Assembly: GCA_001179505.1 (NCBI GenBank)
Contig: CDMY01000272.1
Location: 1 to 63,947 of the forward strand
Direction: 5' to 3'
Length of the DNA stretch: 63,947 nucleotides
From: Vitrella brassicaformis CCMP3155
Taxonomy: Eukaryota > Protista > Chromerida
Shown: positions 1 to 63,947 of the stretch, one piece after another
How positions within the stretch are numbered: the first letter of the stretch is position 1
Layout: the number at the start of each line of letters is the position of its first letter
Made by a program: the position numbers and the translations under genes
Notes under the pieces: model-generated
The model's input: the letters and a program-made list of their open reading frames with translations, nothing else
What the model was told of the DNA's origin: nothing
The model's database searches: none

Positions 1-507
1 CGGCGGCCGACACGTGTTAGTAAGCAGTGAGAGCAGACAGACACTTTCATTCAATGTCATTCATGGTTTCCCTCATAAATCGGTCTTTCTGTCTGCCTCA
101 CTCACTGCAGCGTCGAAGGCACAGCCATTGGTGTCGCCTCTGCTGCACAAGCCGCCGCCACACGTCCGCGGCAAATCGGTCGTGACCCGCTCATCTTCGT
201 CTGGACGTTTGTGTGGCTGGCCCTCACTCTCAAGTGGTACGCACCCACCGGCAGCTACGCTCTGTGGGCGTGGCTGGCCTTCCGCCTCTCATACGGCGCC
301 GTCACGGCCTATCTCGGATACACTGGTGTGTTCCGCCGCAACACCAAGTATCTGCTGCCCACCTTTGTGGCGCTGGCTGGCGTGTTTGTCGACGTGGCTG
401 GGGTGCTGCTGCCGGGCCGGCTGCAAGATGAAGTTGCGGTGAGTGCGGCTGGGGGTGAGGGAGGGTAGAGGGGCCGAGTGGACAATCCAGGCAATGAGGG
501 CTCATCT

Positions 508-541
<34 letters not shown>

Positions 542-1170
542 CAGGCCATGTTGAGCGCCATCCCGCTGCCATGGCTCTTGGCTGTGCAGTATCCCCGTCT
601 GCTGGCATTCGTCACCTTCATCAAGGTGTGCAAGAACACACACACACGAGAGCGAACGAACGAAGATGCATTCATGTTGTCTGTCTGTCTGTGTGTTGGT
701 ATGTTTGTGTCCCTGGTCTGGCTGTGCTGTGTGTCAGTGGTACAATGGCACGTTCCCCACTGGCTGGGCCTGGGGGGTCGGCCTCGCCGACTTCATCTAC
801 GCCGTGCCGATGGCCGTGGTCCATGTGCTGCTCACACAGGGCTACACTGTGTCCAACGACACGCTGCTGCTGGTGTCCATTCCTGGCATCCTCGTCGCTC
901 CATTTGCTGTGGTGGTGAGGCCGGGAAGGGCTCGCTGGGCGCGGCGCATGGCATCGACCTGTTGTTCGTTCTGCCTCTCGGTGTGTGTGTTGTCAGTTCA
1001 TGTACGTCTACCTGCCGTCCCCCTGGGGCATCTGGTACACGGCTGGCAAGTCCCCCGACACACGAGAAGTGCTGTCGTGGCCCATGGTGCTCATGCCCTC
1101 CCACGCCATCCCCTTCTTGGTCGAAATTCAAGTGTTCACGCTCATTAAGGCTCTAGTGGGCTTCTATTAG
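1..1170 (+). CDS. Multi-pass membrane protein of unknown family, copy A (5' partial, 5 exons visible)
   Basis: GT-AG exons join to ...VEGTAIGVASAAQAAATRPRQIGRDPLIFVWTFVWLALTLKWY...AMLSAIPLPWLLAVQY...WYNGTFPTGWAWGVGLADFIYAVP...FMYVYLPSPWGIWY...ALVGFY*. Several hydrophobic segments; the start codon lies before position 1, judging from copy B. Confidence 0.75.
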
Positions 1171-1352
1171 AAGCGCTCAGCGAGAAGCGCTCAGCGAGTC
1201 GACGCCGTTGCGGCTGTTAATACTTTCCTGTGCCTGCGTCTTTGAAGTGGCTGTGTGTTGGCTTGGGCTTTGTGAGCGGATGGACTGGTTGTCGATAGTG
1301 AGGGAGAGTGGGACTGTCTGATGTCGATGTGGCTGCTTGATCATCGACAGCT
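1..1352. repeat. Inverted segmental duplication, partner at 39579-40886
   Basis: Position 1 aligns to the reverse complement of 40886. Similarity runs through exons, introns and the 3' flank to about 1352/39579 and may extend beyond the window start. Confidence 0.95.
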
Positions 1353-1714
1353 GAATGACTTGTCTGTCTGCTCGAACCAATACACACACACAGCCCAAAG
1401 CGCATCGACGATACACAGCCTATGAAAAGTTACGGAAAATAAAATCAGCAGCGCACGGACATGCACACACCATCGACTCACGGCTGTCGATCGATCAAGG
1501 AACACACAAAAAATGCATTGCAGTCTGGGAAATCACACGCAGAGACAGAAACCACAGACACTCATTAGCCTCTTCCACACACCAAGAGAGAGGAGTGGGA
1601 TCACACACAAGGCACAGCACAGCACAGGAAAGCACCGAACATACGATAAAATAGAATACACACGATGTGTCTGTCTGTCTGTCTGCTCTGCTGTTCCCTC
1701 CCTCCCTCCCTCAT

Positions 1715-2644
1715 TCATACGTTGGCGAGATCACCGCCGTCTTGTGGATTGCTCACATTCCCCACCACAGCTGCTGCCGGAGGCCCGTGGGACACGACGG
1801 GGGCAGGCAGAGACACCGGGGCGGCCGCACCGGCTGCTTGGCGCTGCCTCTTGACCCTCCGCCTCTCCACGCACTTGACGACGACATCGAAAAGCAACAG
1901 TAGCACCAGAGGGACGAAATTGACGGATGAGGCGGCAAGCATGAGATAGGGGCCCACACCAACCTCACACGGCGCTGCGTGCATGTCGCCCGTCACGGCG
2001 TTGAAGCACCAGTTGACGTTGGTCAGGTGTGTCCACACGAAGAAGGCAACAAAGGGAAACCCATAGCTTGCCGTCAACAAGACAGCGGTGATGCGGTATA
2101 GGATGGTGCGGCAACCGGCTGTCGGCTCACCCTGCAAGCCAAAGAAAGGGACTGCGAAGGATAGTCCGATGAGAAGGGGCCAGGAGATCGTCGCGGCGAA
2201 GACAGCGATGCGCGCGATGTAGTTACGGCGCCATACAGCGGCCGCCTTGTCGTCGCCCCTCTGGATGCTCTTGTCAACAAGGAAGCCGTACGATGCCTCA
2301 CACGCACAGGTGCTTCCCGAGTCGTAAGTCGTGTATGTGCACTTCTGGAATCGCACTCGTGTGTCGACGGTGTCGCGTGCGCACCGTCTGGCGTCGGCTC
2401 CATCCACCAGCTTCAGCCGGATCGTGTAGCTGTCGACAGCCGTGATGCTGTACATCTGCTCCATCTCCTCATAGAACTGTGGAGAGAGTGAGTGCGGGTG
2501 AGCGGCTTCGGCAGCATAATGTGTTGGGGAGCTCCGCCAGTCGGGCAAGCCGGCCAATGGGATTCCCAGGCCACATATGACAAACACCAACGCCCCGATG
2601 CCGGGCGCCCAGACCACAACCCAACGCCGTAAGCGCTCCCTCAT
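1715..2644 (-). CDS. Intronless tetraspan membrane protein, claudin/PMP22-like topology (309 aa)
   Basis: Single ORF: N-terminal TM, long Cys-containing loop, two central TMs, short Cys loop (WCFNAVTGDMHAAPCEVGVGPYLM), fourth TM and a basic cytosolic tail. Confidence 0.65.
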   Translation of the reverse strand: MRERLRRWVVVWAPGIGALVFVICGLGIPLAGLPDWRSSPTHYAAEAAHPHSLSPQFYEEMEQMYSITAVDSYTIRLKLVDGADARRCARDTVDTRVRFQKCTYTTYDSGSTCACEASYGFLVDKSIQRGDDKAAAVWRRNYIARIAVFAATISWPLLIGLSFAVPFFGLQGEPTAGCRTILYRITAVLLTASYGFPFVAFFVWTHLTNVNWCFNAVTGDMHAAPCEVGVGPYLMLAASSVNFVPLVLLLLFDVVVKCVERRRVKRQRQAAGAAAPVSLPAPVVSHGPPAAAVVGNVSNPQDGGDLANV

Positions 2645-3872
2645 CGCCTCTGTGACACGCAGGAGTCACACAAACTGACACGACAGCACACAGATCTGTT
2701 GTGTGTGTAATGGCGTGCCGCTCTGTGCTCGGTGCTGAGTGCGTTGAAGAAAGAAAGCCGCTTCATCAATGATACACAGCTCCTCCCTGCATACACCGAC
2801 GACACAAGAGATCATGCAGATTATGTATGGCTGCTTTTATCGTCCCCCTCACTCTGCCCTTCTCACCTGGACGCTCTGCCTGTGTCCTTGCCACCCACTT
2901 CTCCTTTTCCGCATGCGAGCTTTGGATCGTTCGGTGTCTTGTCCAGGGGAAAACGTTCGTCAGATAGCTGTGCGTTGCGTGTGCGGTGCATTCGGCCGAG
3001 AAAACGGCGAGGCGAATCATTCGATTCATCGCAGCCTTCATCTCACTGTTGCAGTGGCCATGGGATGGCGGCCATTGAGCTGATTTTAGATATCGAGGAG
3101 CGCAGCCAACTGAAGGAGGCCGACAGCAAAGACACGAAGGGCACATCAGCTGCAGGTGAGATGATTGAATGGGTTCACTCATCTGCCGTCGTGACTTAAT
3201 TGAATGCAGCCGTGTGTGTGTGGGTGTGTGAGTGATTCGTTCTTTCATGCCTTATCCAGCGGCACGTCCCATTGCAGAACCACTATCATTACACTGATGT
3301 GTGAGACCTCTGAAGAGGAGCAGAGCGATCACAGGAGCGCACTCTGAAGTCTGTTTTAACCTGAGAAAAAATCCGTTTCAGGTGATAACGAACTGTGGGG
3401 TGGGGTGCACAGCAGCAAGAGGGTATGCTGTGCATATCTATGCTGTTTGTCCATCAGTGAATGCATTCGTTGCGATGGATCGATCCGTCGTGTCCAATGC
3501 GCAAAGCTCCATGACAATTAATCACACACAAACACACACACTCACCGACACGCCCGTCATCGATCGAATCGATCGGGAAGATCCACCTATGTACCCAGCT
3601 AGTCGCACGCACACACACACATGGCACATGAATGGCCTGTGAGCGCTACAGATGCACCGTACAGACACAAAAGCTATTCAACACACTACGCAGGTGCGAT
3701 TCAGCCACGCTGACAGACAGGCACGGAGACAACAAATGGCCAATGCGCCAATTGATTGCAGGTAGGTGTGGAGAGAAATGCGCTCTTTAGATAACAGCAA
3801 ACACGGACACGCAGGCATGCGGAGAGAGACACACAAGTAAATAAACAGACACACACATACATACACGTGACG

Positions 3873-6800
3873 CTATAATGGTGCTGGCAATGAGCACGAT
3901 TTGTCTTGGCTGCTCCAGCAACAGCCGCGAGATATACTGCAAGCAAGCATTCATTAGCTGATCAAGGAGAACTGTGTGTCATCTTGACTGACTGACCATT
4001 CTTGTGAGTCGATGCCCTTGTAGCCACATTCCTGCCTGTGTGTGTCGGACAGACACAGAGATAGACGCACATTCCATTCCGTGTGCCGTGCCCGGATGGA
4101 TCAGGTGTCTCTTCACTCACTCACTAACCGCTTGTTGCCCTTGTCCTTCATGTGCTTGCACGTGTCTGCCGCATGGAAGCACCACGGCACACCCGCCTCG
4201 CCAGTCTCGTGCCAACACGCACCCTAACCAATCGACACACACACACACAGATGGACGCGGCAACCAATTGAGGAGTTGGTTGAGGAGCTTCCACGCCAGC
4301 CACACAAGCAAGTACTTACTTACCTGGCCGAGGCATTCATTCTTCTGTATGCCGTCCCACCCCGCATCCACCTGGCCCTTCCCCGAACCACACCGGCCGT
4401 CATCACTCGTGCGGGGCCGAAAACACCACGGCACGTCTCTCTTTGTGCTGCCATCCGGTGGTCTGAAGCAGCAGCCGAGTTGGTGGCACTGCTGTTGTGT
4501 GACGAAGGGCGTGTCGCTGGCGCAGTCCTGTCTGTGTGAGTCGTCCGAGTGGCTGGTGCACATGGCGCCCATGCTGGAGCACCACGGTGAGAGCAGCGGT
4601 GGGCTGCTGTGGCTCTTGGAAGTCTTGTGGTGCTTTGTGACGGCCTCGACGCGGTAGTATACACAGCTGTTGATCGGCGAGTGCCTACAACATGCACACA
4701 AACAGGTACACAGACGGGGGAGGGCGTGTGTGTGTGTGTGTGTGTGTTGGGGGGGGGGTCGGGGAGTGTTGGTTTGCACACTGCACTGTACCTTGTATCT
4801 GCGAGTTCGAGAGAGTGCTCGAAGTGTTTCTTGGCAATGGTGTCGATGAGGTCCATGTCGTCGGGGTCCACCCCCCCATAGACCTACACACACAGCCACA
4901 GACACAGCCATGCACCCCTGGCTAGAATGGATATGGATGCAGTTAGTCTCACCTTCCACTCCTTGATGTGTGTGGCGCCGTTCCAGCTGAAGTGCAGTGA
5001 CGCCCTCTCGGCGTCCAACACCAGGTCTGGCAGCGACGACGGCGCACCCCACCAGTCGTACTTCATGGCGCGATACGCCATCCCTGCAGACACACACAGC
5101 GAGAGACAAAGAGAGAGAGAAAGACGCGCCTGTACAAGCCAGCCACATGGGTGGGTGCGTCGTGTTATATCGACCGGGGTTGATTGAGAGTTCCAGGACC
5201 TTCTCGCCCTTGCGTGTGACCTCAGTGTAGAAGGGGTGGCTGTCGGGCTCCACACCGGCGAAATTGACCACCATGTTGCCGTTATCCAGATACTGACAAA
5301 CACACACACACACACACTGTCCTGTATGTATCTGTCTCTCTCTTTCTCTCTGTGTGTGGTCATCCATCCCAGATCCCTACGTCGAATCCCCCCATGGCGA
5401 GTCCGTATCTGTCAGGATCATGTCGGTATTCCCATTTCCTCTTGGCGACCAGCTTCTTCTCGTCAATCTCGTACTCCACTGCACGCGACCTGTGTGCACA
5501 CACGCAACACAAGCGCCATACATACCCACACATCCGTCCGTCACAAATACATACACACACACCTACCATGGCGGGTCTCTGCCATTGCCGTTGTCGAACA
5601 GGGAGAGTCTGCCGTCCTCGTGCAGCCTGGAGTCGTGCTGCCACGAGGGGCCGGGATCCTTCCCATGGAACGTGAAGTCGCCGTCAGGACCACCTAGCTT
5701 CCACATGATGGCGCCCGTCTTTCTGTTGATTTTGATAACTTGTGAGAGGTGTCGGAGGGAGATCAGGACGTGGCCGTCGGGCGTCCAGCAGGCCGAGTTG
5801 ACGCTGAGACAGACAGAGAGGGAGAGAGGGAGGGAAACAGGTGGGTAGCCGGGTGAGCAGGTGAGGTTTGTCTGTCTACTGTAGGTGGTCGAAGAATCCC
5901 CCGTCTGGTTTGTTCTGGGACTTCTCCAAGCCGCCGTGAAGGTGGTCCTGATGAGGGAATGCACGGACGGACGGGCACACAGGGCATGGCACAGACATGG
6001 CAGAGGGCACAAACCTTCACGCACGCATCCCTTCTCCTCCCCTCTCACCCACGAGTTCCACTGCCACACCAGGTTGTCCTTATCATCCAGCTCCTGCACA
6101 CACCACACCCATTCCCTGCATCTGTATGTGCGTGCCTTCAGAGGGGGCGAGATAGCTAATAGCCCAGCCGACCTGTATGACGAATCCCATGACCTTGGTG
6201 TGTGGCGATCCCCCGCGCCACGTCATGTCCATGTTCTCACGGTAGTCGTACGCCAGCAGCAGCACCTGCACCGCACACAATACAGTGGAAGGAATGGATG
6301 CATGACACACACTGCACTCGTGTCGTGTGTGTGAGAGGTGGCTGACGTACATGGTCGTCTTTGCTCATCTGGAAGTCGTGGTCGTTTGTGATGTATCCGT
6401 TCTTGGGGAAGATGTGACGCACCTCCTCATACGAGTGGTCCAGCACAGACCAACCACCTTGACACACACACACATCCCTCCCTCCCTCCATCCATCCATC
6501 CCTCTGTGTGTGTGTGTGTGTGTGTGTATCGCAGAGAGGGAGAGGGAGAGGACACCCACCTCTGTCTGATACGTGTGAGAGCAGCCCGTTCTGCTGCATC
6601 TTGAAGTCTCGCGTCGACCAGCCGTGCCACTTCTCGTTGACGTGGGGGAAACGGTGGTACCTGCACACACACCAAGACACCCACACCACACACACCTCTC
6701 CATCGACGGTGGGTGCATCAGGTGTCTGTCTTTTGCTGACCAGACGGGCTCTCCATGCTCGTCGACGATAGACAGGTACTGATGCACCGATATCAGGGGG

Positions 6801-7856
6801 TCGCGCAACGGCGCGAAAATGATGACACTGCATGGCACGCACAGCGAGAGAAGCAAGCGCCTACGTAGGCACGGTCGGTCGCCATGCTCACCCACCCATC
6901 TGCTGTCTTGCCCTTGACGGGGGGCACGAGTACGTCGACAGCGGGGTAGTCGTCGGGCAGCGTCTTGTAGGCCTTGATGGCCCTCTTCTTGGCAGACGCT
7001 GTGGCGTTCTCCAGGAGAGACGACGAGTGAGCGGCTGGTATGGTAAATGGACAAGAGAATGATGAACAGACACATAGGCCCGGGTGCAGTGCGTGCAGCG
7101 TGACGCATGCACCTACTTACTTGGCCCTCGTCTGTCGTCATGGTGTGTGAACATCGACTCCCTCCAAAAAAAGGGCCGTATGTCGGTCTCGTCCTCCATC
7201 TCCTCTGCTGCTGCTGCCATCGTGACAGCCACACCTCTCCCTCCCGCGCCATTCCCACTGCCCAGGTGGGTCTCCATCATGTGCTCGATGTGCCGCCTTC
7301 TCTCGTTAGAGCTGGCGAAATCTCTCATGGCGCGGAAATAGTGCGCCGCTGTCCGTCTTGGCGCGATGGTGAACTGCCACCAGAAGCCGCCGAGCACCTC
7401 ATCATGATGCTCCTCTCCGTCTTCTCTCCATGGGGTTGTCGCGAGAGTGATGCCCTCCGGCACAGACACAGTCACCCGCTCGCCAGGGACAAAGGCGCCA
7501 TCAATGTCGAGCACAATCGTGAGGTTGTCGCGGCTGACGGCCATTGTGGCGTTCCTCGTCCCGCTGTCCTCTCCCTCTATCGCCACATGGACAGACTCGT
7601 TGACAACCTGTTGGTGCCTGTGCGCGTGATTATCGTTATGGTCGGGCCGCATGATAATGGAGGTGAACGGCGAGACGAAGGTTGCGTCTGGCAGGGGGTG
7701 GACGTAGGCGAAAGGGCCTGCGGCGGGGATGAGGGGGCTGCCGGGTGAGCACCGGAGGACGTCGCAGTCGACGTGGTGATCTTGGCTGCGGACAAGGGGC
7801 GGGATGAGGAGGGCTGTCATCGTCAAGAGCAGCGACCCTTCCCGAAGCTGTGGCAT
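3873..7856 (-). CDS. Secreted arylsulfotransferase (ASST-type beta-propeller) with N-terminal Ig-like region and three C-terminal trefoil (P-type) domains
   Basis: Signal peptide MPQLREGSLLLTMTALLIPPLVRS. Spliced ASST motifs: NDHDF, WQWNSWDH, FFDHLHVNSACWTPDGHVLISLRH, WQHDSR, FDNG, SRAVEYEID, YRAMKYDWWG, SWNGAT. Trefoil Cys patterns follow; stop TAG at 3873-3875. Confidence 0.85.
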
Positions 7857-8011
7857 TCTCCCACGCTTTCAGAGGCTTTCTCTCGCATCGCCTGCTGGAG
7901 CCAACATTATTTCCTGTTATTTGTGATTTTGTTAGGGCACGAGTTTCGCAAAAAGATCCGACGACCCAAGCTCGTGTGCCGCACAGTCTCTCTCCCGGTT
8001 CGCTTCTCGTC

Positions 8012-9793
8012 ATGGCGCTTCTCTCCCTGGCGGCTCTTTCTCTTCTGTGTTTGGTTTCCCTCGCCCCGGCTCAAGTGGCGCCGGTAGATGACGACGACGC
8101 TCCCGTACGGCCGCTCGTCTGGCGGGTACGCATGGATGCGCTCGAGAAAAAAGGACAACACATCTGCCGTTGGTGCAGCGTGATGCTCATTCTCGTGTCT
8201 GCCATGTGTTTCTTTCTGCGGTTGATGCGTTTGTAGGTGGAGGGTGAGGAGGGCGAGGCTGCTTATCTCGTCCCTACGCATGATTCCTTCTACAACGACT
8301 TTGAAGGCGAGGCTCTTTCCTTTGTGTCCGCACTGGTGGAGAGGGTCAGGCCCGACGCATGGATCACCGGCACCAACAACAGCTTCGCCGGCAGCGACCA
8401 AGAGGATTCGTCCACCCTCAGCGATCTATTGACCGAGCAGGACACGCTGATGGCCAACTTGCAAAACGATCCCGCCCTCCTCAAGCGTGTCAACGACTTC
8501 CATGACTTCGTGATCGAGCGCCTCGAACTTTGGTCAGCGGCGCATGGATCCAGCGCCGAGACCAATATTGTGGTCCTTCTAATGGTGGAAGCCTTCTTTC
8601 AAATGACGGTGGCGCATATGCCTCCCGCGATCTCTGCCCAGGCGCTGCACTCCATGTGGGCGAAGAGCGAGCGAGCGAGATAATCCTGGTTTGTCCTTAC
8701 TGCCTTTCTGTGCTGTGCTGTGCGGTGCGTGCGCTGCAGGGTGCAATTGGGCCCCTTCGTTTCCACTGTCATGTCCTCTGAGGAAACCGAGGCTGTCGCG
8801 CTTGCCGAGTACGTGGCTACTCTCGCCGCTGAGGCGGGCGCCGGGACAGCACCGATAGCGACACCGCTCGAAGTGACGCAAATTCTCATTACTGAGGGTG
8901 CCTCCCACCTTCCAATTCGGGACCAGATGGTGTACTTCGACGCCGCACTGACGTTGATTGAGATCTATACCAAGAATCTGACGGCGCAGCCGCCGCGGAT
9001 GCGGAACTTGAAGAACTCGCCGATTGCGTACGCGTGGCGGATGGGCGACGAGGAGACGATCCGCAAGCTCACGACCCTTGATGAATGTGGGATGGCATTC
9101 AATCCATTGATGTGGTTCCGCCACCTGCCGCCTGGGGCCGATGCGGTGCATAGCGAGTATTTCGACGAGTCGCTCATCGAGAAGCTGGAGTCCTTCTACG
9201 ACACATGTCCCAGCGACATCGCGGCAGCTGTACGGGAGGCTCGCCAGAACGTCACGACGGTCGGCAACCGCTTGGCTGTGGACAGGATCCGCTACCTGTT
9301 CGACAACGGGGCGACTGACGATCCCTCGGTGACCGATCCATCGTGCCGGCCGCTGTGGGGCTTCGGCGTCAAAGTGGTGAGCGACGAGGAAGGTAGCACG
9401 CGACACCTCACCGGTTCCTTCGACTGTTCATTCACCGCACGTACCGATTGTCTCTCTGTGGCTTCACAGGATGGCCTCGTCGGTGAGCTTGGGGTGACCG
9501 CTGATCTGCAGGAGGCGGGCTACACCGTCACGCGGCTGTCTGGCGACATCGAGCAGATCCCCATTCGACAGGCCGACGAGCGATGCCCCCTCTCCACGAT
9601 GGGGCTGAAGCAGCTCACCCGCAAGTGGCCCGAGGTGGAGGGAAGCGGCGCGACAAGGATATTACAAGATTCGGGCGATTCGGGCGACTTCTGGCCCGAC
9701 GTGGTGGCCAGTGATGCGGCAGCGAGTTCATACGCTTATCTGCTCTTTTTGTGCCTCGCCTGCTGCTGTCTGGCGCTGGTCGGCCACCTGTGA
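8012..9793 (+). CDS. TraB/GumN/TIKI-family-like protein with signal peptide and probable GPI anchor, probably catalytically degenerate
   Basis: Signal peptide MALLSLAALSLLCLVSLA. Family-like segments LVWRVEGEEGEAAYLVPTH, AWRMGDEETIRKL, GNRLAVDRIRYLF and GLVGELGVTADLQEAGYTVTRL. Hydrophobic C-terminus. Three introns inferred. Confidence 0.6.
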
Positions 9794-11108
9794 GTGATGA
9801 TGACACATACGACGCGACGCGACGCGACGCACAAGGGGGCGGGCATCCATCCATCCATCCACTCACTCACCTGTCTGTCCTTACGCATGCGTGGATCTTT
9901 TTGTTTGCGCATCCCTCTGTCTCTCTGCAGCACCTGTCTGTACGTATACGTGATGCATGTGTGTGTGTGTGCGTTGGCTGCCTTTCGTGTCCGTGCACTC
10001 GTCACGTTGGGGGTAATTTCCCGAGGGCGATAGTGCCGCCCTGAGTGAATCACGGAAGGAAGGAATGAATGAGTGCATGGGGTTTGTGGGCAGGGAGGGA
10101 GAAGACTAAGTACTGGCCCTTTTTGTTTGTAGTCTTTGCGTCTGTGGTGCGTGTGATGCATGCATGGTGTCTTTATAAGAAGAGAATGCGTCGATGACTG
10201 CCGGATGGATGGATGGATATGGTTTGTGTCACTTCTGTAGCTGAGCTGGGTGAGTGTGGGGACCAGGGGCAAGGGACACATACATGGGTAGACGTGCGCA
10301 TCTCTTCATTCAAAGCTGCGTCGGTTGGTGGCGAACACGCACGCACGGACACACGTCATGGACAGGCACACATGTGTCATTCACCGACGGCGGACGGCGG
10401 GCGGTGAGGCCGGACGCTGTGTTCGTGTGTGTCACGCTGCGCCCTCCTCTCTTCAACTGCTGGGATCCGACTACTGCAATCGAACCTTACGTGTATTGTG
10501 CCTGAGGGAAGGATGACTGACGTCTGCACATCACGTGTGTCTGTCAGTGGTCTGTCTGTACGTCTGTCTGTACGCAGCATGGATGTCATCACATCACGGG
10601 CAGGGCACGCAAGCGGAAAGGCCGGCGCCTATCCATCCATCCATCCATCCATCATGCTATGCTTATGCTGTACGTGTGGTATGTTGCTGCCTGCTGGAAA
10701 AATCAGTGGACAAATATAATATTGTCCAAGTACACACAAATCATGATCAAAGGAGTACAGATGGGCGAGTGAGACGCATCGTATCTCACCTATCGACACG
10801 TATGTATGCACATCGATTCGATCTGCAGCAGGAAGGCAATTGACACGGCATGCACAAAATAGCCGCAACCACCGCGAGAACGATGCGATGCTACTATAGA
10901 GACCAGGTGGGGAAGCAGCAAGCCCATAGACACATATGCACAGGTGCACAGACACAGAGAGACAGGGAGAGAGAGGGAGGGACAGACAGAGAGAGACACA
11001 GCGAGACAGAGACATACAGACTGATGCACCACTACTGTAACCAACTGGCTGGCTGACCCTTATCCATCCATCCATCCATCCATGGGTCCCTCACGTCACT
11101 CACGTCAC

Positions 11109-14100
11109 TCACTCCAGGATGGGCAGCACGCCCCCTCCCACGTCCAGCCGGTGGAACACCAACCCGGAGCGATTATGCCCCGATGTCACGCACCCGCACG
11201 CCACTATATCCAACACCTCCAGCGGCTCCACCACGTTCTTCCGCTGCTTGCTCGGCAGCGACCTCGACCGCTCCCTCGAACCTTTCCTGTGCCGCTTGTC
11301 GGCCGCCCGCCTTTGCGCCCCAGCCGATGGCGGCAGCTGTGTGGATGTGCACGTTGATACGTCCCCGATGCTGATCGGTGAGGAGAGTTCGCTCGCCGAC
11401 ATGGAGCGGCAGACGGGGGAGCTGTGCGGGGCGGCGTGGTGGTGCGCCGGGGCGGGCGAGAGGCACTGCGAGTGCGCCTTCTTGACGTGCGGATGGTCGT
11501 GGTGCTGATGCTGCTGATGCTGCTGTTGTCGCTCGGGTGCCGCCATCTGCCTCATGAGCAGTGCTGGCGGGACGACAGATGGACAGCTGACCTCGGCGGC
11601 ACACACAGGGGGGTGCAGCAGGTTGCCCAGGGACTGCCCGTGCAGCCCATGCCCATGCATGCTGCCGTTGATGAATGGTGACGCGGGGGGCGTCGACTGT
11701 GCCGGCGGGGGGTAGAGCGACGACGGGCTTGCGAACGTCGATGGGGGCGAAGGGGGCGGCGAGTGCGGCGGGTGCAGCACCGGGTGGTGCCCGCCAGCCC
11801 CACTCACAGCAGACCGTTTGGTGGTTTCGCGTGAACAGGGGACTTCCCCTTTGTTGCCCGCTGCCCGATTTCTGCATGGGACGAGGTAGACGGACGCCAC
11901 CCAGGCCGTGAGCAGCAGCACCAACGCCAGCAGCAGGGACACCATGACTGTCAGCCACATGGGCTTGCCGTCCTCCTCCACGGCCATGTCGGTATCGGCC
12001 GATTTCTGCTCGCTGGTGGTGCCGGTTGAGAGGAGGGTGATGGCGTCTTGTTGCTGGCTCTGTTGCCGCGGTGGTGGTGTGTCTGCGGTGGCTGTGGGGG
12101 GGACTGGGCTGGTAAGCAGCGCGGGCATTTCGGACTGGTCTGGGATGGTGAGCCACTGCTGCATGAGGGTGGACATGTCGCTCTTGAAGTGCGACTCGAA
12201 CACCGACGGCTCCACTCTGCCGACCAACACGCACATCAATCACATCGTTGTGTGTATCGTCCTAATGCATCCCCATAAAAATCTATCCGTTGAGCTTACT
12301 CAAGGAAGAATTGCGTGCCTTGCTGTGACCTCGACTGCACCTCCATGACATCGATGGCTTCATGGGGGACACCCAGCACCCCTGCCGACCACCGCTGGAC
12401 GCCCTCGAGCACGTGTGACCGGTACCACAGATCCTGATGGCATGGCAGGCAGGCACGTGACATGACATGCAACACTTGCTTGTGGTGGTACTGACTGTGT
12501 GTGTGTACCTTACCTCGACAAGACGGCCGTAGGACACCTGCCGCACCCCAAGCGTCAGAAGCGCCACGTCCTTTTCATCATCATCCGTGCCAGTCGTCAC
12601 ATTGGTCACATTGGCGCTCGCGTCTCTCTCTGCCTTGTCTTCCTCGCTCTCGCGCAGCATGACGGGCGGATACGCCTCCCCATCCACAATCGACTGCTCC
12701 ACTGACGAGTTCTCATCTGATGGGGGGGCGGTGGACATGCTGTCATGCTCTGGCTCGTCTGTCGTTGTCGAAGTGGATGGCGACGAGTAGTCGGGGAGGG
12801 TGTCACTCTCCCACTCGTGTGTGTCCTTTTGGTCTGTGTCGTCGTCCTGGTGGTCCTCAGGTGGGGGAGGTGGTGGGGGCTTCTTTGGCTTGGGGGTCGG
12901 CTTGTGGTTGTGCTTGTCGTTGTGTTTGTTCTTGTGGTGGTGGTCCTTGTTGTCCTTGTTGTTCTGCCACCATTTCTTTCTCTGATAAGTGTTGCTGGCG
13001 CCTTTGCCTTTGCCTTTGCCGCTGCCCTGTCGCTTCTTGTCCTTGACGCAATACGCAGGCCCCGATATGCTCAGCAGCGCTCGCACGGCCACATCGTCGA
13101 TCCGCTTGTCCTTCCTCGCACCAGTGAACAGGTGACACTCACCCCCTGCCCCGCCCCCGCCCCCCTTGCCCTTGCTGTCGGCCCGTTTGCCGTCCCTCTC
13201 GCCCTTGTCGTCGGCCTTCAGGTGGAAGGAGAACGAGGAGCATGTTTCCTCGTGTTGGCAAAAGACTTGGCAGACCTCGGCGGAGGGGAGGGAGGAGACG
13301 GCCTTGACGGGCTCCAGGATGACCCTCTTGCCCAGCATGAAGCACCCCACCCACTTGGACCACACGATGGAGTCGTCTTTGGAGGAAGTGGCGGACGGAG
13401 AGGGGGGGTGCTGCTGGGCCTGGGCGTGGGCGTGGGCATGCGCCTGGGGGCGGGCCAAGGGGTGCTGCTGGTGGGGGTGTCTGTGGCTTTGTTTCTTCTT
13501 GCGAGTGTTGATGGCTTTGGTCTCGATGTTTTGTCGTTTCTCCTTGGCCATTCTGACGATGTGTGCCGTCTCCTTTGGCGGCACGACAGACCGGCCCACC
13601 CTTTTCCAGCCGTCGACGAACCGCTGCTGATTGTCTGCCTGCTCGCGCACTCCCGCCGCAAACTCACTCGACAACACATTCACCCAATGCTTCGCACCGT
13701 CATCGCTGCTGCTCAGCTCGCGATGTCGCGGTGAGGGTGGCCTCGCCCCCACTCGCAGAATGACGTCATTCGGTGGCTTGCTGTCGGGCAGTTGATGAGT
13801 GGCGATGGTCTCATTGTTGGCGTAGATGAGCAGAGAGTGCGGCTGCCACTCCACCCCCAGCACCAGTGACACCTCCACATCGCCACCCACGCCAGAGCTC
13901 GGCCCTTTCATCGCCACATCGACTCTCTTCATCTCTTCATTGGCTTCTCCCTTTTTCGTATCGACGGTTGATGTGACATCGATCGGCAGCACGTCTTTCC
14001 TCAGCCCAACCCTCGGCGTGGCCTCAACCGCCACGCCATCAGCTGTCGCTCTGCCGTCATCTGGCCGCTCCATTGTCATCAGGCGAAACAAGACGACTGG

Positions 14101-14529
14101 CGGGGTGGCAGTGATTGGCCTGTGCAGCAGGTAGGTGAAGTGGGTCTCGAACCTGCCGTAGTGGAAGCTCTGTTCGGCCTCCATCTGCCATGGCGACGAC
14201 GCTGACACGACCCCCTCTTCGCGCAATAACGATGAGATTTCGTTGCCCATCACCAGCAAAGGCGGCAGGACGATGCGCGTGACGTTGCCAGTGGACTGGA
14301 TGTAGGCCGGGGGGATGGCTGCTGCTGGTGTGTGTGCTGCTTTCCGGCTGAACCACAGGAAGTCGGTCACAAGACTCTCGTCGTCGGTTGTGGCCTCCCC
14401 GCCCGCCTCAGAGAGGAAGGCCTTCTCGATGACGACCGACAGGACCACCCCCAGCACGAGCAGCACCGTCGCCAACACCCCACAGAAGAACACCACGCTC
14501 TTCCGCCAATCCATAACCTCCATCGCCAT
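11109..14529 (-). CDS. Large membrane adhesin-like protein: N-terminal anchor, ConA/GH16-like domain, PAN/apple domain, SEA-like domain, TM, cytosolic tail
   Basis: The 748-aa and 376-aa ORFs join via a small exon DLWYRSHVLEG...TQFFL. Motifs: FHYGRFE...VEWQPHSLLIYAN; PAN-like SAEVCQVFCQHEETCSSFSF...CHLF...SGPAYC; TM WLTVMVSLLLALVLLLTAWVASVYLV. The 3' end is uncertain (possible donor GA|gtgagt near 11110). Confidence 0.7.
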
Positions 14530-14650
14530 TGACGGTCCTCCGCGTTGCTGCCGCCCGCTGCAGATTGAGCGTTTGTCCGTTCGGTTCGTGGAGCTTTCCG
14601 TTTATTTCGTCGGCCGTTGGGGAGCTTCGACCCAGGCTTCGACGAGCGAG

Positions 14651-16148
14651 ATGAGCTCTGGGGTGGACAAAGTGAGGGTGGGGGAGTCGCCTGGGAAGAT
14701 CGTCACTCTGAGTCCGTGCTCGCCTGCATTGGTGGAGGTCAGACAAACACGCATACGCGTGCGACGACGAAGAATGAATCATGATGTCCCTGTCTGTCTG
14801 TTCTATACAGGCCATTGCGTCGCCACAGACCCGCGGAGATGAACCCGGTGAGTGAGTCAGTGAGTCAGACAGGACAGAGGAGAAGTGTGGAATGCATCCG
14901 CTCATCAGTCGACGTGTGTGTGTGTTGCTGTTCTGTTGCCCTGGCTGGCTTCAGCGACCCCCGTGGTCCACCATGTGTCTGCAGCCGCCACTGGCAGCCG
15001 CCCCGCTCGCATCGGTATCCTCTCCAGAGAGAACCTCGAGAAGCTCAAGAGAATCAGCCAACAAATGGCTGGGGTACGCAACCCTTATCGAATCTGACGG
15101 AGTCATGTGTCTGTCTGGTGTCTGTGTGTGTGCTGATGGTTTGATCAATCAGGGCCGCAGCAACAAGATGGTCAAGGACAGGGGCGATGGGCATGACAGT
15201 GACGGCCAGTCGTCGAGCGACAGCGACGATGACGATGACGATGACTCTGACAAGAAGAGCGACAAGAGCGGCAAGAGCGGCGCCGGCAGCGACCTGAGCT
15301 CGGAGGAGGGTACGTGACTGTGCCAGCACATCAATCACATCGCTGCATGTATCCATGGCTTTGTCTGTCTACAGAGTATTTCGACCCCGATGGCAGCGAC
15401 TCTGAGGACAGTTGCGCTTCCGACAAAACTGACGCCACCTGGGTGGAGGCAGAGGTCCAGGGCAACAGGAAGAGAAGAAGGCGCCGAACCAAACCCTCGA
15501 CCAGGCGCACAAAGAGAAGACGGTGCGTGCGAGACCTCTCGCACCAGGCAGACAACAGGCGGGCATCACACCGACAGACCCTCCTGTGTGCTGTGCGTTT
15601 CAGTCACACCAGCCCACCCGTGGACATGCCCCCGCTGCCCAAGGTGAAGGGTGTGTGCTACTACCCCTCCACGGGCTGCTTCGTGGGCTTCTGGACGTCA
15701 CCTGATACCCACAAGGGCGTTCAGCGAGCCTTCAGCGTGGCCAAACACGGGTACGAGGGTGCATACGAGAAAGCACTGAGTGTCCGGAAAGCCGCTGAAG
15801 CGTCCGGCAAGGTGAGCGGGCGGCCGGGCGAACAGACAGACAGCCCACCAACCCAACACAACTCGGCAGCGGAGGAGGCATCGATCCTGTGACATGCAGG
15901 CTGCCCTGAAGGCCCCTGGCGAGCGCAGCAGCGGTGTGAAGGGTGTGGCGTGGTATGCAAGACACAAGGCGTGGGCCGCCACGTGGAGCGAAGACGCGCA
16001 GCCGCGTCGACAGCTGTTCCGTGTGTCTGCCTTTGCGAGTGAGAGTGACGCCATGGCTGCGGCGGTGGCATGTCGGGTGGCGATGATCGAGAGGAAGGAG
16101 AGGAAGATGGCAGAGCGTGGTGATGCTGAGGAGGGAGGGAGTGACTAG
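14651..16148 (+). CDS. ApiAP2-family transcription factor with two AP2 domains
   Basis: AP2 domains KVKGVCYYPSTGCFVGFW...RAFSVAKHGYEGAYEKALSVRK and SGVKGVAWYARHKAWAATW...FRVSAF...AMAAAVACR. Upstream acidic tract and NLS-like RKRRRRRTK. Exons phase-compatible from ATG 14651. Confidence 0.85.
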
Positions 16149-18180
16149 TGGCCGGATTTGTCGATGGATTTGTCTGGGTGAAGGCTGCTTTGCTGCTCAA
16201 ACACATCTGAGTGGACCAGAGCTATACCGGATGTTGGAGGGGAAGTGCATTGGATGAGCCTGACTGTCTGTCATGGCTTGCATCTCTCAATGCATTCATT
16301 ACGAAATGAAATTGTGTCACTCGTCAGTGTCTTCAAACCGTGTTCGTTCTCTGAATGGTCTTTCCATCCCAGCCATCGCTCCGTGACGAACGTGTAGCGG
16401 CTGGCTGCCCTTCCGCCTCCATCGGCGAGGCACACATGTCGAGCGTCGATACACCCGATACATGACCCTCTCTGACAAGCGGCGTAGAGCAAAGCCCCCA
16501 CAACACATCACACCACCGCTCATCAATCTGTCTGTCGATCCGCTCTGTGTCTCGCGCACACGCAGCTGCCTTCCCTGCTGCCTGTCTGCCTCATCTCCCT
16601 GACGGCCCGTGTCCCCCCCCTGTGGCCGTGTGTGAGGCATACCCACACCATACATACACGGCGCGCGGAGCTCAGCTTGATCAACACCCACGCACAGAGA
16701 GCACCCATCGATGGACACGCACACCGCGAGTCATACCTTGCCTGTGCGTGAGTCGGCGCCATGTCATGAGACTCCCCCTCTCGCCACGCGGCCGCCTCTC
16801 ATCAGCACTGGGATGAGAAGCGGAGGCGCAACTGGAGACAGGTTACGTGACGGAGCGCCCAGACCCGCACAGGCGAAGATACTCGCTGACCATCCATCCA
16901 CCCGCCATCGAATATATCCATTGCTGCACCTTTGCCCGTCCGCATAGTGTAGTGGATCCACGCATCGATCGCATCATGGAGAGAGAAAAATGCATGAACA
17001 CCAACCGACACACATGCACCCATCCCATCCAGGACACCGAACGGAGCGATACAGGAAGGAAGACAGGCACAGGCGCAGGCAGCAGGGGCACATTGCGAGG
17101 CATGGATGGCTGGATGGGGTGGCAGGGAGGGAGGGAGGGGGCCAATCCGATAAGACAGACACACCAATATTCAGTCGGTCAGCTCACGGCAGGCAACAGC
17201 AGCACAACAGGCAACAGCAGCATAGCATGGCGGCAACACACGACAGCAAAAATGACCTGCCACACGAGGCAGGCCTGTGTATGTGTAGGTGAGGCGTGCA
17301 GGTAGGTACAAGGATGCGATACATGCAGCCAGAGGGACCAACCAGAAATATCACAACTGGGGATAAGTACACGGTCCCTCATCATTGGTATGTATCAGTC
17401 GGTCAACACACACTCGCATGGCACGGAGGCAGGCAGGCAGGTAGGCAGGCAGGTGGGTGGGCAGATAAGATAGAAGTAGGCAGCCCAGCCATCTGGACAC
17501 AAAAACGGACATAGATAGACAGACACACAGATCCACACATCACATGAGATGACGGCAGCCACCGAAAAAGGCGACAGAGACTCTCACGAACAGACAGACA
17601 GTCACTGGCAGCCGGACACCGACCGATACGATACACACACACGCATAGGTAGTTAGCTAGTTAGGTAGGTACGTATACATTTGTATCGCACACACATACA
17701 CAGATGCAGCATATGCAGACAGCCCAGACCCACGCAGCACACGGATAAGAAAAGACAGCGACCGACAGGAAAACACACAAAGAAAAAATGGAAAGAAAAA
17801 GCCACAGACACGTAATCATGCACACCAACCATCAGCAACACACACAAAACTGCCCCGCAGCAGCAGCATCTCAAAATCGGGGCCGGCAAGTCAGGCAATG
17901 CACATCTGTCCCATTGGTTGGTTGGCGACTTGCCCTGTGATCTACGCCCCCTTGCAAGCCACTGGCCGATCTCGCTGATACGACTCGCGGCCGAATGCAA
18001 TGCCAACGTCGCGAGGTCGGGTAGCCGAGGATGGCCATAGACGAGGGAGCACAGCGATCAGATCACGAGGGAGTCATTTGGCAACGTGACACAGCAGAGA
18101 CTGTACTAGGCAGATAAGGACACAGGCAGGCAGGCAGGCAGGCAGCATCGATCTCTCCTCCGTGTGAGCGAATGACTCAT

Positions 18181-20057
18181 TCAGTCGATGAACTTGTTGT
18201 TGGCCTCGAACACCACCTGACCAACGCACGCACACGAGATACGATCCATATCCATCCATCAGCACAGGTGTGTGGTGTGGTGTGATGTGGTGTGATGTGT
18301 GTCGGTCGTCTTTGTGTTTGTTGCGCACCTGGTGGTTGAAGTAGACCCTTGCCCACTCGACCATGTCGCGAGCGCCACGCGTCAGCCGCATCTCGCAGTT
18401 CATGCCGCCGTCCTGACACACAACCACACGCACACACACACACACACACACAGAGCACAACGACAGACAGATACACTTATTATTCCCTGCCATCGATGTG
18501 TGGGTGTGGTGATTGCACTACTGACCAGGTTCCAGGCCCTGAAGAAGAGCCTCTGTTGCGGGTCGCTGCTGAGCTCGTACGCCAGCTGGTTGTAGTGGTG
18601 CGCCTGCACACGCATCGCATACACACACACACACACACGATGGTTTCCCTCTCCTCCCTTCAGCCTCTTCATGTGTGTGTGCGTGTGTGTGTGTTGTGAC
18701 CGCCTCACTCACCTTGAGCAGGTTGCCGTGGAGCTCCACGTGTGTCGACTCGAAGGGCGGGGTGTGGTTGGCCAACTTCTGAAAGGCACGCTCGATCGCC
18801 GGCATGCCCCTGTGCACACACAATGAATGTCACACAGAGAGAGGAAGGTCACGTGTACGGCTGCGCGACCCGTCTCGTCTCGTCTGGTCTGGTGGGGTGG
18901 GGACGTACCTGAAGACGGCCGTGAGTTCCTTGGTGTACTGGCACTTCTCGCCCGCAAAGAGGACCTTCCACTCGTGGCACTTGTCCAGCACCATCTGTGT
19001 CAGCTCCACATCGCCAGCGGCACCATGCAGCACCGAACCAATCCGACGCGCAACTCTGCACACCCACCCACACACACACACGAGACCATCAGTTCTCTCT
19101 CCTTATGTCTCTGCACTCTTCACTCACTCACTGACTCACCCGTGGTTGAGGACCACGCCAAGGTACTCGCATGTCTCGGGCTTGATGGGCATCTTGATGC
19201 GATAGACCTCGGTGCACTCCATGCCCGCCTCCCACTCCACGCCCACGATCAGCGCCTCCCACCCGGGGTGCTCCTGGTCCGCCGCACCCACCAGCCCCGG
19301 CAGGGCATCCCAGAGGGACCGCGACACGTACATGTCGCTGTCGGTGATGACGGCACACCGCCCGTCGAAGTTGGTGAGCTGGGGGGGCAGGGGGGCGTCA
19401 GACACACGGTCGGGGCCTCTTGCAGGCACCCGGAAGATGGGCACCTGGTCGCATCGCACACAGAGACGGCGTGTGCACACGCTGCGCTGTGGATGGATGG
19501 CTGTGGGTGTGGTGTGGTGTGGTGTGCTGTGGGTGTGTTTACCTACCTGTGAGTTGTAAGCCCATCGTGCGGCGGTCTCGTCGGTCTTCTCGCTGCCCAC
19601 GAGGTCGAAGATGGCCTCGGCGCCGAGGAACCTCGACCACTCCTCGAAGCTCGTATACACCGCGCCGCTGTCCGGCAGACCCTGACACAACACGCCCTCG
19701 CTCTCGCCTGACACAGACAGACAGACAGACAGACGACCAACGAACACACCAACCGTCACTCACGCCGACATTCATTCAAAGTCTTCCATGACACGCTGGC
19801 ACAACACCGACCCACCACGCACACGTACACGTACCGATCTGTTTGCCGGCCTGTTTGGGGTCGAGTCCACCGTCGTAGAGTGTGCGGATGGCCTCGAGGC
19901 ACCTGGGTGAGCGGGGTGCTGCGGCGAGGATGGAGTGGTGCTCCAGGAACCCGCCGGCCGGCAGCGGGGAAGTGAACAGGGAGGGCGCCTCGGGACCCTT
20001 GAACAGCGTGCCCAGCGGTACCACATACCCACCTGCATTGCATCGATGCCAAGTCAC

Positions 20058-20096
<39 letters not shown>

Positions 20097-22076
20097 GTCA
20101 GCGGGTAGGTGTGTGAGGTCTTTCCCTTTCTGTCTGGGTGACGTACCTTCGTCGTAAAGGATTTCGAGTGCTAGCATTTTGACAGCGAGTGCGTCCATCT
20201 TGCGGTCGACATGGTACAAATTGGCGCCGAAGAAGGACCGGCCCTTGAGGTCCTTGAGCGTCCAGCACTTGTACCGATACTCGGGGTGACGTCTGACACA
20301 CCACACACCGCCACCACCACACACACCACCACACACACAGATGCACGTGTTGATGCGTTCGTCCGTGTGTGTGTGGTGTGTGGAGTGGAGGGCTCACTCA
20401 CCTGCAGAAGTCTTGGTACCAGGTGGCCATCCACCGCTCTGGCTTCATGTCGCTCGTCTGGAAGACAAACTGGTGGATCACCTTGGGGGCGCTGCTGCTG
20501 GCGGTGGCGGCCTGGGCGGCGGCCTCGGCTGCCGATGGCAGCGGCCGAAGGGACCCCAGCGGCCAGTCCTTCCGCTTGCTGTGCACCTTGCACGTCAGAG
20601 CCTTCCGGCACCTGCACACACACATGGATGGATGGATGTGGTGATGGTGCGTTGGTTGCGTTGACCGCACTTTTTTACCTGTTCTGCGTCCTGACGTAGT
20701 TCTCGAGTCCGCTGCATGTGTACCCGAACTGGAACATGTAGGAGTTGGGGAATTTGGTCAGGTCGATGGCGTCGGGGTTGGGCACGAAGTGAAAGGCGGG
20801 GTAGAACAAGTGGCTCGGAGGCACACACATCGGCATCCCCGTCTGCAGGCCAGGACACAAACCATCACACCACACACACCAGATAGATGTGTGTGTCGTG
20901 ATGGTGTCTGCGTATGTGTTCCGTCCGTTGTGTGTGTGAGTAGGTAGGTAGGTAGAGTACCTGGAGGAGGGCGCGGGTGTAGGCCAGCGGTCCGGTGACC
21001 CACTCGACGGAGAGGTGTGGGCGCTTGAGTGGGTAGATGTTGCGCAGGTAGTAGATCATCATCAAAACCAACGGGTGCTTCGGCGCCGCTACTATCACGC
21101 TGTTGCCTGACACACAACACAACACAGCCCGACGCAACATTCTCGCTCTCTCTCTCTCTGGCAAGATTTTCCTCTGTGTGTGTGTGTGTGTACCGAGGAC
21201 GGAGTATGGCTTGTCCTTGGTGTCTGGCTCGTAGGTGATGAGGAACTTGCTGTCCTTCTCGGCCATCTCGATGATGGGGTCGAGGCACTTGGATCCGCAC
21301 GAGACCATGTCCGCGTCAATATAGATGCCGCCGTGCTGGTACAGCAGCTCCAGACGCAGCAGGTCCGCCTTGCACTGCCACATCCTCTCCTGCATGGTGG
21401 ATGGACCACACAGGTGGCACACTCAGGTATGAATGTTTGTGCGTCGAGGTGTGTGTGTGTGTACCTGCTCGTAGAAGTCTCTGTTGAACATGTGCAGCTT
21501 GGCGACGTCCTCGTCGGTCCACAGAGTGTGGTCCCAGTGCTTGTTGCGGTACAGGTAGTCCACACGCTGTGATGAGAGAGACACACACGGAGGGAGAGGA
21601 GACATGCACCAGGTCAGCGCGTCGCGTGCATGTTCGCGTCCGCCCCGCCAGAGCCTCAGTTTCCTTCGCTCTCTGCTTTCGTACCCATGTGTCGAGCCAG
21701 AGACAGGGAGGCTCCTTGGGTCCCACCCAGATCTGCACCAACACACGACACAAACACACACGCATGGCATGAGCCCGTCCCTCTCCCTCAAGCCACTCAT
21801 GCCACCCCCTACCTGGTGCATCATCTTGGGAATGGCCGGTGCGGTGGGCAGGTAGTCACGCACGGCCTGCTTCCACTCGTCGGCGTTCGCGAGGTGGCAC
21901 TCGCGGTGGTCCCACATGTTGAACTGACCGATACACTCCACTTTGGCCTCGAGGCTCTCGTAGGCCGGCTTGCTGGGGTGGGGCATGGTGGCGCTACTGG
22001 GGTGGGTCACACTGGCGTGCAGCGGCGTGTGCGGCGGGGAGGTGTGGGTCAGGTGGTCGGTGCCGTCGACTGTCAT
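18181..22076 (-). CDS. GT32 (DXD sugar-binding) glycosyltransferase with a second degenerate GT32-like repeat and a C-terminal domain
   Basis: IPKMMHQ|IWVG, HTLWTD, KADLLRLELLYQHGGIYIDAD, NSVIVAAPKHP, TGP. Second repeat PKVIHQF...YKCWT...LEILYDEGGYVVP. Ends VVFEANNKFID*. Confidence 0.85.
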
Positions 22077-22440
22077 GTCGGCGGTGTGCGGAGAGATGGA
22101 GGAGAGATCTGAGGTCAGAGGGTCACCAGCAGCTAGAAACAGACAAGAAGGCAGAGCAAAGTCCCAAAATCTGCAGCAAATGCAGACCAGTGCGAGCTCA
22201 AAAGCTCGCGAACGGGAGAAGGACACAGCACACTAGCATCTCGTTGACAGCAGTGGTACTGCATGCAGACGGCCGAAGGCACCTCATCCTCACAACCAAG
22301 ACAAGACGATGGCAGATGCAGATCAGCCAACGACACCGCGTCCAAGACGTGATAGATGCATCCCATCAGCCTGCCAAATGAAGCCAAGCGCACTCTCTTC
22401 TCCCACTTACAACTTCCCCCGACCTCGAAGGCGGCCGTCT

Positions 22441-24905
22441 ATGACTCTCGCCATGTTGATCTTTGCTGCACTGACAGAGGGCATCAGAGCCGTACAGAGA
22501 AGCGGCCGAGAGGGCTTCGCCTTCGGCCACGGGAGGAGGCCGCTGCTGCAGCCGCAGCATAGGGGAGGGAGGGGCGGGGGACCTCGTGTGGTGAGAAGTG
22601 CAGCAGCTGACGGCCAAGCCGTCGCAGTGGGGCCCGTGCAGACGACCGAGGCAGAGGTCAAGACACCCGCTGCAGCAGGGGTGAGAGTCACGAGGCAAGG
22701 CAGCACTCGAAATGCATGGGGACTGTTAAAGGTCTGCTACCTACTGTGTGTGCGTGGATCAGCGTCGCAGTGCGGCAGTGGTACAGACGGCTGGCGGCAC
22801 CAAGGAGAGCGGTGTGAAGGAGGCGCCGCTGGATCTGAACCCGCCGAGGGGCACGAGGGATTTCTTCCCTGACGACATGCGCCTGCGCAACTGGCTCTTC
22901 GACAAGGTTAGTTAAGCACATCGTTCGATCAACAATGCTGTGGGTCGGTCACGTATGCGTGGTGCTCTGTGCATTATTTGTCTGTCTATCAGTGGCGGCG
23001 GGCAAGTGAGCTGTACGGCTTTGAGGAGTTTGACGCGCCCGTGCTCGAGAGCGAAGACCTCTACATAAGAAAGGCTGGTGAGGAGGTTGTGGGTCAGCTG
23101 TACTGCTTTGCCGACAAGGGCGGGCGGCGAGTGGCGCTGCGGCCCGAACTCACACCCTCCCTCGCACGTATGGTGCTCGCCAAGAGGGGCCAGCTCAACA
23201 TGCCCATCAAGTGGTTCGCGATACCTCAATGCTGGCGGTCAGCTCCAGCCCCCCACCCACCCACCCACCCACCCACACACACAATTGGATGCAGTGTGTG
23301 CAGCCGATGCATCCGATGGCTCCCTCTCTCTCTGTGTGTCTCAACTTACTTTAAGTTATGAGCGGATGACCCGAGGTCGGCGTCGCGAGCACTACCAGTG
23401 GAATTGCGACATCTGGGGGGTGGGGGAGGTGACGGCCGAGATGGAGCTGCTCAGCTGCATTGTTCGCTTCTTCGAGAGCGTGGGAATCGGCAGCGATGAT
23501 GTGGGCATCAAGGTCAACAACAGAGAACTGCTCAGAGAAGTGCTGCACAAAAGTGAGGAGGGAGGGAGGGAGCGACAGACAGACAGAAAGAGAAATAAAT
23601 ACCCCCACCGCATCCACACACAAGGAAGGTGTGGACGTGGGTGGACTGATTATCTATCTGTGTGTGTCTTGTGGTCAGACGGCGTGCCCGACGACCGGTT
23701 TGCGGCCGTGTGTGTGTTGATTGACAAGCTGGAGAAGGTGCCCCTCGACCACCTGAGGGACGACTTCCGAGCGCTGGGGGTCGAGGGCAGCCAACTTGAC
23801 AGCATCGCCGCGAGTGTGCGGGCCGACCAGACCGTCGACGACGTCGCGCAACTCGTGGGGGAGGACAGCCAGGCCGTCAAACACCTCAGGTATGCCTGTC
23901 GGTATGTCGGTGGGTGGGGGAAAAGGCACGTGTGTGTATGTCCTTCTCTGTGTGGTGTGGTGTGGTGTGGTGTGTGCAGAGATGTGTTCGACATGGCTGA
24001 CGCATACGGGATTGCGGATTGGCTCGTGTTCGACCCCTCAGTGGTGAGTGGTTCTCCTAGTGGGACGGGACAACATGCACGCCTCATTGGTGCGTGTGTG
24101 TGTGTGCAGGTGCGTGGCTTGGCCTACTACACTGGCGTCGTCTTTGAGGGCTTCGACAGGGCGGGGGAGCTCAGGGCCATCTGCGGCGGTGGCAGATACG
24201 ACACGTACGCATGTCGACGGCTGAGTGCGCCAGGCAGCAAGCGACTCACAATGGATGGACGGACACTCGTCCATTCCTGCTGCCGTCTGTCTGTCCGTCA
24301 GGCTGCTTGAGATGTTCGGCGGCGAGCCCATCCCTGCCGTGGGCTTCGGCTTTGGGGACGCTGTCGTTGTGGAGCTGCTCAAAACAAAGTGACTTGACCA
24401 CATCGCCAACCACCCGTACATGCCATGCATCCCCCTTCCCTCACTGTCTCTGTTGTTGTCTCCCTCATCTCAGGGGCCTGCTGCCCGACTTCGCCGACAC
24501 CTCTGTGGCTGACGCAGTGGTGTGGCCGCTCGCCGGGGGCGATGAGACATCGACCGTGCAGCAGGCGGCCGGCAGGGTGGCGACACGACTTAGACAGAGC
24601 GGGCTCAAAACAGACGTCATCCTCGAAAACAAAAAGGTCCGCCACAGAGAGGGAGAGAGAGAGAGAAAGAAACAAACAAGAAGAGCCACCGACTGCTTGT
24701 CTGTCTTTTGTGTCAGTCCAAGTGGGTGTTCAAGCACGCTGCGCGCGTCAACGCCGGGGTGTTGGTGGTGATAGGTGCCGACGAGGTGGCGGGGAACGAG
24801 GTGACGGCCAAGCGGCTGTGCGACAAGGAGCAGCAGCGGGTGACCCTCGACGGGACACATCTGGAAGACCTAGCGGCCGAATGGGCGATGGGAGAGGGAG
24901 GGTAG
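22441..24905 (+). CDS. HARS: Histidyl-tRNA synthetase, bacterial/organellar type, with putative bipartite leader
   Basis: [71 protein letters not shown]-terminal hydrophobic stretch plus basic extension from ATG 22441. Confidence 0.95.
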
Positions 24906-25125
24906 GGGGGATGATGATTTCCATCGCCCACTCACTGAATCTATGTTCGTTGCCGGTATCATCGTTTTCATGCCGCGACGGTGGCATGAAATTTATGGCG
25001 TCCGTCCATCCACACACACGGCATCCCATCTTACAGTCACTCGCATACGGACGCCACGCCCAGCTCACTATGTCGCATGCCGTCCGGTGGCAGGCAGGCG
25101 CTGCAGCCAGCCAGTCGACCGACCG

Positions 25126-25860
25126 TCAAAAGCTGAATTTCAGCCTTTGGTACCGGGCGCATTGGATGAGCGCCCCCAAAGTGAAGGCGCTCAACAGAAA
25201 CAGAGTCATATAGAACCAAAATGACACCTGCACGCTCAACACAAGACAGACAGACAGCCACACACGAGAGACATCAGTCGATATCCACCAGCACACCGCG
25301 CCACACACAGATGTCCCACGCAGCGCGGACCTGGCAGTGTCCGATGGGCATCTGTATCTCGCTCTTGATGGCTTTGCTGCCGAGTTTGCGGACGTGCCAC
25401 TTGATCTGGCAGTCGAAAATCTTGAAGATCATCTTGCGCTTGTAGCAGCTGCACAGCCGTCTCATGTACCAGCTGCACCCCGCACCAGGCATCCGAGGAC
25501 ACACATACACACCCACCAAACACCCCTGCACACAAGGGCATGCAATTTGCAATGCAGGAATGTGTGTCTGTGTCTCCCTCCCTCCCTCCCTCCCCCGCAC
25601 GCACGAGTGACACCCACGTACCAGTCTTGTCCCCGTGTTGTCCTTTTTGCAGACGTCAGGGAAGACAAACTCCGGCAGCAGCCTGAGCTTCTGTTCGGTG
25701 GCAATCCTGTGCAGCTCCACTCGTGTGAGTTCCTCGAGGTCGAGGTCGGGGAGCTGTCCCTCATTGGGGTCCCAGAACGAAGGAGGGGTTGCAGCTGCTG
25801 CCGCACACAGCAAGGCCGTCGTCAGTAGGAGCAATGGCCAGGGAAGGAGGAGGCGGGCGC
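25126..25860 (-). CDS. Small type I membrane protein with Cys-rich ectodomain (first exon not located)
   Basis: Signal-like LLLPWPLLLLTTALLCAAAAA; exons ...DVCKKDNTG, GAGCSWYMRRLCSCYKRK...DCQIKWH...PIGHCQ, then TM VSFWFYMTLFLLSAFTLGALIQC and ARYQRLKFSF*. Confidence 0.7.
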
Positions 25861-26004
25861 CTGATGTGTCAATTGCCCAGCGGCGAGACGAGACGAGACG
25901 GGGATAGAATTGGAGGCGCCCCCACGTGCCGTCTCTCTCTCGTGGCGTATGTGTGCGTGCGTGTGGATGTGTGGTTGCTTTGCAAAGCGATTAGTGCAAC
26001 CACC

Positions 26005-26054
26005 AGGGTTAGGGTTTCCAACGGAGACGGTGAGGCATGTTCACGTTTAGGGTT
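26005..26054. promoter_or_regulatory. Telo-box-like motifs (AGGGTTAGGGTTT, TTTAGGGTT)
   Basis: Motifs are seen directly, upstream of the minus-strand small membrane gene. A regulatory role is inferred. Confidence 0.3.
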
Positions 26055-26403
26055 CATGTTCATTGAACAAAGTCGCGATTGCAGCCGCCACACCACCTGC
26101 AGACAGCACGTGGGCATTCATCAAAACACCACACAGCCAGGCACGATGCAAAACCAGGTTACATTCTAAGCGAGCGAAGACAGCACGGAAAAAGCTGCAC
26201 GCACTGGATGGTGCATCCATCGCATCACGTTGCACTGACAGACAGCACATTCACCACGGACACGCCAAGCACCAGGCGAGAACGTGGCCCTTGAGTGAGC
26301 CATGGGAAGGGCCGGCCCGCCGAGACCAGATGACGGCACTCATACATACATACATCCATCCAATGGCATGCATGGAAGAAAGCGATGGAGGGAGGGAGGC
26401 AGC

Positions 26404-29400
26404 CTAAGTGACCGTGGGCTTGTAGTCTGGGTTCTTGGTGAGGACCACCACGTGCTCCAGCACCGTTGTCTTCGACACGTCTGCAACACACACACCATAC
26501 ACACACACGAGTCACACACATCACATGACATGATGGATAAGGTTGGCCGCGTGCTCTGTTCGTCTGTCTGTCTGTCTGTTGCATCCCTCACATTCCTCGG
26601 TGGCCAGCTCCGCCCTGTCGTTGTACGACAGCACCACCGGGCTCTGGTGCGTCTGGAAGCCTGGACACATGGCATGGCACCAAACACACACCAAAAAACG
26701 CGCCAGAGGTCGATGCACCGAGAGATAAGTGTGTGAACGTCCTGTGACATGTGCGCCGCGCACCGGTGATAGATTTGGGTCTGCCGGCCTGTCCGACGAC
26801 ATCGACAGCCTGTCCGACCCGCACGGGCACCTGGAGGTGGTTGAGGTCCTCGTCCACCGTCAGCACCATGCGAGGCACTATTGCCGGCCCCAAGTGATAC
26901 AGCAAATACGGGAACCGGCTGCATGGTGGCGTTGATTGACAGACACACACATAGGCGCGCACACAGACATCCAGCAAGGTGGCGTGGTTGTGGTGTGGTT
27001 GTTGGATACCCACCCGAGGATGGTGTTCTTGAGTGACAGACAGGCGTGGAGGACCACCAAGAACGCACCTGCACACACGGAATGGTTGTGCTTCAGCTGA
27101 ACATTTCGGTGGCTAGTAGTGGCTAGCTGTCTGTGTCTGTGGTACCGTACCCAGGTTGACAGGGCTGTAAAGCAGCCGATCGGAGTGCAGCGGGTTGATC
27201 GTCACTAAACCCTACACACACAACAGACACACAGAGACCAACGATAGATCCACATCCCCAACACTAGAGTGCCTCCACGCCGCCCCCCCGCCACTCACCT
27301 TGCCCATGTAGAGCAGCCCCTGTGCTATCCTGACGATGAACAGCGCGTTGGCATCCTTTGCGTAGAAGGCCGCCAGCTGCCTCAGCAGCCCTGCGATGCG
27401 GCTGTTGTTGGTGCCAGCACCAACCAGACCCAGCGCAATGATGGCGTGCAAAGCCACATCCGCATCGGCGTCGTGCGACAGCTTGGACAGCGTATCTGAC
27501 CGCACGCACCAACCAGTTTAACACACAGATCAATCAACGGGGCTGTCGGAAGAAGGTGGTGGGTGTCGGTTGTGGGTGGTGCGGTTTGTACCAACAACGT
27601 TTGGCCTTGGATTGGATGCATTCTGCAACGCCATGGCAATGGGCACCTACACACACGACACATATAGACAGACAGGCGATATGATGAAGCGTCGAGGAGC
27701 AAGTGTGCAGCAGCACAGGTGAATGAATGACCGACTGACTGACCGCTCTCCTCAGGGGAATGTCGCCATACTGCAGAATGTGGTCCAAAGACCGAGCCGT
27801 CATCTCAAGACCTGACATACATGAAATGACAATCAATCCATGGCAACCTAACATATATGGCAATGCTCACTTACCGACGTCCTCCCCGAGAGCGATGAGT
27901 GGCACGGCGAGGACGGTGAGTGACTGCACGAGTGCCTCCTCCTCCTTGTCCTCCTCTGTGCGCTCCGCGCACTGATGCAGCATCTTCTGAATCTGAATGG
28001 AGGCAACACGGACAGGACAGACGTCAACAACCGGGGGCTGTTAGGCAGTCAGGCCTTGCTTGCCTTGCGTGGCTTAGGTTACCTGGAGCACGTTGCCCGA
28101 TCCTGCGTGAGCGCAGCTCTCCAATGTGAAGGACGCGTACTTGCCTGAGCATTGGTTGGAGTGCGGGAACAAACAGACGATGGCGTCGTCCTCTGTCCTC
28201 CCTCCTTTTCTTTGCCCGACTCACCCAGTGGTTTGTCGATCGCCTTGAGCATCTCAAGCGTCGTCTCCACCATGTGCGTCTCACCCTTACCTGAAAAACA
28301 CCAAACACATACATGCAACCACACACGTCGAAACACAGTGCCTCCCTCCCTCCCTCCCGCCCCTCTCTCTCTGTCAACTCAGCCCCTCCTACCCTACCGA
28401 GGAAGAGCAGCCCCAGTGCGACAGCAGTGAAGATGGCTGGCCCATTGCAGGCCTTGTCAGCGTTGGCCTGGTCCATCAGTGCCTGCACCAGCGACTCCAC
28501 CAGGTCGCCGTCCTCAGAGCCAAGGAAGACCAGCCCCAGGCTGAGTGCGGCCATGGCGCAGGGCTCCACGCCAAACGACCCGTCGAGCAGCACCGGGCTC
28601 AGCGCCTCACGCAAATCCTCTCGACGCGTGCCCGCGTAGGCATAACCCAGACTGACATGTATTATCACAGATGACACATGACAGACAGACGGGGCATAGC
28701 CTTGCGGATGGGGTGGCCGACAGTGGTGTCTCTTTCTCTCACCCGACGGCAGCTCCCAGCCTTTCGAGAGCCACGTTGCTGAGCTGCAAATGTACACAAT
28801 CGGTCGATGGACAGACAGCAGCGGGGTAGGTGGGTGGGTGTCAGTGAGTGTGGGCCACTCTGTGACACTCACCAAGTGTTCCTGGATGAGTCCCAGCGCT
28901 GGATCGACCTCGTGACGCACACCAGCATTGGTCAGACCTGATTGATTCATGAGGACAGGTAGGTGGATGGATGCGCGCATCGGATTCGCATAATGAATGG
29001 GTGAGTGTGTGGAGTGACAGACAGACAGGCGGACTGTCCAGACTGACCGATGGCCATCCACGCACCCGCCTTGACGTGTGGGTCGCTGCTGTAGGTGTAC
29101 TTGTCCACCGCACTCAGACCCTCATCGATGTTCCACATGTACAGCATCCCTGACCCAACCATGCCATGGCAGCCACATCAATCATTAAAGAAACAAATGG
29201 GTCGGTGGGGCTTTGCTCCCACCATTGTGTGTGTGTTCATTTTTCTGCCCGTGTGGTGTGTCCTTCATTCCTTACCGATGGACGCCACTGCGGCCGTCAT
29301 GCCGTGGTCCTTGTTCTTGTACAGCCAACCCGAATCTGACCATACCACACACACACACACACACACAAAATCGGCCGTGCCGTGCAGGAAATGCCGCGGT

Positions 29401-30263
29401 AAGTAAATGATCCGTGTTTGCTTATTGACTTTCAACGGTCATAAGTTTGTCTTTGCAGAATCCGACGTTGACGAATGCGTTGACGAGGGTGGAGGCCAGG
29501 TTCTGCTTGGCCGAGTCGAGCACGGCGCTGGTGCGCTTCTCCTCCAGATGAGACTTGTACACGTCCTCGGGCAGCTTCGGCTCCATCACATCCAACTCCT
29601 AATCACATAATCACACACATGGGCATGGCGTGGCCTGAATGTCCCTCCCTGCGTGTGTGTTGTGTTGGAGGGAGGGGAGGGGTGTATCTAGCTTGCCTTG
29701 GCGAGCAGCATGAAGTGGCTGTTGAGTTGCTCGCCGGAGGCCAGTGACCTGAGCTCGTCGTCTGCCAGGATCTTGTCCTCGTCGAAGATGTCGCAGAAGA
29801 CGCGCTGACAGGCCAGCATCAACGCCAGCTGCTTCTTCATCACCCTGCACACACACACACACACACACACGCACACACACGCATCCACGGATACGCATAC
29901 TAACATGTGCCTGCCATTGTGTGTGTTTGTCTGCAGGCTAGGCTGCTGACCGTTCTTGGCAAGTGCTGAAGACTTTGGTCACTCTGTCCTCATCGTTGAG
30001 CTTCAGGGCTATCCTTAACGCGTCCGGGAACTGACCCTGGATGACACCACAGTACACCACAGTACAGCACAGCACACACAGGGAGGGAGGGAGTGTCGGT
30101 GGGGAATGATTGCTTGGTCGGTTGGCTTCTCTGATGCGCACGTGTTCCGTGTATATGTCGTATGTGGTGGCGAGTATCTGCGCGGGCTCCGGCTCCGGCA
30201 GCAGCTGGGCCATGCTTATCAGATACAGACACACACGGTGGTATGTCGCGTCGTCAACATACT

Positions 30264-30300
<37 letters not shown>

Positions 30301-31556
30301 TTGTGTGCGATTGAGCCTTGCCTGCCCGTGTGTGGAGATTGCGTACCTCTTTGATTTTTTCGAGCGCGTCGACTTCGCTGAGGAGGTCGACGGCCTCGAT
30401 GGGCGCACTGTGCTTCATCAGGAACGGAACGATGATGAACACCATGCTCATCAACTCCTACACAACACACACACACACACAGAGTTGTGTGTTGTCTTCT
30501 GTTAATTCAAGCTTGTGGCTGTGTGTGTTGTCGCGACACGTGTACCTACCTGTGTGTCAGTGCCCTGCTCTTGCCTCTCCTGGAACTCAGCGGCGATCTC
30601 GCCCGTCAGATTGCGGATGTACTCTGAACCCCACTTGGTCATCTGGTCCTCAGAACCTGCCGTCCACACACACACACACACACACACACATTTGTTTGCC
30701 TTTCACTGCACGGCGCACAGTGTACTCCACTCCACTCCACTGACCAGCGAGTCTGTATTTGAGCGCCAGCCTCTGGTCGTTGACAATGGTGGTCGCCAAC
30801 ACAGACAGCACATCAGCCAGCGCCGCCTGATCGATAAACCCATCCATCGCACAGATCGACAGACAGACACACCCACAATACAATGCATTCAATGCTTCAT
30901 CGGCACGCCACGCACCTTGTTCGGGTGCGTGTCGTCGATGCTCTCAAAATATGTCTTGATGGTGTCGAAATGCGGTCTTAGGAACTTGAGCGGCTTGGGC
31001 ACTGAGGTCATAGAGCTGGTGGCCGTGCGCAGCTCCTCACCCAGAGCGTCGAGGGCCATCTTGCCGATACCTGCCATCATCAATCCGATCAATGTGCACT
31101 CACTAAGCCATGGATGGCGGACCGGACGAGTGCGTGTGCTGTCGGCCCTCACCCACCTGGGTCGGCGTCCTGCACTCGTTCGACGAGCATCTCGAGCTCC
31201 TCCTTCTTCTGCTTGTCCTCCTCGGACTGAACAGCAACACACACACAGACAGACAGACAAGCACACATCGATGAAGTGACTGTGGCGAGTGACTGACGGC
31301 CTGACGTATGTACCAGGTCTTCCTCCTCTTTGAGTTGTTTCTTGTCCTTTTTGGCCTTTGCTTCCTTGTCCTTTTCCTCCTCGTGCTTCTTCTTCCGCTC
31401 CTCCTCCTCCTGCTCCGTCAACACGGCGTCAACCGTCGCCACCTGCATAGGACGGACACACAGACAATCATCATATTGATTGCACCATGTTTTGTTTGTT
31501 TGCTGTCTGTCGTTCGGTCGGTCCCTCACCTTCCGCTCATCCTGCTCGTTCGGCAT
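26404..31556 (-). CDS. PSMD2: 26S proteasome regulatory subunit RPN1
   Basis: [83 protein letters not shown]-terminal [12 protein letters not shown]...[10 protein letters not shown]. Confidence 0.97.
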
Positions 31557-31852
31557 TTTGGCTCAGGGGGCAGCACACCACAGCACAGCAAACACAGCTC
31601 ACGCTGCCCGGCTCGAGCAGCAATCAGGCGTTGCTCTTGTTCACCGCGCTCTGCAGTCTCCTGCTTGGTCAGCCCTCTCAGCAGCCTCAATGGCGAGATC
31701 TCCAACACCTTTTTTCGGCTTAGCTCGCAGATGCGCAGCGGTGAGTCCGGCGACGCTGATCTGTACAGGAGAAGGTGCATCTTAGCAGTGCAGCAGGCGT
31801 GTGGTCTGATCTGCATCCATCTAAGTTGCGCCAGCCAGATCTATCTGTCATC

Positions 31853-33154
31853 ATGCCCACAGTGAGTGTGGTGCGGGACGAGCTGTTCGCCCACCTGGGG
31901 GAAACACTCAGTAAGCAAAGCAATCAATGCAGTGAATCAATGAGGCCCACCACACGACACGACACGATCAACGGATCCAGCCGGCACATGATGGATGTCT
32001 GCGTCTGCAGCTGACAAGGAGTTTGACCAGCTGTGCTTTGACTTCGGCATCGAGCTCGATGAAGTGGTCAGTCAGTCACACAAACACACACACATACACA
32101 CATGTTTCGCTGTCCTTTGCAGACCTCAGCACAGGAGTTGGCTCGGAAGGAGAAGGGCGACAGTGCGGCGGGCAGCGAGGAACAGCAGCAGCAGAATGGC
32201 GATGCGGGTGTCAACGGTGCCGCTGGTGTGGCCGATGACGTCATTTACAAGATAGAAGTGCCGGCCAACAGGTGAGTCAGTCAGCCAGCTGACAGAGAGC
32301 GTGTGTCCATCGTCGTCGTCTCTCTCTCTCTCTCTCTGTGTGTGCGTGTGTGTGCAGGTACGACCTGCTGTGTGTGGAGGGTATCAGCAAGGCACTCAGG
32401 GTACGTGGGCCAATGGGGGAGGGAGGGAGGGAGGGGCCTGCCCATCCATCCATCCATCCATTGAGATCGGGTGTCTGTCTGTCTGTCTGTCTGGGTCATG
32501 TAGGTGTTCAAGCAGAAGGATGACCCGCCCGTCTTCACCCTCGAGCCCTCACAGCCAAACCCTGACCTCAAAATCACAGTCGAGCCACAGGTATGTATCA
32601 CACACACACACACACAGACCCGCCATCCATCCATCCACTCATCCACTCATCCGTGTGTGTGTCATTCATTCACGCATGTGTGTGTGTGCTGCTGCAGACG
32701 GGCCAGGTGCGGCCGTACATAGTGGGTGCGGTGCTGCGGGGCGTGTCGTTCACGCCGCAGATGTACGCCAGCTTCATCGACCTCCAGGACAAACTGCACC
32801 ACAACATCTGCAGGCGGCGGACGCTCGTGGCCATCGGCACACACGACCTCGACACCCTCAAGGGTCAGTCAGTCAGGGAGAATGTCATGTCGGTCGACAC
32901 ACGAGCAAGAACAAGACAGCACAGCACAGCGCATTGCTCACAGAGAGGGTGTGTGTCAATGAATGGTGTGTGTCAACAGGTCCGTTTCGGTACCGTGCGT
33001 TGCCGCCGAGTGAGATCCAGTTTGTGCCGCTCAACCAGACGGAGAGCGTCGACGGCAACCAACTCATGGCCATGTATGAGGTAGGGAAAGAAACACAGCC
33101 ATCCGTCCACACATCCATCCATCCACACTGACATCCACCCACCCATGTGCTGTT

Positions 33155-33185
<31 letters not shown>

Positions 33186-36120
33186 GCAGTCGCACCAGCA
33201 GCTCAAGGCGTACCTGCCCATCATTCGGGACAGCCCCGTCTACCCCATTATCTATGGTAGTTGCACGTAATGCCATCTGTTGCCATGGGAAGGAACGATG
33301 GGCGTGTGTGTGCATGTGTGTGTGTGTGTGTGTGTGTTTCCTTGTGGCAGATTCTGATGGTGTGGTGCTGTCCCTGCCGCCCATTATCAACGGCGACCAC
33401 TCCAAAATCACACTCAACACCAGAAACATCTTCATCGAATGCACCGCGGTTCGTGCGAAATTCTCTTCCTTGCTTGTATGTGTGTGTGTGTGTGTGTGTG
33501 ACGCTCTCCTCTCTCGTGTGAGTCGTTCAGACGGACCTGACGAAGGCCCAGATCGTCATCAACACGCTCGTAGCCATGTTTTCACCCTACTGCGCCAAAC
33601 CATACAAGTAAGTAACAAAAGCCTGGAGTGACACCGAGCGAGACACACACACACACGGGACACAGCAGACAGACAGACGAGAGTGTATATGTATGGTGAC
33701 ACCACAACACACTGACTGACTGACTGACTGACACCAGGATCGAGCCGGTGCTGGTCGAGTACGAGCCGTCTCACCCCAAGATGGCGGGCGGACAGACCAG
33801 GACATACCCCTCAGTCGACAGGTAGGTCTGTTTGTGTGTGTGTCACTCATCCACCCAACCAACCAACCAACCACACGTGTGTATATCTCTCTCTCTCTGC
33901 GTGTGGCATCCATCCATCCATCTCGCAGCCGTCCAGTGGAGGCGAACGTGTCGTACGTGCAGAAGCTGGTGGGCGTGACAGACAGCGCACTGATGGGCCC
34001 CGACCGCATCTGCCAGCTGCTCAAGCGGATGTCCATACCATCGGAGAGGCTGTCGGACGACACTGTCAGGTGTCACGTGCCCATCACACGCAGTGGTACG
34101 CATCCCAGTGCATCTGTGTGAATAAGGAGCAGGAGGCACGTGATGTGCTCGCTGGTGGATGGATGGGAGGGACGGGTGGGTGACGTTCAGATGTGCTTCA
34201 CGCGTGTGACTTGGCCGAGGATGTGGCCATTGCTTATGGATACAACAAGTGGGCACACACCGACACACCGACACACCGACACACCGACACACCGACAGAC
34301 AGACAGGCGAACCAACGGGGCAGCACCATGGTCCCCTCCCTCTGTGTCCGTGTGTGTGTGTGTGTGTTTTAGCGTCAAGGCAGAGATCCCCCCCACCCTG
34401 GCGTGGCCGAGCGAACAGCCCATTGGACACCTGTCAGGTACCTGAGTGATTGATTGACGCAGCGCAGCGCAGCCCACACACACGCCACAGCCAGAGATCT
34501 ATGACACTCGGTGATGCTGGTCTGGACTGTCTGGTCGGGCTGTCTGGACAGATTTGATCCGCCACGAGTTCGCTCAAGCGGGCTTCAACGAGTGTCTCAC
34601 CTGGGGACTGGTACAAAACACAACACAACACAACACAATGCAATACAATACACAGGCGGGCACTGCTCCGCCCACCCCCCCGCAGATCTCATCTCACCCT
34701 CTCTCCCTCTGTGCTGTGTGAGTGTCAGTGTTCGAGCCGGGAGAACTTTGAGTGTATGCGGCGGACGCCGCGGGCTGACGAGGACGCCGACCTGCAGGAG
34801 GCCAACCTGCACATATATCAGGTGCGTACGCTACGCGGGGGTGGCGGGGCGGGGCGTGGCGCTGTTTGGGTGCTGGTCAGTCAGGTCAACAAACACAACG
34901 GTAGACCTTCCTATCTGTCCTGTGTGTTGTCTGCCTGCCTGCCTGCCTGTGCCCCGCCCCGCAGTATGACGCCTTCGCGCGCCCAGTGAGGCTGTCAAAC
35001 CCAAAGACCAAAGAATTCGAGGCAAGCCAATGCCCTCCTACCACACACACATACACACACACACACACACACAGACGCACACACAGACGCACGTGTGTGT
35101 CGGTGCCTCCTTCCTCTCTCTTGGTTGGTTCAGGTGGTGCGGACGTCGCTGTTGCCGATGCTGCTCAAGACGCTGGCGGCCAACAAGAAGTCGCCCCTGC
35201 CCATCAAGCTCTTCGAGGTCTCAGATGTGGTCGTCATTGACAAATCCACACCCACTGGTCCGTTCGTTCGTTCGTTCGTTCGACCAGGGCATGGCAGGGC
35301 AGGGCAGGGCAGGGCAGGGCAGGAGAGAACTAAGACGTCTGATCTGACTGACGTGTGTCTGTCTGTCTGTCTGTGTGTCTGTGCTGACTGCAGGTGCGAG
35401 GAATGTCCGCCGAGCCGCGGCGCTTTATTCCAATCTCACCTCGGGATTTGAGGTCAGTCACATCACTCACACGACATTTATGACGTTGCGACACAATACA
35501 ACACACACCCCACCGCAATGCAACAACCCCATGTCCGTCTGTCTTTGTTTGCTGCCTACCGGCCAGGTGATCCACGGTCTCATGGACCTGATCCTGTCGA
35601 AGCTCTCCCTCACGGCCGCCTACAACCGCCCAGACGCCACGCCTCCCCCCACCCTACAGCACCAGCAGCAGCAGCAGCAGGTGGTGGATGGTGTCAACGG
35701 CCACCACCACGTGGCGGCCAACCCTGGGCCACCCGGTGGCCCTGACTACCCGGCCAAGACCTACTACCTCAGGCCATCCAATGGTGTGTCTGCTGTGGGT
35801 GGGTGTCTGGCAGGGGAGAGGACAGACAGACAGATGGATGTGTGTGTGTGTGCAGACACGGCGTTCTTCGAGGGCCGGCAGGCTCACATAGTGGTGGGTG
35901 AGGTGGTCATAGGTGTGGTCGGTGTGGTGCATCCGGCGGCGCTAAAGGGATTCGCCATCGACACACCCGGTCAGTCGGTCGGTCAGCACGCTGACCACAC
36001 AACAACATCAGCACGGTGGTGGGTCGGGTCGGTACAAGGATGCGTGTGTGTGTGTGTGTGTGTTCAGTGTCTGCGATGGAGATCAACCTGGAGCCTTTCA
36101 TGGAGTGGCTGGCGCAATGA
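31853..36120 (+). CDS. FARSB: Cytosolic phenylalanyl-tRNA synthetase beta subunit
   Basis: [104 protein letters not shown]. Confidence 0.97.
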
Positions 36121-36494
36121 AGGGGAGAAGGAATGCAGTCAGGCCATGGCTGGCTGCTGAGCTGACTCACTCGCAGACCCCTTTTGATCCATCCATCCAT
36201 CCACACGTGTGTGTGTGCGTGTGTGTGTGTGTGGTGCATGCGACTGACTCGCATGACGATGACATTCCGGCAGCGAGACACCATCATGCTTCAGAGACAC
36301 CACACCCACATGACATACCATGCACTCATTGATGCTTTATGATTTATTGACTGACTGAACTCAATATTGAGCCGTGCGACCATGAAGGTCCGCGTCAGTC
36401 AATCCACATGCACACAAAAACAAGAAGCAGGCAAAGAACTATGGGTCCACCAAGACCAACTTACAAGTCCACCCACCTCAAACCCAGTGTGTCC

Positions 36495-38837
36495 TCATCT
36501 GTCCCCTCCCTCCGCCACATTAGACACACCACTTGTCAGCGTGAAACGACGCTCATTCCCATCACCATCACCACCCCCACCCCCACCTATGCCCGACATT
36601 AGCTGAGGGGCGGTCATGGCGGCCTGTGGTGGGGGACCGCCTGAGCTGCCTTGGCTGCGTTGACTCTGTTGATGTCCCTGCCCCTGGGACGCTCGCAAAG
36701 CGGGAAGGACTGTGCCGAATGTGGGTAGTCGGACGGGCAGCCCGATGGGCGAGTAGCTGTCTTCCGCCTCGTCTCTCTCCGTCTCTGCGTCTGCTGCCGA
36801 TGCGGCGGGCTGCAGGAGGGTGGCAGAGAGGGGCTCCGGCCGGTGCACGAAGCCTCCTGTGGTGGTCTGGGGCCCGAAGGTGGACGCAGACACAGAGGGG
36901 GTAATGTCGTCCACTGAATGGAATGCAGTGCAGCAGAGAGGGAGAAACAGAAAACGCGAGACTCTGTGTGTGTCTCGATAGACGTGTGTGTGGAAATGAA
37001 TGCTGGCTGACCCTTCTGAGTAGTATCAGGTTTGCGGATGCCCATGGCGTACAAAGGGTCCGTCTCGCTGGAAGCTCCTGTGCGGAGGGAGAGAGAACGG
37101 ACGGGCTGCGCCACCAATCTGTTGATTCATGTGATGCACAGCACACGGAAGGAGGGCAAGGCACAGAGACAGAGAGATTCATTTACACAAGGATGAAATG
37201 AAAAGAGCTGTCTTGTCTCGTGCTGTGCTTCAGGGCCGTGCGTACGTCTCCTTCTCGAACATGCGGTGGTACAGGAATATCCACTTGTCGGGGTCCCGAC
37301 CCTCCATGTGCTTATAGTATTTGGAGAACAGAAAGGACGACACAAAGCCCACAAACAAAGCCATGAACAGGGTCAGCACCTGCATACACACACGCAGAGA
37401 GGGAGGGGGAGAGAACACATACATACTGGATGGATGGATGGATCTGTGCCTGTCTTACTGCCTTACCCTGAGAAGGTTGTTGAGGTCTCTGATGGGCACC
37501 AGCCGCGGGCTGAGCAGGTCGATCTGCACTGTCTCCGTGTCTATCACAAACGGACCTTGCCCTATACACACACACACACACAAACACACAGAGGCGTATG
37601 CAGCAAGGCTCTTTCTCCATGGGCTTCTGTGTCTCACACACCAAAGGTAATGCCGCCCGGCCCCTGTATGGGCCCTTTGTCAGGTGGTGAGGGGTCGATC
37701 GGCTTCTCTTTGTCCTCGTTCTCGTCCACTATGTTGCCTTTCTTGTCGCAGGTGAAACAACCCTCCTCGCGGGCACACAACTGCAGGTCAGGCACCCCAT
37801 ATGGCGAAACAAACAAACAGGTGTGTGTCGTGTGTGTCTGTCTGTCTGTCTGTGTCATGTCATGTGCGGGGGTGTCTGCCTCTCATCCATCGCTCACTCA
37901 CGTGTACGTTGCAGTATAGGAAAATGAACGGCGAGTCGCCCAACCTGAAGAGCGGGAGGGCCATGCGGGTCAGCTCACGCTCTTGCTTCACAAACTCCAC
38001 CTCGATCTCCGCTGCACAACACACAACGACGTATTCGTTGGTATCCCCCTTCCCCTCCCCCCCACACCACACCCCACCCACCGGGCCGCTCGCAGTAGTC
38101 CTTGATGAGGATGACCGCCTGTGGGTCCCCCGCCTCCCCCGACGCCCAGCAGTGCTTCAGGTTGAGCGCAAAGCCCGTCTTGTAGCTCGTGAAGACCTCT
38201 ACTACCAGCTCCTCGCTCCACCGCGGTATCACCATGGGGGGCTCATACAGCCGCTCATCGCACTCCCTGTCCAGACAGGCCTGCATCTGGACATCGAACT
38301 CGCCGCTCCCGCTGACGTTGACGGTCTTGACGCCCTCTCTCTCCACCTGGGTGCTGACGGTGAGGTCCTTGCTGTAAAGGCACTCGACCTCATACCGCAC
38401 CTCGCCCCCCAACAGCGCCCCGCCGCCGATGACCCTCGCCTCGTTGGTGTGGACAATCCACTGGTCGCTGCTGTCGGCGTTGGCCTGTGTTCCGCAGCCG
38501 TCGAGTGGGGTGGACACACAGAGGAGGGAGTTGTCGTCATACGAGTGGCAGGAAGGGTCGGGCGTATCGCTGAACGACCTGCAGACACAGAAAGGGAACA
38601 CACGCACGACACGATGTGGATTATTCATAAACATGATGTGTGTGTGTGTTGGGGATGAGTGCGTTGGTTGGTTGGTTCATGCCAGATGAGGTTTGAAGGT
38701 TCGAGGCAGAGGGTCATGCTGGTGGGGTTGCACGTGAGCGACACGGGGCGGATGGCTGCTGCTGTGGTCACTACGGAGAGCACCACAACCAGCCCCGTGG
38801 GGGAAGGCGCAACGGAAGAGAGCGACATAGCACACAT
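36495..38837 (-). CDS. Zona pellucida (ZP) module protein: signal peptide, ZP-N, ZP-C, EHP-like patch, TM, cytosolic tail
   Basis: LTCNPTSM...DPSC...PLDGCGT...EVECLYSK...GSGEFDVQM...LNLKHCWAS...LIKDYC...PLFRL...FLYCNVHLC...GCFTC...GPFVI...TM VLTLFMALFVGFVSSFLFS. Tail exons after 37240 are less certain; an alternative stop lies at 37230. Confidence 0.85.
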
Positions 38838-38990
38838 AGCCTGAGCCAAAGAGGATGCAAATTGGAGCCCGGCGTGCTGATATGAGTGGTTTGAAGCCCT
38901 TTCCGGAGTTCTGCCACTGTGGGCTGGGTGGGGGCTCAGCCGCCTCTGACTCGGAGTCCGCGTCTCACTTTCTTCAAGTTCCCCTCTCCG

Positions 38991-39414
38991 ATGGTGGTAC
39001 GCGGAGTGGTGGCGTCGTTGGGTGTCCTTGTTGCCGCATTCATCCTCACACGCGACCTCTGTGCCGCCTCCCACATGGGCCAGCCGCAGCCATCGTCATT
39101 GCAGATGGCAGCCGTCAGCCCATGCAGTGAAAAGGGGTAGGCAGGCATATGAAGCAGAGGCCTGCGGTCATTTCTCGCTGTCTGTGCTGTCTGCCTGCAG
39201 CGGATCAGACAAGCCAACCGAGGCTCCCAGAGGGAAAAACGAGGCCCTGTCACGGACTGAGGGTCACGCGTATGACGACGATGAAGACGAGGAAGATGCG
39301 CCCCCCCCACCGCCGTGCATTCCCCTTCCTAACCCAGGCATCAGACACGAGCCCCTGCCTGATGGTGAGGTGTGGTGTGGCGACCTGGAGCTGCCCCCCT
39401 TGAGAGAACAGTGA
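38991..39414 (+). CDS. Small putative secreted acidic/Pro-rich protein (2 exons)
   Basis: MVVRGVVASLGVLVAAFILTRDLCAA signal-like leader; phase-2 intron joins to GSDKPTE...DDDEDEEDAPPPPPCIPLPNP...WCGDLELPPLREQ*. Confidence 0.5.
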
Positions 39415-39578
39415 CAGATGGATGGATGGATGCATTGGTATACACAGTAATAAAATATTGGTCGGTTGGTTGGTATGTGCTCAAGTCGATTTGTATGTAC
39501 AGTATGGTGTTGACCTTGTCTCTGTGCGCACACTTACACATGTACAGACAGACATCGAACGGGTAATCGTGCATTCTT

Positions 39579-40886
39579 CTGTCGATGATCAAGCAGCCGT
39601 ATCGACATCAGACAGTCCCACTCTCCCGCACTATCGACAACCAGGCCATCCGCTCACAAAGCCCAAGCCAACACACAGCCACTTCAAAGACGCAGACACC
39701 GGGAAAAACAGCCGCAACGGCGTCGACTCGCTGAGCACTTCTAATTGAAGCCCACCAGAGCCTTGACGAGCGTGAACACTTGAATTTCGACCGAGAAAGG
39801 GATGGCGTGCAAGGGCATGAGTACCATGGGCCACGACAGCACTTCTCGTGTGTCGGGGGACTTGCCAGCCGTGTACCAGATGCCCCAGGGGGACGGCAGG
39901 TAGACGTACATGAACTGACAACACACACAGCGAGAGGCAGAACGAACAACAGGTCGATGCCATGCGCCGCGCCCAGCGAGCCCTTCCCGGCCTCACCACG
40001 ACAGCAAAAGGAGCGACGAGGATGCCAGGAATGGACACCAGCAGCAGCGTGTCGTTAGACACAGTGTAGCCCTGTGAGAGCAGCACATGGACCACGGCCA
40101 TCGGCACGGCGTAGATGAAGTCGGCGAGGCCGACCCCCCAGGCCCAGCCAGTGGGGAACGTGCCATTGTACCACTGACACACAGGCAGACAGGGACACAA
40201 ACATACCAACACACAGACAGACAGACAACATGAGCGCATCTTCGTTCGTTCGCTCTCGTGTGTGTATGTTTTTGCACACCTTGATGAAGGTGACGAATGC
40301 CAGCAGACGGGGATACTGCACAGCCAAAAGCCACGGCAGCGGGATGGCACTCAACATGGCCTGCAGCACACACACACACACACACAGAGAGATGAGCCCT
40401 CATTGCCTGGATTCTCCACTCGGCCCCTCCCTCCCACTCTCACTCACCGCAGCTTCATCTTGTAGCCGGCCCGGCAGCAGCACCCCAGCCACGTCGACAA
40501 ACACGCCAGCCAGCGCCACAAACGTGGGCAGCAGATACTTGGTGTTGCGGAGGAACACACCAGTGTATCCGAGATAGGCCGTGACGGCGCCGTACGAGAG
40601 GTGGAAGGCCAGCCATGCCCACAGAGCGTAGCTGCCGGTGGGTGCGTACCACTTGAGAGTGAGGGCCAGCCACACAAACGTCCAGACAAAGATGAGCGGC
40701 GTCACGACCGATTCGCCGCGGACGTGTGGGGGCGGCTTGTGCAGCAGAGGCCACACCAATGGCTGTTCCTTCGACGCTGCAGTGATCGAGGCAGACAGAA
40801 AGACCGATTTATGAGGGAAACCATGAATGACATTGAATGAAAGTGTCTGTCTGCTCTCACTGCTTACTAACACGTGTCGGCCGCCG
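39579..40886. repeat. Inverted duplicate of 1-1352
   Basis: Direct reverse-complement match, including introns and 3' flank. Confidence 0.95.
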
Positions 40887-40920
40887 TGCCGTGACCGCGT
40901 TGCTTGAGAGATGCAGCCAT
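39741..40920 (-). CDS. Multi-pass membrane protein, copy B (carries a 1-nt insertion relative to copy A)
   Basis: ATG at 40920 (MAASLKQRGHGTAADT). Same exons as copy A; ends ALVGFN*. Extra base at 40700. Confidence 0.7.
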
Positions 40921-41048
40921 TTCGTCAACTATTGCTGTTCGTCAATTGGAATCCGGGCGGTGAAATCGGTGTGCAATGATTTCTTTTGATGCGGATGACT
41001 TTGGCAGACAAACAGCGATGGATGCCACTCCTTCGCGTCATCTTCTTT

Positions 41049-41093
41049 GGGTTAGGGTTAGGGTTGTCAAACCCAGAAGAACCCTGAACCCTA
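41049..41093. repeat. Interstitial telomere-like repeats in opposite orientations
   Basis: GGGTTAGGGTTAGGGTT (41049-41065) followed by AACCCTGAACCCTA (41080-41093). Confidence 0.7.
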
Positions 41094-42309
41094 GCAATGA
41101 ACCAGTGAATTGACAAAAGAGAGTGACTTTTCAATGGATGCGTCCGTCCGTCTGTGGACCTTGCGGATGGCTGGATCGATTGTTGGATTGCCAGGTACAA
41201 ATACGCCTATACGCGTAGACGGACGGATGGATGAGTCTGTCGTCTGTTCGTCGCCCTATAGTACACAGGAAGAGAAGAGCCCCATCCAATCCAATCAATG
41301 CACACACGCATCCGATCCGTCCGCGCATCAATCAATCAATCAATCAATCTCACACATGACATGGATGGGGTGGCCATGCATGACTGCACGCAGCATCCAT
41401 CCATCCATCCTCCATCCATCAGTCGGCCGGCCATTCAACAAGTGATCAGAGTGCCACTCCGTCGAGTGTAGTGTGCGCTGAGTGTGCTGCCTGGCTGTCA
41501 GGCCATGGGCAGGGGAGAGAGGGAGGGAGGGAGGGAGGGAGGGCATGACGCACAGTCCTCTGTACAGCTCAGGCAAGAAGAAATAGAGGCAGGCAGGCAG
41601 GCAGGCGCCAGCAGTAGGGATGGGCGGACAGGGGACAGGGGCATGGCCCACAGAAGTGAAGTGGTCAAAACGAAGAGGCGAGTGCTTAAAACGGTAGTGG
41701 GGGCAGGGCACGTGGATTGAAAAGCAATGAATGCACTCGATAATATATGTGAGCCAGCCAGAAAGGAAGTGGAGTAGGCACCAGCCCCTCTGCGCCTGCC
41801 TTGTCGATTGAATTAGGGCACTTCGATAAGTAAGAGGATGAAAACGATGGATGGATGGCAGCGAAGAAAAAAAGAAAGAAAGAAAGACAGACCGGCCGGC
41901 CATCCATGTGCAATGAATGACCCACCCAATTGTCCGGACCGACAAGACTCCTCCCTCCCACTCTGGTACTTAATTGCTCGCCATGCGAACCGACACATAC
42001 CCAGGCAGGGTAGGTCCATACGTATACGTAGATAGAGACACGCAATCCATCCACACCACGTCGCAGAGTTAGCGAGTACCTTCCTCCCTCCCTCCCTCCC
42101 TCTCTCCCTCCCCGGCTCTCTCCTCCGCCAAGCATCCCCCTCGCCCCACACTGCACACACATGCAGTGCAGCAAAACATCAGAACACGACTGACTTGCAC
42201 GATGGATAGGTACGACTGGTCCACGAGCCCCCCTCCCCCTCTCGCCGTCACAACAGGTCGGTCTCATGGCTCTCTCCCTCCTCGCTTGGCCGTCAATCGA
42301 TCGAATCGA

Positions 42310-45300
42310 TCACCTCCTGCCACTGGCTGCTCGTGGGGACGGGGAGGAGTTGTTTGGCGGCACCCGTATCTGCTGGTGTGGCGGGAGGTCGGTATACGCA
42401 AACGGCTCCTGCATGGGCTTGAGGCACCAGTCGGCTGTGTCGAACCGCTCCATGGGGCTGCTCTCGTAGTCGTAGTCCGTCCGCCCGTTGCCGAACAAGG
42501 GTGACGCGTGGTGGGGGTGGGGGTGGGGGTGGGGCTGGAAGCTCGATGTCGATGTGGATGAGGCGCCCGCGACGCTCGACTGGACAGAGGGGTCGGACCT
42601 GAGTGTCTTGTCGCCGCCTGATGATGCTGAGCCGCTGCCGGGCTGCAGCCAACAGCCAAGCTGACTGTTCCACCTGACACACACGGACGAGACGAGGGGG
42701 GAGGCCTGCTTTTGTTGCGTCCGTCGATTGCGTACCCCCCGTACCTCCAGTTTCGTTTCTCGAGGGCATACGCCGCCATGCTCTGCTGCAGCTTACCCTG
42801 ACAGACAGACAAGACACAACCATACACACACCACACAGTGCAATGCACCTGCCCCTGCTCCCTCCCTCCCTCCCTCCCTCTCTCCTGGCTCATCTATCTC
42901 ATTCCCTCCATTACCTTACCCGGTGGTATGCGAATATGAAGAGTAGGGTGTCGTCCGACAGCACACGCTCAAAGTAGTCGTACGAGTCGGACAGCTGGGA
43001 GGGCTCCACGGGGAACCGCAGCTGCACCAACGACGGCTGCAACGGACCGGGGATCGGCTGCTCCGGGTGATACACATGCTGTCGGCACACATCACATATC
43101 ACATCCAACGCACACATTTATGTGAGTGAAGTTGACTGACACTGAGGTCCATGTGTGTGTCCCCCGTCCCGCCTTGTTTGTTTACCTCTGACAGTTGGTG
43201 GTGCCTCTCGTCTCCCTTGGGCGCGTCCTTCATGGAGGCCTCCAACACAGCCAATGTCTGCTGCAGCCGCTCGTGAAGGGACAATCCTGACCAGGCACAC
43301 ACACACATCAGATAAGACCTCTTCGTTCCATCTCACTCACCTTTGCTTCTCCGTATTCTGACGTGGGCGAGGCTTGGTATGGGCCCCTTGCCCGTCGACG
43401 CACCACCACCACCGCCGCCACCCTTTCCCCCATCGCCATCCGTCGGTTTGCTGTCCTCCCGGCCGACATCGCGCGACAGCCGTTGCGGCCGGGGGGGCGG
43501 GTAGGGCGGGGGCGGGTTGCGCACACTGGGGGGCAGCTTCTGCTGCTGAGCTGACCTGCCAACGTGGTCCACCTCACTGGGCTGCGTGCGCGCCGCTGGT
43601 GCTGGCGCATCTGCCGATTGTGTTGCATCGTTTGCCACTCGTGGTGAGGATGCCTGCACCACATGTGCCGCAGCTGGTGGGTCGGTCTTGGACTTGGGGG
43701 ATGAAGAGGACGGCAGGCTGCTGGCAGAGGGGTTGAGCAGGGGGGACGATCCCGCCGCAGGTGTGGACGTGTCGGTGTCCGACACACCCATGGCGGGGCC
43801 ATTGGCAGTCGACAGGGCCCGTGGGCTGGCAGTGGTGGCTGAGGGGGCCTTGGCGGCCATCGTGGGCTTGTACACCGCCTGCCGCTTCGCGCGATCCACC
43901 TGCACACACCCACGCCAGGCCAGGCAACTCACTCAGTCACTCATTGTTTCCCTCTCTGTCTTGCCGCCCCACCCAATCCCACACACGCACTTGTCCAATA
44001 GCTGCGGTAGTGGGTGGTGATGCAGCCGCCGTGGTGCCTGAGTCGCCTTCTGGTGGCTCCTTGCCGCTTGCCGCCGCCGGCTCGGCACCTCGCTTGCCCA
44101 CACCGTTGGCAGTGGTGGCCGTTGTCCCGCCTCTGATTGACGGGGGCGATGCGCCCCTATCGCTTGACGGCCGCGTGCCGTTGATAGTGAGCCGGGAGAC
44201 GTGGTTGGGCTGCTGCAGTCTTGACGGGGGTGTGGCGGCGACGGGTTGTGGGCCGGGGGAAGTCGCGGACGAGGCAGGAGACGTGCCATTCAGACCCTCC
44301 TGCATTGCATCAGACAGACAGACAGACAAGGGAGGGAGGTGGAATATATGGAGAAAGAAATGAATGAAGGACGGGTGTGTCTCTTTCTTTGAGGGGGGCT
44401 ATGCTGTCTGTCTGTCTGTCTTTGGTGCTGGAATGGACTGTGGTGCCGCGCCGGCCTACCGGTTTTGGAGAGATCTGAGATGGTGCGATCTGACGACAGA
44501 CAGACAGACAGACCGGTAAAGACGCGACAGCAAGAAACAAAGGGTGTGTGAATGACGGTCTTTGTCCGTCCAGAGCTCACTCACCTTAGCGTCATCCGCA
44601 GGCGGCGGCCTCTTGGTGCCTCCACCACAACCACCACCACCACTGGCCACTGGTGTTGCGACCGAGTGGTTGGCGTCCGAGTCGACGGCGCCCCAGCTGG
44701 ACCCGCTGCCGGCCTTGGACAGAGTGGGCGCCGCCCTCTCTGCCGGTCGCTCGCGACCTGTAGCACCCTTGTCGCGATCCCTCTCCTTGTCCTTGTCTTT
44801 GTCGTGCTTGTCCTTGGCTGCTGCTGCTGCTGGTAGTGGCGATGCGGCCTTGGAGGACGACATGGGAGTCTCGGGGTGCTCCTCTGAATGCTGCTCGATA
44901 CCATGCCCAGACAGGTAGGTACATGCATGTATGTGCTATGCTGTGCTGTCTTGGTGTCCCTCCCTCCCTTCGTCCGTTGCGTTGCGTACACTTGAGGAGA
45001 TGAGAGAGGGCCGCTTCGCGTCGCGCTTCAGGACTGACACGCCGGGGTTGGCGCCGGGGGGCACTTCATTCATTCAACAACCGAAGGCGACACACACGAC
45101 ACACACGACAGCAGGCAGTGGGTCGTCTTGAGTTGACTGTTTCTGGTTACTGGTGTGTCACTTCACTTACCTGGTCTGCCCAGTTTGGCGAGCTTTGAGT
45201 TCTTTGGCGTGGGGTCGTCCTTGGCTGACAGACAGACAGACAGACAGACAGACATAGGGAGGAGGTTAATGGGATGCATGTGTGTGTGTGTGTGTGTGTG

Positions 45301-47111
45301 TGTGTGCCATACCAGGTTCTGATGGTTCGGGTGCGGGGCTGCCCGAGAGGCCTGAGGCATTCTCGGACTCATCGGCGTCTGCAAACATGAACACGTCACG
45401 TCAGGCTCTACCATTTCATGTGGCCGGGCCAGGCCATGGCTGTGTGTGCGAGCATAGCATACCGTCCTGCATGTCTTCCGCCCCCTCATTGAACGCGGTC
45501 AGCTGGTTCTCGTCGTACAGATCCTATTAGACCCACACACGGACACAGACAGACAGGTGGCTCGGCTCCTGTGTGTTGCCTCCTGCTTGTCTGTCTGGCT
45601 GGCTCGAGTAGCGTAGGCACCTACCTCGAGTGCTTGTTGGTATGCGATGACTTTGTCGTCGTCGATGGTGTCGTCGTCGACCTCGTCCAGCCACATGACC
45701 AAACTGTCCACGATGTTCTCAACCGCCTCCAACTACATACATGTACACCACACCCACACGTGCATCGATCGCATCAACCAACATGTCAGTCGGGTCGGTG
45801 GCTGCCTGTCCCGGACGGCTGGCTGGTTGTCCTTCCTTGTCCCACCCAATCACTCTCTCACTGACTCAACCAACCAGCTTACATCGAAGCTGTCATTGTG
45901 TATCCGCCGGACCATCTGGTCCAGCTGCACACATAACATACACACGTACAAGACACAACAAACACTCTGTGCTGTGCTGCGTGTTCAAGTGTGGCCGTAG
46001 GGAGGAAGGTGGATTCGTTGTCTGTGCGCACGTTGTGTATGTGGCCCTCGTATCGGTCGATGGTGCCCTGGAGAGCACCTAGCACATTCGCATCTGAACG
46101 AACATACCAACCACCATTTACACAAAGCACCCAGGGAGGGAGAGAGGGAGGGAGGGATAAATGACAGGGTAGTGGGTTTGTGTACCTACCTACCTGGTCC
46201 CTTCTTCTTGCCTCCCTTGCTGCTCTCCTTCTCGAGGTCGGCCTCCACCTGCTCCTTCAGAAGACTCAGCCGATGGCTCAGCTCCTCTATCTTGCTGATA
46301 GATACACACATACACACACACATGGATGGATGGACACATCATATTTGTCCCATGTGTGTGACACCCTCCCCTCACGCGATCTTGTCTTGCTTCTCGATGT
46401 CCTTCTGATCCATCTGTGGGACACACACACACACACACACACCGCACAGCCGTGCACATGCCGCCCATCCGATAGATCTGGCCACGGGCAGCTACCTTAG
46501 GTGTTTGCTCGAGTCCTTCTTTGGAGTAGGTCTTCATCTTGAAGTGCTTCTCCAGCTCACGGAAACGCTCCATCTCCTGCACACACACACACACACACAC
46601 ACACAAAGACACCCAGACCAACCTTGCAGACACCGCCGCGAACCCGGCGGCTCGCAGGGCCGCTCATTTCATTCATCCCCTGCCCGACCTTTTCTATTTT
46701 CTTCCTTGCTTCGAGTAGGTCGTCCTTCTTGCTGCGCGTCGAGTCCTGCTCCAGCCACTTCTTGATGTCGTCACGATGCCTGACACACGCAAATAGACAG
46801 ACAGACAGACAACCGATGGATACTCTGAGGCCGTCCCTCCCTCGTGTGTCCGTGTGTGTGTATGTGGTGCATAGTCCCCTCCCTCCCTCCCTCCCTCCCT
46901 CGCTCTCCTTTGCCCACCCACCCAAATCGCTCTTTGTTTACCGCTGCAGCTTCTTGAGTTCCTGTTTGAGTTTGTTTTGGAGCGTTTCCTTGTGGTCCTG
47001 GTTGCGCGCCGCCTCCACCTTGCCCCAGGTGTCACTGAACTCCGCCAGGCCCTCGTCCACCTTCTTGAGACACACCTCTATCTCCGCAGCCTGCTTCTTC
47101 TTGGCCGCCAT
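42310..47111 (-). CDS. Divergent CCR4-NOT NOT3/NOT5-like paralog
   Basis: N-terminus EIEVCLKKVDEGLAEFSDTWGKV...LKQELKKLQR, EMERFRELEKHFKMKTYSKEGL. C-terminal NOT-box-like SDDTLLFIFAYHR|GKLQQSMAAYALEKRNWRWNSQLGCW...FDTADW. Confidence 0.85.
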
Positions 47112-47696
47112 CACAAACACACCGAATCACTCCAAACACGGGCCACGTGCCGCCTCAGTGGCCTCCAGGCCTCAGGTATTTAATGCCGGCAGCCGACAGA
47201 TGGCAGGTCGGTGCGGCCCGCCCGGCCCCTGCTTTCCTCTCACACACACGCCGACACGCCGCCAGCTCTCCACCGCCCCGGGATCTGATCCAATGGACCA
47301 CACGAGACGATTTGTGTTTGTCTTGTCAAAAGAGTGACGCGTGATCCAGGAAACGGCTGGCACTCAACACAGACAGCTACACGGACAGCTGCCACCAACT
47401 GTGACTGGAGCGGAGCTTCTCCTTCAGCACCCATTTGCGAGCTTTGTGCACTTTCAGCTCGCACGAGAGAAGAAGCGGGAAGAAGTGCTTGTTGGGTGTG
47501 CTTGTGCCTGCCTACGTGGTGTTGGATCCTTGCTTCGAAGCGAAGGCGATTGACCAGGCTGCTGATGGTTGGCGAGGCGGCTGCTGAGTGAGTGAGCCTT
47601 GGTGTGGTTGAGCGTCCGATCCCGTCCGTCCATCGAGCTGAGCGAGGCAGTGGAGCGAGCGAAGTGGCGTCATCATCATCCCATCCATCATCCAGC

Positions 47697-50600
47697 ATGA
47701 GTCGTGGTCGCAAGTTGAATGAGGACATCGACAAGACCCTCAAGAAGGTGGACGAGGGCATCGTCGAGTTCGACGACATCTGGTCCAAAGTGCACACCGC
47801 CACCAACACAGCGCAAAAGGAAAAGTACGAGGGAGACCTCAAACGAGAAATCAAAAAGCTCCAGAGGTACACACACACACACGCGCACGCGTCATGGGTG
47901 GGGTGCCTTCATTCCTTGTCGGTCTCGTGTGTGTATGTGTTGTTTGTGGTTTGCTTGATGGATTGATCACTCAATTCATCAGGCTTCGTGACCAGCTGAA
48001 GACGTGGATCAACCAGTCTGACGTCAAGGACAAGAAGCCGCTGATCGAGGCCCGCAAGCGCATCGAGACAGAGATGGAGCGGTTCAAGGTCTGCGAGAGG
48101 GAATTCAAAATGAAGGCCTTCTCAAAAGTCGGACTGCAGCAGGCAAACAAGGTGTGTCAGCCAGCCAATACTGCACCAGAGAGAGACCCAGCGAGCGGTT
48201 GACGGGGGAGGGAGGTCGCCTCATCTGATTGATGCACACACAACACAAGTTTGCGTCTGTGCGTGTGCTGAATGTCATGGTGTGCAGGTTGACCCGCACG
48301 AGGCCGAGAGGGACAAAAACCGAACGTCAGTCATTTTCCACACCCCAACACACCACACCACAACACAACACACCCCAACACAACACAGAAAACGACAGAA
48401 GGCCGGTCTTGCTGTTCGTTCGTCTGTGCATCATGTGCTCGTTCTTGTGTGTGTGTGTGTGTGTGTGTGTGTGGTCTGTGTACCATTTGGTTCTATCAGT
48501 TGGATTCAGGACAGCCTGGGCAAGCTCAATGAGCAGGTGGACGAGTACGAGGCCGAGATCGAGTCACTCGAAAGCAAAAGGGGCAAGGCCAGAGGTATAG
48601 TACACACACATCCACCCCCACCCCCACCACCCCACCCACATGGCCCCATGTGTGATGTCTCAGATCACGCTGCGATAGATGCGTTGCGGGGCCACGTCGA
48701 CCGCCACCACATTCACGTACACAATGTAAGCAGCACCCGAGCCGAGTAGAGTAGGCAGCAGCGGCATACACATGTGTGCATGTGCGTGTGTGCGCGTGTG
48801 TGTGTGTGTGTTCAGTTGGAGCAGATTCTGCGGCGGCTCGAGAATGACACCATCGACGTGAGTTGAGTGCAGTCAGAGGAAACTTTCACTCACTGACCAA
48901 TGAATGCACGGAAGAGCTGACTGACTGTCACTTTGTGCGTGTCTGTCCCGTGCGATCAGATGAGTTTGCTCGAGCCGCTGCGTGAGAACATCGAGTGCTA
49001 CGTGCAGATGAACCAAGAGCCGGACTACTACGTCACAGACCCTCACGTACGATACGAAGGAAGCGCAGCACTCAACTCAACTGCATCGAGATCATTCTTC
49101 TGTCTGTGTGTCACGGGTGTGGTGGGCGATGCCCGGCTGCTCTCTCTGTGTGCTGTGCAGGACATGTATGAGGACTTTGACCTAGAGAACGAGCCGCTGG
49201 ATTTGGACAACGAGGACGACACCGACGAAGTCGGCACTCAGAACGAATCGGCGCCATCAACACCCAAAGGTGGGCTGGGTACTCTACAGACAGACGGACA
49301 CACACACAGCTAGATAGAGGAAGAGAGCAGGGAGGGCATCGACTCGACGGACGAGGGGCTTTCTCTGTGTACGTGTGTGTGTCAGTGACGGTCAAGGAGG
49401 ATCCCAAGGCACTGGCACTTGGCGCAGTGGCAGCTGCCAAGGCCAAACCCGATGCTGCCAAAACATACAAAGGCACGAAACCTCCATGCGCTCATACCGC
49501 GACAGAACCTCCCATGCCCTCACCACCTTGTACTGCTCGTCTGTATGTGTGTGTGTGCAGGCATTAATCCCGGCGTGTCGGTGTTGGGCGGCAAGACAGG
49601 CCGCTCAGCCGTTCACGCAGAGGTAAGTACCTACCTAAGGACCAACAGCCCAGCCCAGCCCCCCCACTAGCTCACCCTCACCCATCCCTCCATCCCTCCA
49701 CCCACATACAAGTGTTGTATGTGTGCCTGTCGGCTAGGTTGAGGACGGTGCTGCGTCGGTAGGTTCTGGTGTGGAGAGTGACGTGGCCCGCGAGCGGGCG
49801 TCGAGCGCCAGCCTCCACCCAGTCGCCCCTCCCTCTCCCGGGCCCATCTCATACGCAAACTCCGTCCAGGGCCTCAGACGCAACACCGAAGACGAATCGG
49901 TCAGCCCCCCGCCCCCCTCCACTGTCCCTTCCATCCATCCATCCATCTATCTATCCCACGTGTGCTCTGTTTCCCTGTCTGTCTGTGTGCAGTCTCTGTC
50001 GAAGAGTCTGGAGCCCAGCCCGACGGCGGCGACAGCAGCGGCCGCAGCCACGGCAGCCAACGAGGGCAGCGAGGAGAACACCTCAACCAGCAATCCGCCC
50101 AGCTCGGGCGGCGCTGGCGGGGCCGGCGAGTCGCCAAAGATACAGGAGGACAAGCTCCCACCACAGACTCAGCAGCCACAGCAGCAGCAGGGGGAGGGCG
50201 GTGCGCCGCTGGAGAATGGCGTGGCTGGCGAGCCGGACAAGAATGAGGCCGCCAAGGATACCGATGCGGAGAAGAAGGCAAGTTTGTTCGCGGCATATGT
50301 AATGCATGGAGGGAACACACGTGAAGGCTTTACCCTTTTTGTGTGTATGTTATGTGTTCAGGAGCTGGTGTCTGAGGTTGCGACGTCTGACAAGGCTGCA
50401 GCAGTGGAGGCGGCTAACCCACACCCGAAGCCCGTTTCCGAGGGGACTCCCACTGACGGGGCCAAAACACTCGACACAGCCAACACTGGGTGGGTAGAGT
50501 GGCTCAAAACACCAAACCGACATACACCACGCCACTCCCTACCATCCTTGTTTTTTTCTGTATCGTGGCAGGGAAGCGACTGGCACCGCCTCCCCCGCCA

Positions 50601-51891
50601 CGCGTGATGCCGCCCCCCGTCTGGCCCCCGGCTCACCGCCGGCAAAAGGGGCTGCCGAGGCCGACACCATCACCACACAGCCACTGCCACAGCCACAGCC
50701 ACAGCCAGGTGTGGAGAAGGCGCCCCTCCTTGAAGGGGGCGGGGGCAGCCCCGGGGACCGCAGAGGGCAGTGGCCCCTCGCACCACCGGCGGCTATTGCG
50801 GCCATGGCGGGGTCTGTTAAGACTGAGACGGGCAGCCCCACATCTGCTGGTAGGCATGGCACGGAGGGAGGGAGGGGAGAGGCAGAGGAACAGGACATGA
50901 CGCATTGAGAGTTCCATGGTGTGGTGGACAGTGGCGAGTGCAGCGGCGCCTAGTGGTGCTGCTGCCGGTGGTGGTGGTGGTGGTGCTGTTGCTAGTGGTT
51001 CGGGTGGTGAGTCGGTGTTGAGCCTGCTGGAGGCCTCGTACAAGACGATACCGCTGCCCTCTGACGGAGAGCGACCCACACGGGTGCGTGAGGCGACGCG
51101 ACACGGGAAGGAAGGCATTACCACAACCACCCAACGTATGCATGCCGCTGATTGTGTGCTGGTTGTTTGATGCAATCGATCGTCCACCATCAGTATCGTC
51201 CCCGTCAGCCTGTGCAGCTGCCGCCCAACTGTCCATTCCCCACGGCGCCCAGCCCGCAGTACAACTCGCCCGAGTTCTTCCAGAAACTCAACCTCGACAC
51301 CCTCTTCTTCGTCTTCTACCACCAGCAGGTAGAGAGTAGGGTGCGGTCGGTGCCCATGTGTTTGTTACATATGTGTTGAGTGAGTTGATCCTTCCCTGTG
51401 TGTCTGTCTGTATGGTATGCGACCGACTTGCAGGGGACCTACCAGCAGTATCTGGCTGCTCGCGAGCTCAAGAACCAGTCGTGGAGGTGAGTGCGTGAGT
51501 GAGGCAATGAGGAGCCAGCCGTCAAAGCATCAATGCACTCACTGTGCGCGTCTCTTTGCCTGTTTGTTCAGGTTCCACACCAAGTATTCGACGTGGTTCC
51601 AGCGTCACGAGGAGCCTCGCGTCACCACACCCGAGTTCGAACACGGCACTTACGTCTACTTCGACTGGGAATGTACGCACAACACAACACAACACAACAC
51701 CCCTTGACAGCACAGCACATCACATCACAGCCCACACCCACCCACCCACCCACCCACACCCCTGTATGGTGTCTGTCTGTGTTCCCTCCCTCGTGTCTGT
51801 CGATCATTCAGCCTGGACGTCGCGCATCAAGAATGAGTTCACCTTCAAGTATGAGTTCCTCGAAGACGACCTCGAGCCGAGAGCCACCTGA
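47697..51891 (+). CDS. CNOT3: CCR4-NOT complex subunit NOT3 (canonical)
   Basis: [53 protein letters not shown]; NOT box [50 protein letters not shown]...YVYFDWE...[10 protein letters not shown]. Confidence 0.97.
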
Positions 51892-52790
51892 GCCCAACAA
51901 CACCAGGCGTCACGGCGAGAGGGGGGAGGGGAGGGGAGAGGAGAGATGAATGGAGGCGTTTTCAAGAGAGGAGACGCCTTCTTGCCTGCCTGCCTGCCTG
52001 CCTGCCGACATACCTGCGTGGGTCATTTTTCTGAGGAGGGAGTGGCGGGGGGCACGGATTGGCCGACCGGGGGACCGCACTGGTTTGTCTAAGTGTGAGG
52101 AGAGAAAGCGATGGATGCAAGGCGGGCGGGTTCTTACACATTGATTGGAGTATGTAGCCGTACGTTGTTAAGGAATGAACGAATGAATGGGTGGGGTGGA
52201 TGGACGAGAAACACACACGAGGGCGATTGATATATCCGTCATGCATCCCTTCCATGGGCCTTTATCGCCTCGGTAAGCTTACTTAACCTGTCTGCCTTGT
52301 ACCAACGTAAGTAGCGCATGGCATGCTGCCCGCTCAATCGATGAATGCCTCTCCCTCTGTCTGTCTAAACCGTGTATGTGTTTTATCGGAGTTTCAACCT
52401 TGGCTGCCTGCGCTTGATGTCAGACAGACAGACAGACCGGCGGGCTTGCTGAGGCGATGTCGCCATGGGGTGGGTGCAGTGAGTGGGTGGCGGGGGGAAG
52501 GTCGACGACTGGCTCGTACGCTCACTGGGTGTCCATCCATCGATAATAGGCTTTTGGTGGTCAGACGAATTGATTGATTGAATGGATGACACACTGCCTC
52601 TATATCTGTCTGTCTGTCGGGCTGTCTGTCGGGCTGTCCCATAGCCAGCGCACTCTTCGTGTGTGCACGCTTCTACAGACACATAGATAGCATTGGGACC
52701 TTCGAAATGAATTATCAATGGATGCACCACAATCAGCGGCACATATCAGCGACTCCTTCCTTCCACCCGCCGCCGCGTCGCGGGTGGTAA

Positions 52791-53468
52791 CTACGGATGC
52801 CATACATCGATGTGGCCCGGCATCAGCGGCTCCCTCGCACCCGGCAGCCGGCGAGTCTGGAAACCCCTCTCCACGCTCCCAACCTACATCACCATCACAC
52901 AACACACACATCATAGTATGCCACATTAGGCACAAGACAGACATGATGGATGGATGGCGCTTTGCTCTCTTTGTCTGTCTGTCGGTCTTACGTATCTCTT
53001 GATGCGGCCGAATGGCTCGATGTCGTCGGGTATGCGGATGTATCGGATCTTGCTCTGCGAGACCGTCACGAGCTCGAGCTCCTCCACCTCGCTAACCAAA
53101 TCCTCACCATCGCGCCGCTCTCGCGTCATCGTCGCATCACGCATGTGTATCCTGCACACACACACACACACACGCACAGAAGCACACAGTCGGAATATCA
53201 TTCATCCTCGAGTGTCGTTTCTTAAGCACATGCAGGATTCGAAAGGCCTTTCGACGCTCTCCAAGATGCCCTCGACCACCACCTCATTCCGCAGCTCCAC
53301 AATGATGCGCTCGAGCACCAGGCTCTCGAGATACAGCTGCTGCAGTGACAGCTGTCGATACCACGCCGTCGGCAGCCTCTTGCGCCAAAGCCGTCCCTTC
53401 CACCACCCGCGACGCGGCTTCTTTGTGGGCGGGGCAGCCTGATGTGCTTCTCGCGGTGATGTGTCCAT
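52791..53468 (-). CDS. Sm/LSm-fold protein, most like Lsm10
   Basis: Sm1-like LERIIVELRNEVVVEGILESVE and Sm2-like VTVSQSKIRYIRIPDD on phase-compatible exons; basic Trp-rich N-terminal extension. Confidence 0.7.
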
Positions 53469-53752
53469 CGCTGCACCGCTGTTTTTTCTCTGCGACGAGC
53501 TGTTTCACCGAGTGTCCTAGGTCGGCGAGCTTAGCTCGCAGGATCTGGCAGGTGGCAAAGAGGAGTCTTCGCGGCTTCCCGACGCGCTATCACGGTAAGC
53601 ACGACACACAAGGACAGCCGCCGGCCTGATCTGCTTTGACCTTGTGTCCTGTGCTGCTGCCGTTAGGTACCTTGGTGAGCATCATCCGGTGCTGTGGGTG
53701 CGGGCTCCCTCCCTCCCCCTTCCCCTCCCCCCCTGTCAACGGCGAGCGTGTG

Positions 53753-54931
53753 ATGGCGGTATCGCTGGCGAAGGCGCTTCGCGTGCTGTGTTGCTGCGAG
53801 GACGCCCTGCCTCACGCCGAGGTGGTGGTGCAGGGCGGCCACCTGCCCCAGGCGGCCATCACTGGCGAGGCACTGCACGAGCAACTGGGCCCGGGCGAGG
53901 TGGCCCGGCCTGGCTCAAGGGGTTTCTTCAAGGAGGAGGATGCCGGCATCGTGCGGCCGCCTTCGTCGTACGTGCCGCCACACCACCATGACCACCCGCA
54001 GTACCCCTACTACAACAACACATCCAGCACCACGGCATCGCCACACCACTCGTCGCCCTCTTTGTATGCGTCGGGCTCGTCCTTCCCGACCAACACCCCC
54101 CTGCTGACCCATACCCAGCCGCTCCCACCCCAGCACCAGAACCCGAACCACCTCCAGCACAACAGCAACAGCAGCATGCCGTCCTCCCCCCACCACCCCA
54201 TCCCCGCATTCGCCAACGACAGCAGTGCGGCCGCACTCAGCCCCACCACGGCATCCTCACGCAGCCCCGAGCCGCATCACGGGATGGGCGCCGGTGTGGG
54301 CACCGTCAGCAACAACGCCTCCCCGTCGATGACGCCCGAGGAGCGGATAGCTGAGCGAGACCGGCTGCAGCGGCTGGTCAAGGAGTTCGCCAAGAAGGCC
54401 ATCAAGGGCGTCCATTGCACACTGGTCGACCCCTACACGGGCGACATGGTGCCGCACGAGCTCAAGCTGGACCGCTCCATCACCATGCTCTCACTGGAGG
54501 CCCTCAACAGCGTCCCCAACACCACCGACGGCGGCCCCGCCATCCGCCGGTCCGGCGTGCGCAGGGACCGACGGCTGCTCGAGATCGACACCATCTACCG
54601 CGGCACAGAGGTCGCCCGCAAGGTGAGCGAGCCGCTCCGGGCGACAGCCACCTTCTGCGTCGGGCTCGACATGAAGGGCGGCGCCGATGGGGTGGTGGGC
54701 GACAATGGCGGTGGCGATGGTGTGGACCGTGTGATCTTCCACCTGGGCGACGGGAGGGCCCGCGAGGAGTTCTACACCACCATGAAGATCCTCCGCATGT
54801 TCGCCGAGCTCAACGCCAAGCGGCAGGCGGAGAAGGGCCAGCAGCAGCAGCAGCAGGACAAACAGGGGGAGGCCTCCGGCAGCAGCAGCAGCGCTGCCAG
54901 CATCGCCGCTGTCAGAGGCAACACACGGTAG
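53753..54931 (+). CDS. Intronless ISP-like (IMC sub-compartment protein) PH-fold protein with N-terminal Cys cluster
   Basis: N-terminal LCCCED (palmitoylation-like), low-complexity linker, then RLQRLVKEFAKKAIKGVHC...LKLDRS...CVGLDM...FHLGDGRAREEFYTTMKILR. Confidence 0.6.
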   Translation: MAVSLAKALRVLCCCEDALPHAEVVVQGGHLPQAAITGEALHEQLGPGEVARPGSRGFFKEEDAGIVRPPSSYVPPHHHDHPQYPYYNNTSSTTASPHHSSPSLYASGSSFPTNTPLLTHTQPLPPQHQNPNHLQHNSNSSMPSSPHHPIPAFANDSSAAALSPTTASSRSPEPHHGMGAGVGTVSNNASPSMTPEERIAERDRLQRLVKEFAKKAIKGVHCTLVDPYTGDMVPHELKLDRSITMLSLEALNSVPNTTDGGPAIRRSGVRRDRRLLEIDTIYRGTEVARKVSEPLRATATFCVGLDMKGGADGVVGDNGGGDGVDRVIFHLGDGRAREEFYTTMKILRMFAELNAKRQAEKGQQQQQQDKQGEASGSSSSAASIAAVRGNTR

Positions 54932-55128
54932 ACCCGCCAGCCGGCCAGCCGGCCAACACACAAAGGTGGCTCGGTGTGGTGTGTGGCCGGGGTAGTGGAC
55001 GGGAGGAGAGGCAGGGCGGGTGGGTGGAGTGATTGACTCACTGGTTTTCCGTACGTATCCATTGTGGCCATCGTGGGTGGTGTGGGTGGTGTGGGTAAAT
55101 AAATGGTTGTGTGCAGCGCAGCAGGTGG

Positions 55129-55428
55129 NNNNNNNNNNNNNNNNNNNNNNNNNNNNNNNNNNNNNNNNNNNNNNNNNNNNNNNNNNNNNNNNNNNNNNNN
55201 NNNNNNNNNNNNNNNNNNNNNNNNNNNNNNNNNNNNNNNNNNNNNNNNNNNNNNNNNNNNNNNNNNNNNNNNNNNNNNNNNNNNNNNNNNNNNNNNNNNN
55301 NNNNNNNNNNNNNNNNNNNNNNNNNNNNNNNNNNNNNNNNNNNNNNNNNNNNNNNNNNNNNNNNNNNNNNNNNNNNNNNNNNNNNNNNNNNNNNNNNNNN
55401 NNNNNNNNNNNNNNNNNNNNNNNNNNNN
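55129..55428. other. Assembly gap (300 N)
   Basis: Run of N. Confidence 0.99.
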
Positions 55429-56423
55429 GTCTGTTTGGTCTGTCTGTCTGTCTGTCTCTCTGTACTCACCTTTCTTGTGTGTGTGGATATATAAATAGGT
55501 TGCGTGAATGCTAGCTAGCGTCCATCATGCCGTCTGCCACGGCTCCCTCTCTCTATAACGTAACAAAACCACGTCCGTCCGCCCGTACGTACGCGTGTTT
55601 GTTTGTCGCATCTGTCTGGCTGTCCGTCCGTCTGTCTGTCTGTCTGCATATGAGTGTGAGCCGAATCGATGCAAATGCGTGCTGTCTGTGCTGTGCAGGT
55701 CAGGTATCATCCCAATTCAATCAACAAGCGTGTAGAGAAAGAAAGAAAGCACCAGCCAGGGAAGGAGAAAGCGTTGGAGACACCATGGATGGATTGCACA
55801 TGTGCTGCATACACACACACCCACACCCACACACATACCTCCACACGTGCATGCAATGCACACACGGACGACGAGCCAGCACAATGGATGCACTTCACTT
55901 GCCCCGGCCAGCCGGACGGATGCACACATACATCCACTCTCACTCTCTCTCTCTGTCTTGGTCTGTCGTCTGGCTAGCTTCTGGCCCCACTCTCTCTCTC
56001 TCTCTCTCTCTTATATCTCTCTGTGTCGTGTTCCTGATGCGGCCCGTCCATTTCAGCACATTGATTGCCATCCATGACATCCATAGTGTTTGCCTGCCAC
56101 ACGCGCCGCGCAGACAGACACGTCTATATGACATCCATACGTACGTACGTACAGGTATTTATCCGCTTGTCAGGGAATCAATCGCTATCTGCCTCGGTTT
56201 TGTCGCTGGCTGGCTGGCTGGCTGGCTGTTTGCTGGCTGTTTGCTGGCTGGGAATTAAGGCAGAAATGACAGACAGGACGGGAGCACTGACTGACTAGGT
56301 GAGTGAGAGAGGGAGTGTTTTGTCAACTCCACCCATGGAATGTCGTTGAATGCGTTGCGTGGGGGGGCGGTAGGGTTTAGATGCGTGTGTTGTCTGTCTG
56401 TGTGGGCGTGAGATAGATGTCTG

Positions 56424-56723
56424 NNNNNNNNNNNNNNNNNNNNNNNNNNNNNNNNNNNNNNNNNNNNNNNNNNNNNNNNNNNNNNNNNNNNNNNNNNNNN
56501 NNNNNNNNNNNNNNNNNNNNNNNNNNNNNNNNNNNNNNNNNNNNNNNNNNNNNNNNNNNNNNNNNNNNNNNNNNNNNNNNNNNNNNNNNNNNNNNNNNNN
56601 NNNNNNNNNNNNNNNNNNNNNNNNNNNNNNNNNNNNNNNNNNNNNNNNNNNNNNNNNNNNNNNNNNNNNNNNNNNNNNNNNNNNNNNNNNNNNNNNNNNN
56701 NNNNNNNNNNNNNNNNNNNNNNN
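56424..56723. other. Assembly gap (300 N)
   Basis: Run of N. Confidence 0.99.
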
Positions 56724-58376
56724 GGGGGGGGGGGGGGTGATGCATGGTCGTTTTCGTGAATCTGTAACCAATACATGGATGGACGACGCACTCTGGTCCA
56801 CTCTCCCCCTCTCCCTCCCTCCCTCCCTCCCTCCCGCCCTCTGAGTATGTCTTGAGCCGCTGTTTCGGCAACCAACACACTCCCCTCTCCCGTCTGTTCT
56901 CGCACTTACTCTTTCAAGCTCAGATGAGAGTCCCTCTCTCTCAATGCCTCTCACACACACACAGCTCACACCGACTTTATACGCCCTTTCACACCACTCA
57001 GTGCCGGTCTGGTCTTTTTGAAGAGATGGCTGCTGTGCTGTGCCGGACTAGTTTCCCCTCTGAAGGCAGACAGAAGGGCACACAGGGAAGGCAGATGGGG
57101 AATGAGAGAGCAGAGAGACATATAGCCACATCAAGGAGAGCTTTTTCTTGTCGAAGCGACCGTGGCTAAATGGTGCGTGTGCTGCGGTGAATGGCAAGTG
57201 GTGTGGTGTCGTGTCTTAGGTGGGTGGGTTGCTGGGTGGCTGGGTGGGGGGCAGACAAGACGAAGAGAGCAGACAGGGAACTCTTTGCTGCTGGCCGGAA
57301 CAAAGGCCTTGGCATGCATACACCATGTATGTATTTTTACACACATGCGCTCCATGACAGGCAGACAGGAAGCGAGAGAGAAACATGGTGGACATACTGG
57401 CAGCACACATAATGGACTTTTCTAAGAAATGCATGCACTAGCCATCCATCCATCCAGTCATCAAAGGGGTGTGCACACGCCCCTCGGCGGCGTCAAATCG
57501 GGCAGGGGACGAAACAGCCCCCTGCCCAACAGACGCCCCGATTGGGGGGGCCGGAATGCGCTACATCATTCACACACACGACATACATACATTCGTATAC
57601 GATACACTCATGGGGGAGGGGGGAGAGGGAGGGGGACTGCCTGGGTTGACTTGCCCCGTTCTCTTGGCTGTTTTGGCGTGCGTGTTCGTTTCGCTTCCTC
57701 TCCCTCCGTGCATCCATGCCATGCACTTTCTTGTACGTGTTGATTTCCTTCCGAGTGGGCTAGACTAGCTGTTCGTTCGGGTGGCCAGCTGTGATCCCAT
57801 GCGATCGATGTCATACGATGGATGTCATGTGATGAATGTGGCCCGGCCGACGGAGAAGGAGGAGGAGGAGAGGGGAAACTGTTTTTCCGCCCTCTCATCG
57901 TGAGTGGGCCTGACTGTTTCAGTGAGTGATGTCGTTAGTGCTCTGTGCGGGAGTGAGTGCGTGCGTGGGCATACATACAGGTTGGGATCGGCCGTGGGAT
58001 GGGTTCTTTGGGTGGTGGGTGGGGATAGTTGCACATTTGCTGCTCACAGCACAGCAGCCCGACTGCCTGACTAGTTCTTCTCCTTCTCACTCATTCCTCA
58101 GTTTCCCCGATCGATAAGATACATACGTGTCCTGTATGTATCTATGGCATGTATGTATGTCTGCTATGTATGTATGTCTGCACATCGATGCGTCGATGCG
58201 TACGAACATAAAGGTGAGTGAGTGTTTGTGTGCGCGCGTTGGCTGCGAGACATGTATGTATGTGTGTATCTTTCTCCCTTCCTTCCTTCCTTCCTTCCTT
58301 CGTACGTGCGTGTGTATATACGATATGTATGCATGGATGGATGTATGTGTATGTACGCGTCGCGTATGCGCGCAGG

Positions 58377-58407
<31 letters not shown>

Positions 58408-58917
58408 GTTCATTCGTCGGTGTGTGCGTTCACCACACCTCCACGCACCATCCGTCCCTCTCTCGCCTATGTGCGCATGTAAGTACGTACGTACGCATTT
58501 ATGAGACTCGCGCGTGACCGACCGACCGATCGATCGATCGATGCATATAAATCCGTACACAGGTTGCAATGCATGCAAGTCAGCACGGAATCACGCCTTG
58601 TGCTGAGCAGGGCACATCACATCGTCGACCACGCTGAACTGACTGTCAGTCGCACTTGTCGCTTTGGCTACACGCACACGCGCATGCACACGCAGATCAT
58701 CCACACGAGCGCACGCAACAGATGGTGTCTCGGGCTATGCAGGCACACATGCATTACACGCAGGAGCCGTCGGCTCTCATCATCCCTACTAGACACGGGA
58801 AAATGCCCCCAGCAGACCCCCAACAAAACACCGACTGACGCAAAACCACACCAAAAACAACTCACGCAAAATCAGCCTTCAGTCCATCATGGCATTCGTC
58901 ATGTCTCATCTCTGTCC

Positions 58918-61031
58918 TCATCTCCTGTCTCCGTTTGTGACGCCGCCCTGCAGTGTGGGCGACTGCCTGCCTGCTGTGTATGTGCTGTCGCTTGCACCAC
59001 CGTCAGGCGAGGGCGACAGGTCGAGGAGGGCCTGGTCGTTGGTCGTCATGTAGGACGACAGGATGTCGCTCTTCTCCTCTTCCAAACGACTGCGCAGCTC
59101 ACGCACCGAATACTGGGGAATGAAGATAATGGTCCAGACCGCCCCGATGAGTGACAGTCCGCCCGACACGGCCATGGTGATCCACTGTGGCTCTACAGTG
59201 AGGTAAGCATACATGAAACCTCCGAGCACCGCACCCATCTTTCCTGCAGGAGGAAACACCCAGAAAAACAGAAGACAGAAATGCACCGGGCGCACATGCA
59301 TGGTTTCCCGCTCACTCACCGCTGGCAGCAGAGATGCCATGGAATGTCCCTTTCACCACCGAGGGGAAGAATTCTCCGGGAATGACGTATGTGCTCATTC
59401 CTGGTCCCGCTGCATTGCAGGCCATGGCGAGGGTGAAGAGCGTCACCTTGATCATCGCCGGGGTCCCGTCCACCCCCCACACACCCAGGGCCACCGCCAG
59501 GAGACCGAAGAACACGCCCATACCCGTGAAACCAGCGGTTTGGCAGTTCTTGCGGCCCAGAGTCTCAACCAACACTATCGACAGGGCGTAGCTGCAAGAA
59601 ATGGAAAAGGGAAGGAGATGTCAGGACGGCGCGTGTGCATGATATCATCCTCCGTCAAAGTGTTTTCCAAACCTGGCTCACCCTGGGCTGCTGAAGGCAG
59701 TGATGGCCAGCGTGTTTAGCGCCTCAGCCTGCCAAATGATGGACCACCATCCGTTAGTCTATCGCTCCACCTCACTGCTCGTGCGTTCTGCTCACCTTCG
59801 GGCCAGACCCCAGGTTCAACAAAACCGTGATTTCGCCCATGAAGGTCCCAATGCCGTAGATGACGATGTCGTACACGGCCCAAGCGACCGCCGTGCCAAC
59901 CAGGTGGAAGCGCAACCGCTTCAGATAGCGATAGAAACTTCCCTTCTGCCGCCTAAGAGCCGACGTAGCGCGGAACCTGATGAACATCGATAGACAATGG
60001 TGGTGAGCCGAGTGCGAGGCGAGGCGTGTGTGGGTGCTTTGTACCTGTCAGACTCCATCATGTTCCACCGGACCGTGAATGCTAAGAGGCACGGGAGACA
60101 GCCAATCGCCAGCGACAGCCGCCACGTCAGTCTGGCCGACAGGCCGGCTGACAGCAACGACCAGATGACCAGAGGGGACACGAGGCCGCCCACACCCATC
60201 ATCGAGTAGACAGTGGCGGCTCGACGCCCCGACGTCTCGGGACTGCTGCTCTCCGAACTGATACAGCGACATTCAAGCACCCCCACAGCACAGATCCATC
60301 CATTCAGTGTGAGGACGTCGCCGACACTGCTTGCTTACGTGACGGATGCAGAGAGGGGATACTCGCCACCGATGCCAAAGCCAAGCAGCAGCTGGAAGGC
60401 GCATAGCATGGCGGTCAGACTGCACCACGATGTGTGAACGCTGAGGCTGCTGCCGAGTGCACCAATCATCATACAGATGCACGTCACTATGCAGATCACC
60501 CGCCGACCTGAGAGAATGGACACAACCATAGGTGGCGGCCTCATGACTCGCCTCTCTGCCTCCCTGCCACCCACCTACTTAAGTACCTATTTGATCAGCG
60601 AAGGTGCCAAAGCAGAGTTGTCCCAGCACCGTGCCCACATAAATGACACTCCCCAGCAGGCTCTTCTCATGCACTGTCAGCGGCACTCCTCTCGCCTCGC
60701 CGACCAGGTCCTTGACGAGATTGATCAGCGTGAGGAAGTACAAATCACAGAATATCCCCAGGGCTGAACTGACCATGGCCATTTGGCCGGCCCGCCTCTG
60801 CTTGGCCTCGTCGACTGGCCCTTCTCTTTCGACAACCTCAGCTGCATCGAGATAGACCCGCCGTGTGTCGCTCGCACGGACTTGCGGGGAAGTCATGTCA
60901 GGAGGCATAGAGCGATGCAGCTCGGAGGGCGTGGAGGCTGTCGTATACGCGGAGGAGGCCGCGATAAGCGGCGTGAGTTCTTCTGCTGCTGTCCTGGGGT
61001 AGTCGATGCGCTGTTTGAGCTGCTGAGGCAT
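58918..61031 (-). CDS. MFS inorganic phosphate transporter, PHO84/PHT1-like
   Basis: GIFCDLY, GQLCFGTFADQIGRR, LLGFGIGGEYPLSASVT, ETLGRK, GPGMSTYVIPGEFFP...FHGISAASGKMGAVLG; about 12 TM segments. Confidence 0.9.
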
Positions 61032-61199
61032 GACTTACAGGCAGTCAGGCCGCCGCCAGCATCATCTTTCAAGCGGGAGCTGCTGGTGGTGCCGTTCGGA
61101 GTTAGAGCGGAGACCGAGTTACACGGGCGAGATCTACGAGACATGAATTGCGATGGATGTGGACCCAAGCTTGCGTGTCCATGAGACCTCCGTCGTCAC

Positions 61200-61352
61200 G
61201 GTAGCTGCAGATCTCCCGCTGAGGAGGAGGTCACGTTTGTTGGCTGGTTTCTTCCCAGGTGACGCACTCTGGGCATTTGCTGACCTGACAACCGGCGACG
61301 AGTTGGTCCGCCTCCGCCGCTTGTCGTGAGATGCGATGAATATGGCGCTCTT
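61200..61352. repeat. 153-bp direct duplicate of 63610-63762
   Basis: Identical by eye from GGTAGCTGCAGATCTCCC to GAATATGGCGCTCTT. Confidence 0.95.
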
Positions 61353-61411
61353 ACTACTAAGACTACCCCCCCATGATTGAGTTGGTGATTTCTCGGCTGT
61401 TTCTCCTCCTT

Positions 61412-61711
61412 NNNNNNNNNNNNNNNNNNNNNNNNNNNNNNNNNNNNNNNNNNNNNNNNNNNNNNNNNNNNNNNNNNNNNNNNNNNNNNNNNNNNNNNNN
61501 NNNNNNNNNNNNNNNNNNNNNNNNNNNNNNNNNNNNNNNNNNNNNNNNNNNNNNNNNNNNNNNNNNNNNNNNNNNNNNNNNNNNNNNNNNNNNNNNNNNN
61601 NNNNNNNNNNNNNNNNNNNNNNNNNNNNNNNNNNNNNNNNNNNNNNNNNNNNNNNNNNNNNNNNNNNNNNNNNNNNNNNNNNNNNNNNNNNNNNNNNNNN
61701 NNNNNNNNNNN
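61412..61711. other. Assembly gap (300 N)
   Basis: Run of N. Confidence 0.99.
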
Positions 61712-61923
61712 CTGTCTACATGCTTGTGTATGGCAGTGGACATCGCTTCCATGATGAAAGAGTACTTACGTCTGACCAGTTCGTTCTCATGAATGCGGCG
61801 AGCCACTCAACATCCGCCATCCATTTGTTTGCAATTGCTCCAGCCACCCAGCCACCCACCCAGCCACCCAGCCACCACGCACCACGCACCTTGCCGGCGA
61901 CACCGTCCCGTCTTCATATCCTT

Positions 61924-63517
61924 CTACACCAGCGACACATAGCGCTGGACAAACGCACACAAACCAATGGCATGCAGCAAATGTCTGGCTGCACGCCGAA
62001 TAGCTGTATGGCTCACCACTCCGAATATTTTTTTCTGTCTGGTGTGTCCGCTGGCGTCCTTGGTGACCTCATACAGGTCCTGCGGGCCTTCCTTTGGACC
62101 CACAGGGATCACCATCTTGCCACCTGCATCCACCCCAGGCACCAATCGCAATGGTGAGTGAGACATTTGCAGCACTCTTTGGCGGCACGTACCAGGTTTG
62201 AGCTGGTCGATCAAAGCCTAGCAGGGGCAAGAAACACACGATCCAATACGTGCGAGAAAGGCCGTCATTCTGCATCCGTCCGATGTCTCACTTGTGGTGG
62301 GACGGAGGGAGCGGCGGCTGCCACGTGTATGGCGTCGTAGGGAGCGAAAGGAGGAAAGCCCTTCCGCGCGTCGCCCTCCTCCAGCTGACAAACACCATAG
62401 CAAGACTGTGGCGTTGTCTTCTGCCTGTGTGTGAAGGGTGTATGCCTTGAAGTTGTCGGCTTCCAGCAGCTCAGGCCCCACGTCATTCTTGACATTCTCC
62501 TTGGATGTCTTCACCAGCTCTACAGCGGCCCCGCCAGGTGCCATCCATCAATCCATGAATTGAAGTGCGCTGGCTGTGCCTGTGCTGTGTGGACCTGGTA
62601 TGACATCGATGCCAGCCACCTTGCCTTTGTCCTCGTGCACTTGGTTGTTGTCATCCAAAATCCCCACCAACCGGGCCTGCAGGGCATTCATGCATTCGTC
62701 TAATGAGCTTGATACGACATCAACGCTCATGTGTGTTGCGCAGCATCGCCCACCATGCAGACCGTCAGGTAGCCACTGCCGGAACCTGAACCACTAAGAC
62801 GCTCATCAGCACGTGCACGTGTGCCATTGATTGCCATCCGTCCTTACCGACATCCAGTGCCGAGCTGCCCTCTGTGAGGTGGTCCTTCAGGAGCTCCAGC
62901 GCAGCCGCGTGCATATGAGGGGCAGAGATCGTCTGGCCATGCGCTGCCGGAGACATACAACAGCCACATCCATATGATGGGGCCAGAGGGCCTCTTTGCC
63001 TGTCCGCTTACAAATATCGGTAGGTTCGTTGATGTATTTCTGCTGTTTGACGTATTTCCCCCTGTCGACCTACAGGCAAGGGAAGAAGAAAGAAAGAGAG
63101 CAGCAAACCGGTGCGTACGACTTTCCCATGCAGCCATTGCAGTCTGCCTGTCTACCTTGCGCATCGCTGCGATGATGCGCTCAGACTTGAGTGCGGGCCC
63201 GAAGCCTTGGATGGTATACTGTTGCAGATCACCTATAAGCTTCTCCATCTCGCCGCCCCTGCACAGTGCAAACGCATCGATGAGTCGCGGCCCAGCCACT
63301 GACTGCAGCGGGTGCATGTCGTGTGTGCTCACGTCTCGGGACTGCCCAGCCGTCGGTCAGCCGCCTGCAGAGACGCAAGCAGACTCATCAAGTGAGTGCG
63401 AGATAGTGCGTATGCGTGGCGATGCCTGCGCACCTCTTCTTTCTCGGGCTGTCGATATCGGGCATGTGCGACGTGGAGGAGCAGAAGAGTCAGCAGCACC
63501 GGCGCGAGCACCTTCAT
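61924..63517 (-). CDS. PCMT1: Protein-L-isoaspartate O-methyltransferase with N-terminal signal peptide
   Basis: [27 protein letters not shown]|SGSGYLT, GDARKG...[28 protein letters not shown]. First exon [19 protein letters not shown] splices in phase. Confidence 0.92.
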
Positions 63518-63603
63518 CGCGTTGCGTTCGGTAAGCAGGCTCGTCAGGCAGGGCCTTTTGCAATGCACAGGGCAGCGGGCCGCGCGGATCGCTCTGGGGC
63601 TCG

Positions 63604-63947
63604 CTATTTGGTAGCTGCAGATCTCCCGCTGAGGAGGAGGTCACGTTTGTTGGCTGGTTTCTTCCCAGGTGACGCACTCTGGGCATTTGCTGACCTGACA
63701 ACCGGCGACGAGTTGGTCCGCCTCCGCCGCTTGTCGTGAGATGCGATGAATATGGCGCTCTTTGACTTCATAGTGGAGTTGATCGGAGGGTGGAGCATTC
63801 CCATCTTCTCGGCACTTCTTCTCGTCGGCATCGTCACCGCATGCATCCTCCTCGATAAGTAGCTGCAGCGGCAGGACCGACAGCAAGATCAGCAGCATCA
63901 GCGGACGACCCACCGCATCTCATCCCCAGCAGACCGACAGAGGCGGG
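63604..63947 (-). CDS. Probable terminal exon of a gene continuing beyond the window
   Basis: Acceptor ctgcag followed by open frame YLSRRMHAVTMPTRR...KRRRRTNSSP...SGRSAATK*; no family recognised. Confidence 0.35.

What the first reader, a model, noticed from the sequence alone, without database searches (positions are those of the whole stretch)
3873..7856. Secreted arylsulfotransferase fused to three trefoil domains
Seen: after the ASST propeller, small exons assemble three P-type repeats: CTSHSDDSHRQDCASDTPFVTQQQCHQLGCCFRPP...VPWCF; CGSGKGQVDAGWDGIQKNECLGQGACWHETGEAGVPWCF; CKHMKDKGNKRQECGYKGIDSQECISRGCCWSSQDKSC. Known: ASSTs are PAPS-independent sulfotransferases mostly from bacteria and fungi; trefoils are glycan/mucin-binding modules best known in animals. 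I do not recognise this combination. Inference: an extracellular enzyme tethered to glycans that sulfates or desulfates wall or host polymers.
Basis: partly seen in the sequence, partly recalled or inferred. Interest (0 to 1): 0.78.

Follow-up and report, generated by a model that had tools for sequence, protein, structure and literature searches.

The report
Algal sulfotransferase with trefoil tail
This is a real, intron-rich gene of the coral-associated alga Vitrella brassicaformis. It encodes a probably secreted, bacterial-type (PAPS-independent, Cpz4-like) sulfotransferase ending in two clear and one degenerate trefoil modules, a fusion I found only in this alga, in about six sister genes, with untested chemistry.

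Summary
On the minus strand, 7856..3873, 17 GT-AG exons encode an N-terminal signal-like segment, a bacterial Ig-like domain, an ASST six-bladed propeller with its C-terminal sandwich, and then cysteine-rich trefoil repeats.

The genome is Vitrella brassicaformis CCMP3155. The public model of this gene (CEL98505.1, 844 aa, named "P-type domain-containing protein") already carries ASST plus two trefoils.

The third repeat depends on two tiny exons. These are conserved, with their splice sites and low pN relative to pS, in the closest sister gene, whose public model includes them.

The fusion needs no splicing assumption. The end of the ASST sandwich, trefoil 1 and half of trefoil 2 lie in one exon.

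All five active-site residues of E. coli ASST that I checked are present (H381, H459, N461, R476, H515). The closest solved structure is Cpz4.

At least five, probably six, Vitrella genes share the architecture. I found it in no other organism and in no paper. This scan had already flagged the same fusion on other pieces of this genome.

Glycan-directed sulfation is a reasonable inference but is untested. Verdict: a lineage-specific new variant of a known enzyme kind, of moderate interest.

The parts
3873..7856 (-). Whole coding region: 17 exons, ATG at 7856, TAG at 3875-3873. Exons (high-low): 7856-7121, 7034-6896, 6827-6741, 6660-6560, 6457-6351, 6265-6173, 6093-6049, 5947-5880, 5803-5567, 5489-5381, 5292-5175, 5083-4953, 4883-4792, 4684-4324, 4223-4129, 4035-3997, 3936-3873.
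   Evidence: all introns GT-AG, frame kept; exons 1-15 match the public model P0165 = CEL98505.1, which sets the donors of exons 3 and 11.
7785..7856 (-). N-terminal signal-peptide-like segment (about residues 1-24, hydrophobic core at residues 7-18).
   Evidence: Kyte-Doolittle 12-mer maximum of 2.05, no other hydrophobic 19-mer. Sister proteins P0018, P0026, P0025 and Piridium P0166 have similar leaders. No dedicated signal-peptide predictor was available.
7362..7721 (-). Ig-like beta-sandwich domain (residues about 46-165), of the bacterial Big_5/SbsA type. It is followed by a poorly conserved linker with low model confidence (residues about 169-258).
   Evidence: pLDDT above 90 with strands only; aligns collinearly with residues 49-151 of P0003, where Pfam finds Big_5 at 51-146. 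Pfam itself finds nothing on exon 1.
4953..7034 (-). ASST six-bladed beta-propeller (exons 2-12, residues about 270-625). The start of the C-terminal beta-sandwich also lies in exon 12.
   Evidence: PF05935 3.2e-28, PF14269 2.6e-22. Cpz4 9kf4 at E=1e-40 over residues 276-687. Foldseek TM 0.80-0.83 normalised on Cpz4.
6378..6380 (-). His381 codon, the equivalent of E. coli ASST His252.
   Evidence: Invariant in 122 aligned sequences. Mapped to 3elq numbering.
5797..5799 (-). Asn461 codon (equivalent of Asn358). The neighbouring His459 (equivalent of His356) is the codon split across the exon 8/9 junction (5881-5880 + 5803).
5752..5754 (-). Arg476 codon (equivalent of Arg374).
5635..5637 (-). 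His515 codon, the equivalent of His436. In E. coli ASST this residue is transiently sulfated.
   Evidence: Invariant. The Q-H pair aligns to Q435-H436 of 3elq. Its role is described in PMC13426309.
4561..4883 (-). Rest of the C-terminal beta-sandwich of the ASST unit (exon 13 and the first third of exon 14, to residue about 705), plus a short linker.
   Evidence: aligned to Cpz4 up to residue 687; the profile aligns to Cpz4 residue 467; strands to residue 704.
4420..4560 (-). Trefoil 1 (C730-F776), six cysteines, entirely within exon 14.
   Evidence: Pfam Trefoil 3e-10. PDB TFF1/TFF2 matches. The ligand-contacting Asp (D741) and Trp (W774) are kept, compared with PMC7221086.
4176..4392 (-). 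Trefoil 2 (C786-F824), split by intron 14 (4323-4224). Cys2 and Cys4 are both replaced by Ala, which removes one disulfide pair.
   Evidence: second Trefoil stretch. The sister gene on contig C729 has the same repeat without the intron. D794 and W822 are kept.
3894..4160 (-). Trefoil 3, degenerate (C830 to the last Cys), spread over the end of exon 15, exon 16 (4035-3997) and exon 17 (3936-3873). It has six cysteines, a short third loop, no PWCF, and Glu in place of Asp/Asn.
   Evidence: GT-AG, in frame; exon 17 gives Trefoil at E=0.012; exons and splice sites are conserved against C729 while the introns are not; pS 0.48-0.49 against pN 0.10-0.19. The sister protein P0164 gives 3 Trefoil stretches. 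This repeat is absent from the public model P0165.

Best explanation
Shown here:
- The locus is one spliced nuclear gene of Vitrella brassicaformis (public model CEL98505.1 / A0A0G4EM37).
- Its product is collinear from end to end with bacterial-type PAPS-independent aryl-sulfate sulfotransferases: Ig-like domain, six-bladed propeller, C-terminal sandwich.
- To this, the alga's lineage has added a C-terminal tail of trefoil (P-type) modules.
- It keeps His, His, Asn, Arg and the nucleophilic His of the ASST active site.
- Its closest solved relative is Cpz4.

Inferred mechanism:
- After entering the secretory pathway via its N-terminal leader, the enzyme works by the ASST ping-pong route.
- An aryl sulfate donor sulfates His515, and the sulfuryl group is then passed to a hydroxyl of an acceptor.
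- Trefoils 1 and 2 keep the Asp and Trp that contact sugar in human TFFs. They would act as small lectin modules that hold the enzyme on a glycan surface, such as the alga's own wall or mucilage or a neighbouring surface, so that the acceptor is most likely a sugar or glycoconjugate hydroxyl. Cpz4 also acts on a sugar hydroxyl.
- The gene belongs to a large Vitrella expansion of a bacterial-like ASST lineage shared with Piridium. About six members carry the trefoil tail.
For: Gene and fusion:
- 17 GT-AG exons keep the frame.
- Exons 1-15 are identical to the public model P0165.
- The last strands of the ASST sandwich, trefoil 1 and half of trefoil 2 lie in the single exon 14.
- The same ASST-then-trefoil order occurs on contigs C729, C395, C336 and C534, and probably C791. 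Intron positions differ, and C395 has three trefoils in one terminal exon.
- Purifying selection against the C729 sister gene: dN/dS of 0.12 for the ASST part and 0.19 for the tail with trefoils.

Enzyme:
- Pfam ASST hits.
- Cpz4 9kf4 at E=1e-40 and Foldseek TM 0.80-0.83; E. coli ASST comes next.
- H381, N461, R476 and H515 are invariant and H459 is kept in at least 90% of 122 sequences. They map to H252, N358, R374, H436 and H356 of 3elq. The roles of these residues are given in PMC13426309.
- Cpz4 prefers sugar hydroxyls.

Trefoils:
- Pfam and PDB matches to TFF1/2/3 and the GAA trefoil.
- The TFF lectin residues are the Asp/Asn before Cys2 and the Trp of PWCF (PMC7221086). Both are present in repeats 1 and 2.
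- In repeat 2, Cys2 and Cys4 are lost together. In the canonical trefoil connectivity (my knowledge) they form one disulfide, as expected for a folded domain.

Secretion: N-terminal hydrophobic leader, no other membrane segment, 16 cysteines.

Lineage: nine Vitrella proteins and one Piridium protein form a clade with 100% local support among unnamed metagenomic, bacterial-looking ASSTs.
Against:
- The public model ends after trefoil 2.
- No activity, donor, acceptor or location is known for any eukaryotic member.
- The trefoil part of the model has low confidence (pLDDT 41-70).
- Classic ASSTs act on small phenols, so a glycan acceptor is only an analogy with Cpz4 and with the lectin role of animal trefoils.
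- No signal-peptide predictor was run.
- The taxonomy of the outgroup sequences is not known; it is guessed only from their domains.
Confidence: 0.6

Rival explanations
1. The enzyme and the fusion are as described, but the substrates are small phenolic or secondary metabolites, as for classic bacterial ASSTs. The trefoil tail would only retain or stabilise the protein in the wall or mucilage, or mediate oligomerisation, and would not select a glycan acceptor.
For: Most characterised ASSTs transfer sulfate between phenols. The genome has type III polyketide synthase genes and PAPS-dependent sulfotransferases that could make phenolic sulfates. The trefoils lie about 25 residues beyond the catalytic unit, on a low-confidence linker.
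Against: The nearest solved relative, Cpz4, sulfates a sugar hydroxyl. Earlier notes of this scan report trefoils of this genome on carbohydrate-active or wall proteins. I checked this only as far as a PAN neighbour and a FAS1-like neighbour.
Confidence: 0.25
2. The public model is right about the 3' end: the mRNA retains intron 15, and the protein stops after trefoil 2 (844 aa). The third repeat would be a decaying remnant.
For: P0165 ends by reading through the exon 15 donor into a stop. Repeat 3 lacks PWCF and both lectin residues. Exons 16 and 17 are tiny (39 and 64 nt).
Against: Exons 16-17 and their GT/AG sites are conserved against the C729 gene, while the flanking introns differ in length and sequence. 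pS exceeds pN in both exons (but only 11 and 17 codons). The C729 public model P0164 and an independent JGI-derived ORF P0002 both run through the equivalent exons. All six cysteines are kept.
Confidence: 0.3
3. The propeller is a catalytically dead binding module (a pseudoenzyme), and the protein is a structural or adhesive wall protein.
For: The family is greatly expanded in this genome (at least 30 loci), and expansions often include inactive members. No activity data exist.
Against: All five active-site residues checked are intact in this copy. The ASST part has the lowest dN/dS (0.12).
Confidence: 0.05
4. It is an artefact: bacterial contamination, mis-assembly, or two genes wrongly merged.
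For: The closest relatives outside chrompodellids look bacterial.
Against: There are sixteen spliceosomal introns with GT-AG ends. CA/TG microsatellites of the kind found in this gene's introns also appear in the sister loci. Sister genes lie on many large contigs. The ASST end and trefoil 1 share one exon. A homologue exists in the Piridium transcriptome.
Confidence: 0.02

Closest known systems
Cpz4, the ASST-type sulfotransferase of caprazamycin biosynthesis (Streptomyces sp. MK730-62F2; PDB 9KF4/9KF6)
   Same: It is the best sequence and fold match: E=1e-40, 26% identity, TM 0.80-0.83 on the Cpz4 length. The propeller plus C-terminal sandwich are the same, and the His/Asn/Arg/His active-site columns are the same. 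It is PAPS-independent.
   Different: Cpz4 is a 472-aa bacterial biosynthetic enzyme. It aligns only from residue 276 of the Vitrella protein, so it has no counterpart of the N-terminal Ig-like domain and no trefoils. Its donor (sulfated triketide pyrones made by Cpz6/Cpz8) and its acceptor are known. For the Vitrella protein neither is known.
E. coli CFT073 periplasmic aryl-sulfate sulfotransferase AssT (PDB 3ELQ; Pfam PF05935)
   Same: It has an N-terminal beta-sandwich plus a six-bladed propeller and is exported. H252, H356, N358, R374 and H436 align to H381, H459, N461, R476 and H515.
   Different: Only about 14-15% identity. It depends on the DsbL/DsbI system for one disulfide, has no trefoil tail, and acts on small phenols.
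Animal trefoil factor peptides (TFF1-3) and the P-type domain of GH31 alpha-glucosidases
   Same: The repeats share the six-cysteine pattern, the GCC[FWY] core and PWCF. The ligand-contacting Asp/Asn and Trp are present in repeats 1 and 2. As in GH31 enzymes, the trefoil is an accessory module on an enzyme that may act on sugars.
   Different: The repeats sit at the C-terminus of a sulfotransferase in an alveolate alga. Repeat 2 has lost the Cys2 and Cys4 pair. Repeat 3 lacks the third-loop motif. No ligand is known.
Vitrella sister genes CEM31604.1 (C729), CEM09679.1 (C395) and CEM03206.1 (C336)
   Same: Same architecture: Ig-like domain, ASST, three trefoils. Identity to CEM31604.1 is 63%.
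   Different: Intron positions, linker lengths and the cysteine content of repeat 2 differ. The C395 copy has all three trefoils in one exon, and the third is a full PWCY-type trefoil.

Membership tests
PAPS-independent aryl-sulfate sulfotransferase (ASST; Pfam PF05935 / PF14269) | Significant match to the family profiles above the curated cut-offs | tested here: met
   P0165: PF05935 at 99.3 bits (cut-off 24.2) and PF14269 at 80 bits (cut-off 27). Exon 9 alone scores 52.6 bits.
PAPS-independent aryl-sulfate sulfotransferase (ASST; Pfam PF05935 / PF14269) | Six-bladed beta-propeller fold like the solved ASSTs | tested here: met
   AlphaFold model with pLDDT above 90 over residues 270-705. Foldseek top hits are Cpz4 (TM 0.80-0.83), then E. 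coli ASST.
PAPS-independent aryl-sulfate sulfotransferase (ASST; Pfam PF05935 / PF14269) | Nucleophilic histidine (EcAST His436) and the sulfuryl-binding His252, His356, Asn358 and Arg374 | tested here: met
   H515, H381, H459, N461 and R476. Thr501 was not mapped.
PAPS-independent aryl-sulfate sulfotransferase (ASST; Pfam PF05935 / PF14269) | Sulfuryl transfer from aryl sulfates (pNPS, MUS) without PAPS | not testable with these tools
   This needs an enzyme assay.
Trefoil / P-type domain (Pfam PF00088) | Profile match above the cut-off | tested here: met
   Repeat 1 scores 40.3 bits on exon 14. P0165 scores 58.6 bits with 2 stretches. Repeat 3 was assessed only in pieces: exon 17 gives E=0.012. 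In the sister protein P0164, all 3 stretches pass.
Trefoil / P-type domain (Pfam PF00088) | Six cysteines in the 1-5, 2-4, 3-6 pattern | tested here: inconclusive
   Repeats 1 and 3 have six cysteines. Repeat 2 has four, having lost Cys2 and Cys4 together. Disulfide pairing itself cannot be tested here.
Trefoil / P-type domain (Pfam PF00088) | Lectin residues of TFFs (Asp/Asn before Cys2; Trp of PWCF) | tested here: met
   Met in repeats 1 (D741, W774) and 2 (D794, W822). Not met in repeat 3 (Glu, no Trp)..
Trefoil / P-type domain (Pfam PF00088) | Glycan binding | not testable with these tools
   This needs a glycan array or a binding assay.

The most novel reading that the evidence does not exclude
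Vitrella runs an extracellular, PAPS-independent glycan-sulfation system. Lectin-targeted ASSTs would sulfate wall or mucilage polysaccharides outside the Golgi. They would use phenolic sulfate donors made by the alga's own type III polyketide synthases and PAPS-dependent sulfotransferases, which would be a eukaryotic counterpart of the Cpz6/Cpz8/Cpz4 two-step relay.
Probability: 0.1. Interest if true: 0.8.

Novelty: new variant of a known kind. Interest (0 to 1): 0.48.

Why it matters
Carbohydrate sulfation in eukaryotes is generally taken to depend on PAPS and to occur in the Golgi.

Here, a free-living relative of apicomplexan parasites has a large family of bacterial-type, PAPS-independent sulfotransferases. 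Several of them carry lectin-like tails. This offers a testable candidate for sulfation of glycans after secretion.

It is also a clear example of a bacterial-like enzyme being domesticated: it has gained introns, expanded into a family and fused with a module best known from animal mucus.

For trefoil biology, it adds non-animal trefoils that keep the sugar-contacting residues.

For biocatalysis, Cpz4-like ASSTs that act on sugar hydroxyls are sought after.

Tried and rejected
- **Transcript evidence:** P0001 is a 150-aa ORF, 96% identical over exon 9, with a different intron.
- **Metagenome scans:** two scans of metagenome contigs, with exon 14 and with P0002, found nothing. Records of this genome may be excluded there.
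- **Word-index searches:** these reach only a short way. P0018 gave 15 hits, P0164 gave 6, and the trefoil tail of P0165 found only itself. The claim 'only in Vitrella' therefore rests mainly on the 150 best of 3810 ASST representatives, of which only three Vitrella proteins carry trefoil motifs. It is not exhaustive.
- **ESM Atlas:** the search with the tail gave only generic trefoil clusters (GH31, GH15, ZP) at TM below 0.4.
- **N-terminal domain:** Pfam found nothing on exon 1. Its Ig-like nature comes from the model and from alignment to bacterial Big_5-bearing relatives.
- **My first gene model:** I used later donors for exons 3 and 11, giving 901 aa. I rejected these in favour of the public donors after comparison with the sister gene and the bacterial consensus.
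- **Tree building:** the maximum-likelihood mixture tree did not finish in time, so a FastTree tree was used.
- **Joined model:** I sent no joined spliced model to any tool. Searches were made exon by exon by reference, or with the public protein ids. A search or fold of the 873-aa form that includes exons 16-17 was therefore left out.
- **Unrelated paper:** the paper that mentions both Vitrella and sulfotransferases (PMC11677658) concerns PAPS-dependent PF00685 enzymes, not this family.
Full report
**What is in the sequence**

On the minus strand between 7856 and 3873, the three reading frames hold a chain of stop-free pieces. With GT-AG introns of 35-107 nt, these join into 17 exons with an unbroken frame. 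Several of the introns carry CA/TG microsatellites.
- Repeat 1 lies inside exon 14.
- Repeat 2 spans exons 14/15.
- Repeat 3 spans exons 15/16/17.

Scanned exon by exon, by reference, Pfam gives:
- ASST on exon 9 alone: PF14269 at 6e-14 and PF05935 at 4.6e-9.
- Trefoil at 3e-10 on exon 14.
- Trefoil at 7e-4 on the exon 15 half of repeat 2.
- Trefoil at 0.012 on the 20 residues of exon 17.

**Whose gene it is**

The window is contig C272 of a 72.7-Mb, 1064-contig assembly. A search of 1.84 billion representative proteins with exon 9, followed by two word-index searches, led to named records of Vitrella brassicaformis CCMP3155.

P0165 is this gene's public model. It is CEL98505.1 / UniRef100_A0A0G4EM37, 844 aa, named "P-type domain-containing protein", on a contig of 140,612 nt. 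My exons 1, 2, 4-10 and 12-15 are found in it letter for letter. It differs from my first model in three places:
- It uses earlier donors for exon 3 (6741) and exon 11 (5175). I accept both, because the sister gene's model and the bacterial consensus agree with them.
- It reads through the donor of exon 15 into a stop. It therefore ends after trefoil 2 and lacks exons 16-17.

On P0165, Pfam gives PF05935 at 3.2e-28, PF14269 at 2.6e-22 and Trefoil at 5.3e-16 in two stretches.

I sent no joined spliced model to any tool. Searches used single exons by reference or public protein ids. The 873-aa form with exons 16-17 was therefore neither searched nor folded.

**Is the fusion real?**

It needs no splicing assumption. 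Exon 14 (4684-4324) contains all of the following:
- the last strands of the ASST C-terminal sandwich, which align to Cpz4 and to bacterial relatives up to about residue 700;
- a short linker;
- all of trefoil 1;
- the first half of trefoil 2.

The same order, ASST then trefoils on one strand within 1-2 kb, recurs on contigs C729, C395, C336 and C534, and more weakly on C791. The intron positions differ between copies. C729 has no intron inside trefoil 2. C395 has all three trefoils in one terminal exon ending in a stop. The public models of these sister genes (P0164, P0018, P0026) each give ASST plus three Trefoil stretches.

Against the closest sister gene (63% identity), synonymous sites are close to saturation and non-synonymous change is low. 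dN/dS is 0.12 for the ASST exons and 0.19 for the tail with the trefoils.

**The third repeat**

Exons 16 (39 nt) and 17 (64 nt) are absent from this gene's public model.

In favour of them:
- Their GT and AG sites, and the exons themselves, are conserved against C729, while the introns differ in length and sequence. The first 26 nt of exon 17 are identical.
- pS is 0.49 and 0.48 against pN of 0.19 and 0.10, although on only 11 and 17 codons.
- The C729 public model and an independent JGI-derived ORF (P0002, 445 aa) both run through the equivalent exons.

Against them:
- The repeat is degenerate. It keeps six cysteines but has a short third loop, no PWCF, and Glu where TFFs have Asp or Asn.

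I rate inclusion of exons 16-17 at about 0.7.

**The enzyme part**

P0165 aligns with the solved Cpz4 (9kf4) at E=1e-40 over residues 276-687, and with E. coli ASST more weakly.

An alignment of 122 relatives has four invariant columns: H381, N461, R476 and H515. H459 is kept in at least 90% of the sequences. A profile of that alignment, matched to 3elq, places these residues on His252, Asn358, Arg374, His436 and His356. A 2026 review lists exactly these as the sulfuryl-binding residues and the transiently sulfated histidine of E. coli ASST (PMC13426309).

An AlphaFold model of P0165 (mean pLDDT 79) gives these confidences:
- above 90 over the Ig-like domain, the propeller and the sandwich;
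- 41-70 over the trefoils;
- below 50 over the leader and the 193-258 linker.

Foldseek ranks Cpz4 first (TM 0.80-0.83 on its length, 26% identity), then E. coli ASST.

The N-terminal domain, on which Pfam is silent, aligns collinearly with the Big_5 Ig-like domain of a 1453-aa metagenomic relative.

According to the review, Cpz4 prefers the hydroxyl of a sugar moiety over phenolic hydroxyls. Its donor is a phenolic sulfate made by a type III polyketide synthase and a PAPS-dependent sulfotransferase (PMC4257720, citing Tang et al. 2013).

**The trefoils**

Exon 14 matches porcine spasmolytic polypeptide across two consecutive trefoils. It also matches TFF1, TFF3 and the trefoil of lysosomal alpha-glucosidase.

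In human TFFs only two side chains touch the sugar ligand: the Asp or Asn just before Cys2, and the Trp of PWCF (PMC7221086). Repeat 1 has D741 and W774. Repeat 2 has D794 and W822. Repeat 3 has neither.

In repeat 2, Cys2 and Cys4 are both Ala, here and in the C729 copy, while C395 keeps both. In the canonical 1-5, 2-4, 3-6 connectivity (my knowledge of the family), these two form one disulfide. Their joint loss is what a folded domain would tolerate.

**Context in the genome and beyond**

The genome holds at least 30 ASST-like loci and at least 18 Trefoil matches at about 11 loci. Trefoils also occur away from ASSTs:
- next to a PAN domain on C414;
- after a fasciclin-like stretch on C542 (by eye only; Pfam found only the Trefoil there);
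- in a multi-trefoil open frame on C249.

Earlier notes of this scan report trefoils on expansin-, GH13- and GH16-type genes of the same genome. I did not re-test those.

In a FastTree tree of 97 ASST cores, nine Vitrella proteins and one from Piridium sociabile form a clade with 100% local support, nested among unnamed metagenomic sequences. Those sequences carry bacterial features such as Big_5 and T9SS sorting tails. The four trefoil-bearing proteins fall in one subclade (97% local support) together with two Vitrella proteins that lack trefoils. The order inside that subclade is unresolved, so one origin of the fusion is neither shown nor excluded.

Of the 150 closest ASST representatives worldwide, only three carry a trefoil motif, and all three are from Vitrella. 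Full-text searches for Vitrella with trefoil, arylsulfotransferase with trefoil, and Vitrella with sulfotransferase found no paper on this protein.

**How it most likely works**

Shown:
- the architecture;
- an intact catalytic set;
- purifying selection;
- a leader-like N-terminus with no other membrane segment.

Inferred:
- The protein enters the secretory route.
- His515 takes the sulfuryl group from an aryl sulfate and passes it to a hydroxyl of an acceptor.
- Trefoils 1-2 hold the enzyme on a glycan, so the acceptor is probably a sugar of the wall, the mucilage or another surface.

The genome also has PAPS-dependent sulfotransferase genes and three tandem type III polyketide synthase genes. 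The parts for a Cpz-like donor relay therefore exist, but nothing links them to this gene.

The main rival is that the substrates are small phenolics and the tail only retains the enzyme. A pseudoenzyme or an artefact is unlikely.

**Novelty and verdict**

The domain pair is already visible in public automatic annotation. This scan has also flagged the same fusion on other pieces of this genome (s1-226951; s1-233300). It is not in the literature I could search, and I found it in no other organism, with the limits on that search stated above.

It is a lineage-specific new variant of a known enzyme kind, of moderate interest. It would rise sharply if glycan sulfation outside the PAPS/Golgi route were shown.

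Noticed in passing
G000 contig C1041: 113-541, 2971-3384, 4260-4682 (+): There are three tandem type III polyketide synthase (Chal_sti_synt_N) matches, E about 1e-30, in long open frames without stops. Together with at least five PF00685 sulfotransferase loci, these are the parts of a Cpz6/Cpz8-like donor pathway. I did not check whether C1041 is algal or a contaminant.
   Followed up: no
G000, whole genome: ASST-like sequences are greatly expanded: 30 PF14269 and 36 PF05935 matches on about 30 contigs, some with in-frame stops that suggest pseudogenes. C729 holds two ASST genes on opposite strands, tail to tail.
   Followed up: partly
L031 (C414) 5334-6174 (-); L036 (C542) 4798-5580 (+); L033 (C249) 4850-7180 (-): Trefoil modules also occur away from ASSTs. 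One is next to a PAN domain, one follows a fasciclin-like stretch (by eye; Pfam found only the Trefoil), and several lie in a 576-aa open frame. The trefoil looks like a widely reused module in this genome.
   Followed up: partly
P0001 (ENA contig of 6239 nt; not fetched): This 150-aa ORF is 96% identical to exon 9, but its intron-derived flank differs by indels. It may come from another Vitrella strain, a close relative or an allele in an environmental data set, and it would be useful for testing exon conservation.
   Followed up: no
P0166 (EukProt EP00745, Piridium sociabile): The parasite Piridium has a 684-aa ASST homologue with a leader-like N-terminus and no trefoil. It groups with the Vitrella proteins. 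The enzyme therefore probably predates the split of the two lineages, with the trefoil tail added later or lost in Piridium.
   Followed up: partly
window 12286-14601 (-); 23069-24307 (+); 28027-29121 (-): Neighbouring open frames carry a PAN domain (9.8e-6), a histidyl-tRNA synthetase piece and proteasome/cyclosome repeats. Nothing suggests a functional link with the ASST gene.
   Followed up: no
window 4236-4249, 4727-4746, 5301-5316, 6463-6474, 6505-6526: Several introns of this gene carry (CA)n or (TG)n microsatellites. The same feature shows up as THTHTH or CVCVCV strings in translated frames of the sister loci.
   Followed up: no

What the first reader, a model, noticed from the sequence alone, without database searches (positions are those of the whole stretch)
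36495..38837. Complete zona pellucida module in a unicellular alveolate
Seen after splicing: ZP-N Cys1-4 (LTC, PSC, GCG, VEC), IHP-like GEFDVQM, ZP-C Cys5-8 plus a and b (HCWAS, DYC, LYC, LC, GC, TC), FRL, EHP-like GPFVI, TM and tail. There is no obvious furin site before the EHP. Known: the ZP module polymerises extracellular filaments (egg coat, cuticlin, uromodulin, tectorins) and is generally treated as animal-characteristic. The gene has host-type microsatellite introns and alveolate neighbours, which argues against contamination. Inference: a ZP-based wall or cyst matrix or a membrane-retained receptor, arising by lateral transfer or from a pre-metazoan origin.
Basis: partly seen in the sequence, partly recalled or inferred. 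Interest (0 to 1): 0.88.

Follow-up and report, generated by a model that had tools for sequence, protein, structure and literature searches.

The report
Egg-coat-type ZP protein in an alga
A single-celled alga related to malaria parasites (Vitrella brassicaformis) transcribes and splices a gene for a membrane protein whose whole outer part is one complete "zona pellucida" module, which animals use to build egg coats and which reviews still call animal-only.

Summary
Window 36495-38837 (minus strand) is exactly the coding span of an 8-exon Vitrella brassicaformis gene (CEL98514.1 / A0A0G4ENB2).

- **Splicing.** Spliced contigs in public runs and an independent JGI transcript scaffold reproduce all seven joints.
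- **Protein.** The 551-aa product has a signal peptide, ZP-N, a linker with an IHP-like strand, a 6-Cys ZP-C, a 30-residue acidic/proline spacer, an EHP-like GPFVI strand, a TM helix and a 200-aa tail.
- **Pfam.** ZP-C scores 41 bits (cut-off 24.6). ZP-N scores 22-24 bits on partial references (cut-off 24.7).
- **Homology.** An alveolate-only profile hits only ZP proteins in the PDB (GP2 7e-19, uromodulin 3e-18).
- **Fold.** All 31 Foldseek PDB hits with E <= 0.001 for the AlphaFold model are ZP structures. ZP-C aligns at Z about 12.
- **Cleavage site.** There is no furin motif.
- **Relatives.** They occur in Digyalum, Platyproteum and Piridium and share four lineage-specific cysteines, so contamination is very unlikely.
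- **Annotation error.** The public model misses 17 residues, including ZP-N Cys1, because intron 1 is GC-AG.

UniProt already auto-names the protein "ZP domain-containing protein". I found no paper on alveolate ZP modules. This scan has already reported ZP modules on other DNA of this genome. Function (polymer or membrane-retained receptor) and origin (old transfer or pre-animal) remain open.

The parts
36495..38837 (-). Coding span of the ZP-module gene (8 exons, 551 aa; Vitrella brassicaformis CEL98514.1 / A0A0G4ENB2). Exons: 38837-38683, 38578-38082, 38011-37902, 37780-37642, 37561-37467, 37379-37246, 37118-37012, 36913-36495.
   Evidence: Spliced contigs of runs X1, X7 and X8. JGI transcript scaffold L001 is identical to the spliced CDS. 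Translation. Identity with P0001 and P0011.
38751..38837 (-). Signal peptide (residues 1-29; hydrophobic core GLVVVLSVVTTAAA). An alternative ATG lies at 38828.
   Evidence: Kyte-Doolittle window above 1.6 at residues 9-36. No ATG lies upstream in the transcript 5' end.
38359..38741 (-). ZP-N domain (residues 33-125), interrupted by intron 1. Holds Cys1-4 (C36, C62, C80, C118) plus two lineage-specific Cys (C44, C72).
   Evidence: Pfam ZP-N: 24.0 bits on profile positions 1-74, 22.0 bits on 30-100, 23.8 bits for P0011. Family alignment. ZP-N structures align at Z 7.5-8.8.
38579..38682 (-). Intron 1, a GC-AG intron of 104 nt. The public annotation instead uses a GT donor 51 nt upstream and so loses 17 residues (CNPTSMTLCLEPSNLIW), including ZP-N Cys1.
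   Evidence: Joint 38682/38577 in X1 and X7. Same junction in L001. P0011 versus the RNA model. The RNA model scores 23.5 bits more against an HMM of the other family members.
38299..38358 (-). Interdomain linker (residues 126-145) with the only N-glycosylation sequon (N139). It is followed by the IHP-like strand GEFDVQMQAC (144-153) and a lineage-specific Cys pair (C153, C158).
   Evidence: Strand assignment in the AlphaFold model. Invariant family Cys columns.
37739..38298 (-). ZP-C domain (residues 146-268), interrupted by introns 2 and 3. Holds six Cys (C195, C214, C251, C256, C262, C265), read as C5, C6, C7, Ca, Cb and C8, and the FRL motif at 239.
   Evidence: Pfam PF00100 at 41.1-41.5 bits against a cut-off of 24.6. 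VIA-align Z 12.0-12.7 at rmsd about 3 A to betaglycan and ZP2 ZP-C.
37655..37747 (-). Acidic, proline-rich spacer between the last ZP-C Cys and the EHP (residues 266-296; KK267-268; no furin consensus). Predicted disordered. In animal ZP proteins the activating cleavage site sits here.
   Evidence: Regex scan. pLDDT below 50 for the corresponding model residues 244-275.
37533..37654 (-). EHP-like strand ITFGQGPFVI and following residues (297-310), interrupted by intron 4.
   Evidence: Beta-strand in the model. ZP-C structures whose alignment extends past the last ZP-C cysteine (uromodulin crystal, betaglycan, ZP2 ZP-C) align to model residues 288-291, whereas filament-form chains stop at about 247. 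The GP[FVMI] motif is conserved in the family and in Amia CUZD1.
37323..37472 (-). Transmembrane helix (residues 331-351, VLTLFMALFVGFVSSFLFS), interrupted by intron 5.
   Evidence: Hydropathy above 2.0. Helix 304-337 in the model, P0011 numbering.
36498..37322 (-). Cytoplasmic tail (residues 352-551, Gly/Ser/Pro/Thr/Ala-rich), interrupted by introns 6 and 7. It has a juxtamembrane motif shared with the Digyalum relative (G-x-[DN]-P-x-x-[WF]-I-[FY]-x-Y-H, including a YxxPhi-like YHRM).
   Evidence: Exons 6-8 joined in RNA contigs. Composition. Alignment with P0002.

Best explanation
Shown, about 0.9 confidence. This is an endogenous, transcribed and spliced gene of Vitrella brassicaformis. It encodes a type I membrane glycoprotein whose entire ectodomain is one complete zona pellucida module, homologous to the animal module and closest to the uromodulin / GP2 / CUZD1 kind. 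The module consists of:
- ZP-N with Cys1-4;
- a linker with an IHP-like strand;
- ZP-C with six cysteines spaced as in uromodulin;
- an EHP-like GPFVI strand;
- then a TM helix and a 200-aa disordered tail.
The protein belongs to a small myzozoan family (Vitrella, Piridium, Platyproteum, Digyalum). The family is marked by two extra cysteine pairs that are absent from the animal sequences compared.

Inferred, about 0.45 confidence. It works like an animal ZP precursor. While the protein is membrane-tethered, the EHP strand completes the ZP-C sheet and blocks assembly. A non-furin protease then cuts in the disordered acidic/proline spacer between the last ZP-C cysteine and the EHP. The released ectodomain polymerises into filaments of a cell covering, such as a wall, a sporangium coat or a zoospore coat.
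For: Gene and transcript:
- All seven splice joints are supported by public run contigs and by JGI scaffold L001.
- The record is a 140-kb Vitrella contig.
- The neighbours are housekeeping genes.

Homology:
- Pfam ZP-C scores 41 bits, above the cut-off.
- Pfam ZP-N gives E 5e-5 to 2e-4 on partial references.
- An alveolate-only profile against the PDB hits GP2 at 7e-19 and uromodulin at 3e-18 across ZP-N and ZP-C. All 11 hits are ZP proteins.
- The single sequence hits GP2 at 4e-8.
- The best animal hit among 1.84 billion representatives is Amia CUZD1 at 1.3e-5.

Fold:
- All 31 Foldseek hits with E <= 0.001 are ZP structures.
- VIA-align gives Z 14.3 for the uromodulin precursor and Z 12-12.7 for isolated ZP-C domains.
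- The Digyalum relative gives the same picture.
- ESM Atlas neighbours are all ZP clusters.

Precursor logic:
- The EHP-like strand is modelled in the beta-G place.
- The spacer is disordered.
- A membrane anchor is conserved in the family, either TM plus tail or a terminal hydrophobic stretch that looks like a GPI signal.
- GP[FVMI] is conserved at the EHP position.
Against: - There is no furin consensus, and no cleavage motif is conserved across the family.
- No protein-level data exist on cleavage, location or filaments.
- A 200-aa cytoplasmic tail with a conserved juxtamembrane motif is, to my knowledge, unusual for polymerising ZP precursors and fits a retained receptor better.
- The models are of middling confidence (pLDDT 66-67). 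The Vitrella model was built from the annotated sequence, which lacks strand A.
- The complete ZP-N could not be scored as one piece, and each partial piece stays 0.7-2.7 bits under the Pfam cut-off.
- The kind of the runs that hold spliced contigs is not on record.
Confidence: 0.55

Rival explanations
1. The protein is a membrane-retained ZP-module receptor or adhesin. It is never cleaved and does not polymerise. Like endoglin or betaglycan, it uses the ZP module to bind a ligand or to dimerise at the cell surface, and the long tail handles trafficking or signalling.
For: - There is no furin site and no conserved cleavage motif.
- The 200-aa tail has a juxtamembrane motif shared with Digyalum P0002, including a YxxPhi-like YHRM/YHHL.
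- Betaglycan and endoglin ZP-C are among the best structural matches (Z 12.7 and 10.8).
Against: - By sequence, the closest relatives are the polymerising uromodulin and GP2.
- Most family members have no tail at all, only a terminal hydrophobic stretch. The tail is therefore not a family feature.
- The IHP-like and EHP-like strands are conserved.
Confidence: 0.35
2. The locus is animal (for example coral) contamination or an assembly artefact in the Vitrella genome.
For: ZP modules are otherwise known from animals. From my own knowledge, Vitrella was isolated from coral.
Against: - The gene lies in a 140-kb Vitrella contig between PheRS beta and other housekeeping genes.
- Its introns carry the same microsatellite types as the rest of the window.
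- The DNA is held by runs of several studies.
- The protein is only about 16-25% identical to the animal ZP structures it aligns with, and 28% to Amia CUZD1 over the exon 2 part.
- Its nearest relatives are other myzozoans that share four lineage-specific cysteines.
Confidence: 0.02
3. The protein is a pair of Ig-like domains that only resembles a ZP module by convergence and is not homologous to it.
For: - ZP-N and ZP-C are Ig-like, and generic Ig folds appear lower in the structural lists at Z 6-7.
- ZP-N stays just under the Pfam cut-off.
Against: - Sequence-level significance is reached without any structure: 7e-19 and 3e-18 over both domains.
- The ten canonical cysteines align.
- The GP-hydrophobic EHP motif is shared.
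- ZP structures stand well clear of generic Ig hits (Z 12-14 against 6-7).
Confidence: 0.03

Closest known systems
Uromodulin (UMOD) and GP2 ZP modules (PDB 4wrn, 6tql, 8xc5)
   Same: - Best sequence matches (family profile 3e-18 and 7e-19) and best fold matches.
- ZP-N and ZP-C in the same order.
- Six ZP-C cysteines with, from memory of uromodulin, nearly the same spacing.
- A GP-hydrophobic EHP motif after a short spacer.
- A C-terminal membrane anchor.
   Different: - Only about 18-25% identity.
- No EGF or D8C domains in front.
- Four extra cysteines (C44/C72 in ZP-N, C153/C158 after the IHP-like strand).
- A TM helix plus a 200-aa tail instead of a GPI anchor.
- No recognisable cleavage motif where, from memory, uromodulin has its hepsin site.
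- The organism is an alveolate alga.
CUZD1 / DMBT1-type ZP modules (Amia CUZD1, P0007)
   Same: - The only animal protein under E 1e-3 in the 1.84-billion-protein search (1.3e-5, 28% identity over 159 residues).
- It aligns through all canonical cysteines and the LGPI/GPFVI strand.
   Different: - CUZD1 has CUB and somatomedin B domains, an RRRR furin site and a short tail.
- It lacks the four myzozoan-specific cysteines.
ZP3 (PDB 3nk3/3nk4)
   Same: The minimal architecture is the same: signal peptide, one ZP module, EHP, TM. The fold matches at E 1e-7.
   Different: - ZP3 has a furin site, a ZP-C subdomain and a very short tail.
- Sequence similarity is weak (profile E 5e-5, ZP-C only).
Endoglin and betaglycan (TGFBR3) ZP modules
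   Same: They are type I membrane proteins with a ZP module next to the membrane, a cytoplasmic tail and no activating cleavage. ZP-C matches at Z 10.8-12.7.
   Different: - From my own knowledge, they are TGF-beta co-receptors with large orphan domains.
- Sequence similarity is limited to ZP-C (E 8e-7).
- No ligand system of that kind is known in alveolates.
Other ZP-module loci of the same Vitrella genome reported earlier by this scan
   Same: Same genome and same module. Some are also membrane proteins (s1-226918), and some are said to have relatives in gregarines and Cryptosporidium (s1-201633).
   Different: They lie on other DNA pieces and I did not have their sequences, so paralogy with this gene was not tested. 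Several carry furin-type sites or extra domains that this gene lacks.
ZP-like domains of choanoflagellates (Salpingoeca rosetta), as described in PMC13361971
   Same: They are ZP-related sequences outside animals.
   Different: [quoted passage not shown] The Vitrella protein has both, and it lies outside Holozoa.

Membership tests
ZP module proteins (Pfam ZP-N PF23344 + ZP-C PF00100) | ZP-C domain recognised above the curated threshold | tested here: met
   PF00100 scores 41.5 bits (P0001) and 41.1 bits (P0011) against a cut-off of 24.6, covering profile positions 2-126 of 133.
ZP module proteins (Pfam ZP-N PF23344 + ZP-C PF00100) | ZP-N domain recognised above the curated threshold | tested here: inconclusive
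   The complete RNA-supported ZP-N had no single reference. Residues 1-112 score 24.0 bits (profile 1-74). Exon 2 scores 22.0 bits (profile 30-100). Annotated P0011 scores 23.8 bits. The cut-off is 24.7. Family member P0012 passes at 26.6 bits. The family profile aligns to uromodulin ZP-N from strand A on.
ZP module proteins (Pfam ZP-N PF23344 + ZP-C PF00100) | Conserved cysteines C1-C4 in ZP-N and C5-C8 (plus Ca and Cb in the uromodulin type) in ZP-C | tested here: met
   C36, C62, C80, C118, C195, C214, C251, C256, C262 and C265. Eight of these are invariant columns in the alignment with Amia CUZD1, C36 aligns with CUZD1's first ZP-N cysteine once the RNA-supported sequence is used, and the last pair lies in a gapped stretch. 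They also align to cysteines of GP2 and uromodulin. Disulfide pairing itself was not tested.
ZP module proteins (Pfam ZP-N PF23344 + ZP-C PF00100) | Two Ig-like folds of ZP-N and ZP-C type | tested here: met
   All 31 Foldseek PDB hits with E <= 0.001 are ZP structures. VIA-align gives ZP-C Z 12-12.7 at rmsd about 3 A and ZP-N Z 7.5-8.8. These are predicted models with pLDDT 66.9 and 65.5.
Polymerising ZP precursors (ZP3, uromodulin, tectorin type) | EHP strand after ZP-C, followed by a membrane anchor | tested here: met
   The ITFGQGPFVI strand is matched by the end of ZP-C structures that retain the EHP. TM helix at 331-351.
Polymerising ZP precursors (ZP3, uromodulin, tectorin type) | Consensus furin-type cleavage site between ZP-C and the EHP | tested here: not met
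   No R-x-[KR]-R in the protein, only KK267-268. The site is not conserved in the family.
Polymerising ZP precursors (ZP3, uromodulin, tectorin type) | Assembly into extracellular filaments | not testable with these tools
   This needs protein work: localisation, proteomics and EM of the recombinant ectodomain.
Canonical ZP module as a metazoan synapomorphy (PMC13361971) | Occurrence restricted to animals | tested here: not met
   The host genome is Vitrella brassicaformis. The relatives are from Digyalum, Platyproteum and Piridium.

The most novel reading that the evidence does not exclude
The canonical ZP module is not an animal invention. It was already present in the common ancestor of chrompodellids and apicomplexan-like lineages, either by descent from an early eukaryote or by a very old transfer. 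There it builds a polymeric extracellular coat activated by a non-furin protease, which would be the first ZP filament system outside animals.
Probability: 0.25. Interest if true: 0.85.

Novelty: new member of a known kind. Interest (0 to 1): 0.7.

Why it matters
ZP modules underlie animal egg coats, uromodulin filaments, tectorins and cuticlins. A 2026 review defines the canonical module as a metazoan synapomorphy. A complete, expressed module in a free-living relative of apicomplexans, with relatives in three parasite lineages, changes that picture in three ways.

- It makes the origin of the module testable, as an old transfer between animals and myzozoans or as a pre-animal origin.
- It adds ZP to the animal-like extracellular domains of the apicomplexan lineage.
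- It offers a minimal ZP protein, with nothing but the module in its ectodomain and no furin site, for asking what is really needed for polymerisation.

The corrected exon 1 boundary also matters for domain surveys. The public model lacks Cys1 and so looks less complete than the real protein.

Tried and rejected
1. My first gene model ran exon 6 to the in-frame stop at 37230 (381 aa).

2. The annotated exon 1 donor (GT, P0011) is not seen in the contigs. The joint is the GC-AG one. Contigs drop rare forms, so a minor isoform is not excluded.

3. Word-index protein searches with P0001, with P0011 residues 25-345 and with the family alignment returned only the query or its inputs. They say nothing about distribution.

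4. The metagenome scan failed. The six-sequence alignment had no usable pattern. The three-sequence alignment matched 173 stretches, none confirmed.

5. I could not fold or Pfam-scan the complete RNA-supported protein as one sequence. No single reference exists, because L001 has a 10-N gap, and I did not paste sequence.

6. Literature:
   - No paper links zona pellucida to Vitrella or chromerids.
   - Papers holding 'ZP domain' with Apicomplexa, or 'zona pellucida' with alveolate or apicomplexan, were unrelated to alveolate ZP proteins by title and abstract. The one I opened concerned a GO term.
   - The chromerid genome paper and its held supplements do not mention ZP.
   - Searches were badly framed and uninformative.
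   - Templeton & Pain 2016 is not held.

7. AlphaFold DB cluster hits hid the organism names, so they gave no taxonomic information.

8. No second ZP gene lies in this window (tblastn).

9. Hits P0005, P0008 and P0010 of the representative search are repeat-rich proteins without ZP domains. I set them aside.
Full report
**What is there**

The finding lies on the minus strand. Reading the sequence and translating all frames gave a first six-exon model of 381 aa ending at a stop at 37230.

Laying public run contigs on 36300-39100 corrected it. Exon 6 ends at 37246. Two further introns (37245-37119 and 37011-36914) lead to a last exon that ends at the stop at 36497-36495.

The final model has eight exons:
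- 38837-38683
- 38578-38082
- 38011-37902
- 37780-37642
- 37561-37467
- 37379-37246
- 37118-37012
- 36913-36495

It totals 1656 nt and encodes 551 aa.

A 2717-nt contig of run X7 carries all exons in order, and X1 and X8 carry subsets. The joint 37642/37561 was hidden by a repeat filter but follows from the piece lengths.

A JGI transcript scaffold provides independent support (L001, sample 3300017297). It was found by looking up protein P0001. It is identical to the spliced CDS over 336 + 1326 nt, with 69 nt of 5' UTR and 18 nt past the stop. A 10-N scaffold gap flanked by a 6-nt duplication interrupts it.

The kind of the runs is not on record. Contigs lacking all seven introns are best read as cDNA.

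**Whose gene it is**

The product is in the public collection as P0011, which is CEL98514.1 / UniRef100_A0A0G4ENB2 from Vitrella brassicaformis CCMP3155. It sits on a 140,612-nt contig, and UniProt names it 'ZP domain-containing protein'.

The neighbours are ordinary eukaryotic genes:
- A phenylalanyl-tRNA synthetase beta chain lies on the plus strand (B3_4 and tRNA_synthFbeta domains). Its poly(A) end is at 36379.
- A proteasome PC-repeat protein lies at 28027-29061.

Introns of the ZP gene hold (CA)n, (GACA)n and (GGAT)n runs, as does the rest of the window. Runs from several studies hold the DNA. Contamination is therefore very unlikely.

**An annotation error that matters**

Intron 1 is GC-AG (38682-38579). 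The joint is ambiguous by two bases, and only this placement gives a known splice type. The mRNA is the same either way.

The public model instead uses a GT donor 51 nt upstream. It thereby deletes 17 residues (CNPTSMTLCLEPSNLIW), which carry ZP-N Cys1, strand A and a family-conserved Trp.

I built an HMM from the five other family members only. Against it the RNA-supported protein scores 200.8 bits and the annotated one 177.3 bits.

**Is it a ZP module?**

*Pfam*
- ZP-C: 41.5 and 41.1 bits, E about 2e-10, above the cut-off of 24.6, covering profile positions 2-126 of 133.
- ZP-N could only be scored on partial references:
  - residues 1-112: 24.0 bits, profile 1-74;
  - exon 2: 22.0 bits, profile 30-100;
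  - annotated P0011: 23.8 bits.
- The ZP-N cut-off is 24.7. I expect the whole domain to pass, but I could not show it.

*Solved structures, by sequence*
- A profile made only of the six alveolate sequences hits GP2 (7e-19) and uromodulin (3e-18) over both domains from strand A on. It then hits ZPD, betaglycan, ZP2 and ZP3. All 11 hits are ZP proteins.
- The single sequence hits GP2 at 4e-8 and uromodulin at 8e-7.

*Fold*
- The AlphaFold model of P0011 1-345 has pLDDT 66.9.
- All 31 Foldseek PDB hits with E <= 0.001 are ZP structures, led by uromodulin at 2.4e-11.
- VIA-align gives Z 14.3 to the uromodulin precursor. It gives Z 12.0-12.7 at about 3 A rmsd to the betaglycan and ZP2 ZP-C domains, and Z 7.5-8.8 to ZP-N domains. 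Generic Ig folds follow at Z 6-7.
- The Digyalum relative P0002, whose ZP-N is complete, gives the same list.
- ESM Atlas and AlphaFold DB neighbours are ZP proteins throughout.

*Caveat.* P0011 lacks strand A, and the Vitrella model uses the signal peptide as substitute strands. The N-terminal 30 residues of that model should be ignored.

**Anatomy**

| Residues | Element |
|---|---|
| 1-29 | Signal peptide |
| 33-125 | ZP-N with C36, C62, C80, C118 (Cys1-4) and two extra Cys (C44, C72) |
| 126-145 | Linker with the only N-glycosylation sequon (N139) |
| 144-153 | IHP-like strand GEFDVQMQAC, followed by an extra pair C153/C158 |
| 146-268 | ZP-C with C195, C214, C251, C256, C262, C265 |
| 266-296 | Disordered acidic/proline spacer |
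| 298-307 | Strand ITFGQGPFVI (EHP-like) |
| 331-351 | TM helix |
| 352-551 | 200-aa tail rich in Gly, Ser, Pro, Thr and Ala |

The spacing of the six ZP-C cysteines (19, 37, 5, 6, 3) is, from my memory of uromodulin, close to its C5, C6, C7, Ca, Cb, C8 spacing.

The four extra cysteines are invariant in all six alveolate sequences. They are absent from Amia CUZD1, uromodulin and GP2 at the aligned positions.

There is no R-x-[KR]-R. The only dibasic pair outside the cell is KK267-268, two residues after the last cysteine.

In the structural alignments, ZP-C chains whose match extends beyond the last ZP-C cysteine match the model up to residues 288-291. These are the uromodulin crystal form, betaglycan and ZP2 ZP-C. 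Filament-form chains stop near 247. This is what one expects if GPFVI occupies the EHP (beta-G) place.

**Relatives**

HMMER against 1.84 billion representatives, with the exon 2 product as query, found ten hits under 1e-3.
- Besides the protein itself, the best are from Digyalum oweni (8e-18, and an EGF-ZP protein), Platyproteum vivax (7e-15 and 1e-10) and Piridium sociabile (1e-5).
- One animal protein appears, Amia CUZD1 (1.3e-5).
- Three repeat-rich proteins without ZP domains are noise.

The parasite data are transcriptomes of cells taken from animals. However, the shared extra cysteines and the higher similarity to Vitrella than to any animal protein argue that these are parasite genes.

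Digyalum P0002 has the same architecture as the Vitrella protein, including a tail with a shared juxtamembrane motif. The other members end in a hydrophobic stretch with no tail, which looks like a GPI signal.

**How it most likely works**

*Shown.* It is a membrane-anchored protein whose ectodomain is nothing but a ZP module with IHP-like and EHP-like strands.

*Inferred from the animal paradigm (about 0.45).* The EHP keeps the module assembly-incompetent until a protease cuts in the spacer. The released module then polymerises into a coat or wall component.
- In favour: the closest relatives by sequence are polymerising proteins; the EHP motif and the membrane anchor are conserved in the family; the spacer is disordered.
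- Against: no cleavage motif is conserved, and the long tail is unusual.

*Main rival (about 0.35).* It is a retained receptor or adhesin of the endoglin/betaglycan kind.

Contamination and convergence are each a few per cent.

**Origin**

The family occurs in chrompodellids (Vitrella, Piridium) and in Platyproteum and Digyalum. It therefore predates their split if inherited vertically.

With about 20% identity to animal modules it is not a recent transfer. Descent from an early eukaryote would require many losses. I therefore lean to one old transfer from an animal into the ancestor of these lineages, but I could not build the tree that would test this.

One Atlas lead points to unannotated diatom clusters (scores 0.80-0.82, below the tool's bar). 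It is untested.

**What is known**

A 2026 review calls the canonical module a metazoan synapomorphy and treats the choanoflagellate sequences as incomplete relatives (PMC13361971).

I found no paper on ZP modules in Vitrella, chromerids, alveolates or apicomplexans. I also found no mention in the chromerid genome paper or its held supplements.

UniProt's automatic name shows that databases already detect the domain.

This scan has reported ZP modules before on other pieces of this same genome. I did not have those sequences and did not test their relation to this gene.

**Verdict**

This is a new member of a known kind in an unexpected lineage. Function and origin remain open.

Noticed in passing
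window 38579-38734 (minus strand): The public gene model (CEL98514.1) mis-places the exon 1 donor. RNA shows a GC-AG intron, and the annotated GT donor removes 17 conserved residues including ZP-N Cys1. Domain surveys based on the public proteome will under-score this ZP-N.
   Followed up: yes
window 33170-36379 (plus strand): A phenylalanyl-tRNA synthetase beta-chain gene (B3_4 and tRNA_synthFbeta domains) ends with a poly(A) loose end at 36379, tail to tail with the ZP gene. The X7 contig runs through both, so the 3' ends lie close together or overlap.
   Followed up: partly
window 38919-39414 (plus strand): A divergent neighbour starts within about 100-150 nt of the ZP gene's 5' end and is read more deeply in run X1 (17-33 against about 5). 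Its ORFs suggest a small secreted acidic protein (hydrophobic N-terminus, DDDEDEED stretch) with no Pfam match. The two genes may share a bidirectional promoter.
   Followed up: partly
ESM Atlas neighbours of P0011 residues 25-300: With ZP-annotated clusters left out, the nearest unannotated clusters are hypothetical proteins whose commonest phylum is Bacillariophyta (350 aa with 183 members, and 386 aa with 53 members; scores 0.82 and 0.80). This is a lead for ZP-like modules in diatoms. It is below the tool's reliability bar, and no sequences were available.
   Followed up: no
family alignment: Family members split into two anchor types, as animal ZP proteins do. Vitrella and Digyalum P0002 have a TM helix plus a tail, with a shared motif G-x-[DN]-P-x-x-[WF]-I-[FY]-x-Y-H containing a YxxPhi-like signal. 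Platyproteum, Piridium and the Digyalum EGF-ZP protein end in a bare hydrophobic stretch that looks like a GPI signal.
   Followed up: partly
window 28027-29061 (minus strand): An ORF with a proteasome/cyclosome (PC) repeat, probably part of a 26S proteasome regulatory subunit gene.
   Followed up: no
window 3873-7856: The scan's index lists another first-reader note on this window (a secreted arylsulfotransferase fused to three trefoil domains, s1-239478). I did not examine it.
   Followed up: no
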